DNA of 64,000 bases from Podarcis cretensis (lineage: Eukaryota). Of this stretch, positions 1-64,000 are shown in pieces. The notes beneath the pieces are model-generated. The model had not been told where the DNA came from, made no database searches, and saw only the letters and a list, made by a program, of their open reading frames with translations. A program made the translations under genes and the position numbers. Position 1 is the first letter of the stretch; every line of letters starts with the position of its first letter. Where the stretch lies: the NCBI GenBank assembly GCA_951804945.1, contig OX638150.1, positions 36,952,001 through 37,016,000 on the forward strand. Reading direction: 5' to 3'.

Positions 1-277
1 TGAATGTGTAAGAACAGCTGCTTGATATTCCCAAGTCATGGGTTCAGGATCCAATGGGATCTAGCCTGCTGCCTATGATGGCTATCTAGGGAGAGCAGCT
101 CCTTACCTACATGCTATGGATACACCTGTATGATGGAGAGACTGCAAAGTGGATAAGGAATCCAGGGTATTCTTCCGGTCTCTGCTGACAAATAGTTTCA
201 CTGAATTTGGCACTTGTCCCAGAACTCGGATGTCTTTGTTTTCTTTGTTACCTTTTTATCCTAGATAACTGGAGCTC

Positions 278-940
278 AGGGTAAGGAGAGACGAATATGC
301 CAACTTTGGTTTTCCTCAGTTTCTCATTTTTCCAATCTTAAATTCATTTCTCCATGTTTCTGCAGCAATCTTCAGTTCTTTTTAAAATAACTCACCATGA
401 AAATTCAGCAGCAATTTAGTGTGAATTTCTCTGAAGAAGCTCACTTTGGTATATAGTTGTGACTAATGTACCCAGTGCTCCCCCCCCCAGGGGGGTACTC
501 AAGGGTAAGGAAAACTACATGAAGGTCTTCTATAGCTGGTATATAACTGAAACTGAAACTTTATACTGTGATTTTACGTTAAGAAAGCATTTCTGTTGTT
601 AAAAACCAATAAAGATGTATTGGATGGGGGGGAAGGGTACACATTACTGGCACCTCTTTTTGTTATTGTTTAAAAGTGTGGCGTTTACTGTAACAACTTC
701 ATGGTGAGTACCAGCACCTATTTTTCTAGAAGAAAAGCACTGAACGTACCTTAATATTTTTGTATATTATCTTCACCAATATATGCAGTTATGTGCACAC
801 TTTCCCCTGATAAACACCTTTTTTTGAACACATTGGTTTTGTTTGAGAACTGCATCCTAAAATCTGAAATGCAAAGGTGGCTGTGTTTCAGTTCACATAT
901 TAGTTTGAGATGTCTGAATTAGATAGTTTCTCATTCAAAT
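278..940 (-). mobile_element. Old non-autonomous DNA element, reverse complement of 39392-39876; boundaries approximate
   Basis: The segment tttggtttttcctcagtttctcatttttccaatcttaaattc aligns with the reverse complement of about 39810-39875. Interrupted by 473-742. Confidence 0.55.
473..742. mobile_element. hAT-type non-autonomous element nested in an older repeat
   Basis: TIR CAGTGCT...AGCACTG; 8-bp TSD aatgtacc / aacgtacc. Confidence 0.75.
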
Positions 941-1158
941 ATACTGCCCCCCTCCCATTTTATCCTCACTTCAACCCTGTAAAGTAGGTTAGGTTAGGAG
1001 ATGTTGACTGGACCAAGGTCACCCAAAGAGCTTCTTGACTGAGTGGAAATTTGACAGTTGCATTCATGGCCTATTATGCCCGTCACAATGTAATAACAAG
1101 TAGTAATGTCTTGTCACCAGAGCAGAAACCACTGCACCTGCTACCACAATGCTCCCTT

Positions 1159-1358
1159 CAGTGGCGGAGCTTCATGCTCCAGCACTGAGGGGCGGAGAGC
1201 AGGCGGGGGCAGGGCTGGAGCGTGTCCTGGGGGCGTGGCACGCCTTCTAAGGGGGCGTGGCACCTAGAGCGGGTGGGAGGGGCAGCCATGATGGCACCCC
1301 ACTGGGATCGTGCTGCCGGGGGCAGTGCGCCCCCCCCATTCCTCTTCCTCCGCCAGTG
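1159..1358. mobile_element. GC-rich MITE (CAGTGGCGGAG TIR)
   Basis: CAGTGGCGGAG...CTCCGCCAGTG imperfect TIR with repeated GGGGCGTGGC boxes; TSD unclear. Confidence 0.6.
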
Positions 1359-1447
1359 GCTTAAGTTAGCTTAATTGAACCCTGCTGTAGGAGAGAAAGG
1401 CCACGTCTGTGCTGCCTAGACAAAATGGCTGCTTAGTGTTTCTAAAA

Positions 1448-1679
1448 CAGTGGTACCGCAGGTTAAGTACTTAATTTGTTCCGGAGGCTTGTTCTTAACC
1501 TAAAACTGTTCTTAACCTGAAGCACCACTTTAGCTAATGGGGCCTCCTGCTGCCGCCGCGCCGCTGGAGCCCGATTTCTGTTCTCATCCTGAAGCAAAGT
1601 TCTTAACCTGAAGCACTATTTCTGGGTTAGCGGAGTTTGTAACCTGAAGCGTATGTAATCTGAAGTGTATGTAACTGTA
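1448..1679. mobile_element. Tc1/mariner (Tigger-like) MITE, right TIR partly deleted
   Basis: Starts CAGTGGTACC; body alignable to the copy at 20905-21130. Confidence 0.8.
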
Positions 1680-2017
1680 CTGCTTGGGATAAATGCAGAT
1701 ACACTAGTTACTTATAAGCCAGAAGAAAAGAAGAAGAACTGACCCCTTCATTCCCTGAGAGCAGGCTGATTACCGGTAATTCTAGGCCAGGAGTGCTTTA
1801 GGGAAGTGCCTTCAGCACAGGATGAATCTTTCTGCTCACCTGAACAACGCTCAGTTAAGTGGTGATAGCTAAAGGAATATCTGTTTGGACAGATAGTTCT
1901 CCCTGTTCTCCTCTCTCATCTGCCCTTGGTAATTAATGCCCAGTCTTGGCAGTGTTGATCCCAAATTGGCAAATAGCTAAGCCCTTGTGCTTTCCTATAG
2001 GAAACATTCCAGCTCTG

Positions 2018-2020
<3 letters not shown>

Positions 2021-2051
<31 letters not shown>
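2021..2051. repeat. (AG)n microsatellite
   Basis: Seen directly. Confidence 0.95.
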
Positions 2052-2054
<3 letters not shown>

Positions 2055-3014
2055 CAGTCTTCCCATGATGGGGCTTTGTGTCAGACACTGCCCATCCTGA
2101 GGAAATGCTGTCAATGTCCTTTAATGTCAAGAGAGAAGCGCCCTGTCTTTTTAGCCCAGTAATTAAGTCTTAGGACCAGCTCTGCAAATTAATGTAATGC
2201 CTGAGCCAAAGTGGAATAGTCAAATTCTCTTGTAGTTCCTTTTGTCTAAATTGCTTGTTCTGCCAATGCATTCCTCTTTCTGTGTTTAAGGTACTTCATT
2301 GGCAAACATTCTAGTCTGGTATGATGCAATTTAAAAGCAAGAGCAACCCTGAGTGCCTACATGTTCTATAAAAAGCTGTAGTGAGGAGGCTGACAGTCAG
2401 GAACGATGGGAGCTGCAGTCCAATCATCACTGGACAGCACCACATCCCCCACCTGCACTCTATAAACGTTGCTGGCCAGAGTAGAAGTGGGGCCTGGGAA
2501 GTTGGAATGACTCCATTCCGAAAGGAAGAGGAGAACCCACCCACAGTCTACCCTCTTAAGCCATTAGGAGGGACTCTCTGCCTTTGGAGTGGGGGGGGGG
2601 GATAGGATATAAGTGGCTGGTGGCAAATACCAAGAAAAACCTAGAGGAAGTCCCAATGTGCATTAACCCATGTAAAAGAGGGTGGGGCAAGTGTCAAAGT
2701 CCTGTAGACAACTGGTTCATGACCAGGGAGGGAGGGGTCATGAACCCAACCTTCTGATTCCCAGAACCAGAACTCTGCCATTACACAGAGTGCCAGGTTT
2801 CCAGGGACAATAATTGCCAGGTGGTGCAAAGCTACTATCCTGAATTGAATTCATACCTAGTTCCTGCTTTGAGTTTCTGGTCAAGGCATCCTAGTGACTT
2901 GGAGTTGCAGTGGTTGGAACTGATCTCCACTTCAGGACTAGATGGAGAAATGTTCAGGTCTTTCCTAGGCTTTGCCAGTCGAGCTCATTTGCTCTTTCAG
3001 TGTGTAGGAGAATA

Positions 3015-3253
3015 CAGTGGTACCTTGGGTTACAGGTGCTTCAGGTTACAGATGCTTCAGGTTACAGACTCCACTAACCCAGAAATAGTACCTCGGGTTA
3101 AGAACTTTGCTTCAGGATAAGAACAGAAACCGCAAAGTGGCGTGGTGGCAGCAGGCGGCCCCATTAGCTAAAGTGGTGCTCCAGGTTAAGAACAGTTTCA
3201 GGTTAAGAACGGACCTCCAGAACGAAGTAAGTTCTTGACCCAAGGTACCACTG
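3015..3253. mobile_element. Tc1/mariner (Tigger-like) MITE
   Basis: TIRs CAGTGGTACCTTGGGT...ACCCAAGGTACCACTG, TA on both sides, internal CAGGTTA repeats. Confidence 0.88.
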
Positions 3254-4412
3254 TATTGCTGTTTTCTTGGTAGGCTGGGTGATCTGAGCTTATGACATAT
3301 TCCATCCTTGCTGTGATTTAACTTTTCTTTCACCTCTCTCGTTCTCCGGAACCAGGAGAACTGAGACTGGCAAGCACTTTTTAATTCTTCAGATGTTTAG
3401 GTGCAAGCAGATGCAATAAAAAGGTGTTAATTTCAAGGCAAACCTCATTTGAGGTTTCTAATTAATAGCACTGGCATGTTGTTTTCTTGTTCGGGGCTCC
3501 TGGAACACACCATCTGCAGCACCACTTTTATCCAAATTGTTTTTTTTTGAAGAAGTCTCTGCTACTTAAACGCAGATCCCAAATCAAATTAGAACAGCTC
3601 GCTTTCAACACCCCTTCATGAAGAAGAATGAGAATGGAACCTCTAGGTGTTCTGTAGAGTGCCTGGGCAATCCATCACTTCGCTCAGATGCAGCTACTTC
3701 TTCCTGGGTGGAAACATGACAGCAATCCCCAGGCAGCAGCAGCAACAGGGCACAGCAGGGGCTTCTGGGCCACTGAGTGGTGAAGAATGGCTGCTGTTGC
3801 ATCAAAATGAGGAGAGGGAGCTGGAGTAGAGACAGCATGTCCCCGTTCATTCATTATCCATGCTGAAATCACGACAGGATGTCAGGGGTAGTTGGCAGCG
3901 GACTACAATGACTTCAGAAGCTGCCGACAGTGCTAGAGTTTGGCCCCGACAAAGATTCCCAAATAGATGCATCTGTTGGTGCGTGGCTAGAGACGCCACA
4001 TTGTTTCCTTGGTCCTGTGCCTTTAACAGCATAAAATTGCAAGGGAAGCTTTTCTTGGCATGGAGATAAAGCGAAGAATAATGCTTAGTTCACTTGTTTA
4101 ATTTCTGCAGGTCAGACACAGGAGAAGAGCTGCATATAAAAGGGAAAGTGGTGATCCTGTGCTTGCCATGTTCATGGGAGAATTGGTAATTGTGTGGGGT
4201 TTTTTGTAAAACGTATGGAGGCATTTCAGGGCAGGGGGATGAACCATGACATATGAAGGAAATGGGGATTTACTTCTTAGCCCCCACTACAGTTCCAGTG
4301 AAGAATGGGGGCCCCACAGGTGTAATTTGCAATGGGAGAGAAGTTTTTGTTGTCACTGGCCTCTTTCAAGGTTCTGCAGCTCCTTGAAAGCTCTGAGCAC
4401 AGGTCTCTATTA

Positions 4413-4630
4413 TAGTGGTACCTCGGGTTACATACGCTTCAGGTTACAGACTCCGCTAACCCAGAAATAGTACCTCGGGTTAAGAACTTTGCTTCAGGAT
4501 GAGAACAGAAATAGTGCTCCGGCGGCACGGCGGCAGCAGGAGGCCCCATTAGCTAAAGTGGTGCTTCAGGTTAAGAACAGTTTCAGGTTAAGAATGGACC
4601 TCCGGAACGAATTAACCCAAGGTACCACTG
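4413..4630. mobile_element. Tc1/mariner (Tigger-like) MITE
   Basis: Same family as 3015-3253; TA TSD; TIR (T/C)AGTGGTACCT...AGGTACCACTG. Confidence 0.88.
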
Positions 4631-6338
4631 TAGTCTGTTGCTGTTGTTTTGTTTTATTTTTTAAAATGACAAAGTAATATACTTCTCTGTACCTGAGAAG
4701 TTCTCTGAGTCCAGCCTTATTTGATTCCCAAACTGACAACCAAATTTGGCTATTCTAGGTGGTTATCAGAGATGATGATGATGCTTTGATACACATTATA
4801 GTCACTTAGGGCTCATCCACACCCCGGTTGTCCCATGTCTGTTGTCTGTTTTTAATTTTTTGAAATGTTGGTCACATAAACTGCACACCTTATATTAGGA
4901 TCATGACTGCTTCATATTTTATTTTCCCCACACAGCAATTAATATCAGTATGACAGAGGAATGAGTGTGTGATTTTGCTGTGGCATATGAAGTGCCATTC
5001 TCCCATGAGTACACATCTCAGGAGCCGATGAGTCTCCATGAGTGAGATGTTTAAGTGTGGAACTTCCCTTTGTAGTGTTAAAAGTTAAAGTGAATTGCAT
5101 TCAAGAGTTTTAAGTCAAGTACCATATAGTTTAATTGATGGGTGGACCGGAGCCACATAGAGATTTTCTGCTTCCATGGAACTGCACTGACATTATTGAT
5201 TCCCAGCCTAGATTATGTCCCAAAGTAGGTTATACTTCACAATATCTGAACATTATTCATCAATCATGCACACGATGCAAAAGTATATGCATAAATCCTC
5301 ACATATAAAAATCTTCATTCTCCAAACATCCATGGCAGAGATATTGCTTCTATTTCCACTTTACATATTGCAGCATGCCACCTCAATCTCTGAGCGGTGC
5401 GAGATTCCAGGGGTTCCAGATGCTTAGCCAGGGTTCAATTTCCTTCAGAATGAGGGACAGCAGAGACTGTGGTGTCTTTATGATATATGGTGTATTTACA
5501 CACATATATACAACCTGAGCCTAGGAGGGACAGTTTGCAGCAAGACCCCCAAGTGGGGTCTTGTTTCTCCCATAGTCACAGCCTTGGATTCAAACAGGAC
5601 TTGGGCATGGTTCTGTCTCCTTGGCTTCCCAACCTACTTCTTCTAGCTCACATAACTCAACTCTGCCCTTTGTCTTTCTAACTATAAGTGAGTTGAGGGA
5701 GGGCCCCCCCATCTATTTGTCTTCTGGCACAGAGCCACTTTGTTACCTTAGTGTCCCATACTTAAAGGGCCATTACCTCATCCAAAGCTAGTCAGGCTAT
5801 CCCAGAAATTGAATCAGTACTGGATGCAGGAATCAGAAGGGGGCTCAGGCATACAGCCTACCCTCCCAAACCCTCCCAAAGCATAACAATATGTAGCAGT
5901 AGGCCTGAGAACAGTGCAACTTTTCAGTGGCCAGATTCAATTAATGAGTTGTGCTAGTGGAAGCCCGCATATGGATTTTTTTTCACTAGCACAGCAGGGT
6001 TTGTTTGTGTCTCCTCCTCCTCCTCCTGCATGCCCCCCCCCCCAAATGGCTCTGCATGCATTGGGGGAGCCCAGATGGAGGAGAGGGGAAATTGTTCTGT
6101 CTGGCAAGCTGAAATGCTCGTGCTGACAGAAAGATCTCCTTAAGAGTACATTGAGTTCCACCCTGAGAAACCTCTGGGTAAGGCCAAATCTCAGTTCATT
6201 GATCCACAACAGTTTTTATGAGATGCACTATTGTTTCATGTTAAAAATAATTTGGGGCTTCATCTTGAAAATTATTGCGGGATTGTCGTTTTTTCATACT
6301 TATGATGGTTCCTTAATTTCCCACTAAACCTCACTTTC

Positions 6339-6390
6339 TCCTTCCTTCCTTCCTTCCTTCCTTCCTTCCTTCCTTCCTTCCTTCCTTCCT
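6339..6390. repeat. (CCTT)n microsatellite
   Basis: Seen directly. Confidence 0.95.
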
Positions 6391-8608
6391 TTTCCCTGAG
6401 AGCTAATTCCTCAGCATTTCTTCCCCTTTGTTCTTTTCTGGCACTAAATTTCAATGCACTGGAGAGTCCATTTATCATGGGAAGCTTCTCTCTGCATTAA
6501 CATTTGGGGGCAAACTGTTGACTGCGGACATTTGGAGCCAAGGGCTGTCATACTATCTCAGACCATTTACCGATGAAAGCCATGGCACAGGAAGTTTTCT
6601 GCACAACCAGAAATGCTGAGAGCAAAGTATGCTGGGGGAGATGGGACAAGTGTGCCAGACTTGGGCTTCTTTTTCCTATGGCTGGTTATTCTGCAAGGAA
6701 AATAAATGGAAGGCGCCTTCTTCTTTTTAAATGTGCCTCTTATGTGAAATAGGAGAGTTAAGCTTATTCGTGGTTGTTTCTGTGCTGGAACAGCTTTTAC
6801 AAAGATAAGGTTACAGAATTCCTGGCATTTGGGAATAGAGATGAGAAGGCCTGAGAGAAAACCAGAAAAATGAGGATGGGGGTTGCAGAAAAATGGGGGG
6901 CGGGGTCTCCCCACCACATTTTCTGGTTTCCCCCCAAACCTTCACATCTCTAAACCAGGAATGGTGAAGCTGTGGTCCTCCAGCTGGTGATAGACTCCAG
7001 TTCTCACTGAAGAATGGTCAATGGTCAAGGAAGATGGGAGGTTTTGGTCCAAGAACATCTGAAAGGTCAGAGGTTCCCCATCCCTGATGGTCTAGGCCCA
7101 TGGTTCCCAACGTGGGGCACACGTCCCACTGGAGAGCAATTTGATTCTTAAGGGGGGGGCAATTTGAAAACGAGTTATTAACAGTGAGTGGCCTTTCAGG
7201 CTTCCTCCACGTGAATAGAGTTCATTTTTTGAAGAAAAAGTATTATACGTCATGGGAGGGAGGGCATCAAGTCCTATAGCCATGCCAAGTCTCAAATTCA
7301 GGCCCCGCCCTTACAAGAAAAGTTAAAAAATATTCATGGTGCATGTGACGTGGGTGGACTTCTGTCCAGCATGTTATGTGCTGCAATTAATTGTGAGAAG
7401 AGTACTTTCCACCCAGAAAGCTCCCTACAGGGAATAATAATAGGAATGACTTTGTCTAGTCTGGAGAAAAAAATGAGCAACAGGTGGACAGGCAGGCAAG
7501 TATGGGCACTGAAATCAACTCAAGGAACAAGTTGCTCAGACTCAGGAGCCAGAGCAGAGTTTCCACCAGAAAGATGCCTATTGGCTCTCTTGTGTCACCT
7601 GACAAGAGCTGAACTAGAAGCAACATCAAACACTGCTTTGAAACCACTCTTCACTGCCTGGTTAGGAAGGCAATTGATGCACCTTATATAAAGAGACATT
7701 TGAGACCCATGAATGAATGATACTTTATAATAGTTCAATTCCAACACATCCCTCACATTCTGTCTTTAAAAATACCTATTTTCTACCATTTGTATTTGTC
7801 ACACATTGAAGTCACTGCTTTTGACAGCGAGCTGCTAAGAATACCAGATTACACTGAGAATGTATTTAGAGTTTGTGCTGTGGAGACAATGCACAAAGCA
7901 GTAAGAGATTCATCTTTTAGTAATGCCCATTTTGTAAGAGGCAATAAAGATACAGCATCCGGTAAAGAGATAAACATGCTATAACTAAGCCAGAGTGGCA
8001 AAATTGGAGACAAGAGACAAAGCGGGAATGGGGAATTAAATTAATGTGTGCACTTTTAAAAAAAAAAAAAGATATAAAAAAAAGAGTCAACTCCCAGTCA
8101 CCTCATACTGAAAATGAGCTGCCTTGGGGAAAGATATATCTTACAGGGAGTTTTTGAAGGATGATAAATACTGTAGTCAGTCTATTATAAACTGCAGTGT
8201 GAGCTGAATCTTAATCAAGACACAGAAATATAAATCTAAAAATAATAAAGGGAAAATCAATATTGATGCTCAGGAATAAAAGTACTATATTTTTGTTAGT
8301 AAACGTGTTTAAGGTCCCAGGGAAAAAATTATTTGAGAGAACCTACAGTAATTTACTTTAATTTCAATAGCTGGCAAGCTCCCAGAACGTTTGGGTGGAA
8401 TTTATACCATTGCCACAAAACAAGCTTATATATAAACAAACAGCATTTATTACTTCACTGCTGGTAGCCTACCGAGGCACCAGAAAAATGTGCTAGCAGA
8501 CTGGGAATGCACCAATGACAGCATTTCTGTGAACTCTACTTAATATTATGGTATCATTTGATTATTAGGAAAACTCAGTACAACCTACATACAGGGACTG
8601 TATAGTTA

Positions 8609-8612
<4 letters not shown>

Positions 8613-8683
<71 letters not shown>
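8613..8683. repeat. Compound (CT)n(CA)n microsatellite
   Basis: Seen directly. Confidence 0.95.
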
Positions 8684-11391
8684 AAATCAATTACATTAAT
8701 AATAATAATTTATTCTTTTTCCAATAAAAGATTCTCAAAGCAACTTACAAAGATGTAAAATACAAAAATGCCATAAAAAAAACGGAGAACAAGGAACAAT
8801 AATCCCAGGGTCATGGGTTTGGGACTAGATGACCTGTGGCATCCCTTTCAGCTCTACGATTTTATACATAGTGCCAAAAGTGTTCCTCCACCAACAGCAC
8901 AACAAGGAGGCTTTTCCACTAGGGCTACTGGGACACAGCCCTCCCAATAAGAATGTTAGGCAATTTTTAACCACCCACCCCAAAAACCCCACCCTCAAAG
9001 CCACATACTCTTTCCTGTTCCTCACACATTTTACACTTCCATGAACTGAAAGAGGCTTGTAGAGACATTTCTGTCAAACTCTGGTTCTCTGGCCAATCAG
9101 CTCTCCACAGAACAGGGCTTAAAAGCAGCCACTCTTAATATTCAAAAGTCTGCTGAGAGATTTATGGGGAGGGATTTCTTTGCCGTAGTCATACTCTTGG
9201 ACTAAGTGTGTGACTTAATTTCTAAACGAGATGTATGGAGTGAAAATCATATCAGAAAATCACACTTGGTCCCTCTTATAGGAAAGCTCTTTCCTGGTTG
9301 TCTCCCTCTTCTATCTCTGACCACTCTTCATCATCCCACCACCAATCTCCTGGCTCTGAGTTTTCTTCCCTCGAGGGTTCCCCAGCTGGTTCTTCCCACC
9401 ATTCTGTTGGCTATTTGCAGATTAGTTGCACTGCAGAAAGCATGCTGGGGAGACCATACATTACAAGGAATGCAAAAGTAACTATTGCTAGGTTTTAATA
9501 ACAAAAACAAAAACTCTTTTTACAATATATCAATAAGCATGACCCATCCAACAGGGTACTGAGAGCACTACATGCTGCCCTTTATATACCATACCCAACA
9601 GCTTAATTACCACAACTTAACAGCACCTGCTATACTGCTTCACAGCTGTAAAACTAGGTCACGTTATTTGCTCTGGCCCTTAAAGACATACACATCTTGT
9701 GGAACAATAACGAAACCTAAAATTTAACGAGACCATTCAACACATTCCTCTATGTCCAACGGCTCCATGGCATCAGGTTTCCCCATCCTCGTTCTGTTGA
9801 CCAGTTTTGTTTTGAAGGGGAAATATCTGGGACAGCATTTAAGCCTTTTCCACCACTACCACCTGAATAGAAATTTGCCCTGAAGTGTGCTCATTTTAAA
9901 ATGTGCTTAACATGGCATGTAACTTGGCCCTTGGTATAAGATCAGGTTAAATTCCAACAAGCATGTATGTCCCCTGCCTACGTGGCCCCCTTATCTGCTC
10001 CCCCCATATGCCCCCCATTAAACAATTTGAAAGGGTTGAATAGGTTCTGAAATTGAAACTCGCTCTATATTGTGTTCAGTCATTTGTCTTAAAATATCAC
10101 TTTTCGATAGTTATGTAACAAAAATGCAAAGAGGCATGACAGAGACTATCTGTGCCATTATCTTACTCCGATATAGCTTACGGGAGTGTAATATTCCATG
10201 AGCCTTCTTGGGCTCAAACTCTGAAGTCTGTTTCCACAGAAACATCCATAGCACATTTCACAGAAATTCTTGCGGAACAGCTAATGTGACACAACGTCCT
10301 CATTTGGAAGAAATGAAAGGAGCATTTGAGAGTGCGATAGCCAAACACTCATTTCTAAGTTAATACTTTTTGATAAAAGAGCAGCTGACAGTTAATGGAA
10401 CTGGTAAAAACTCTCTGTGAGTAATAGACCCAATTGCCATCTGTAGTAAAATACAGCCTTTTATTTGAGCTGTGGCAATTTTGTACCAGCTGGGAATCTT
10501 GACCATTAGGCCTCATTAGAAGTATAGCCCATTTTCCAGCTAAAAAGTCCCCCCAGAAGCCAATTCTGATTTCATCTGAATTAGCACTGATCATCAGAAT
10601 ACTAATAGGAAAGTTCATCTCCACTTAACTAGCTTGTTCAAGTGGCTTGCAGCGGAATACAAAGTCCTCATAATTTTCAAGAGTTTATCCCTTCAAGAAT
10701 GGAAGAGAAAAACAAAACAAATAGAAGACTGAACTGCAATAAGATTGGCGGCTTTTGGTGGCCCCACTGCAAGAAGGGGCTTCTAGTGGCCAGCTGCTCT
10801 ACACAGCAGCTTATTCTTGCAGATGTTTGACTGGCCTCTTTTCCTATAACTGTCCAAATCTCTCAAAGCCAAACATTTAGCACTGTGCCTGTGGAAGAAA
10901 AGGAACATGTTTCAAATAGGCATGTGAGCAGTGGGTTTTGTGGAGTGTACAGAACAATCCTAACAAGGGGCTGAGGAGAGATGCAGAAAAGCAGATTCAC
11001 CGTCACATTCAGGGCCCTGTCAGCTCAACCTGGCCAGAAGGTGGGGGACAGGTTTGTTTGGGTGGTTTCCACTATATTCCTGCTGTGGAATCACTCCCCC
11101 TGCACACACACCTGGATCAAATGCTGTCAGCACCCTGCAACAGTCTGTTTTGGGGGCTTTCCACTGATTACTGCAAGTGGTTGTTTATTACCCACCTGCG
11201 TAAAAAAAAAAAAAAAACCGGCCACACTCCTCTTTGCTTGCAGAAGGTGACAGAGAGGTGTTCCATTGCACACACCTTCAACATGGAAGGGGGGGGGTAC
11301 AATTGCTGCCTTACTCTTAAGTATGCATGCATACCCTCCAACATTTCTTCGATGAAAATAGGGATGTCCCATTCCATAATGAAAATTTAAC

Positions 11392-11530
11392 TATTTATAC
11401 CCCACACACCTTACTGGGTTGCCCCAGCCACTCTGGGCAGTTTCCAACACATATAAAAACATAATAAAACATTAAACGTTAAAATAATGTTATACAGGAT
11501 TGCCTTCAGATGGCTCGGGGGTTGGATATG
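11392..11530 (-). mobile_element. L2-clade LINE 3' UTR fragment
   Basis: Reverse complement of the cccagagtggctgggg...ggtataaata tail seen near 37095 and 56350. Confidence 0.7.
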
Positions 11531-13058
11531 CAGCTTTAGAATGAGCAGGGCTTTCACACTAAAGAGATTGGGGTTGTTGTTTCACATGGCCCTTTTCTTG
11601 GGCCATGTTGTGCAGCATCCCATGTTATTTGAATTTGTTTCTTAACTGATGGACTGGCAGAATGTTAATAATACTAATAATTTACAGCAAAACCCTCTAC
11701 ATATCTCAGCTTTAAATTCCTTTGGGTTTGATGGGGCTAACACCTAGGCAAATGGGCAAAGAACTGCATCTTTAATTGCTTGCCAGATATAATTTACACC
11801 TTTCATAATCTTCCCTTGGAACAGCTCTAATATCCCAGTAGAGTCTTGCCCCATGATTTTAAATAGATTGGTGTCTTTTTTTAAAAGTTCAGGATATGTA
11901 GTCGTCCCTCCCCCCCTTGGTAGCATGAGGGGCCAATGCTGGGAGTCATAAACCATCTTGAAAGGGGGGGGGGGATGTGGATCGGTTACTGCCAGAGTGT
12001 GGCCTTTAAATCAAGAGCCGGAGCCAGGAAGGTTCATAAAACCAGAGGCAGGATTTTTTTTTTAGCCTTGAGAATTGAGGTACTTTAAATTCCAGCCTTC
12101 AGGTTCAGTGATCTGTTCAAGAACAAACATAACGCTTAAATAGAAGGGACCTGAAATCAGGACACATTTTCCTGCTGAGTTAACCCAGGACAGCCCTCCT
12201 AAAGTTTTGCTCATTTATAATGACATTTTCCTGTATTTTAACAATCCAGAAAGAGAAAAGGCTTACAATCATAATGCTGCGGGAGACAGGAATTTGCTGC
12301 AATATTCACCTTCAGATACATCAATAGGAGTAGCAAAAGTAATACATTTTAATAGAAAGTCTCAACAACATAACCTTGATTTCATTCTAATTGCCCTGTT
12401 GACCTGTTTCTCATGTATCAGGCTTCCCCAGCTTAGTACCCTAAATTGGACTACAATTCTTGCCAGCCCCAGCCAGAGTGGCCATGGATCAGGAATGGTG
12501 GGAACTGTAGCCAAGAACACCTGGAGGCGATCACTTTAGAGAAGGCTGCCATGCATCTGGTCTAAGGTCTTCCCCTTGCTAAACAAATGTAGATCAAGTT
12601 TAGTCCCAGCGTTTTACCCACTACAGCTCACTGCATAATGGCCTGTGTTGGGAAAGAAACAGGGTGTGTGTGACCCCAACTGTTCTCTTTGACTGAGTAT
12701 CTCTCTTTGCCTGGAAGCCAAAGGCAGCCCTAAAATCAACATCTCAGTCCATCCTCCACGACCCTTCTCTAGGAGACACTTGTGAGCTGGTTTTCAAGGG
12801 AAGAGGGCCAATTCAGTTGTGGTACCACCACCACCTGGTCTATGGAAAGCTCTCCATAGCAAGGTCCAGCTTAAGACCTTCCTCTTAACACATTTGATGG
12901 GAAAGGGTTGGTTGATACCACCACCATGCTAATTGGTTATCCTTGATTACCTTGGGGAGGTGGCATGACCATTATTGGGGAGGTGGTATGGTTTTAGTGT
13001 ATCATGGAAACTGCTGCTGTGTTTTTAATTTTTGTATATTTCAATTGCTGTAAGATGT

Positions 13059-13883
13059 TGTCAGGGGCTCAGGAGCAGAAGCACAAGGAAGAGGGGAGAT
13101 GGAGAGCGAAGGGGAAGAATCTGAGGGCAGCGTAGGAGAAGATGACAGTGGCCCGAGAGATTCCATGAGCCTCTCCAGCGAATCGGAAGATTCACAGAAG
13201 GGGGCGCCGGTGGCCAGGGCAAGGGGGGTCCCAAGGGGGACACTCCAGAAGCAAGGGGCCAGCGGGGAATCCCAGAGCAGCAGTTGGAGATCAGGACCAG
13301 CTTCCCCACCTGAGCATAGTGGGGGGGAAGAGTCCCAGGTATCGGGGGTAGCGTCTCCCCCAGCAGGGAGAGAAGAGGAGTCAGGGCTGACCACGCCTCC
13401 ATCGGAGAGTCAGGCAACGGAGGGGAGGTCAGGTCCAGCTAGCATCCCGGAAGAGGGAAGCAGTGACAGAAGCAGTGTAACGGTCAGGAGGAAGGTCACT
13501 GGGTTGGCGCGAGAGCCAAGTTCAAAAGTACAGGTGCGCAGGGCAGCAGAGAACGAGGATTGGGAACCGGGTCCTAAAGCCCGCCGGAGACAGGGGGAGG
13601 AGTCAGGGGACTCACCGTCAGAAGAGTCCAGAAAGGGGAATGCCCCAGCGGACAGGAGGACCCAGAGGAGAAGAGAGCAGAGGAAGAGGTGGAGCAGGGC
13701 TAGAATCTTAAACTGGTGTCAGGGGGGAGGAGATTCAGACGGAACTTCGGCGGTCTAGGGTTTAAGACGTAGAGCTGCGCGCTACGGCTTTGGAATGGAA
13801 ACTGAACTTCAATAAAGACTTTTGTATATAACGACGACCTGGTGTTGGTCCTCTGTGAGCTGGGACCTTGGACAGCTCTGACA
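13059..13883 (+). mobile_element. Solo LTR of an LTR retrotransposon or ERV (family unassigned)
   Basis: Begins TGTCAG and ends CTGACA (6-bp terminal inverted repeat, TG...CA). Perfect 5-bp TSD GATGT at 13054-13058 and 13884-13888. AATAAA at 13811-13816. GC- and CpG-rich compared with the flanks. Confidence 0.88.
13099..13758 (+). CDS. Putative LTR-encoded 219-aa low-complexity protein (acidic/Ser-Pro N-terminus, Arg-rich C-terminal motif)
   Basis: Longest ORF in the window, wholly inside the LTR. ATG in GAGATGG context; frame also open back to the LTR edge (13060); AATAAA about 50 nt after the stop. No recognised homologue and no evidence of expression. Confidence 0.4.
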   Translation: MESEGEESEGSVGEDDSGPRDSMSLSSESEDSQKGAPVARARGVPRGTLQKQGASGESQSSSWRSGPASPPEHSGGEESQVSGVASPPAGREEESGLTTPPSESQATEGRSGPASIPEEGSSDRSSVTVRRKVTGLAREPSSKVQVRRAAENEDWEPGPKARRRQGEESGDSPSEESRKGNAPADRRTQRRREQRKRWSRARILNWCQGGGDSDGTSAV

Positions 13884-16800
13884 GATGTGATAATCTATTC
13901 AACCAAAATGTAGCACTAACAGAAGCAAGCACAAGGATTCCCACTGGCATAACAAAAATCTCCACCCCCTACTCCACCTTGGGACCCCCAGATCAGATTT
14001 AGGAGGGGAAAGGAGAGGGGTAGAAGGTTCATTTGCACTGCAAAAATCCTTGTGTTGATGGAACCTTAGAGATGGCCGAATACAATCCTTATACCTACAT
14101 ATCAAATGTGAAGAGAAACAGGCCAGAACAATAGGATGGGTGGCAATGCAGAGGACTGTTGTTTGTTTGTCAGAGAACAGGTCTCTTTTTCAAGTCTAGT
14201 TTTAGGAGAGGGGCCCATAATAAGAGAACGCAGGGGTCCAGAAACTGCCTATCAACAGTAAACTGAACAAGCACAGAGCTCACAGTCTTCCCCATTGTGG
14301 TGAGATGTATTGAATTATTATTTAAAATATAGAACTTACACACCCACACACACCCCAAATGCATCTTTTTGGTGATGCATCCGTGGTCACCCTGGCCTGG
14401 CAAAATTCAGCATTTGACACTGCATCAGAAAAGGCAAAGGCAAAGTGAAAATTTCCTATTATTTTCACTGAGGTTTCATAAGCAACCTGAACACACACTT
14501 GGATCACACATTTGGAATCACAACTATGCTTTCTAAAAAAAATGCATCTGCCTCATGGGAGATGGCTTGAAACATTTCTGAATGCAACTCAGCTCCTTCT
14601 GCACTCAGGACAGCTGCGATCAACATATCAATTGAAGGGCAAGGGCTGCAGAGTAATAGAGTTTTGAATTGCATTATTGCCCCGCCCCAACCCTTTAGAT
14701 TCTTCAGATAATAAGTGCAAGCCATTCAGTTGTCTTTGTCCTCTTTGTTCCTGAGAACAAAATGGACCCCCTGCTCTGCCTTCAGTAATGTAGGACTGGA
14801 GAAAGGAGAAGAGTAGCCTGCAGCTTCTGCTCCTGGGTGTAAGATGGACTCCATTATTACTAATAATTTAGCACACAACACAATCCACAAAGTGCTTTGC
14901 AATTGCTCAGCACTTTCCCCGTCAAAGCCACTCTCTGAAGTAGCCAATTACTGGCCCTGCTTCCACAAATGGAGGAGCGAAAAACTGTGAGGTAGCTATT
15001 TGCCCAGGGAAACAATAGTTGAGTTGTTGTGGTTTCTTTAAAATCCTTATTTCCATAGTGCGAGGCTGGCATTTTAGACACCGGACCACACTGGCTCCTT
15101 ATACTTACTCTGACGATAACAAGCACAACTTCAAGCCCATCCACCTCCATCCACACCACTGCACTAACCTTTCCCTGGTGTGTTATGTGATTTATGCAGG
15201 ACCCCATTCTGTCCACAAGCATAAGACTCTGATTTTAATGAGGTGCTCTATAGAAAGGAGATGGCCAGCCTTTCAGCATTCGAGCCGATTTACCTTTGGG
15301 AGTTGTGCAGGTGGTGCTTTTCAGGTCCCTACAGCTTTGCATCAAAGTTCCCTCATCTGCACAATTGTTAATGGTACAGGAACCCTAAAGTTTACAGTCT
15401 GGCCATCCTTCCTATAGAGGATGAGTCTTCTTCCTGGTGGCCTAAGCATTTCTAATGCAAAAAGGCTCATGCAACAGATGTCTTTCCCTTTAATGATTGA
15501 CTCGTTCAGCCCATTCTTTAAACCAAAGGAACTGCATAGCATGCATGTAGCAAAAGCAACATACTGAAACGCTTTGGTGATTTAGAACGATGGAGAGGCA
15601 GAAAAGTCTTTCCAGCAGGAAAGCTGCAGGCAAAACTGAGATTGGGAAGAAATTAGATTCAGATTGCACATAAAAGCAAACCTACCTAATTCGCCCTTTC
15701 TGGAACGGTACCAGAACCAAAACACAGTCATTCTTTGAAATTCACATTTCTCCAAAGGGTTGAAAATGTGAGTCCTATTTCTGGGCTGGTAAAGAATGGA
15801 GTTGTTAAGCACTTGATTGAATTTTTAAGAAAACCCTACAGCTCACATATGCATTGCTGAATAGGCTCCATCCCATCATTTCAGAATGACTGACAGTGCA
15901 GCTCTGTGTGCATCTACTCAGAACTAAGTCCATTTGAGACCAGTAGGACTTCTAGAGCTGAAGCCTTAATTATACAAATTAACAATTATCTTATTCTCCT
16001 CCTTCCCAGAGTTGCGGCCATCATAGAGCAGCAGCTAGCTGTTGTTATCTGAGATTACATGAGTTTTTAAAAAAATGGTTGGTTTCTTGACAGCTAGAAC
16101 ATCTTCTTTGTGGAGATTGCTCAGTCATTACATTTGCCAAGATCGGTGTGCTATTTATTCAAAGATTAGATCTACTCTGGCAACACTGAAATGCAGAGCA
16201 GAAATGTCACCTGGCTGCTCTTTAATTATGAAGGAAGCATCCCCCCCTATTCACCCGCTGAGAAGGATAGATGTTGTTAAGTTCTCAAAGTATTCTTTTG
16301 TGCTGTTTAAACACTAAAAAGGCCCGTGCCACCTGAAAAGACCAACAAATATATTGCAGCATGAGTTTTGTCAGCCAAAGCCACTTTAGCAGAGGCAAAA
16401 TAATACTTCTCTTTTTGTAAGGGAAGCCAAGAGACCGAGTAATGCAAGGGACAGCAGAAGGAGGTGAACTGAGCACGAATGAATGCAAGACCTAGCAAAA
16501 CCATAAGATCGTGTTTATTGTGACCCACTCCCAACCGGTTGTGCTTGTAAGCCCCTGAAGAGGCCAATTGTGTGCTGTACAAAGCCAACCAAGATCTCTA
16601 AACCTACTAAAGGACATCTTGGATATAATACAAGCTCTAGAAATCTCCATCTCCCACTCTGCTCTTTGGTGCTTTTCTTTTTTAAATCTGGATTTATTTT
16701 CAGGTGGAATGAAGGAGATTTGGTAGTCTTTTTATTCATTTTTCGGCATTTTGCCTTAAGCAAGACTCCAAACTCCCAATAACCTTTGGAATGAATCAAG

Positions 16801-18546
16801 GACAGGCTGTTTGCTCAGGTTTCCAGTGAGATACTAGTGTGACTGCTTTCTTCCCTGCGAGGTGTAAGAATCTGAATGTCATCATTGTACGAGAACAGGG
16901 ATTGGGAACCTCAGGCCACAGGGGCCAATTGCAGCTTTCTGGGCCTTTCTGTCTGATCGTTGGAACTCTCCTCATCCTATACCCCCTACCCAGCCCCACA
17001 CCCTCTCCTGAGGCCACATCCTTGATGGGCCCTCCTTTGCCCCCTCCCCGAGTGCTTTTGCCTGGCTGGAGTATGTCCTTGAACTCAGATAATGCTTCAT
17101 GCTTGCCTGGCTGTTGGAACTAGCCTACTGTACAAAGCTAACATTGACACCAATCGCTCCACCTACTTTTTGCCTCTGGCCTCGCCCACTACTGGCATGT
17201 GTGACTCCCGAAAGGTTGCCCAGATAGCAATGTGACCCACAGCCTGATAAATGTTTCCATATCCCTGCAGTAGAATGAGGTAGTGGAAGCTATGCTGGCC
17301 CCTTCTTTATAGCAATGGCTCTTTGCCAATTGATTATACCAGTAGTGGATCTGTCCAAGCTTCCTCCATGCAGATGCCTTTTGATACTGCCGCAAATGGT
17401 TGTGGGTTGTTGTTTTTTGGCAGTTTAAAAACTTGGCAGGTGTAATTTCACTCCTTAGTTTATATTCCTAAAATGACTAAGAAACTCTTGGCAAGGTAAT
17501 GTCCTTGGAAGTTAAAGTAAGGTTGGTGGTTTTTAATTACAAAAATCATAATGCAAGAGCTTCAGTTCCCAGACAGAAGACATGCCTACACTAGTTGTCT
17601 TTTATAGCTGAGTTTATATACATGGCATCTGTAATGCACATCCGACCTGCTGAACCTACGCTGTAAGAAAAAGCTTCAATTTCAGAGAGAGTCAACTCTC
17701 CTTAACCTTTTTGGGGGGATGGGGGTGGCGCAAGTGGGGCCATTTCATACATTACAGAGGCAAACAGGGGTTTTAGTTATTTAAATATCATCATCACCAC
17801 CACTGATTTATTAATTGCTTTCTAAACAATCTCAAACTGATTTACTTAGAATATAATTGAAAACTGTTAAAAACACCCAAAAAACAACTGTATTTAAAAC
17901 AAAACCCTACCAAGTGGACACTCATGGGAAAGACCCACTGGGAAAACCTATAGGAACAAAAATGTCTCCACATGTTTGTGGAAAGGGCAGATAGTGGGTG
18001 CCTGTCATAATTTGACAGGAATCCTATTTTATAGATCGGGGCAGCCACACTGAAAGCTCTGCTCTAAGTTACTGTGCAGCAAGCTTCTGAGATCTCTGGT
18101 ACTTGCAAGAGAAACATTCCCACGGACCACAGCAATCTACTGGGTGTATAAGGGCCTCCAATAGAGCCCCCTCAAGGGAGCTTCAAAGATGATAACACAT
18201 TACACAACAGCCCTTATAGAAGATCAGATCAGATTCCAGAAAGGGGGCACGTGTGTGTGTGTGTGTGTGTGTGTGTTTCAGTCTTTGCCTTTGGCACAGT
18301 TCTGCTGTTCCCTCAGTTTAAGGCTCTTGTTGCAGATGCTTTGAGGAAGTGCTGTGGGAGTTTTTGTCCATCATTCTCTCCCATGACATCCCTCTTGCTG
18401 CCAGAATGGCTGTCTTTGGCGATTGGCTCTGCAATTTCAAAGCACTGTTGTTTTGGGACAGAGGGACCTCTTCCTTCTTTCTGACAAGTCTGGATGCCTG
18501 ACAAGAATGAATCAAAGTTTATATCTCTTTTTCACGTACTCTTCAG

Positions 18547-18659
18547 GTACCATCCAGCAGTTGGCTTGATGGAGAGGATCCAGGCGATTGCTCAGAACGT
18601 CTCGGACATTGCAATGAAGGTGGATCAGATTCTTCGCAACAGCCTCCTAAACGGAAAAT
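18547..18659 (+). CDS. MGAT5B: MGAT5B internal coding exon (approx. exon 4 by human numbering); stem region
   Basis: Acceptor ...cttcag|G, donor AAA T|gtaaga. Encodes (R)YHPAVGLMERIQAIAQNVSDIAMKVDQILRNSLLNGK, matching recalled human GLMERIQAIAQNVSDIAVKVDQILR. 113 bp; its phase-1 end joins the next exon (T+CG=Ser). Confidence 0.95.
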
Positions 18660-18971
18660 GTAAGAAAACCAGCAGGCTCACCAAAAAAGATGATCCGAGA
18701 GTGTGACATCTGCTTATATATTTTTATCGAAATGTTACTGGGTGCCATTGTATGCATGTACTCACATACATGTGTACAAGTTACAGTTTGTTTCACTTAG
18801 ACCAGGGGGAATTAGCAATCTGGCAAGAAACCAGGGCTTAGAATTGAGGAATATTTGATTTATTACAAGAGAGAGAAATATTGATCGCTATGCAGGCCAT
18901 TACATTCAATTGGACTAGCAATGTGTGGGTTAAATGAAAGGAGAGGATAGCTGGGACAACAGAGATAGCAG

Positions 18972-19313
18972 GGTAAAGGTAAAGGTAAAGGTAAAGGGAC
19001 CCCTGACCATTAGGTCCAATCGTAGCCGACTCTGGGGTTGCAGCGCTCATCTCGCTCTATAGGCCGAGGGAGCCTGTATACAGCTTCCGGGGCATGTGGC
19101 CAGCATGACTACGCCGCTTCTGGAGAACCAGAGCAGTGCACGGAAATGCCATTTACCTTCCCACTGGAGCGGCACCTACTTGCACTTTGATGTGCTTTCG
19201 AACTGCTAGGTTGGCAGGAGCAGGGACCAAACAACGGGAGCTCACCCCGTCACAGGGATTCGAACCGCCCACCTTCTGATCGGCAAGTCCTGGGCTCTGT
19301 GGTTTAACCCACA
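18972..19313 (-). mobile_element. Sauria SINE (Squam1-type), slightly 5'-truncated
   Basis: (GGTAAA)n, the reverse complement of the (ACCTTT)n tail. Body alignable to the other six copies, with B-box-like GGTTCGAATCC on the minus strand. Confidence 0.9.
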
Positions 19314-19762
19314 CCAAATCCAGTGAAGGAAAGGGCAATAGAAGCCAAGCAGACATGCAGTGAAGTTAGCCAGTTTGATGCTGGAGGTTAGAATTAAACA
19401 GGGTTGGCTGGGAGAAGCCTGGCTCTTGGCAGAATGAGGGCAATAGAAATATAGAAGTAAGAGCCGGAAAAGAAAAATAGAATGTGGATAGTGTATGAGA
19501 AAAGAGGGAGGGAGAGAAAAAAGTTTCTTTGGTGGGAGATGCTTGTGGAACTACTTGGGTGGTCAGTTGTGGGAAGCGGGGGGCTAGCAGAGCAGTACAA
19601 GGTTTCCCCAAGCAGAGGCTGCATGTTCCTTTAGGTCCCTAACTAAACATATGGCATAATTGCAGAAATGGAAATGAGGTGTGGGACACTGGGAAGGAGA
19701 TGATAGGAAGAGGAGTGAAGCTGATGTAGGGATGGGGCAATCAGGAGTGGAACAGTCTAGTC

Positions 19763-19895
19763 CAGGCGTAGGCAAACTCGGCCCTCCAGATGTTTTGGGA
19801 CTACAACTCCCATCATCCTTGACTGGTCCTGTTAGCTAGGGGTGATGGGAGTTGTAGTCACAAAACATCTGGAGGGCTGAGTTTGCCTGTGTCTG
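19763..19895. mobile_element. Palindromic hAT-type MITE (GGACTACAACTCCCATCATCC core)
   Basis: Inverted arms CAGGCGTAGGCAAACTC...GAGTTTGCCTGTGTCTG; same core as 59105-59240; no clear TSD. Confidence 0.8.
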
Positions 19896-20904
19896 ATTGA
19901 TGAGAAGACCCACAAGGACTAGAAGAAGCCCAAGGACTGGAAATGCAGATAAAGAGTTTATCTAGAACAAAGGGGCAGGGAACTGATCTAGAGAAGAGTA
20001 CTTAGAGAAAATCCCACTCCTACTATAAGGAGTAAAGGCAAAGGTATGTGGAGTGCAAATGGAGTAGTGTGTGGAGATACCTGCTGGAGGATTCTGAGTT
20101 ATGCCAATGCATGCTAATGTTTCTCCTGCCTGGTGTATTTAGGCATGCAGCGTCCTTTATTACGGCAGCCCTACTGTCCAACCAGTAAGCTGTGGCTCTT
20201 TGCACAATGCAATTGCATGTCAATGAAAGAAGCCAAAACGAAATCAAGCCCAACGGGAAAGTACAAAACAACAAGTTGAGATGAACAAAATGCGAACAAA
20301 TGCAGAGCTTGAAGTTATGCAAACACTTAATCCAGAATATACATTGTATAACTACACAGATTAAAAGCAGCAACCTATAAGCCACTCCAAAATAAATCCG
20401 CACAATAATCGGCTACATACCTGCCAGGTGGGGGATTATCAAGAGGACAAGAAGGATGGTTCCACTCAGCCATCTGGCAGCAAAATGAATAATTGCTCAA
20501 CACTGGAAAGTCTGCCCTTCTCCAGGCACAGAAAATGGGGTGAAAGACCACCTGTAACTAGCAGCCCATGGGAAACTTCTACTCTGTGAACTAGATAAAA
20601 AGCCAAGCTTCCCAGGGATTTGGAGTGTATTTTTGGAACTCTTGCACAACTGGAAAAAGTGGGAGGCATGTTGCAGTGATGGAAACTTCCATAACTTAAT
20701 AGATCTTAATCTGTGACAAGAGCAGACACTCATTTATCCCAACCCTTATCTCCTTATCTGAGCATGCAATCATGAGCACCATATAACATGCTAACTCACT
20801 GAATGTCAGAGATGAAAATGCTGTAGCTGGGGGGGGGGTGGAGAGAGAGGAATAAGATTGGAGGAAGGGAAGCTGGGAGAGGGGAGGGCAAGTCGGGGAC
20901 TGTA

Positions 20905-21130
20905 CAGTGGTACCTCGGGTTAAGTACTTAATTCGTTCCGGAGGTCCGTTCTTAACCTGAAACTGTTCTTAACCTGAAGCACCACTTTAGCTAATGGGGC
21001 CTCCTGCTGCTGCCTCACCACCCAAGCACGATTTCTGTTCTCATCCTGAAGCAAAGTTCTTAACCTGAAGCACTATTTCTGGGTTAGCGGAGTCTGTAAC
21101 CTGAAGCGTATGTAACCTGAGGTACCACTG
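20905..21130. mobile_element. Tc1/mariner (Tigger-like) MITE, opposite orientation to the 3015 and 4413 copies
   Basis: TA|CAGTGGTACCTC...GAGGTACCACTG|TA. Confidence 0.9.
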
Positions 21131-24100
21131 TACTGTTCTATTGCAATAATGTGAAAACCCCAATGAACTATGGATAACAAATGCAATTCTTTCTCTCCTT
21201 CTCTCTCTCTCTCTGCACCCCCCCCCCCAGCATATAAAACAAACAACCACTGGTGGCCTTCTCAGGGTAATCAGTATGAGTAACTTCCTTCATAACACGT
21301 ATTTATGCATAACTGATAACCATATGCATTTGACTGTTTTAGTCTTCCTCAGCGGTCTATCGTAATTTTAATAGTACCAATAACTCTTCCGTAACCCCTG
21401 GGGTACATATAAGTGTAAACCAAACCTTTCAGTCATGCTCCTTGTTAGCCTTTAGGTGAATTTTTGTTTGTGGTGCTGTCTTTTTTGCAGAGGAAATTGG
21501 CATGTGGGCATATAAATAAGCCTCTTAATGTGTGGTCTACTTTGCCCTGGTAAAGAATACTATACAGTATTCAGTATTAAGTGGAGACACCACTGACTGC
21601 TTAGTGATCCACGGTATTTGGCAAATTGGCCTAAAAAGCATGATGACATTTCTTTCAAAACAAATGTGCAGAATGTGATTTGGGACTAAAGATAGATACC
21701 TTTATCCTTGGGACATCACAGGAAGCCAGCTGTGCAGATTGCACAGGCTGGCCTCATCCACTGCTGTTCTCAATCAGCTGTATGGATGTGAAACATGACA
21801 TATGTCTGTACCATAGGGATCAGAGGCAGCCCAGTAGATTCAGGGCAACTTGCACATGACCTCAGAATCTTTTCCTTTCATCCTCAGCCTGCTTCTAACA
21901 TCCTTTATTCCGATATGTCTGAAATTGAGAACAGAAATGGACAAAGCCATTTGGCTCCACCCTGGAAAAAGTTGGGCAGGACTGAAGTTGAAATTCTGCC
22001 CATCAAATCTGAAATTTCTGTGAGCAGGGCTCCTTCTAGAATGGGAGCTTTGTACACACTTTAAAGGACATTTGAAACATATTCTTTCCCTTCAAATAAT
22101 TCTTGTCACTATGTGTGTGTGTGTGTGTTTTAAGGTTTTTTGTGTCCCAAAGCAAACAGATAAGCAGAGAGAGGTACATATATTGTCTCCACTTTCAATT
22201 ATGCTAGGCAATAGAATGAAAGAACAATACCCACCATCCCTCTCTCCCGTCACCATCCATCTGCAAGATGTCTATGACAAAAGTGTCTCTCACCAAACAG
22301 AAACCATCTTGTCATTGTAGTTAAGCCCTCACAGAGTTATGGTTCCCCAAAACTCTATGACTTAATCTACAGTGCCCAGAGTTCTTTGAGGGGGGCTACA
22401 TGTGCTTCAAATGTGCTTTAAAGGTACAGTATGCATGCAGCCTCAAAAGGTTTGTCAGTCTCTGATTGATTGCCCTTGATATATGCTACGTCCGGCAAAA
22501 GGTTCCTTCACAGAGGAAGAGGCATTGTCTGGTTCTGCTCTGATCCTAACAGGAAGCTAGGGAGCATAACATGGACAGAAAAGGGTTAAACATCCCCTGC
22601 CCATCATCTAAACAGTTTAGCTGATCATGTGTCAAAATTTACATGGCCCAGTCCTCTGCTTGAAAGTCTGTCAAAGTGAGGCTTTATAGTTATTTGTTTG
22701 TGGTGTTTCAGGGATGCCAGCTTCTCCAGCTTATTGTGATGTCCGGACATCACGTACACGACATTGTGAGGAGCCAGGGGTGGAGCCAAACACTCTCTGA
22801 AAATTGAGGGTGCCCGGCTCCCTCAAAAATTACATTGGGAAAACTGCCTTGGCCCCTAAGAGTCAGCACCTATGTGGTGTTTGTGCCTCAGCATTTAACC
22901 AAGAAAAAAGCAGTAGAAAGTCCCTTCCCACAGGCTCACATTCTGAGAAGACATGGAACATGAGGAAAAAGGAATGGGAGGAAGGAGGGGAAAGCAAGCT
23001 CCAGCAGAAGTCCTGCCCAGTTCAGTCCTGTTTAAAGAAGGGAAAACAGGGGCCTCAAAATTGCCCATCAACAGTTAATACTTTTGGTAGCACATAGGTC
23101 ACCTGGCCACAGTCTCCCCCATTATGGCGAGATGTATGGTGTTTCCCTTTAAATTATAGCAATTATTTCTAAATTTTCACGAAGACATATAAAGTCAGCA
23201 TATGCAAACCTCTATCCCTTTTGTCTACCTTTCTTGGTGGTGTGTTTCCTCTTTTCTGGCAATGCCGAAATGACCAGCCTAAAATGGGTCATTGGGCTTC
23301 ACGCACATTTGTAGGCAGTGTTTTGAGACTTGGTATCTTCATTACATTTGTAGGTAATTGTTTGAGACCTGGGATTTGTTGTGTTTTCCAAATGCACAAG
23401 CAAAGTGCACCTGACCATTCCTGCTGCGGAAAGCAAGCACCCTCAGATACCGTGTTTGTCACATGCAGGGCTGGGAGGGTTAGGTTTCTGCCCATGTCCC
23501 TGTCTTGGTAGCATTCTCTCTAGCGGCTTTCTCTAAAAGTGCTCCCGGCCATTTATTTCCCCTCATACATCATAAGATAAACAACCGATGGCATCGTTCC
23601 ACTGCTGCCCCTCTCCTGCACTACAAGAAGTGAGCTGTACCTCTCCTCATCTTTCTTCCTACCACATCGTTAAAAACAGGTGAAACTGATTCATTGGGAT
23701 TTGCAGATTCAGTTCTCTTAGGCAGCTTAGGGAAGGAGTTGGGGAGGGTGTGGGGAGAGAGAAGAACTCTTTAATGCTGGCCTCACATGACTCTTCGGGA
23801 AAGGAAGAGTTAATGTCTGCAAAGCACTTGGTGAGCTGAGCACACCATACATCATTAGCAGGAAAGCTAACAGTCAGAGAACTGCAACTCTGGTACCTAA
23901 GTCAGCAGCAGTAGCAGCACACTGCAGGGAAGAAATGTGTTCCTATGGCAGCGCACATCCATTGTGGGGGCGCTTGTCTGCACTTCCCACTTCAACACCC
24001 CTTCTTGGCGTGTGACACAACTAACACCCACCCTCTTTTCCAGTGGGTTAATGTGCTAAGAAGGGGATTACTGAGGAAATCATTTTAATCATGCAACAAT

Positions 24101-24763
24101 GATGTGTTTGTTTCCTACTAATCCACCAAAGAAAATAATCCCCAACAGACACCATTAAAAATGCTTGCCTTGAATCCCACAAGGACCTGTAAACCTCTCC
24201 TTTGAAAGCTTGATTTATCCACCTTTTTGTGTTTGTTTCCCATCTTCCCCATTGCTCACAACTCTCCGCTTTCTCCTGCTGCAGGATGGGTTTTGAAGCT
24301 AACTTTAATGATGCTATGATTTTACTTAGGGGCAAAGATTCCCATAGAGTCTGCCATTCTTGTTTGCCATGCCTTGCTTTTTAAAAATTAAATAAGTTGG
24401 AAGCTGACACGGAATTGGGCAATTGTCGTAGAATGGCTACAGAGCTCCGTTATTAGCCTATGGGTTGTCAAGCCAGAGGACTAGCAATAGTCACAAGCTG
24501 GGCCTTACACCAGAGCTTCATTTGCACACGCACACACACATGAAACTAGCACTGGAGGCAAGTTAAAAATGGGTGCTCACTTTTTAAACATTTACACTAC
24601 TAAAATTCAAAGTTCTTTAAGTGGTCTCTGTGAAGTCCCATAGCATGGCCACCCTGACTGCCGCCTGAGAGACATCATTGAAAATGTCTCTTCCTTTCTT
24701 GGTCCTTTAGGGGCGTTGCCATTTCCTCTCCCCTTAGTTTTGTCCAGTGCCTAGTTTAGCATT

Positions 24764-25112
24764 AAAGGTAAACGGGCCCCTGACCATTAGGTCCAGTCGT
24801 GGCCGACTCTGGGGTTGCAGTACTCATCTTGCTTTACTGGCCAAGGGAGCCGGTGTATAGCTTCCGGGTCATGTGGCCAGCATGACTAAGCCGCTTCTGG
24901 TGAACCAGAGCAGCACACGGAAATGCCATTTACCTTCCTGCCGGAGCACTACCTATTTATCTAGTTGCACTGGTGTGTTTTCGAACTGCTAGGTTGGCAG
25001 GAGCAGGGACCGAGCAACGGGAGCTCACCCCGTCGCGGGGATTCGAACTGCCGACCTTCTGATTGGCAAGTCCTAGGCTCTGTGGTTTAACCCACAGCAC
25101 CACCCATGTCCC
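24764..25112 (-). mobile_element. Sauria SINE
   Basis: Full-length copy; degenerate TSD tagtttagcatta / tagtatagtatta. Confidence 0.9.
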
Positions 25113-26631
25113 TTAGTATAGTATTAGGTTTTCTCTATTAACAATGTGTCTTACCTTCATTTACGTCAGCAGTAGGGAGCTGGTGCCCCCCCCCCAGATG
25201 TTGGACTGCAGCTCCTCTCAGCCCGTGTCAGAACAGCCAACCATCAGGAATGCTGGGAGTTGTCCTCCAACAACATCTGTCCGGAAGCACCAGGTTCTCC
25301 ATTCCTGTTCAACTTCTTGGACAGTCACTTGGTTGATTTCTGTTCAGCCTACAAATGAAACCTTCCGTACCTTTAAAAAAATGTATTCATGGTCTTAGAC
25401 TCAGTAATATACTGCCTGGAATTCCAGCTGAGTCACTTTCTTCTTATATAGATATACTAGCAATTCTGATTGCATTTACTGAATGCAAGAAATATTTTGG
25501 GGTGGGGTGTTAAAAAGAAAATCTGGTGTTTTTAATGATTAAACGGTTCAACTTGCAGTGCTTTGAATGTTTTACAAATACTGTCTGATGATGCACTTGT
25601 AGCTCACACTGTTACCCCCAGGACTCCTTCTTTTGAAAGTTTTTTGTAAGTGGGTGCAACTTTTGCTCTGAGGCTGGCTGCCTCACCTTCTTACCGATAT
25701 CTTTGGACTGTAGGGCGGCCGCTTGTTTTAAGCTGTGCCCCCCCCCCCCCGCTAGTCCTCTCAGTTGCTTTGTAGCCACTTCTGATGCTCTGTGTGTCAT
25801 ATCAAAGGCATGCTCAAGGACTAAACCAATCTCTCATGCAAACCTGGATCTCTGCCTGCCTGATCTCATGCCACACACTATGCAGTTTTTAGTGATTCAC
25901 TCAGCTCCCCAAATGCACAAGTTTGTGCCAACAGCTTGAAAGCAATCACTATTTCATCCACTATCCGTGCTTTCTCTTTCATTCCGAGTTCTAATAAAGA
26001 ATCTGCACCTTTCATGCTTAATATTTCTTCTGAGTGTGCTTCAGATTCAATATTTCAAATCCAGACATGGCCATTTATTATTTGCATTGTCATCAAACTG
26101 AAAAGTATTAAATACCTCTCTTGCTTATTCACCTGCCTTATGAATAAATAGTGTTGGATAAAATCTCTCACCTATTTCAATTGACCCACTTGCAATGCAG
26201 TGCTGTACAACTCAAATCCTTGTCTGCATCTTCTTGAGTCGTCACAGCATTTCCTTCCCACAGCATAATTCTTAGAGATTTTCTCTTGTCCATTTTTTTT
26301 GCGGGGGGCATTCTGTTTTACCATGTTTAAACAAGGCCTAAGTTCATGAAAGGATAATTTCTCATTTGCCATTGTCTCCATCTTCCTTCTATCCCCTATT
26401 GCAGGGATGGGTGACCTGTAGCCCTCCAGTTCTTGTTGACTCCAACTCCCTTTATCCCAAGCCAGCAATAGTCACCAGTGGTCAAGGAAGATGGCAGCTG
26501 AAGTTCAACAACATTCAGAGGGCCACAGGTCCTCCACCCTCAGCTCGACTGCCTGCCCTATGTAGGCTCCTCAGGGCAGGGACCTGTCTTTTAGTTGTAA
26601 AGTGCCGGGCACATTAAGGGTGCTATATAAA

Positions 26632-26994
26632 CAGATCTGGCCCAAAACAGTTTGGCCCCTGAGGTGAAGCACAAAATTCCCTGTTTCCGGCCAGGGAAGA
26701 AGGGGTGAGTGTCGATCTACATTGGGAATAAAGGGGAACTAAAGATCTACACTGGGAACAAAGGTGGTAGGCGACCAGCAAAACCTTCTCTTCACCAAAA
26801 GGCTGCTGTAAATGTGTTTTGGCTGCCAAGGAGGCGGCAAATCCAGCCTCCAAGGAGTGTGCTGCAGCTGTTGCTGCCATTGCAGTGGCGATGGCAGCAG
26901 GCAATGCATTTTTTGGAGGCCAGATCTGCTGCCCCTGTGGATTCTGCCTCCCAAGGCAGTTGCCTTACCTTGCCTTATCGGTGGGTCAGCCCTG
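26632..26994. mobile_element. hAT-type MITE (degenerate)
   Basis: CAGATCTGGCCC...GGGTCAGCCCTG imperfect TIR; 8-bp TSD tatataaa / tagataaa. Confidence 0.65.
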
Positions 26995-29900
26995 TAGATA
27001 AAATAAAAATGTTTTACCTCCTCCTGATACTGTGTAATATTTGCTGCTGAACATTCTGTAGGATGATGCAATAGGAAGCTGAAGTGTGGACAACACCCAT
27101 GTTGAAAATGAAGCTTTTGCCTTCCTGGATCAAAGACTAAATCTTTTGAAATTGCAAATGGATTTCATTATGATGATTAATGTGGCAGATACAAGAGCAT
27201 TTTATGACCGGTTGTCTCACTGTGCTCTCCTGCTGTGACCCTAAAGTATTAAATATTGACTCTCTTGCTCATCTTTCTTTGTCCAGCTGTGGCTCAATGT
27301 GCCAAATGGCTTTTTCTGCCACCTCTCTCCCTGACACCCAAAGAGGTCCAAGGGAGTCAATAAAATATTGCCTGTTCCTGTTCTAATATCAATGTTTAAT
27401 GTTTGTCTTTAATCTGCAGCTATGGTTCCTAATGAAGAATTGGGGTACCAAAGGACTTTGTTTAACTTTAAGGGCATGAATAATTGCCTAGGCTTCTGCA
27501 ATTTGTTCTTGAAAACAAATGGAGCATGTTATAAATAGTTTATAGCACCCTCACTGGCCAGCTCCTTTTAGCTTTCCCCATGTATGAATAATGGATTATT
27601 ATCCCAAACTGGGCTTGGCCAGTGCTACAGATTAAGTGCCTAGGCAGTAGCAGCTACCTTTTTTAAAAACTCCAGGCCATCTGGCACCAGGGGTCAGCAT
27701 CGTTGCACAACTGTTAAAGCCCAACCCTAACTCAGGGTTCCTCTGCCAACCCCTGGAGCCTCCTGGTTCTGCTGTTCCTTCCTTTGTTGTTGCTGCCTGT
27801 ACACTTGGTCCATTCACTGGTCTGTACACCACCGATACAATGGTCTCTAGAACGTTGTTCACTGGGGAATGGATACCCCTGTCCCACAGGGATGTTGTGG
27901 ATATACAGCCTGAAGATGAATAATGGCCTTCTGGTTCCTGGGGGTTAAAACACGAGTAAGCAAGTTTTTACTCGAACTGTTGGGCATGGTGTTTGGGTGT
28001 TTATTTCAAAGACAGAACTCCATGCTTTACTTCTGAGTTTCTCTGAAAGGCCTTTGTGCCTGTAGGTGTTGCTATTGTTTGTCTCATTAGATGGTTCTGC
28101 ACTTGACTGATTGCCTGCACAATTTTCTGCCGCAATTTGAAAATGTCTGTATTTTGAAGGGCTTTCATGTGCTCCTTTAGAGTCACGCACATGCGTCATT
28201 AGGCACAATTGGGGGGGGGCATTGACTGGAGGCAAAATGCTGGCCAACCATTAGCATGCGCTGTAATCTGAGAAGAAATGTAAGACCATACAATAGAGCC
28301 ACGCCAAGAAACACTTTTTTTTTACTTCCATTTTGCTTTCATTATCATAGGAAATTGAAGTGTAGCATATATATGTTTTGGTTTTTCCCAACTGCCCCCT
28401 TCCAATGTCATCATTCCTTGGTTAGGTTATGAACAACATATAAAAACATAATAAAACACCAAACATTAATAGTAACGATCTGATCCAATATAAAAGCCGC
28501 AATAACTAAAATAGACAACTTATATCAAACAAAGCAACATTCAACAATACATCAGTATCTAATAGTAAACAGTAAAATTAAACATCAACAAATAATAATT
28601 AAACAGTTTACACTTATCAACCACAATAAAGAATTACCAATCTACAATCAATAAAAATAACAGCAAATAACAATGCATAAAATACCACAAAACATAAAAA
28701 ACCATGTAAAAGGATCAAATTGAGAAACAGACACACAACTTATAAAACTATTTTTAAAAAATATCCCTGAACTTCCCTTCCCAACTGCTGAGTTGTTGTT
28801 GTTGTTGTTGCAATATATACGAGAGGGCTAAATGAGGCTCATCAATATGGGAACATAGCCCTTCTAGGAAACGGAAAACTCTGAACCTAAACACCTGCTG
28901 CCTTGCGGCTATAATCGTTTGTAAGAATGGCTTTGGGAGTAAACCTTGAGGAAAAATCTGTACCTACTGTCTTGTGGGACATGTTTGGGAGAAGAAAAGG
29001 CTAAGGAGTAAACCCTATGCAAATCCGGAGTGGAGTCCCTAAAATGGTTGGGTGGTGCCTTGTATGCCTCCTTCCAGCAACTCCTGCAGCCAAGCTGGTA
29101 CCCAATGTATTGCTCTGCTTTCCTTTGGAGCCCATCCGTGAGGCTGAGGCAGGAGGTCTGGTTGTGTGAGCGGCTCAGGACCTTCATGCACACTGTTCAG
29201 GCTTGCACTCCGGAGAGGTTACTTGAGTGCTGCTAATGCAGCAAAAACAATGCAGGAGTCAGCAGTTATAAGTTACTGGTCTCTGCAGCCATAACATGCC
29301 CTGTGATTCTCCAGCAGTTTGGCTTGAGACAGGCAGATGACAACAATATGAGTTTTTTGTGATGATATATTGCAATTCTGTGGCATTTTGATGGACCGTG
29401 ATATATTTTGATGCTTAATGTGTCATTTTCTTTCGTGGTTCTTGGTCATTTTAGTTATGTACATTGTTTAGTGATATTTATTTAACTGTGTTACTTAAAA
29501 TGTGGAATTATTAGTATTAGTAATCATTGTTCGGTTTTGAATGAGGAATTCATATTGTCTTTCCTATATTGATTGCTTTTTGTAAACTGCTTAGAGACTT
29601 CTGTTGAAATAGGAAGTGGCATATAAATTAGCAATTTAATAAAAAGGTGTCTCATTGCTAACCATGCACAACGTTAACCCTAACATCAAAGCTAATGATA
29701 AATACTGTAGAAAAAAATGCCATGAGAAATAGTCTTGACTTTCTGCATGTGCCAGCATTTAAGCAGTCAGTCTAAAGGTGAGTTCCTGATTTGCTAGAAT
29801 AGGAGGCTGTTCGCACATAATGTTGTTTAGGGAAGGTTGGGATTGCCAATCCTTGGATTCTGGTGCCTGGATAGGATCTAAGATGGGGTGTTTTGTGGGA

Positions 29901-30080
29901 CAGAGGGAGGAGAGACAGGACCCAGGTTCATGGAACTGGAGCCCAGATTGAATAATGTGAGCACTACACTATTCCTTCAAAACAGAAAAGAAAAGATAGC
30001 TGGTATTCTTAGCAAGCTCCCCTTGGTACCAGAATCTGAGCTCCGAACTAACCACTCCCATGTGTGTTTGTACTCAACAG

Positions 30081-30154
30081 CGATAGAAGGCAGACGGGAC
30101 CAGTGTGAGGTACCCAGGGATCCCAAGTACCCTGACTGCTCTGGGAAAGTGGAG
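30081..30154 (+). CDS. MGAT5B: MGAT5B internal coding exon (approx. exon 5)
   Basis: Branch-like AACTAAC at 30046-30052, acceptor caacag|, donor GAG|gtgagt. Encodes (S)IEGRRDQCEVPRDPKYPDCSGKVE; 74 bp, in phase with both neighbours. Confidence 0.96.
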
Positions 30155-30403
30155 GTGAGTAAAGTAGATTCAGATTTGTGCTCTGAACAGAAAAAAAGGT
30201 AGAAATGAAAGCAATGTGTCTATTTGGATGACAGTTAAAAGAAGATGGAATCTTTTTTGTTCACACACTGTTCCAGCAAGCACTGCAGCAGTAAAACCAA
30301 ATTATTACGATGTGAGAAAACATCTTTTCAATGCATTTTTCTTTCCCCCCCAAATTAGAAAGGAATACAAGTGGGATATAAAAGGCATGGGTAGTGTTTC
30401 AGA

Positions 30404-30773
30404 GGGACACGGGTGGCACTGTGGGTTAAACCACAAAGCCTAGGACTTGCTGATCAGAAGGTCGGCGGTTCAAATCTTCGCAATGGGGTGAGCTCCCATT
30501 GTTCGGTCCCTGCTCCTGCCAACCTAGCAGTTTGAAAGCACATCAAAGTGCAAGTAGATAAATAGGTTCCACTCTGGCAGGAAGGTAAACAGCGCTTCTG
30601 TGTGCTGCTCTGGTTTGCCAGAAGCGGCTTAGTCATGCTGGCCACATGACCTGGAAGCTGTCTGCGGACAAACGCCAGCTCCCTTGGCCAATAAAGCGAG
30701 ATGAGTACACAACCCCAGAGTCGTCCACGACTGGACCTAATGGTCAGGGGTCCCATTACCTTTACTTTACTTT
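30404..30773 (+). mobile_element. Sauria SINE
   Basis: GGGACACGGGTGGCACTGTGG head and ACCTTT tail; 13-bp TSD tagtgtttcagag (30392-30404 / 30774-30786). Confidence 0.92.
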
Positions 30774-31427
30774 TAGTGTTTCAGAGATCACCTGGGGAAA
30801 TGAACAGCGATAGTTAAGTCAAGTTTTCCATGAGCTAGAGTTGGACCAGTGGGTGCCCTGCCCCACCAAGAATAAGAATTTGTTCCACCTCAGTAAAATT
30901 CAAGCACGCAAACACTGACTTCTTGGTTTAGTGATACAACAAAATTGTATCTTATTCCTTAGATGAGGGAGATTTCTTGTTGAGAACAAATCAGGAGCAG
31001 CTGGTGCCGCCTGCCCTCAAGTGATTCTGCTCCAAACTGACAACACCCACCTGACCTGTCCAGCTCTGCTGCCCAGTCAAGTACCCCGCTGGCTCAGGGT
31101 GGACTTTTCAAGATCCATGTCTCCCTTACTATGCTTAATCAGTCCTGAAGTCCCCCTTTAGCTACTGTATGGCTGTGAATGTGGTGCTCAGAGAGGGTAA
31201 GGGACAACTTAAGGCAGTTACTGTTTATTGCAACAAGAGACTGTACTCATTATAAGCAGGCAGAAGCTTGCAAACTTAAAAATAACTGTTCTTATTTAAT
31301 GCTTGCTTTTTGGACACTAAGAAGCCATTGAAATAACTTCATTTCTCTGAAGCCTACCTGGAAATGTGGCAGCCCCACTTAGTGTGGAGGGCTGGATATG
31401 GCCCTGGAGGTCAACTCTGAACTTTAA

Positions 31428-31797
31428 GGGACGTGAGTGGTGCTGTGGTCTCAACCACTGAGCCTAGGACTTGCCGATCTGAAAATCGGTGGTTCGAATC
31501 CCCGCGACAGGGTGAGCTCCCGTTGTTCGGTCCCAGCTCCTGCCAACCTAGCAGTTCGAAAGCACATCAAAGTGCAAGTAGATAAAAAGGTACCGCTCTG
31601 GCGGGAAGGTAAACGGTCTTTCTGTGCACTGTTCTGGTTTTGCCAGAAGCGGCTTAGTCATGCTAGCCACATGACCCGGAAAAACTGTCTGCGGACAAAG
31701 GTGGGCTCCCTCGGCCAGTAAAGCGAGATGAGCGTCACAACCCCAGAGTCGTTCGTGACTGGACTTAACTGTCAGAGGTCCTTTACCATTACCTTTT
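31428..31797 (+). mobile_element. Sauria SINE
   Basis: tRNA-like head with GGTTCGAATCC, conserved body, ACCTTT tail. Confidence 0.9.
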
Positions 31798-32387
31798 TAT
31801 TCCCCTAGATTTTATATATTGCTCCACCAACAGATAAGAGCAGAGGAAGATCAAGGCCCACCTAGTCTAGAATCCTCTTCTCATACAGGGATCTGATTGG
31901 TACTGGGAAGCCCACAAGCAGGACCTGATTGCAACAGTGCTCTTCCCAATTGAGATGGTGAGATTCAACTCCCATCATCCCTGACTATTGGCCATGGTGG
32001 CTGGGCTGATGGGAGTTGGAGTCCAGCAGCATCTGAAGGGCACCAGCTTGAGGAAGACCTCCCTATGGGGTAATTTATGCACTACAGCTGCAACCATAGC
32101 CCTAATGTGTCAATTAGTACTGTGCTGAACCTTCTCAGAGATTTCATGTTGGTCATTTGAAGGAGGAGGGTGAGGGCAAAATGAAGATACCCCCCCCCCA
32201 AAAAAAGGTAGGGTGGGTAGAATTTCATTAGTTTCAAGTGACCAGATTTTTTGAGGTGGATGAGTAGATTGTGCTTTTCTTACATGAAGTGGCCAGGGTG
32301 TGTCTCTTTTCAGATCAAACATTTTTGGAAAGCCCTAAATTCAGGGAAAGAAGACCTTGTTGAGCTTGACTCTAGTCTAGAGACATG

Positions 32388-32534
32388 AGAGGTGTTGTGG
32401 ACTCTCCTTCTTTGGAGGCTTTTAAGCAGAGGTTGGATGGCCATCTGCCATGGATGCTTTAGCTGAGATTTCTGCATTGCAGGGGGTTGGACTAGATGAC
32501 CCTTGGGGCCCCTTCCAACTCTACGATTCTATGA
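32388..32534 (+). mobile_element. CR1 LINE 3' end
   Basis: GGGGGTTGGACTAGATGACC...CCCTTCCAACTCTACGATTCTATGA is the typical CR1 3' terminus. A shorter relic lies at about 8814-8864. Confidence 0.85.
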
Positions 32535-33786
32535 AATATTCACTGAGAGAGAGGGGGGGGATGCACACCTTCTTTGTGTGAAGTCTGAGCAACTAGGTTG
32601 CCCTTCCTTGCATGATTCATGGACTAATGTAGCATTTATATCTCTGTTAATTATTCATATGCAACAAAATGCAAAGGAAGCACCAATGGATTTATTGTCT
32701 TGCTTGTTTTTAATCTCAAGCGTTATCTCTGCCCTGGGGAACAAGCAAAGTGTTGTAACCGGATGCTGGTTTTGAGTACCACATTCTGCTTAGAGCAGCA
32801 CATTGCCTTGACTTGAACACAACTCGGGCATTTGATTGGGCGGTGCAATTGTGTGCCGCTCTGTATCTGCACCGACCCGTTTAGCTTAACAGTAAGATTA
32901 ACATGAAGTCATTCCCCCCACTGCACCCCTTCAGCTGTTATTTCAGCCTGCATGCCCCTCAACCAGCTACTTGACAAAACAAATTAACTGCCAGATTAAC
33001 AAGACACAACCGTTGCATTACTCAGATTGTCCCAGCTACATAGCGGTCATTTTCTCCCATCCTCTTCCATGGCGGGGTTAAATTTTAAGTGTAATTTAAT
33101 TGCTGGAGGCAGTAATTCGATCTCCTGTCTGGATGATTGGTGTGTTTTACATATCGGGAGTGGAGGGCTGTCTCCTGAGTGGCTTCGTTTGTGTAGTTAA
33201 GTTTGGAAGAGGCTGGCACCAGCAATTACGGAGGATGATAGATCTACATGGAGAACTGGAAGCCTGGGCTATTGCCTTGCATGCAAAATCACCTTGCGAA
33301 AGAACCTCGCTAAATTTATTTCTCTTTAGCACAGATATAAGCCTTTCTGAACCTGGTGGCCTCCAAAAGTTTTTGACTACAACCTCCATAGTGGAGTCAT
33401 TTCCAGAATATCAGGAGGGAGGCTAGCTCTGCTTTTTTGGGGGAAAGAATACATGTGTTAGCTTCACTCTATGGGGCAAAACCACTGCAGATAAGGATCA
33501 GGCATTTTCTACACTTATCAGCCAGCTTGCTTTTGTTCTGGCAAATTTCATCTGAAGTGCTGTGATATTATTTATTTCCTCCACAACCTGTGCTGATCAG
33601 TGATAACAGACCTCAGTGATAAGCAAAATAAGCTTTGTGAGATCTAAGCTAACGGATAAAATGTAAGCTCCTTGGCAGGATCTCCTATCCATTTTTAGAT
33701 AAAAGCTTTAGATGAGTTTTCTGGGTAATAAAAATTCTATTCTATTTAAAGAGGTGAACCGCCCTGATACCTCCAGGTATAGAGCA

Positions 33787-33789
<3 letters not shown>

Positions 33790-33856
<67 letters not shown>
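33790..33856. repeat. (AAT)n microsatellite, probably a LINE tail
   Basis: Seen directly; preceded by gtgaaccgccctga...ggtatagagcaatat, which resembles a retroposon 3' end. Confidence 0.9.
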
Positions 33857-33857
<1 letters not shown>

Positions 33858-34623
33858 TAGTAAGTTTATTAAATCATTTTCTTAGGGCTGCTTTGCATGT
33901 CATTTTACTTATATACAGTATAAGGGGAAGAAAATGTGTGGTATACCATTGTGTATTAGCCTACACATACATGTATACAGCCTTGCTGTATTTTTTAATG
34001 ATAGTATGCTCTACAAATAGATCAATAAATATACATATTTCAGATCTTTATCCTTTTCGGCAATGATTTTGTCCCTTAGATTGGTGCCACCAGAATCTTA
34101 CCAGAATTTCCTATTCTTTACTTACTCAGAATTGTTTTCACAGTTTCTATTGAACAAAATTAGCTCCCACAACAGGAGGTTTTGTTTGTTTTGTATTTAA
34201 TGTTCTCCTTTTGTATTTTTATGCCGTAAACCACCTGTGGTTTTTAATAAAAAAATTTTTAATAATCAAATAAAAAGTTCCGGAGCTGTTTTGTTGACTA
34301 CACCTCCCTAGTCTGAAAGTCTGTCTTTTCACTGCATCCTTTTGATTTCTTTCCTTTAACAGGATTTCTGTCTGCCATATAAATACCTTTGTAACAACTT
34401 TTTCCAGTTAAGCCAATAATTTGCCAATACTCATGCATCATATCCCTTGATAAAGTCCAAAGAAACGAGCTCAGCCTCTAGAAATGTTAGCCTCTTCTCA
34501 GTGTAAATCCAAGCCTTAATCTGATGATCCCTTGATATCACTTGCTGCATTCAGAAGCTCCACTGTTGGTTACATCTTTGTGTAAAGGCTCAGCTAACCA
34601 ATACCCCTCCCTTTGCCTTTCAG

Positions 34624-34794
34624 TGGATGAGAGCACGGTGGACGTCTGACCCCTGCTATGCATTCTTCGGTGTGGACGGCACAGAGTGCTCGTTCCTCAT
34701 CTACCTCAGCGAAGTCGAGTGGTTTTGCCCCGTGCTGCCTTGGCGAAATCAGACAGCGGCTGCATCTTCCACCATGCCACCACCCAGAGCGCAG
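34624..34794 (+). CDS. MGAT5B: MGAT5B internal coding exon (approx. exon 6)
   Basis: Polypyrimidine tract then cag|, donor CAG|gtgagg. Encodes WMRARWTSDPCYAFFGVDGTECSFLIYLSEVEWFCPVLPWRNQTAAASSTMPPPRAQ; 171 bp. Confidence 0.97.
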
Positions 34795-35418
34795 GTGAGG
34801 CTTGGAGGCCTTGAATCATGCCAGTCAAATTCTCACTTATTTGACAAAGGTTGTTTTTGTCGGAAACAGTTGGTTTCGATGCTCTCAGACAACAGGAATA
34901 GGCAACAGTGAGAGAAAAGATTAATGTCCCTGGCTGAGTGTGGGAAGGGCAAAAGAGAAAGATCATGCCCAGTGGTGGTTATGTCACAGACTATGTGGGG
35001 GCATGGTCTCGCACTCATGCTAGGGTGCTCCTGTCTGAGCTGAGGAGAAATAAGGAAAGCATGGGTAATGATCCCTCAGTCTGTTCTGTAACCTGGTACA
35101 ACATTGCCTCTTTCCTCCCTGCCATACTGCCCCCAGTAAGGTGTTAGTGCTAGTGGGTGGGGTGTTCACATCCTTGAGTGGCAGCAGTAGTTTGTCCCAA
35201 GAGTCTCTTCCATCTGCCTGATGGGCAGGAAGTGGGGAGTGGGTATGGGGACAAGGCTGTGGTCAACTCTTCAAGCAACAAGTATACCTAGCAAAATGGT
35301 ACCCCATGAAAACAGTGCATAAGCCCGTTCTATCCACCCTGGAAATTCTTCCATCACTTCCTTCCCCAACATGCACAGGGGAGAGGAAATTGAGTGGGGT
35401 ATCTTGGAGAAGAGTTAT

Positions 35419-35456
35419 GGGTGGGTGGGTGGGTGGGTGGGTGGGTGGGTGGGTGG
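35419..35456 (+). repeat. (GGGT)n repeat
   Basis: Nine GGGT units. Confidence 0.95.
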
Positions 35457-35551
35457 AACTACGAATAGAAGCACTCTGCACTATAGCATTTAGTTGCACA
35501 TCAAAACTGATTTACTTTAATCAGCAAATTAGCTGTCCCTATATCATAGTT

Positions 35552-35915
35552 GGGGACACGGGTGGCGCTGTGGGTAAAACCTCAGTGCCTAGGGCTTGCC
35601 GATCGCATGGTCGGCGGTTCGAATCCCCACGGCGGGGTGAGCTCCCGTCTTTCGGTCCCAGCTCCTGCCCACCTAGCAGTTCGAAAGCACCCTTAAGTGC
35701 AAGTAGATAAATAGGTACCGCTTTATAGCGGGAAGGTAAACAGCGTTTCCGTGTGCTGCGCTGGTGCTGGCTCGCCAGAGCAGCTTCGTCACGCTGGCCA
35801 CGTGACCCAGAAGTGTCTCTGGACAGCGCTGGCCCCCGGCCTCTTAAGTGAGATGGGTGCACAACCCTAGAGTCAGACACGACTGCCCCATACGGGCAGG
35901 GGTACCTTTACCTTT
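35552..35915 (+). mobile_element. Sauria SINE (young, CpG-rich subfamily)
   Basis: Perfect 12-bp TSD tatatcatagtt (35540-35551 / 35916-35927); intact head and tail. Confidence 0.93.
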
Positions 35916-36007
35916 TATATCATAGTTAATTTTCAAGATGGCACTGAACATATTGGCTGCCCCTTGGTGACTGAATTTGTTCGCTCCAATCATAAGGCAT
36001 CTTCAGC

Positions 36008-36281
36008 CAGGGCCGTAACTAGGGGGGGGGTGAGGTGGGCCCCCACCAGGGCACAGGCGAGAGGGGGAGGTGCAAAATCAGCTAAAATATGTCCATAAAT
36101 ATATCTATAAATAAAAATATCGATTATTTCCCCATAAGAAAAGGTTTTAAATAGAGGGTGAATTGAATGGGTGGAGAGGGGGTTGTAGGAGAGGTGGAAA
36201 GAAGAACTAATTTGCCCGTGGGTAGGGGGCACAATCTGGAAGGTTCTGCCAGGGGCACAAGATCACCTAGCTACGGCTCTG
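36008..36281. mobile_element. hAT-type MITE
   Basis: TIR CAGGGCCGTAACTAGG...CCTAGCTACGGCTCTG; perfect 8-bp TSD tcttcagc. Confidence 0.85.
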
Positions 36282-36431
36282 TCTTCAGCCCTGTTCAAAT
36301 GGAGAAGAGAAAGGAAACATACTTTGCCCATGTAACCTACATGCACCGTAGAATCTCCTTGCTCAGACAGCCATTACAAGGGTCACTCTGGACCTTGCAC
36401 TAACAGGAAGAGTCTGTTGTTGTTTCCCTAG

Positions 36432-36596
36432 GCGTCTTTTCAGAGAGACCTCTCCTACCTCCTGGAGTTGATTGGCAGTGGCAAAGAGTCTTTGATCTTC
36501 ATGAAGAAAAGGATTCGGCATTTGGCCACGCAGTGGCTGAGGGCTTCACATAAACTGGAGCAGAAGCTAGAAGACAAAAAGAGAGATCAGAAACAG
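36432..36596 (+). CDS. MGAT5B: MGAT5B internal coding exon (approx. exon 7); not in the supplied ORF track
   Basis: CACTAAC branch point at 36398-36404, acceptor ccctag|, donor CAG|gtacaa. Translated by hand: ASFQRDLSYLLELIGSGKESLIFMKKRIRHLATQWLRASHKLEQKLEDKKRDQKQ, matching recalled human GSGKESLIFMKKR...RDQKQ; 165 bp. Confidence 0.95.
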
Positions 36597-36704
36597 GTAC
36601 AAAATTTAATCTGCTACTTGTGAACCAACTTGTTATATGTGGGTATGGTGGACTCACAGCAAGACTGAGGGCTGTATCCAGCTGAAGCGTCCCATCAGTA
36701 CAAA

Positions 36705-37165
36705 GACCATATAACACTGGTCCTGAGAGACCTGCATTGGCTCCCAGTACATTTCCGAGCACAATTCAAAGTGTTGGTGCTGACCTTTAAGGCCCTAAAT
36801 GGCCTCGGTTCTGTATACCTGAAGGAGCATCTCCACCCCCATCATTCAGCCCGAACACTGAGGTCCAGCGCTGAGGGCCTTCTGGCAGTTCCCTCACTGT
36901 GAGAAGAGAGGTTACAGGGAACCAGGCAGAGGGCCTTCTCGGTAATGGTGCCTGCCCTGTGGAACGCCCTCCCATCAGATGTCAAGGACATAAGCAACTA
37001 TCTTACTTTTAAAAGACATCTGAAGGCAGCCCTGTTTAGGGAAGTTTTTAATGTTTAATGCTGTATTGTGTTTTTAACATTCGGTTGGGAGCCTCCCAGA
37101 GTGGCTGGGGAAACCCAGCCAGATGGGTTGGGTATAAATAATAAATTATTATTATAAATTATTAT
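36705..37165 (+). mobile_element. L2-clade LINE 3' fragment
   Basis: Translates DHITLVLRDLHWLPVHFRAQFKVLVLTFKALNGLG...RAFSVMVPALWNALP...FKRHLKAALF (L2 ORF2 C-terminus, one internal stop), then 3' UTR and a (TTA)n tail. Confidence 0.85.
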
Positions 37166-37427
37166 ACGGACTCCACTTCCACAATGGGACCTCCCTGCTC
37201 TTCCCCAAATCTGTTCTGGAGTGTTAGAGGAAACTTAGCTCAGATTGCAGGGGGAGGTGGGGAAAGTTTTGTTGCACAAGTGGACGTCCTTGTGTTGATG
37301 GGATGTGATAGTTGGATTCACCCTGAGAGTTTACCTTGCTATGTGCTCTGTATATTTGCTTCTCCCTTGTACACCCAGCACTGATATCATGCTCTCTCTC
37401 TCTTCCTCTCCCTCCCTCCTTCATTAG

Positions 37428-37597
37428 ATTTTGATCCACATTGGCTTCTTGACAGAAGAATCAGGAGATGTTTTCAGCCCTCGCGTCTTAAAGGGAGGCC
37501 CCCTGGGGGAGATGGTCCAATGGGCAGATATTTTGGCAGTCCTTTTCATTCTGGGCCATAGCCTGAAAATCACAGTTTCTTTGAAGGAGCTCCAGAG
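37428..37597 (+). CDS. MGAT5B: MGAT5B internal coding exon (approx. exon 8), includes the GGPLGE catalytic motif
   Basis: Long CT tract then tag|, donor AG|gtgggt. Encodes ILIHIGFLTEESGDVFSPRVLKGGPLGEMVQWADILAVLFILGHSLKITVSLKELQ; 170 bp. GGPLGEMVQW is the MGAT5B form (MGAT5 has GGPLGELVQW). Confidence 0.97.
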
Positions 37598-37958
37598 GTG
37601 GGTTTGTGGATGAAATAGAAGCTGAACAGTGACATTTGTTTTGAAGCATGTCTTTGGCTCTTGCTCATTGTGATCACAATGCTTAGATTACAGCAGTGGG
37701 GAACCTCTGGCTTGGGGGCTGCATGTACTGTCCCCCAGCCATGCCCCTCACTGGCCATGCTTCAAACCCTCCTTGAGTGTTTATGTCTGACTAGACTGTC
37801 CCCTTGAGCTCTAATAATCCCCTTTGCTTGCCTGGATGGAGGAAAGAAATCTGTGGTGTAGAAACCAGCCTACTGTACATAGGTAAATTCACACTCCTTG
37901 CTCTGTCCCCTTTTGCCGTACTGACATGTGCCTCCCCTCCTGGAAGATTTCTCAGAAG

Positions 37959-38031
37959 GGAATGTGGTCCTCAAACTGGAAAAGTTGTCTCCATTTCTGG
38001 AATGTGGTCCTCAAACTGGAAAAATTGTCTC
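37959..38031. repeat. Tandem duplication, period 40 bp
   Basis: ggaatgtggtcctcaaactggaaaa(g/a)ttgtctc occurs twice. Confidence 0.9.
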
Positions 38032-39391
38032 TGCTTATACCTAGGGTTGTGCCAAAATTCCACCCATTTCAATGTGGAGGTCAAAAGTCAAAAAGTCACA
38101 AGTTGTGGGGCCCTTGATGCAAAACAGACCCTAAGTCACTGAAAATGTTTGGCCTTTTCATGTTTGTTTTTGGTCTCTGGTTTTTCACAAACTGCTGCTG
38201 CTCCGCTTTACCCCTTAGTTGAGGAACCCTTTCTCCTTCATAGAATTATTCCATAATGGAAGTAAAAACGCAGCATTCCTGCTTAGCATGAGGAGGCAAT
38301 GGTTCTTGGACTGACCTCATCAATGATCCTAGCCAATCAGAAACATGAGGACAAATGAAGCCTATTCAGGGCAATGCTTTCTTAATAGGCTGCCATGTTT
38401 TTCCCTTTCACAGTGATTCTCTCCTCCAGCAGCAGCAACCCCCCCCCCAAAAAAAAAATATAACTTGTTGCAATAGTGGGGCACTTCTCATCAGTGCTGA
38501 AGGTATGAGCGGATATTACCCTCCTCATTCCAACTCAGCCCTACTTACAGCTCAAACTGAGTTGCAGAAAGCAATTAGCCTAACTAGTGGGGATTGCAGC
38601 TGGTGGGGGTTAAGAACAAGAAAGCGCAAACAACATCACAGCAGGGATAGGCTGATTAGTATTTAACATCCGTTGATTCAGTCAGAATGGCATGCTCCCT
38701 TATCAGCCCTAGCTGTCGCAAAAATACAATTTTTAAAATGAGTGCTTAGCTTCCTGGTAAATGTTACAAGAAGCACAGTTGAATGTTGCAAGAGATGGCT
38801 CCCTGTCCCCCAACTAGAAGGCCTGGTATGACTAATACTGAGATGGAATTTCTCTGTGAAAATTTCTGAGACTTTCCTCTTTTTTCACATATGCACACAC
38901 ATCTGAAAAATAATGCCACTTTACACATTTTTCTGCTGAACATTCTCCACCATATTTTGAAGATAGGGGCCACGCTGCCAACACAGTTGCCGTCGCTGCC
39001 ACCGCTTGTAGCTGCCATAGCAGAAAAGCCATAGAGAGAAAAGGAAAGAAGGGCTGTGCTACTACCACTGTTCATCAGGAGGGCAAACGTGGCCCCATGA
39101 CCATGGGTGCCTGGGGCTGTTGGTGCCATGCGACGTGCATGGCCCTGGCACCAAAATTTGTGGGTGCCCAGTCCCTTCATGGGGAATTTTGTGTGTGCTT
39201 GGACACCCAGGGCTCCAGGGAGTTGGCACCTATGCTGTTCATGGTGAGCCCCAGCCCCCTAAACCCCTTGGAGCGTTTCTTCTCTCCTGGAGAAATTCAG
39301 TGAAATGAATTTTCACTGCCACCACTATGCCCCAATTTCTCTGACCACAGATAGAGTATTTCAAGTATTTGTACCCAGCTTTAGGTTCTGA

Positions 39392-39876
39392 CTAGGGGGT
39401 GGTGAGGAAATGTGGTTCAGCTCACATTTGAAGGTGAACTTCCCTAATATGCACCGCCTGGCGCAACAAGCAAACCCTAGACATCCAAATTTGCACTGCT
39501 CTGAATTTTCAATGCAGTTCTCCGGAATAATAAAAATAATAATTTATTATTTGTACCCCGCCCATCTGGCTGGGTTTCCAAAAAGGAATATATTAGAGTA
39601 AACGGTGCATGAAAGAGCCATATATTTCTGAGAATAGCATACAAAAAATGCACTACATTAGGAGAAATTGTTTGCAAAACGTGTATATTAGGCAAAATTG
39701 TGTGTGAAAATGTGCACATTGGAAAAAAAATTCAGTAAATGGTGGATGAATTTTCATGTGGACTTCTTAAAAAAACAAAAACCCTTCAGAATGATGTAGA
39801 AATGTAGAAAACTGAATTTAAAACTAGAAAAAAAGAGAAACAGAAAAACCAAAATGGACAGACTCACCCACCCCTA
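39392..39876 (+). mobile_element. Old non-autonomous DNA element with TAGGG...CCCTA ends
   Basis: Terminal inverted TAGGGGGTGGTGAG / CTCACCCACCCCTA. Related to 278-940. Contains a short minus-strand L2 tail fragment at about 39530-39580. Confidence 0.6.
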
Positions 39877-42800
39877 ATTCTGACATTGTTATGGTCACAG
39901 CCAGCAATGTGGAGCTGGGAATGGGGAAATACATAGTGTAATGATGTAAGAACACATGTTTGGTTGTTATGAGGGGGAAGAGGATTAAGGGACATAAAGG
40001 GCACAATTAAACCCCTGTGTCTATGCCAAGCTCATATTGGGGTTTCAGTTTAGCAAATGTGCAGTGGCTGCTTTTTCACACAGTTCAAGCCCTTTCTTAC
40101 GCTCAGAACAGTAGGAGATTTGGCTTCTGCATTCCAGCACTGGTTTCTGATGTTTGTTGGGCACTCAGATCTCCTGCACCATCAGCTCTCTTTGTAACCA
40201 GTAGAGGATCCTCTTCCCATTCTCTAGCAATTTCCCCTTCCAATCACATGCCTAACAGACAGTACACTCTACTGCTGCAAGTGGTTTCCTACCAGCAGAG
40301 GATCTGAAAAAGCATAATTTCTTCTGCTCCTCTTTTAAGTTACTGCAGCATGCTCCTGTTTTGTAACACAGCACAAATCCATGAAGCGTCTCCTTTTGTA
40401 ACATTTTAAAGGGCAGGGGAAGGGCCTTCGATTCAGTGAAACAAGCACATTTTTATTGCTTTGTAGCACTTTGTGGTGCATTCCCTGCAAATCATCTCAG
40501 CTTCTTGCTGTATATTGCAGCTACAGAACAGTTAGTAGGGTGGAGGGTAGCTGGTTATGGAGCTAACAAAGACTTTAGAAGAAGAGATTACTCAGAAAAT
40601 CCTAGTAGCACTTAAGGCCGTTTATGTATTTAATTATTGTCACCAATGAACCTTGAGGCAGTGCTATAGGCAAATAAAGGAGCACTGTAGCTTCTGGAAC
40701 TCTTTGCTCTGGGTATGGTGATTTGATCCTGTGTTGTTCTGTGGTTCCATGGTTGTTCCCCCCAAAACTGCATTCTTGGCTACCTGACCCATTTCCCTGT
40801 TCTCATTCTCAACATGAATTTGAGGAGATGAACTGTGCTACACTCAAAGCCTGTTTGGGGAGTTGGGATACAACAACATCTGGAGGGACACATCTGGAGG
40901 GACACAGGTTGTGTACTCTCCAAAACTCAAGCTAATTCTTTTGTTTAATTCACCCCACCACTTTCACCACAAGCTCAATACTGCAGCTTAAACACATTTG
41001 CATAATTGTTTTAATTTGCCCAACCATTTTTGGTCAGAGCATGCAAAAACCTAGCTTGACTGTAGCATCCCTTTAATGCAGATATCATAGAGTTGCAGCT
41101 GTCAGGCCTTATGCATTTCTTTCTTATGTCTGCCTGGAAGAATACAGGAGCCCTGATCTCAGTTGGTGATGATGTGAGGACAAAACGTCTGGCTCCCACC
41201 TTGACTCCTGTAGTTTAAACTAGATGCCTGTTTTTAACTGTTTTATCACACACACACACACACACACACACAATTCCCTTGCATTTCTTAGTGAATTTGC
41301 TAGCTACAGTTTTATGCATCCTGACAGCCAAGAGGTGAAATGTACATGATTATCTGGTGCAAACCATGCAAAGGAATTGTTGTAACATCAGCAGCAATTT
41401 GCAGCTCCCGGGAAAGAGAGTGCAAGTGTCAAGCTGAATCAGTTAGGGTCCAGACAAGACTCCTTTGCTGCTAACTTTTGTGCTGAGTGTGGAGAGTTCC
41501 CAGTTGGAAATGGATGTCGCTGGTTGTGTGTTGTGCAGTAGAGGACAAAAACTCAATCCCACTGGAATGGAGATGCAAACAATTTGGGCTCTGCCAAGTT
41601 TCTCCACCATACTTTCGGAGGAAGGGTGGGATATATGGTAAATTTAATAAATAAATGGAACAATCCTCCTTTGATGATGGCAACTTCATAGCTCGCATGT
41701 GCAAACTGGTCAGATAGAAAATGACAACTAGAATTTTTATAACTTCTCAAGTTTGTTGTGGGAAGTGTGGGAGACAATGAAAAGTGAACCTCTGCCTTTT
41801 CAGCATGATCTCCTGACACTGTTGAGGGAACAATTGCACTCAGAATTTCAGGGAAGAAACATTGCTCAGTGATAGCGTATCTGGTGAAGTCCCAGCTTCA
41901 TTCCCTGAAATCTCTAGGTAGGGTTGGGAAAGAATCCAGCCTGAAACCCAGGAGAGTCACTGCCAGTCAATGGACAATAATGAGTTGGCAAACCCTGAGT
42001 CTGTATATTCCTGTTAACAGTAGCTTTCCTTTTAGAGTGACAGAAGATCATGTGCCCTTTAACTCCCTGCTTTGCGCTTCCAAAGTGCTCTGCCCCATAC
42101 TCCCAACACTCTTGAACAAATATTTCTAGTAACACTGGCAGAAGAAAAGCAGAAATTGGTTCAAATGAGAGGAGAGGTTTGATAAGTGCCCACATAGAAT
42201 CTACATCCCCCCTTTTATTCTAAGCATAAGAATTCTTCCTTTCAACTGGGGCGAGCTAGAAAAGGTTGTTCTTCAGCACAGTCACAACAATGCAGTTCTA
42301 TTCCATGCATCTAGAGGTCAACAAGAAAAGCCACAGTCTGCTGAGACTTAGTAAAATAACTGCACAGCAAACCTTTGACTGTCCTTCTTTTGTGTGGGCC
42401 CTGTGCAATTATAGAGGATGTGTGTATTTGTCTGTGCTTCTTTGGTTCATTATGCTACAGAAATGAGTGGCTCATATGCAAGAAAGCACCAAACTTTCAA
42501 AGTGAGGCATTTTAATTACTTCTGGCAGATGAAAGCTTTTTATTTCCATGGTTTGTTTTTCTCCCCACAAAGCAAAAAAGGCGTCGAGGCTCTGAATTTT
42601 AAATCACATCCCATAATATACGGGATGTACCTGCACCAGGATCATTCACACAAAACAAGCCATCTTGTGCACTGCTTGTGAAAAACAGCAAAGGCACATA
42701 CATTAGAGCACCTACATTATGCCCAATGACTAGCTGTGATCCAATGGGCACATATGCATGTTCCAGAGTCAACCCCATTCTCCCCCCAGAGTTTTTCCTG

Positions 42801-45745
42801 TCACCAATATGGATGCTAAGTTTGTCCCCATGTTTCCCTTTAACCTACTCTTACACCAGCTTGCTCTTGTGTGTGGTGCGAAGAAAGTAACAGTGTTAGG
42901 ACAAGTATTGAAATTCATTTAGAGTCATGCGGTTTCCTGGGTAGTTTGTTGGATTTAGGGCCATTTTAAAAAAATCCCTGCCTAGCCATGAAGTTCACCG
43001 GATGACACTTTCCCAGCCTAACTAGAGATCATTCTGAAATCCTCACCATCTGATTTAAGAATATAAGAAGTTGTAGCCAGATTCTCTGTGTGTGGCGTTT
43101 ACCACTGCACAGGAGACCCCAACTCTTCAGTATAACACTGCAGGGGGAGAGAATTAAAAATCACATCAAGATCGCTGGCTTTTGGGGGCATCATTTTATC
43201 ATGTATATACAGTCACATGCATGCATGCATGGTATTACAAAGGATACAGTGGAACAAGAACAACTGAAAACTGCAGCTAATATCTTCCAATTCCAGAATT
43301 AATTATAGAAATTCTCTATGTTGGAATTATATTAAAGAGAGTGAAATGCACCACACAGAAGGAGCTTCTGAAACAATAAAGGAATATAGTACAGGAGGAA
43401 ATGACACAGCCCTAAGCGCAACACACCTCACAGAGTTTTTGTGAGGATAAAATGTGATGATCTCCATGTATGCCCCTCTGAATTCCATGGAGGAAGGGCA
43501 GAATACAAACAATGGTACCCCTTTGGACCATTTATCTTTTCTGAAAAAAGACAGGCCATCCTTATAGGGAATCACAGGCATCAACACCTGTGATGAGTGT
43601 AGCAGATTCAGATAAGAAAGGGGATTGTATAAACAAGGTTTGGATAATGGGCTTGACAGTGTTTCATAAGAACCTAAGAGAAGCCCTGCTGCTTAAGATA
43701 TTTTAAAATGCAGGAAATGTAATACCTAAATCTATTTTTCTAAGGTCAGAATTTTGTTTCGGGCACAATCTTGGAAGCAATTCTTGTGATCATTGCCCAT
43801 TTCGCGCAGAAATGGATGAAAATGTTACATTTCCTTTGTTATATTTGTATAGAATGTAAAGATATGGATGTGTGCGTGCCTGTGCCTTGCAAGTTTCATA
43901 AAGTTGGGTTCTAGTTGGGAATGATTGTGGAAAGGCTTAGAAAACAGTCTTTCAAGCAGCATCTCTGTGGCTTAAGGAGGCTAGAAGCATAGCTCAGGTG
44001 TGTAGTCTCTATGGATTCCAATGTGAGGAGGCTTTCTTCATATTTTATTGTGCAGAACATTCAATCTTTAATGTGGATCAGAGAGTGAGGGCTATTTCAC
44101 ACAAAGCATATACTTTGGAATAGTTGTGCTTTAGTCGCTTGCTTTGTACGGAGAACCTGTGTGGTGTCATCATCATCAGGTCATAGACCTCCTTTGTTTT
44201 CCCTTTTCTCAGTATACAAAAAAACCCCTATTAAAATATGAAAAGGGCAGAACACTAACTCAAACAGGGATGGTGCTTAACAGGAGTGGGCCTTGACACA
44301 TTGCCCACTGATGCTCTCTCGCATCTCTTGCTGATTCCTACCCACCCACCCACTGGAGCTGCTGATCAGGCTCCAAGCCGTGAGTTTACGCAGTGGTGCC
44401 AAACTCAATTTCCACAGCTGTAGATCACCGTAGTGCTACTCTTCTCTCTGTTAAAGAGCCATGGTTTTGATGTGTTCAGTGATAATATTGGACAGGTTTG
44501 CCTACCATATGAAGGTAGGCTATACAACTTGATACAATTACCTTTCATTTTAGCCATGAATTTTTTAAACCAGTCTTTTCATTTGCCTTTCTTTTGTCAC
44601 AGAGTAAATTTTAAAACTGAACTTAACTAGCATGCTGCCTTTTTTAGTCAATGCCATTTTTATTTATTTTTTTAAAAGTGTGTTTCTTTTTCATTTTGTT
44701 TTTAACTGCACAGAAGTGCTGAAATATTAAAAAGCACTTTGGTGGGGAAAAAAAGATTTTAAAAAGTGATAGAAATGGACTTCAAAATGGACATATTTGA
44801 GTGAATGCTTTCTTTTATGCCCACACATGCTGTCATGTCATGCTCACTGCTGTGGACAGAACACAGCAGAATGCACACACATAAAAATGTTAGAACCTTC
44901 CGAAGTGCGGGAGGTCAGCTGCAATTCTCTATGTTGCTTACAGTGGAAGAGCAATGATTGACAGATCCCAGAGCAATGCAATCTGCAGGCACCCTGGGTA
45001 GCAGGCCCTATACCAGTGGGAGGGAGGGGGAGGACTTCAAATGTAAGTGAGCCTTAAGTAACTTGAAGAAAAGGCAAAACAGAGAGAAAGTAGAATATTA
45101 TTGTTACTGTCAGTGTTGTGTCTCTCGATAAATTAAGACTTCCCTATAGGCACAGATGAAAAGCGGTGCATTTTCCAGAAAGATATAAGACACCAAGATC
45201 TGTTGATGGTATAATTATACCTGATTTCTTTTAATGGAGATATTATCAAAGGACCACATTCCAGTCTCTCTTTCTCTCCCCACCCCCCCTCTTTAATAGC
45301 CAGCTTCTTAATGGTGGAAATTTACATAGCTTTATTAACAGCAAATGCTCAGGCCTCAAATTTCCCTCTAAATGCAATTGCTTCTAGCCTGCTTATTATG
45401 TACAGACAAATCTATTTGCTTTGCACTTTGTAATAGAGCTGATCAATTGTTAAGTTGGTAAGTGGCAGAGAAATAAAGAGGTCGAGAAAATGTGAGGTGC
45501 TTGTTCAAGAGAGCGGGGAGGACAAGATGCACTGTATTCTTTGTATATCATTGGAGTGTGATTTACAGTTGGCTGCTGATGTTCCTTTGTGTCACTACCT
45601 GGAGGTATCTGGGTATGACCCAGGTTGGTTTTCACCAGCATATGAGCCAGAATATTATTGCCTGCTACCATAATCCTGGGATTTATTGCTGACTAGACCT
45701 GTGACTCACCTGCATGTTTTCTCCATGTCAGCATGCCAGGTACTG

Positions 45746-45746
<1 letters not shown>

Positions 45747-45781
<35 letters not shown>
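45747..45781. repeat. (TA)n microsatellite
   Basis: Seen directly. Confidence 0.95.
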
Positions 45782-45783
<2 letters not shown>

Positions 45784-48700
45784 AGGGTTGTGCTTGTGAA
45801 TTATCTCATTGTTTTCGAGGTTATTAAACAGGAATCGGGTTCATTTGTGCTACTGAAGAATGCACAAAGGCATAAACCGTGCCTTTTTTTTTTTCTTCTT
45901 TTAAAAATGTATAGCAGAAATAAATGCTACATAGAAAATAAAACACTATAGCCCAGACAGAAAATAGCAACTGCTGTGCTCAAATATAAGTTATTGCTTG
46001 CTCAGGCTCCAAGGCTTAGCCTTAAATGGTACATAGTCCATTGTCCTTGTTTCTTTCCTTTCTGCTGAATGTTTTTAAACTGCTTGTGTTCGCATTATGA
46101 AACAGATTTCCTGCCATTGAGCCCCTTGAGCGCAGTATGCTGCAATTCCTTTGTTCTTCGCTGGTGACAGAGTAAAATTTGGATGATCGTAGGCTGTATT
46201 CCTCTGCCACAGGAGGTATAAGATGAGCTGAAATGCTGGTCCCTTCCTGCCATTGCAGTCCAATGAGTCTGTGATGGTACCCTTAGGTTTTTGACTCTAG
46301 TCTCGATCCTCAGTTTTGTGGAAGCGTTTATTGTTCAGATTTAATAGTATTAGCTCTAGGACCTGGATGGTTTGAAATGCTTGTCTAGGGTAAATTGCCT
46401 CGGAATGTTTTAAGTAGGAAGCAATGTACAAATTTAATTAATGAAACAAAGGTATGAGAAGCTCAGGATAAATGTGCATGCATGCCGGTCGCCATGAGCC
46501 TGCTCAGATATGTAGAAGGTTGACATATGTTTGAATCTGTTTATAGTTTATTGTTGTTTTAAACTATTTTTGAATGTTTTAAATAACTTTCTTAATTGTT
46601 TTTATTTATAAATTTCTTTCTTTGTTTGTTTTTTGTAAACCAATTTGAAGGTTTCTTCTTACAAGTAGTGTATACATTTTAATGAACTTTTAAAAGGTGC
46701 TGCAAAGACAGACTGGCAACTCAAAGATTCCTTCTTGCCTTTTCTCCTTTGCTTGGTAAAACATTTGTGAAAGAAATGGAAAAAGAGGCAAAACGGGATT
46801 TAGCCCTAGCAATATTGCCTTCCTTCAGAATGGTATGAGGATTTATGGGTACAGTTTGCTCAAGCCTGCAGTTCAATGCAGGGAGAGGCAGCATCTTCTC
46901 CCCTGTCCCCAGATGAGTGAGTCGCTCTCTCCTTCAGTTTTGCACAAGCATAGTCCCGTGTGGGGAAGGGGTGTGTCTAAGTTTAGAGAGGAGCATCTCA
47001 ATCAGGTTTTTGAAGGCTTGGAAAAACATTCCTCTCTGACAAGCTGAGGAGCTGTCCAAAAACTGTTGGTGCTGAACAGCTGTTCTGTTGCACTAAAATC
47101 ACATTAGACATGATTTTAAACATTTCTTTGAATCCTGTGCTTGAGATTCTCCTCTTTAAAAACCAATCAAACAAAAGGTTAAGAGCACTTGTGGAGGGCT
47201 CATTCTTGGTCAGAGCTTTGACACGGGGCAGAAGGAAGATTAACCCTTTCCACTTGCCATTTCCCTTGCTGAAAATACTCCTTCCTCCCCACTAGCAGTG
47301 CTTTCTATTGTAATTAGCACTGGGGGGGGGGGATCTTAATCCCTGAATATTAGTGGCTGAATCAGCCACTGTGGCTGCTTTTACTAAAAGAACCAGAGAA
47401 GGACAAAATCAAGCACAGGATTCAAAGGCACATTTAGTATCAATTATAGCTTGCCCCAAGGACTCATATTAGAAGTGGCAGGGCTGTCATTAACGCGTCT
47501 GCCCTGTTCAAGTGTAAAATGGTGTGTCAAAGCAGCATGTGGGAGAAGACCATTGAACCAGCCCCCACTTCACCACACCTCAGTCCTTCCTTCCCTCCCT
47601 TCCCATCTCGGATATCAGGCATGAGCTGGAAAGGGAGTAAATTGCCTGGAGTAAAGTTTTGAGGGGAGGAGATGAGAGGAAAGGGAAAGGAAATGATCAG
47701 CACCCCTCTTTTATGTGTTCATTTTCTGTTAAGGAAGGATCCTGTCCACGTGGCCACCTTACAGGTGAATGAGGGAGACATCGGAAAAGAGCAAGTTATC
47801 TGCCATGGTCACATCTAGTTTAACCCTAGATGTGAACAGTTGGTAGTGTTGTTTCCCATAAAAGGGCCCTGCAGTAGCTTGCAAGAGTCTTTTATCTATA
47901 TATAGCAGGTTCCTCCTGTTTCTCCCCCTGGTAGGGACAGCTGTCTATTGTTTGGAACCCATGGTAACAGGATCTGTGGTATATTTCCAAAATGTAAAGA
48001 CGCCTGCTTAAATCCATTCATTGCCAGTTAGAACACTTATAAAACCTGTTACGTTTAATTAAAGAGACAACTCTTTTTCTCAGAAACACATAGCTGATTA
48101 GATTTATTGACTGCTTTTGCATGAGGGACGCAGATAAACAGCTTTATGCCATTGTAAATTCTGAAAGGGAAGGGCTTTTGCCCTTTTGGGTTTGATTCTC
48201 TAAGAAAAGAAGGTGCATAAACAAGGAGGAATCAACGAGCTGCTAATTTTTCCTTTTTCATGAAATATATTTGTTCCAAATGAAGACTTCTTAACTGGGT
48301 GCTTTGAAATGTGTCGGGGGGGGGGGGAGAATACCTGTAAAGATCCTCATTATATAATTGCCTTGTATTTAAAACAGGCAGTTGTGTGAGCTTGTATGCA
48401 GAGAGCATCCTGTTCTGTCATTAGTCATCACTTGACACCTGTGCACAGCCTAAATGGGTCCACACGGGGGGGGGGGGGAGTAGAAGCACAGTAGCCAAGC
48501 AGACGTTGGAGTGAATCAAGCATGCACTGAAGGCAGTTGAGGTGGAAGCTCTTTGATTAAAATTCCACTGTCACACTGAAGAACTGCTTTCACTTCCCAC
48601 CCCCACCCCTCTCTGGTGGATTTCATTCTACACTTGGGATGCAGTAACATTATCCATCTTTGCCAGAAATGACTTATCTCCAAGGTTCACAGACAGCAAT

Positions 48701-51530
48701 TTCGGAATATGCTAGATTGCACAAAGTGTCAAGCTTTTTTTAAACATGCTTCCCAGGGAAGATAGATCCCCTTAAATCTGCAGACTTCATTGCGATTGAC
48801 ATACGAACCACCATGACCTGCACAATCAGTATAATTCTTCTCCCATTACTCAGGTGAGCAATCCCAATGGATGGTTTGCCCACTTCTGCACTTCACAGGA
48901 ACAAATGATAAATATAACTCTAGTTCTGACCAGAATTTTTGTAGCTGCCCTCTTTGCAGGGTGGAGGAGCAACTGCATCCCCATCTCGCCCACCACACAG
49001 ATGTATAAAGATGTTCTACACCAATGGCCAGTTCACGCAATATTTCTCTGTAGGGACTAGCACTAGCTCCCCCCCCCAAAAAAAAAAGAAAGAAAGAAAG
49101 TAGTGATTAGATTTCATGGACTTCCCCTTCCACTCTCTCTTGTCAGTGTTTAGGGTTGCACTGTCCATCCCTTAGGAAACCCAGAAAACCATGAGGAATA
49201 TAGTAAACAGTGATGGATATGATTAGATGAATGGCCTCTAAGAAGAAATCAGTATGATTAAGGAAAAAACAATGGAGGAAAAAAACAGAAAGCTAGAGGA
49301 TATGAAATTGGGAGATGTGCCCCAACTATCATGGGAAAACTAAGACTTGCCCCAATTAAAAACAAACAAACAGGCACTCTATGATGTACAAAGTCCTTTC
49401 TTGCCGAACCGTCCACTGTTGCCATTGATTTACAGTTAAGAAGGGCTAGCAGCAGGAATGCAATTAATGCTGACGTTAGTATATTGGTCCTGTCCTCTGT
49501 AAGGAAGCAGAGGTTTGCCGAGATCAATTTTGTGCTGGATGTCTCAACTTGGGGAGCAATAACTTGGAAATAAAACTCAGGTTAATTTGAAAATAGGTCA
49601 ATGGGATGTGAAGATAGCCCACTGTAATCTGAATCCATCGTATCAGCTTCAAAATGTCTCCCTTGGTTGATTAAATTACCTGTAAGGGAGGAATAGCAGG
49701 AGAAAAGCCTGCTGCAGATTTATTCTGGGATACGTGCAGCTGTTCAAGACAGATGTCCAAAAACAACCCAGCAAAGCTTTCCTGCATAGGTGAACATGAT
49801 GCCTTTAACTGGCTTAATTAAAGAGGAAACAATGTCAGCCATCACTCATGTTATTTCTTATTTAATAAACGCAAGCTGGTCTCATTTTGCAGACTCTTGT
49901 CTGCTCGTCTGCTTTGTTATACTGCTTTCCAGAGCAATCTTAATTAATGATATCCTCATAAGAGGTTTGTAGTGTCGGCGGCAAAAAGGGATTCATGGAA
50001 ATTCAATCAAAAGCAGATTTCACTAGTCAATTCCTCCTCTTCTTCTTCTTTTAAGATTAAGATTTCAGAAGCGACTGGCCCTGGATGCAAAGATCATTTC
50101 CCCCCCTAAACAAATCTGTTAAGCTTTCAGCGAAGAAAGCATTTGTGTTCAATTTTATTTGCATAATTTCAAGCGCCATTAATAGTACATGGCATGAGGA
50201 AAAATTACCAAGATTTCATTCCAACCATGAGTGAAATTGGGTTTAGTAGAAAATTAGTTGACTTAACTGGCAGATGATGAAAGCTTGAATAGAGAATGTT
50301 TAAATAAGGAGGAATTGTAGAAAAGGAACTTGAAGGTGCAGGCTGAATTGAGATCAGGGCTAAAGTTAAAACATATTAGCTAAAGTGAAAGATAAATGGA
50401 GACTGATAGTGAATTCAGAGGGAAGAATCCAGCAACCCTCTCTACTGATCATTCGGTCTGTGCAAGCATTTCTGCTTAGCAGATGGAACCATCCCCCTCT
50501 CCTCCCCATTTTCATTGTTCTAGGGGTTCTTCTGCCCTTCCAGAGTGGATTGGGGTGAGCATGGATAAAGGGGAAAGTCCCATTGCACTAGCTAGCTTGC
50601 TTGGCAATTTAGTGCAATTTTTTCTTTCTCTAGAAATCTAGCCACAGGGCTAGATTTCCCAGTTCAATATAACTCCATCGAATACATAGAACTGGTACAC
50701 ATATTTGCACCAGCTGATGAGCTTGGGCTTTACTTTTATGAAAAATTATGCCTAATGATGGCAGACTATAATTGGTGTTCACCATTAGGTTACAGAAGAT
50801 CTATCTGAAGCCTGTACCTTTATTTTTCTTGAGTAATTTGTGTGATATAAATGGAAGCGCATAATATTTGTGTGAATTCTGCCACACAAACTATGACACT
50901 GGGCCAATTAAAATCCGGAAAGCAGATTAATTTTCAAATGAACACCCATTTTACAATCAGGCTATCATCAATTCATTCATCTAGTACAAGAGCAGCCAGT
51001 GTGGTGTTTTTCAGTTGTTATTAGACTACAACTCCCATCATTCCTGCTCATTGGTCATGCTGGCTGGGGCTGATGGAAGTTTGTAGTCCAAAAAATCAGT
51101 GGGGCATCCCATTAACTCCTCTATTATAGTACTTTCAATTTGCAAAGTCCTTTACAAGTTTCAGCTGATTCATTCTCACAGTAAGCTTGTAAAGTAGGTC
51201 ACAATGAGAATCACATTTTATTAAGGAGAAAAGAAGCTGCTCATAATTTTTCTTGCTCCTTTGTGTGTCTTTTCTATAATTGAAGTCAACAGTTCATAAT
51301 GGTGCACAACATTCATAAGGGCCTATTATTCTATGTTTTCTCTTGTGTACATTCCCGCTCATTCCTGTGTATGTGTTTGACTGTGTGTGCGGCAGAAAGC
51401 AAGGGAGGGAGATCAGTTTGAAGGAAGGATACACCTGTTGTCATCAAGATGGTAGCCACATCTGTCATGTTTGGAAGGAAATAAACTAATGCTATGAGGG
51501 ATGGTGACTTGCCAAATGCTACCTAACAAG

Positions 51531-51905
51531 GGAGCAAGTGGCACTGTGGTCTAAACACTGAGCTTCTTGGGCTTCCCGATCAGAAGGTTGGCAGTTTGAA
51601 TACTTGTGACAGGGTGAGCTCCCGTTGCTCTGTCCCAGCTTCTGCCAACCTAGCAGTTTCAAAAGCACACCAGCACAAGCAGATAAATAGGTGCCGCTGC
51701 GGCAGGAAGGTAAATGGAGTTCCTGTGTGTTCTGGCTTCCATTACAGTGTTCCATTGCACCAGAAGCGGTTTAGTTATGCTGGCCACATGACCTGGAAAG
51801 CTGTCTGTGCACAAACACCAGCTCCCTCTGCCTGAAAGCAAGATGAGCACTGCACACCATAGTCGCTTTTGACTGGACTGAACCATCCAGGGGTCCTTTA
51901 CCTTT
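51531..51905 (+). mobile_element. Sauria SINE (more diverged copy)
   Basis: Alignable body, ACCTTT tail, TSD tacctaacaag on both sides. Confidence 0.88.
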
Positions 51906-52619
51906 ACCTAACAAGCTCATGACTCAAATTCAGGAAGAATTATCACATATTCATATCCACAGTACCATACCAAGTTTCAGGTGTTGGAATAAATAAGAAA
52001 TGGGGGCAAATTTACCACAAAGCTGACAATAAATTTCACTCTCATTTTCCTCATCCCATAACACATGCTAGCATCCATTCCACTGACTGCACATCACAAC
52101 TTCCTTGTGTTGAGGCAGGTATAAGATTGTAGCTTTTCTTCAACGTTGAGAAGATGAAATGCAACTCAGCCAACCTTCTGTGATTCCCACTTTTAGCTGT
52201 CCACTGTGTCTTGCAAAACCCTCAGTGGCTGAGATTTCATTGCCTAGTAGGTCATGGAGCTGCCGGCCAATTACCCTTGCACTCCTGGAAACACAGAGAT
52301 AAATGTTATTGCACTTCTCCTTGACAGAGCTAACCTTCCCACCCTCCGCTGTGTAATCTTGAATTGTATCTACTGTGGCCCAATAGGGCTTTCCCCCCCA
52401 GAGAATAAGAATGAATGGAAAAACTTTGTAACAAAAGTGTACTATCTGCAGGCAGTAGAACTCGGTGCCTGTAAAATGTATAGATGACATTCATGTCTGT
52501 GAGGAGACCCTGCTGTCAGTTTTATGCAACACACCCAACTTAGCTGCTGCCTCCCTGTGCTAACTCCATCCAAAGTCAAATGACCTCAGGTTTGTTGACT
52601 GAGTCAATAGACAATCCTT

Positions 52620-52817
52620 GGGGAATGCCCATAGCTCAGTAGTAGAGTGTCTGCTTTTCACTCAGAAGGTCCCTGGTTCAATTCCCAGCATCTCCAGGTT
52701 GGGCTGGGAAAGACTCCTGTCTAAAACCAAGGAGAACTGCTGCTGTTCAGTGCAGACAGTACTGAGCAAGATGGAGCAATGGTCTGACAGGGTATAATAC
52801 AGATTCCTACATACCTA
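52620..52817 (+). mobile_element. tRNA-derived SINE (Squam3-like)
   Basis: A box TAGCTCAGTAG, B box GGTTCAATTCC, body ending ...ttcctacatacct. Confidence 0.7.
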
Positions 52818-52922
52818 AGTAAGTTCCCAGTGTGTCCATAAGGGCAGAAGTAGTTAACTTCTACATACAACGACAGGAGAGGTTACCTGTAGAAGATCTT
52901 GGAGGGAAGCCTTTTGTACTTT

Positions 52923-53099
52923 GGGGGAAGCACTGTAGCTCAGTGGCAGAGCATCTGCTTTGCATGCAGAAGGTCCTTGGCTCAATCTCTGCATCTCCAT
53001 GTATGACTGAGAGGGAACCCTGAAGAGCCAACCAGGGTTTACAATACTGAACTAGGTGGAGCAACAATGATTCAGTATAAGACAGCTTCCTATGTTCCT
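52923..53099 (+). mobile_element. tRNA-derived SINE (Squam3-like), second copy
   Basis: TAGCTCAGTGGCAGAGCATCTGCTTTGCATGCAGAAGGTCC head (tRNA-Ala-like) and CAGCTTCCTATGTTCCT tail. A third, decayed copy is at about 41850-42010. Confidence 0.7.
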
Positions 53100-53223
53100 G
53101 ACCCTCTGCTTCTGCCCCACAACTGATTTGTCCATCCTGCTATAGCCCTACTGATTTGCCAAGTTGACTGACTGGGGGTCAGCCCCCCTAGTGCTGTCTT
53201 ACAGTGAACCAAGTGAACTAGGC

Positions 53224-53539
53224 TTGTGGGTAATTCAATGAAGTTATGAGAAAGCATTCCGCTGATGAGTCATTATTTTAAAATCCCCGAAGGCCTATTG
53301 TACCAGTTAAAAGGCTAAAGCATTTTAAATTTCAAGGAAGGAAGGGGCCCATCTTGACCTCTTCCTTCTGATGTGGAGATGTGTAACCACTCGCCGCCCC
53401 AACCCCGGGCATAGCTCACTTTCTTCCTGGCTGATCTGGTAGCAGCTGTTGTGGGTAATTCAATGAAGTTATGAGAAAGCATTCCCCTGATGAGTCATTA
53501 TTTTAAAATCCCCAAAGGCCTATTGTACCAGTTCAAAGG
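53224..53539. repeat. Direct duplication of 91 bp (53224-53314 and 53449-53539)
   Basis: Three mismatches in 91 bp; copies are 225 bp apart. Confidence 0.95.
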
Positions 53540-53842
53540 GAACACTATGATCCTTCAAAATTCAAATAAACAAATGAAAACACCACCACGAGAACAACCT
53601 TCACCAGTGTGCCTTTCTCCTATATTCCTGCTGACCAAGTCAATAGTCACATGTATTCCTTGTCATCTGCATATTCCTCTTTCTTGAACATTGAGTTTTC
53701 CCATCTATGATAGATAAAATGGCTGCTATGTTGTACTGCCACACGGAACTACCACTTTGGATAGTGCACACCCTTAAAAAAAAATCCAATATCAAGAGGA
53801 TATCATCCTTTTCTTTCTTTATAAAGGGACAGCTTCCTCTTA

Positions 53843-54207
53843 AAGGTAAAGGTAAAGGTACCCCTGCCCGTACGGGCCAGTCTTGACAGACTCTGGGGTT
53901 GTGCGCCCATCTCACTTAAGAGGCCAGGGGCCAGCGCTGTCCGGAGACACTTCCGGGTCACGTGGCCAGCGTGACAAAGCTGCATCTGGCGAGCCAGAGC
54001 CACACACGGAAACGCCGTTTACCTTCCCGCTGGTAAGCGGTCCCTATTTATCTACTTGCACCCGGAGGTGCTTTCGAACTGCTAGCTTGGCAGGCGCTGG
54101 GACCGAGCAGCGGGAGCGCACCCCGCCGCAGGGATTCGAACCGCCGACCTTTCGATCGGCAAGTCCTAGACGCTGAGGCTTTAACCCACAGCGCCACCTG
54201 CGTCCCC
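53843..54207 (-). mobile_element. Sauria SINE (same young subfamily as 35552-35915)
   Basis: Perfect 14-bp TSD acagcttcctctta (53829-53842 / 54208-54221); (AAAGGT)n tail at the left end. Confidence 0.93.
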
Positions 54208-55294
54208 ACAGCTTCCTCTTACCAAAGGCCAAATGGTCATGTTGGGAGCCACAGAGACAAGTGAAATTTTCCTCTTTTCAAATGGATAGTTCTTTGGGGC
54301 AGTTTCATTATAGGGGCTCCTAGGGCTGAAGGATGGGATAAGGCAAGTGGAAATAGTCAGCCTCCATATGCAAATGCAGATCTCTCCCCTTGCCCCTCAA
54401 ATGTGTTAAAAGCTGCTGTAAGCTGATGTCCATATTCTAAGAATCCATAGAATCTCCCTTTCCTCTTTGATTTTGCACTTTAATTCTTTACCGCTGAGAT
54501 GCTCACAAAGCGTCAGAAAATCTCTAGCAAGCTGACCTGCTACTCCATAATGGGCTGCTGAGCCCTTCTGCATTGCTTCACTTTATTTATGTGGTGTGGG
54601 TTTTTTTTTTTAAGGTGGCTGTCAGGCACAAGAGACTTTCTATTCATGTCATCTTCCCGGCCAGCCACTTAGCGTAAAATTGCCCATAAAAATGAACTTA
54701 AATTACAAGTGATAAAACCACAGCCCATCCTAGCCACTGCCAGCTTTTTTTTCTGTTCTACATGGCGCTGAAGCTTATATTCTTTTTGACAAGAGCAATG
54801 AAGCAGCTTCACACACTTATCCCCAGCTAAATCACCTTAAATTGAAAATCCTTGTTTTTCCTTGCTTGGAATGTAGCATGGTCCTTCATTAGTTTCTTCT
54901 AAGTGTTTCTTAGTATCAGCAGAATGGTTTGAACTGGTGGAACGCTTGACTGCATGTCCCTCAGCTAATGCCAGATGTGAGGCCTTCCGACATATCCGCT
55001 TATTGGTTTGTTTGTTTTTGTTTGTTACATAAGCTACCCCATAACAAAGAGTTCCATGGGCAGCTCACAAAGCCAACACACACACACACCAAAATACAAT
55101 ACAGAACAGGAAAAACTGTAACAAAATAATTTAAAAAAATGAAGCATAATTACAGCTCAGTGAGAGGTAAACTACATTTCCCAGGGTTATTTGGGGGGGG
55201 GGGAGCCATGGACTCTAAATGTATGGTGTGCATGCAGCTGAAGAAAAGAGGCAGAGCAAAGAGGTGAGCCTTGCCAAGGTTGGAGGTGCTAATA

Positions 55295-55520
55295 CAGTGG
55301 TACATCTGGTTAAGAACTTAATTCGTCCCAGAGGTCCATTCTTAACCTGAAAGTGCTCTTAACCTGAGGTACCACTTTAGCTAATGGGGCCTCCCGCTGC
55401 TGCTGCGCTGCTGGAGCATGATTTATGTCCTCATCCTGAAGCAAAGTTCTTAACCGGAGGTACTATTTCTGGGTTAGCGGAGTCTGTAACCTGAAGCATC
55501 TGTAACCTGAGGTACCACTG
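55295..55520. mobile_element. Tc1/mariner (Tigger-like) MITE
   Basis: TA|CAGTGGTAC...GGTACCACTG|TA; same body as the other copies. Confidence 0.88.
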
Positions 55521-56192
55521 TAAGTTGTTTCAGGATGAGCAAGAAGGAGCAGGTAGTGATGCAAGGCAAGAGAGTAAGGTGGGGAAAGTGGTATGAAATG
55601 AGGAGGAGGAGGAGCCAATGGCAGGAAGCAGTAGAAAGTGGGGACTGATGGGTCCTTCAACTTCCAAGCCTTGTGAGGCACCTTTGCGACCCCCCCCCAA
55701 TCCGTTCCTGCAGCCACAGTGATTCCTCAAATCTACCAGCTTTTGAAACTGCAGCCCACAAGCTTTGTGCTGTGGCCATCTGTGGCCAACCTGGAGCTGC
55801 AACTACAACCACTAAGAACTACCTCCAGAAGTTGAGGTGACTTGCATGGCCCACTGAAACTGTAACTCTGAGGGCTCATCCACACAGCAGCACCTTCCCT
55901 CTTTCCCCGCTGACTGCTACAAGCATTCACCTGAGAGTATGGGAACTGTCCCTGGGGAAAGGTAGGCATCTTTAGGTAGAGGACTCCCTCACCATTCATC
56001 ATGAGAGGCCTGTGCTAGAGAAGGCTTGGCCCATGATGCTAGGCCCATATAAATTTATGGTCAGCTTAGAGTTTCACTAGCCCCTCTGTAGGTCCTCTGC
56101 ACCAGAGGTGGTGAACCTGTGACCCTCCAGAGATGTTTTTGGACTCAGTGAATGTAAATTCTATCTGGGAGAGATAGTATGGCTGGGGAAGA

Positions 56193-56424
56193 GGGTAGTG
56201 GCACCTGCCCTGTGGAACGCCCTCCCACCAGATGTCAAAGAGAAGAACAACTATCAGACTTTTAGAAGACATCTGAAGGCAGCCCTGTTTAGGGAAGCTT
56301 TTAATGTTTGATGCATTACTGTATTTTAATATTTTGTTGGAAGCAGCCCAGAGTGGCTGGGGAAGCCCAGCCAGATGGGCGGGGTATAAATAATAATTTT
56401 TTATTTTCTATTTTTTTATTTTTA

Positions 56425-56468
<44 letters not shown>
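56193..56468 (+). mobile_element. L2-clade LINE 3' end with (TAT)n tail
   Basis: Alignable to 36940-37165; ends about 125 bp upstream of an MGAT5B exon. Confidence 0.85.
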
Positions 56469-56591
56469 GGCTTGGGGAGAGTCTAAAGGGCCAGTAAGAA
56501 AGGGCTGGAGGGCCACATTTGTCGTCCTCCCCACCTCTGCTATATTGATGTCCTTCCCTCCCTTTTCACCTCTCTTTCTTGCTCTTTCCAG

Positions 56592-56723
56592 TAACTTAGG
56601 AGTGCCTCCTGGCCGGGGTAATTGTCCCTTGACAGTCCCTTTGCCCTTTGACCTCATTTACACAGACTACCATGGGCTACAGCAGATGAAGCAGCACATG
56701 GGCCTCTCCTTTAAGAAATACAG
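56592..56723 (+). CDS. MGAT5B: MGAT5B internal coding exon (approx. exon 9)
   Basis: Acceptor ttccag|T (AG+T=Ser), donor AG|gtaaga. Encodes NLGVPPGRGNCPLTVPLPFDLIYTDYHGLQQMKQHMGLSFKKY; 132 bp. Confidence 0.97.
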
Positions 56724-56786
56724 GTAAGAAGAACTTGGTGGCCTTTTATGTCCACGTCTTGTATCTTTTTTTATGGGCAAGTAGCG

Positions 56787-56947
56787 AGGGTTGCCATATT
56801 TCAAAAAGTAAAAACAACAACCCCCCTGAAAGTTATTGAGCTTTCCTTCTTTTTTACAAAAATGCCAAAGAAATATGTTTTTTGTATTTTTGGAAATTCC
56901 CCCAGATGTCACTTCCGCCTTTGAAATCCGGATGTATGTCAGCCCTA
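56787..56947. mobile_element. hAT-like MITE (AGGGTTGCCA TIR)
   Basis: AGGGTTGCCATAT...GTATGTCAGCCCTA imperfect TIR; about 60 bp downstream of an MGAT5B exon. Confidence 0.6.
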
Positions 56948-58614
56948 AAGTAATAATTTTTCTCAATACCTCTCTTGGCTAAAATCAAGTCTAAACTATT
57001 TACAAATTGAATGTTTGACTATTATTTACATTGTATATGCATGGTTTATATTTCTTGGTGGTGGGGTATAAGGTCATTGATTGTTATATGTATTTTAAAA
57101 ACTGAAAAATAATGTTAGGAAGGACCTCTCCATCGGTGCCCTTTTTAATATTGTTTCCATTCTTCTCTATTCTTTTGAAACCACAGCTGTATTTAGTACT
57201 TAACAAACTTTTGCTTTATATGATAATGATTTTATTTAAATGGTTTTCTTCTTAAGAGCTTGTTTTTTGTCTGCCATTTCAAAAGATCAAAATGCATTGC
57301 ATTATTTTCCAAGAATTTAACCACACACGATTATTCCAGAGACTGAACAGAATTGAACCTGGAATTCTCTTGAACTTTTAGCCTTTCCTTATCCTTAAAG
57401 CTTCCAAAAGTAAATTTCCACAACACAAGTTTTAGACTTTCCCTTGGCCCAGTTTATCTCCATGTCTCTGAGAGCTGGTAAATTGCCCGGTGAATGGCTT
57501 CCATGCTGCTTCACAGCTGCCATTGTTACATGCTGGGATGTGTTTGCAAAGGTGAAAGAGCAATCCTTCATACCACTCTCTTAAATGAAATAATAATAGT
57601 ATCACTTTCCATGGAGAACACAGAGACCCTGGGGGGGTTATGGACCTGTGAGTGAGAGCAAGGATAAATAATATATCGGCACTCTGGAGGTGTGTTCTGC
57701 AAGCATCGCTAGGAGAGAGAAAGAGGCAGGCAGGTGAATGGATCAACTTGGGACACCTCTGCCCATTTTGTCCCTCCTCTTGAGGTTTTAAAAAGTTCAG
57801 CTCAAAGACTCTTGCCAGATCAGCAGCTAGCAAAATTTTGTGATTTAATTTAGCACTGGTAGCCCAAGTATTCATTACTCTTTCTCCAATCCCTCCTGTT
57901 ATCCTGCACAATTTTATGAGGGAGGAAAATGACAGGCGGTGTTATTGCCTCTATTGTAAATCAATTTTCTCTCTGCATTCAGCTTGGTTGGAAGAGAGGA
58001 GTTGTTATTCCTGTGCTTGCTTTCTACTTGCTGTGTTTTTTGACTTCTCTTCCCCTTTCTCTTTTTATCAGTGCCATAAGCCAGTTTCAGGGTGGCTAGG
58101 ATGTGGGGGTCAGGGGAGTCATGTCAACAGAAAGAGAGGGGTGAGCTCTTGCAAAACCAGATGTGAAATCAATTTTGAATACAAGTCTCATATATTCAAA
58201 CTTGAATACATCAAGCCTCTTCAGATTTAACAGAATGAGGATTTTGGTAATTGACTCCTGTGATACCCAAACATTTGTCACCAAGACGATTTGTTTGTGT
58301 TGCATCTTTGTTTCATTTTAGGGAGCTGTTGCCTCAAGACCTCATTGCCCACCTCCACCCCTGTCTTACCTTCTGCTTCACTCTTCTCCCTGTCTCACTG
58401 CTGACCATATCCACCCCTTTCATTTCTTCTTCTTCTTTCAATCTAGATCTATCTTTCTTCTTCAGAGAAATATGATGCTATCCATCATTAAGTGATATTA
58501 TTGGCTATGCAACTCATGCTGGTAAATTATGTGTTGCAGGCTCCTTATATATTTGAGAAAGTGGGTTTTGGTGATAATAAAAATATGTATTGTAACTAGG
58601 CATGAGGAAACTCA

Positions 58615-59261
58615 TTAAAAGACACCTGCTTCTTGGGAGAAAAGCAATGACAAACCTAGACAGCATCTTAAAAAGCAGAGACATCACCTTGCCAACAAAG
58701 GTCCATATAGTTAAAGCTATGGTTTTCCCAGTAGTGATGTATGGAAGTGAGAGCTGGACCATAAAGAAGGCTGATCGCCGAAGAATTGATGCTTTTGAAT
58801 TATGGGCCTGGAGGAGACTCTTGAGAGTCCCATGAGCCCTGAGTGCTCACTGGAAGGACAGATCCTGAAGCTGAGGCTCCAATACTTTGGCCACCTCATG
58901 AGAAGAGAAGACTCCCTGGAAAAGACCCTGATGTTGGGAAAGATTGAGGGAACAAGGAGAAGGGGATGACAGAGGACAAGATGGCTGGACAGTGTTTTCG
59001 AAGCTACCAGCATGAGTTTGACCAAACTGTGGGAGGCAGTGGAAGACAGGAGTGCCTGGCATGCTCTGGTCCATGGGGTCACGAAGAGTCGGACATGACT
59101 AAATCAGTGTTTCCCAACCTTGTGCCTCCAGCTGTTTTTGAACTACAACTCCCATCATCCCTGACTAGCAAGACCAGTGGCAAGGGATGATGGGAATTGT
59201 AGTCCAAAAACAGCTGGAGGCACAAGGTTGGGAAACACTGGACTAAATGACTAAATAACAA
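58615..59261 (+). mobile_element. 5'-truncated Bov-B (RTE) LINE 3' end, interrupted by a MITE
   Basis: Translation LLLGRKAMTNLDSILKSRDITLPTKVHIVKAMVFPVVMYGSESWTIKKADRRRIDAFELW is the typical Bov-B ORF C-terminus. 3' UTR GGGGTCACGAAGAGTCGGACATGACT. 13-bp TSD atgag(g/c)aaactca at 58602-58614 / 59262-59274. Confidence 0.93.
59105..59240. mobile_element. Palindromic hAT-type MITE inserted in the Bov-B tail
   Basis: Near-perfect 136-bp palindrome CAGTGTTTCCCAACCTTGTGCCTCCAGCTGTTTTTG...CAAAAACAGCTGGAGGCACAAGGTTGGGAAACACTG; 8-bp TSD gactaaat. Confidence 0.9.
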
Positions 59262-59685
59262 ATGAGCAAACTCACATCACCTCATTTTAAAGTCCCTTTT
59301 TGAGACCTTTTTCCTGCCAGCACTCAGCTTCATTATTCACAGAAGATGCTCATCGGAGGGAGAGGAGTGGGTTATGTGTAAGTCTTCCTCCCCTCCCAGT
59401 TTACCAACCTACCATTCCTGTCTTCTTCCTTTGGGAAAGGAGAGGTCACCAGTAGTTGTGACAGCTTGACAGAGACACAAGAGGTTTTGCTGAGCCTCTC
59501 CGGGGAGCATCAGTTTTGTAGTTTCCTTAACATTTCCAGTTAAAGAAGAAGCCAGAAAATGAGGACCTCCACCAAAACTGGGCATGGCACAATGGCTCTA
59601 GGATAATGTATCACTAGCTCATATTTTTGTGTTGCTCCTATGCAGGACATAACCGGCATGGCTTTTGTTCGTTTCCCTTGCACAG

Positions 59686-59819
59686 ATGCCGTGTTCGAGT
59701 GATTGACACTTTTGGGACTGAGCCTGCATACAACCATGAGGAATATGCCACACTGCATGGGTACCGGACAAACTGGGGCTATTGGAATCTGAACCCAAAG
59801 CAGTTCATGACAATGTTTC
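59686..59819 (+). CDS. MGAT5B: MGAT5B internal coding exon (approx. exon 10)
   Basis: Acceptor gcacag|A (AG+A=Arg), donor C|gtaagt. Encodes CRVRVIDTFGTEPAYNHEEYATLHGYRTNWGYWNLNPKQFMTMF; 134 bp. Confidence 0.97.
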
Positions 59820-61801
59820 GTAAGTGGTATCAACATTTGACAGTGATTTGCCATGGAGAGGTGTGTGATGACAGTGGGTGCTCAGATAGAATAGCAGACC
59901 CTTCCTGAGTAAGGCTAGAAGTCCATGGCATCCAACTTTCCCTTGCCCGATGCCCTCCAGCTTTTCTAGACTACAACACTATATTTTACTTCTTCTTTTT
60001 TTTACGTTAGCTGCTTTCAGCATCACTTGGTGGAAAAGTGAGATATAAATTTAACAAACAGATAACCTGTTTTGCGCTCTCTCTCCAATGATTTGTATTC
60101 AGAGATAACTTGCAAATATGGAAGGGGTGTTTGTTTGTTTGTTTGTTTGCTAGCTTGCTATCATGGCCAATATCTGCTAATAGGGATATCTTTCCCACCG
60201 CCCTTTAAAGCTATTTTACTCAGTGAATCCCATAAGCTAATTGTGCATTGTGTGAAAAGGTTCTTCCTTTTGCACGTCCTGGCCATAAACTTCATTGAAT
60301 GGCTCTGAGTACTAATGTTATGAGAGAAGAAGAAACATTATCAATAGCTACTTCCTCCCAAAACATGCAGAATTTTATTAACTTTTACAATGCCCCCCCT
60401 TAGTTATCTCCCCCTGCTTTAAAAGGTTCCACATTTTTCAGCTTTCCTCATGGAGAAGGTCTTCCGAGTTCTACATTTTGAACAATTTGTCTACTGTCCA
60501 GGGTACTGAAAGTCCTGTCTCCAATACCACTTGTTCATGGAGTCATGACCCAGGATTGGTTCCCCACCTGTTTCTTCCCTGCCTGTCCTTCCACTCTGCC
60601 CCAGACTGCTTCCAGATCTACATCTTCCCAACTTGTCCATGGGTTCTGCCTCACCAGGAATGAGCACATATGAAAAAGAAAAGGCATCGTTTGAGGTTCC
60701 TTAATCTGTCCATACTTAATTCAGCACAGATAAACCCCGAGTACTTGTTACGTTCTTTGCTCTGAAAGTAGCAAATCGTTTTCTGAGCTGTCACTTATTC
60801 CCATGACCACTTGACCGATTCACATGATTGTTTTTCAAGTGTCCTAACACACACACACACCATACACCCTCGGCTTGGATTGCAGGTTGAACCAATGGCC
60901 TGAATCGTTTGTCTAGAATAGAATTTATTGACACACCATTCTCAAAGCCGGTAGAAATAAAACACAGGGAATATATCTGGAAGCTTTCCAAGATGAAGAA
61001 GCCCCCAAAGTATCATGAAGACTGAAAGTTCCTGTGCCCTGTGTTATGTCCGTGCCATGAAAAGGGTAGTAGAGATACTGTCACATTTGCACCTCCAAGT
61101 TGATTTCCCAAGGGTTCTGCATAGGCAGATTTGCTGCTTCCACCTGACCTTAACCTTGACAATGATGCCCCAAGGAAAAGCTAGCTTAATGGGGCCTGCC
61201 TTTTTAATTAGCTTTCATACTTTACTGTCCCACTCCCACTGTTTTTGCTAATTATGTTTCCAGGCTGTCCCAGCATCTCCCCTTCTCCCCAGCATGGCCA
61301 GGGTGAAAGACTTGTAACAGACACAGAGCTATTTCGATGCAAGTAACTCTCTCCAGCTCTCTGGGAGCTGCCAAGATAACCAATCATTCCTCGCCCAGAT
61401 AGAAGCACAGTGACAGCAGGAAGAGTAGGATGTGGTGTCATGGTAAAAATATCTTCAGGACTGTATTGGAAATGAAATAAATGGTCCTTTGCAAACCAGC
61501 AGTTAGGAGAAAGCTTTATTTTTGTGTTCCCTCCTTTGAGACATGGCATTGCACAAATTAAGTCTCAGAATTCTCTGGGATTTAATGGAAGATCAGTTCA
61601 GAACAACTGTGGTGCACGATTCTTGTCGGAAGGTTAAGGAGGGAAGGGACAGCGGAAGAGGACGCCAACCTTCTTTAGAGGCAACAAAGTGTCCTGAAAG
61701 CACCCTCCTAACTAGGTGGACTGACAATTGCAAAATAACAGCTAGGAAAATATAACATCATTACTGCCATTCCATCATGTACTCAAATTTGTGGTGGGCA
61801 C

Positions 61802-62012
61802 CATAGCTGTCAACCTTCCCTTTTTTTGCGGGAAATTCCCTTATTCCAGCACCATTTCCCACTACTTCCTGCCGCTATCCCGGATTGTTAGTTATCCCGT
61901 AGACTGTCGCCGGGACAGGTGAGGCTGCTGATCCCTTATTTTCAAGGCTGCTGATCCCTTATTTTCAAGGCTGCTGATCCCTTATTTTCAAATCTGAAAG
62001 TTGACAGCTATG
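61802..62012. mobile_element. Non-autonomous DNA transposon with 9-bp TSD
   Basis: Perfect 13-bp TIR CATAGCTGTCAAC...GTTGACAGCTATG; TSD ggtgggcac at 61793-61801 / 62013-62021; three internal tandem 23-bp units. Confidence 0.85.
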
Positions 62013-63488
62013 GGTGGGCACCATCTTTGCACCAAACAGAAGAGAGTACCTTTGCAGAGACATGAAATAACCCAAAGCTTTGCAAGCCAACTCTATCAGT
62101 TGATCGCTTCTGGGTCTGCTCTTCAGTGCAGTCCAGTCTTGACTGTGGTTTTCAACTGGGAACATGCAGCTCTCCCTTTTTTGCTTTATACAAAATAAAA
62201 TAGTTTGATTAAGTTTTATTTTATTTTATTTTATTTATTCCACAAACACACACTTCCTGCAGAATACAGCTTCCCCACCACACCAAACTTTATCCTCCCA
62301 GTAACTCTGTGGAGTAGGTCCCTGATTGTGCAGACAAGTCCATCAGTGAACAGTTCATATGAACATAGCATCTAGTCACATGATCTACCAAACACATCTA
62401 CTGCCTTGTGCCACCGCCCCATCCTCCAGCATTCTCCCCCAGCTGCTGGATTCCTGTTGTTACTTCCCAAAAATATATCCTGTGACATTTCAGTGATCAT
62501 GGAAATCTACTGAAGTGCATGGCCAAAATGTCACCGGAGAAAACAAGAGATAAAAAGCACATGAACACCTTAAGAGCTATCCATAATAATCAGTAACCTG
62601 TAATTTTGGAAGGTTTTTTATCATTCTAAAAATGAAAGCCCAATAGAAGAAGCAAACACAGAGGGACCCCCAACATTGAGAAATTACAGTTTGTTTGAAA
62701 ATTGCTTGGATATTTGAAGCTGAATCTTACAAGTGGAGGCTGTATTAGACTTGACTTTGCAAGTAGCAAACCAATAACATTTGTTGAATGCATACTCTAA
62801 GGCAATTCAGCTCTAAAGTAATTCAATTTCTTCAACATTTGGGTTTTTAAAAATAATAATAATAATAAAGCTGTTATAGCTCCAGAGAACTAAGATAAGA
62901 TTATACTCAGATTTTATGTTTTTAAAAAAGGTTGTGCCAAAGTGAAAATTCTCAATGTTTTAAAGAGTTTCAATTTTTATCTTTAAAAAAAGCATTTTCC
63001 AGGGTTGATGCATTTCATTTTTGTTAATTGCCATCCCTGCCTCATGTAGCCCACTCTACTAGATGTCGGTGTTGTTTAATGAGAAGAAAAATATAAAGTA
63101 TTTCTGGGTTATTCCATTATTAAATCAAAGATGTTATGTAATGGAGGGTGTAAAATATCTCAATGGACTCATTTCTAAAATTAATGTAACTGACTTGTAA
63201 ACTAACGAAGCAGATCTCCTGTGAATTATCAGAAAACGCGCGCTGCAATCGTGGTAGCATATGTGGGAGGACATGTGGCACTTTTTATATTATAAAACCA
63301 TGTGGTGGTAGAAAGTCGAGTATGAGTGCAAAATTCAATGCAGCCCTAGCAAAGAGCCTGTGAGGCTTCTTTCCACAGCCTGTGAGACATCCCATTGGGA
63401 ATGGGGTGTTTGTGTTACTGAGAACAGAGAGGAAATCTCTGGAGAAACCTAATGCAAGTCAAATGCATGGATGTTTGTTTCTTCGCAG

Positions 63489-63619
63489 CTCATACGCCTG
63501 ACAATTCCTTCATGGGTTTTGTGTCTGAGGAGCTCAATGAAACAGAGAAGCAATTCATTAAATCCAACAAGGCTAACAACATGGCAGTGGTATATGGGAA
63601 AGAAGCCAGCATTTGGAAG
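63489..63619 (+). CDS. MGAT5B: MGAT5B internal coding exon (approx. exon 11); gene continues beyond the window
   Basis: Acceptor tcgcag|CT (C+CT=Pro), donor AAG|gtgggt. Encodes HTPDNSFMGFVSEELNETEKQFIKSNKANNMAVVYGKEASIWK; 131 bp. Confidence 0.97.
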
Positions 63620-63940
63620 GTGGGTAGCGAATAAAATAGTGGAACTTTTTAACGGTGTCAAAAGCATTTAATCACTCAACCATGGTCCAAAGTGTGCTAA
63701 ATGCTCTGTGGCTGCAATCTTATGCAAACTTATTTGGGAATACATCCAACTGAACTCTGTGGGACTTCTTTCAAGTAATTAGGTGTGGAGTGCATCTCTT
63801 ACAACATTTAACAAATGGATGAGGAACCTGTGCCTCTCCCAATGGTTTTTTTGACTCCATCTCCCATCAGCTCTAGCCAGTGTGGCCAATGGTCAGAAAG
63901 GACTCTATTGTAATGACTGTAGTTTGTTTTAATAGATTTT

Positions 63941-63966
63941 AGCAGCAGCAGCAGCAGCAGCAGCAA
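63941..63966. repeat. (AGC)n intronic trinucleotide repeat
   Basis: Seen directly; lies in the intron after 63619. Confidence 0.9.
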
Positions 63967-64000
63967 CATGATGGTGGTGCTGGTGCGAGTTGTAGTCCAA

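Follow-up and report, generated by a model that had tools for sequence, protein, structure and literature searches.

The long open reading frame in the solo LTR described here is the end of a Pol gene: it encodes the last 232 residues of Pol and is no ATG-started accessory gene. We consider it very probable that this LTR-encoded tail, left behind in the solo LTR, belongs to a likely disordered extension of integrase that would serve nuclear entry and target-site tethering. Within the window, i.e. the whole stretch of 64,000 nt (64 kb) analysed, the LTR frame is the only one of at least 170 codons. The element is 825 bp long and is bounded by TGTCAG...CTGACA ends and a GATGT duplication, and all of the coordinates that the initial annotation had given for the LTR, its TG...CA ends and its 5-bp TSD hold. 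The same is true of the open frame (13060–13758), the 219 aa read from ATG 13099, the strong Kozak context of that ATG and the AATAAA at 13811. Measured stop to stop the frame spans 13054–13758, with the stop TAG at 13756–13758. The flanks of this LTR matched no other fetched locus. Its features are as follows.

13054–13058 (strand not applicable): left TSD, GATGT
13059–13883 (+): solo LTR of a self-priming Gypsy chromovirus, subfamily A (copies approx. 1.2% apart)
13059–13064 (+): 5′ att inverted repeat, the first bases of which double as Pol codons (D-V of the M-D-V junction) in 3′ LTRs
13060–13758 (+): C-terminal 232 codons of Pol and stop (integrase tail); of low complexity, with an acidic first half and a basic end and without a confident fold
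13059–13736 (+): U3, coding over its full length, as placed from the self-primer position
13099–13101 (+): ATG in good Kozak context; an internal Met of Pol, missing from subfamily 8 and family C
13573–13590 (+): PKARRR, a basic motif which we take to be NLS-like, kept in six aligned tails (AKARRR in family C)
13654–13719 (+): Arg-rich stretch and [IVL]L[NS]WC motif, with a similar motif at the end of two distant Pol tails
13707–13712 (+): TATA-like CTTAAA approx. 30 nt before the predicted start, overlapping L-N codons; function putative
13737–13747 (+): 11-nt self-primer, complementary to the PBS; predicted 5′ end of the transcript (U3/R border)
13811–13816 (+): polyadenylation signal AATAAA
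13878–13883 (+): 3′ att inverted repeat, CTGACA
13884–13888 (strand not applicable): right TSD, GATGT

An antisense frame of approx. 220 codons runs over the polypurine tract (PPT) and the LTR start (window 13041–13409, minus strand; locus L031 8642–9304, minus strand) and is probably a shadow of Pol, the third positions of which it shares. Elsewhere in the window, 61922–61991 holds three perfect copies of a 23-bp unit.

The relationship of the frame to Pol was established from full-length copies, in which Pol reads without a frame change through the PPT and the att site, to end at LTR base 700. The order of the polyprotein is PR-RT-RNaseH-IN-SH3-chromodomain-acidic linker, followed by the PPT codons and then the LTR, and upstream of two 3′ LTRs the frame extends for 330–380 codons, into integrase sequence. 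Locus L096 has a gag of 377 codons and a Pol of 1591 codons stop to stop, ending at base 700 of its 3′ LTR; among 40 older A/B-type loci it alone has a complete separate Pol that reaches the LTR stop, and its gag and pol (2470–3603 and 3414–8189) overlap by approx. 190 nt in different frames, an arrangement that suggests a programmed -1 frameshift. In the sister family C, Pol measures 1550–1556 codons in 28 of 28 full-length copies and ends inside the 3′ LTR in those mapped, and the same fusion of Pol with an LTR tail is present in UniRef P0010 (Podarcis muralis, 1498 aa). Among older copies, 20 of 42 (by manual count) carry frameshifts in G runs at most 50 nt upstream of the LTR, such that the tail would be lost, and UniRef P0011 and P0012 end out of frame upstream of the tail. 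As these indels affect different G runs and the youngest family has none of them, we read them as post-insertion slippage or sequencing error. No env ORF was seen.

Pfam returned RVP_2, RVT_1, RT_RNaseH, H2C2, rve and SH3_Tf2-1 in that order, and gag followed by PR-RT-RNaseH-IN is the Ty3/Gypsy arrangement, so the lizard LTR family that the initial annotation had proposed to classify by its RT is a Gypsy family, and a young one. A weak chromodomain follows integrase, with an E value of 4e-4 for PF00385 that is yet below the cut-off of that model; nearly all of the Foldseek matches listed for its predicted structure (pLDDT 75) are chromodomains, the best with an E value of 6e-3 and none at or below 0.001. 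Where HP1 has W and Y in its KWKGY stretch, R and A are found here, and the residue at what we take to be the first cage-aromatic position is N. All three aromatic cage residues that define Group I chromodomains, the H3K9me readers, are thus missing. An acidic linker of approx. 140 aa comes next, and in total approx. 375 residues follow the chromodomain, 232 of them within the LTR.

A genome search with the LTR, as the initial annotation had recommended, gave 2886 candidates, of which the 40 scored were all 99–100% identical, and the exact 24-nt A-type LTR start occurs 390 times in the genome. From the fetched loci 147 distinct LTRs were extracted, 71 of them solo (60 with a 5-bp TSD), 49 after a PPT and 27 classed as 5′. 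Most fetched copies are solo with a 5-bp TSD, and pairs flank gag-pol with PBS and PPT present, indicating that these are true LTRs and that full-length proviruses exist. They form 12 clusters that lie 6–21% apart, with family C (among the 12 or additional to them) at approx. 37%, and across families diverging by up to 37% the frame remains open in 122 of 159 LTRs. All homologues that carry names are Podarcis proteins, which points to a lacertid as the likely host. Insertions of families A and B favour A/T at position -3 (60/62), at the TSD centre (52/62) and at position +3 (61/62). TSD sites in AAT/TA runs (5/62) are consistent with an A/T site preference, and copies at L008, L022, L023, L029, L102, L125 and L155 lie inside (AAT)n microsatellites. 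Different subfamilies are nested or adjoining at L032 (3043–5037), L078, L098, L108, L126 and L173, mainly near chromosome ends. Internally deleted elements that keep both LTRs were seen at L032 (4213–9803), where the RT-RNaseH region is missing, and at G000:C1:3703865-3708177; a similar 3.5-kb LTR spacing recurs in family C, and such elements are possibly non-autonomous forms copied in trans.

Of 27 rows compared, 23 show the PBS, i.e. the 11 nt directly after the 5′ LTR, pairing over 10–12 nt with a single LTR site located 148–151 nt from the LTR end; the four exceptions include one row that is no 5′ LTR. The two partners covary in five variants, of which three are common, one is private and one belongs to family C, and RNA starting at the self-primer site folds with 11 nt paired to the PBS (z of -3.0, with 1 of 200 shuffles as good). 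This covariation marks a self-priming Gypsy chromovirus of the Tf1/sushi type, in which, according to the accessible parts of PMC4600332 and PMC6317226, a 5′ RNA segment complementary to the PBS acts as primer. From the position of the self-primer, transcription likely starts at approx. 13737 (approx. LTR base 679). Such a start would make U3 coding from end to end, with the stop approx. 20 nt into R, and would place ATG 13099, approx. 640 nt upstream, outside the LTR's own transcript. Only the 3′ LTR copy of U3 would then be transcribed, to be translated as the end of integrase, and a solo LTR such as that of the window would make no tail from its own promoter. Four presumed-RNA runs cover 30 of 30 LTR bins at 80% likeness, in contigs that give no start, strand or level, and none of the listed runs matching the LTR is recorded as RNA. 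A promoter scan of the LTR was empty, its model being bacterial and irrelevant here.

Selection on the tail was assessed with a codon model using one copy from each of eight subfamilies, LTRs entering the codon alignments only if their frame was open (122 of 159). The Pol frame gave an omega value of 0.43, with a 2ΔlnL of 47 against omega=1; the other plus-strand frames gave 1.78 and 1.34 and the antisense frames 1.61, 0.54 and 1.53, that of 0.54 being the one which shares the Pol third positions. By region, in seven elements, omega was 0.11 for PR, 0.06 for RT, 0.09 for RH, 0.13 for IN, 0.09 for SH3, 0.18 for the chromodomain, 0.40 for the linker and 0.44 for the LTR tail, i.e. the tail resembles the linker outside the LTR, whereas the enzymes range from 0.06 to 0.13. 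The neutral baseline (0.67 among 26 young A copies) falls below 1 since, for 23 of the 27 CpGs, decay at their positions is often silent; young B copies, with an omega of 0.32 and substructure, were discarded as a neutral reference. N:S ratios of 102:59 in 22 5′/3′ LTR pairs and 94:86 between subfamilies differed with p=0.048, but singleton controls were not significant (p=0.071, and p=0.31 with CpG changes removed). Of the indels common to at least three loci, all 8 inside the ORF preserve the frame (some being one event placed twice) and all 3 outside it are of ±1; private indels were in frame in 9 of 42. Towards family C the omega of the tail was 0.2–0.3, and amino-acid blocks are kept across families at approx. 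50% identity. Taken as an omega of 0.43 against a baseline of approx. 0.67 together with the shared in-frame indels, these data indicate that the tail is kept open under moderate constraint, and in the test that the initial annotation had called for the frame does persist across subfamilies, with dN/dS below 1 and shared indels in multiples of three.

Between 85 and 91% of the tail residues are S, G, E, R, P, A, Q, D, T or K, with a net charge of -12 in the first half and +6 at the end. Its conserved blocks include SSESEDSQ.GAP and PKARR as well as a basic segment that closes with [IVL]L[NS]WC. Pfam assigned no family to the 219-aa ORF, and AlphaFold models from the chromodomain to the end (11 sequences) had a mean pLDDT of 40, chromodomain included, and were uninformative, so that the proposed disorder of the tail rests on its composition. 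An Atlas search with the chromodomain-to-end region of a homologue returned chromodomain clusters only (0.78), which is a lead only. When 1.84 billion representatives were searched, 10 proteins were found. Two distant ones among them, P0017 and P0019, display SH3, a W-keeping chromodomain, a linker, a VDV junction resembling the PPT/LTR border of the window family, and a tail of approx. 100 aa with a basic+LLCW end, their LTR borders being deduced from protein alone. The basic+LxW motif in two distant Pol ends was scored as well by 0 of 1000 and 4 of 1000 shuffles, and the Pol-tail architecture is probably older than these families. This LxW motif overlaps the TATA-like element and may be conserved as DNA. 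The basic motifs of the tail might act as an NLS or chromatin anchor, a role to which we give an even chance. In addition, an HxLxP motif is found at the chromodomain end in A, B, C and P0010. It matches the motif by which SLX4 binds TRF2, as given in the available portion of PMC4334113; a putative shelterin contact through it is only a lead, since the motif lies partly in a predicted helix and is also present in the non-telomeric family A.

Family C, with an LTR of 784 bp and a tail approx. 50% identical, is very young, its LTR pairs being mostly identical and one of its solo-LTR sites being empty in run X19. Exact patterns found 777 of its LTR starts, 386 of which follow a PPT, leaving approx. 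391 insertions. A single register of the telomeric repeat precedes 243 LTR starts, all but one of family C, and therefore approx. 242 of 391 insertions (approx. 62%, the pattern lengths differing slightly) lie in (TTAGGG)n arrays. Perfect arrays in 20 tiles, picked at chromosome ends and one interstitial site, hold family C in both orientations, the copies being separated by 72 bp to 13 kb of repeat, of which the tiles total 39 kb. If telomeric repeat totals 2 Mb, a generous assumption, the enrichment is estimated at more than thousand-fold. In contrast, the window family A gave 0 telomeric junctions among 390 A-type LTR starts, either because telomeres were never targeted or because copies there were lost to turnover. 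Older subfamilies lie within 1 Mb of chromosome ends in 8/36, 46/141, 9/21 and 6/18 cases against 2.4% expected, and A solos in only 2/40 and 4/46 (best-scoring matches, with C18 rows and second LTRs dropped and the length of C15 approximated). The fixed GTTAG/CTAAC register does not require that TTAGGG be recognised by sequence, an explanation that we weighed and set aside, as the local A/T preference common to families A and B is fitted by only one hexamer register. A/T-fitting sites are about equally dense in ordinary DNA, and the preference therefore explains the register but not the enrichment. Interstitial telomeric arrays with family C copies occur at G000:C2:4615994-4644613 (L186–L188, L213) and G000:C3:121.84-121.95 Mb; these copies are approx. 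99.2% identical and slightly older, and one B-type solo LTR is also there.

The least secure of our proposals, with less than even odds, is that the tail and the cage-less chromodomain tether the intasome to telomeric chromatin, which would explain the presence of family C in TTAGGG arrays. As the window family has the tail and no telomeric junctions, the tail alone does not predict telomere insertion. In a wider and equally speculative picture, a lacertid chromovirus clade would have swapped H3K9me reading for a U3-encoded tail; its active member would tether to telomeric chromatin, possibly via shelterin, making arrays of 6.5-kb elements and telomere tracts, leaving older relatives in subtelomeres and being able to join chromosome ends by recombination.

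Set against the integrase extension is the view that the tail has no job. Pol would have lost its stop, U3 would stay open since stops and frameshifts harm the polyprotein or RNA, the conserved blocks would be promoter DNA, and the enrichment of family C would come from nuclear position, chromatin access or another part of the element. The low complexity, the want of a confident fold, an omega of approx. 0.4, the overlap with promoter signals and a family A without telomeric copies are all compatible with this, as is the pore-proximity model discussed for Ty1 in the accessible text of PMC7459421, e.g. with germ-cell telomeres near nuclear pores. However, amino-acid blocks are conserved as far as family C at the low omega values given above, distant Pol ends show the terminal motif again, made up of other residues, and an enrichment estimated at over thousand-fold is large for passive access. 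We regard a jobless tail as possible but on the unlikely side.

It is improbable, in our judgement, that the telomeric copies of family C descend from a small number of founders through recombination between telomeres, or that they are assembly artefacts. Telomeres do recombine, certain telomeric copies from separate chromosomes are just 2–6 sites apart, and telomeric turnover could also account for the absence of older families there. Yet when 14 telomeric and 14 other full-length copies were placed in one tree, the two groups intermingled as in shuffles, with 12 changes against a shuffled mean of 11.7, and at two chromosome ends (L203–L205 and L210–L212) the nearest copy is never the adjacent one, bar a weak L204/L205 fork. 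Most full-length copies have identical LTR pairs and their own TSD, both orientations occur, and short-read contigs of run X19, independent of this assembly, show LTR-telomere junctions at both LTR ends. These data indicate that the telomeric copies are independent insertion events. At G000:C1:27340-74813 (L180–L185, L207) the array reads TTAGGG on one side and CCCTAA on the other side of a single family C element, L207, which has mismatched flanks (GTTAG/CTAAC) and 27 kb of subtelomere-like DNA beyond it. This looks like two chromosome ends joined head to head, by recombination or mis-joining, and the mismatched flanks at such a switch count in favour of founder spread.

MMTV sag and HIV nef provide examples of long ORFs overlapping U3, as separate genes with their own mRNAs in env-bearing retroviruses, unlike the window frame, which is the end of Pol. 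The initial annotation, with such genes in mind, had offered two origins for the frame, a start at its own ATG or continuation from the internal region, and it is the continuation that stands, the tail being separated from Pol by no stop or frame change. That the tail is also made on its own, from spliced or read-through RNA beginning at ATG 13099 or at the PPT Met, seems to us a shade less probable again than founder spread. The ATG has its good Kozak context and is retained in 140 of 147 LTRs tallied, a donor-like GTAAGT follows most 5′ LTRs, and solo LTRs in host transcripts could give read-through RNA. Against this, the ATG is ACG in 4 of 4 LTRs (two elements) of subfamily 8 and ACC in family C, GTAAGT owes its constancy to primer pairing and is GTAAGC in three subfamilies, and no joint from this donor was present among the 15 listed of 44 joints from the four presumed-RNA runs, a weak test as these are contigs only.

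Finally, that the open frame is a by-product of T-poor composition and young age is refuted by its continuity with Pol, and we give it almost no weight: T makes up just 79 of the first 700 LTR bases and the median longest frame of shuffles is already 111–127 codons, but the frame is open across diverged families, with third-position bias and in-frame shared indels, and dinucleotide shuffles of the whole LTR gave an equally long frame in only 21 of 5000 cases on the plus strand (54/5000 on either strand; 58/5000 and 75/5000 respectively for the first 700 nt alone). The comparison with composition-preserving shuffles called for in the initial annotation thus shows that the frame exceeds what composition gives.

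The window family is like the Tf1/sushi elements (Tf1, Tj1 and sushi-ichi) in domain order, Tf2-1-like SH3, post-integrase chromodomain fold, 5-bp TSD and self-priming, and its provisional placement there rests on self-priming, domains and chromodomain. It differs from them in adding approx. 375 residues after the chromodomain, 232 in the LTR, and in the loss of three cage aromatics; the available part of PMC3601003, which models sushi LTRs, makes no mention of ORFs. A Pol that continues into the 3′ LTR with a putative targeting domain is described for plant CRM group A in portions of PMC3059260 and PMC3605345, and the Pol frame of Beetle and Bingo runs into the 3′ LTR as does that of the window family. 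However, CRM group A elements have plant hosts, a tRNA-Met PBS, a CR motif instead of a chromodomain and a centromeric location, whereas in the window family the PBS pairs with its own LTR, the chromodomain lies upstream of the PPT, the tail fills U3 and the sister family is telomere-biased. The resemblance is likely convergent.

In yeast-type Ty1/copia elements the steering of insertion by the integrase C-terminus, putative in our case, has parallels: a C-terminal motif of Ty5 integrase directs it to Sir4 heterochromatin near telomeres and a bipartite NLS region of Ty1 to AC40 (from parts of PMC7459421 and PMC7175516). Ty5 enters subtelomeric heterochromatin at large and not telomeric repeats, and both it and Ty1 are Ty1/copia, unlike the window family. 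Arrays of elements split by telomeric repeat tracts at chromosome ends are reported for MoTeR, FoTeR and HeT-A/TART in the accessible sections of PMC12857005 and PMC6581046. These non-LTR elements have a fixed orientation, whereas family C is an LTR element with a DDE integrase that occurs in both orientations and has approx. 40% of its insertions elsewhere. TRAS and SART are also telomere-inserting non-LTR elements.

Pol reading into the LTR is therefore already known from plant CRM. Our literature searches, with Repbase/Dfam (which may list the family) and most subscription journals outside their scope, gave no account of this family or of a vertebrate LTR element in telomeric repeats, and within that literature the telomeric sister family is a vertebrate case without precedent found and a lead worth following. 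In these elements one U3 combines the roles of predicted promoter, att end, self-primer border and integrase code, and in this vertebrate lineage selection maintains the arrangement. Hundreds of solo LTRs are liable to be called as spurious genes, P0006, P0007 and P0015 being such Podarcis predictions. Family C bears on estimates of lizard telomere structure and length and on the origin of interstitial telomeric sites, and its comparison with family A offers a natural contrast for what aims an integrase at telomeres.
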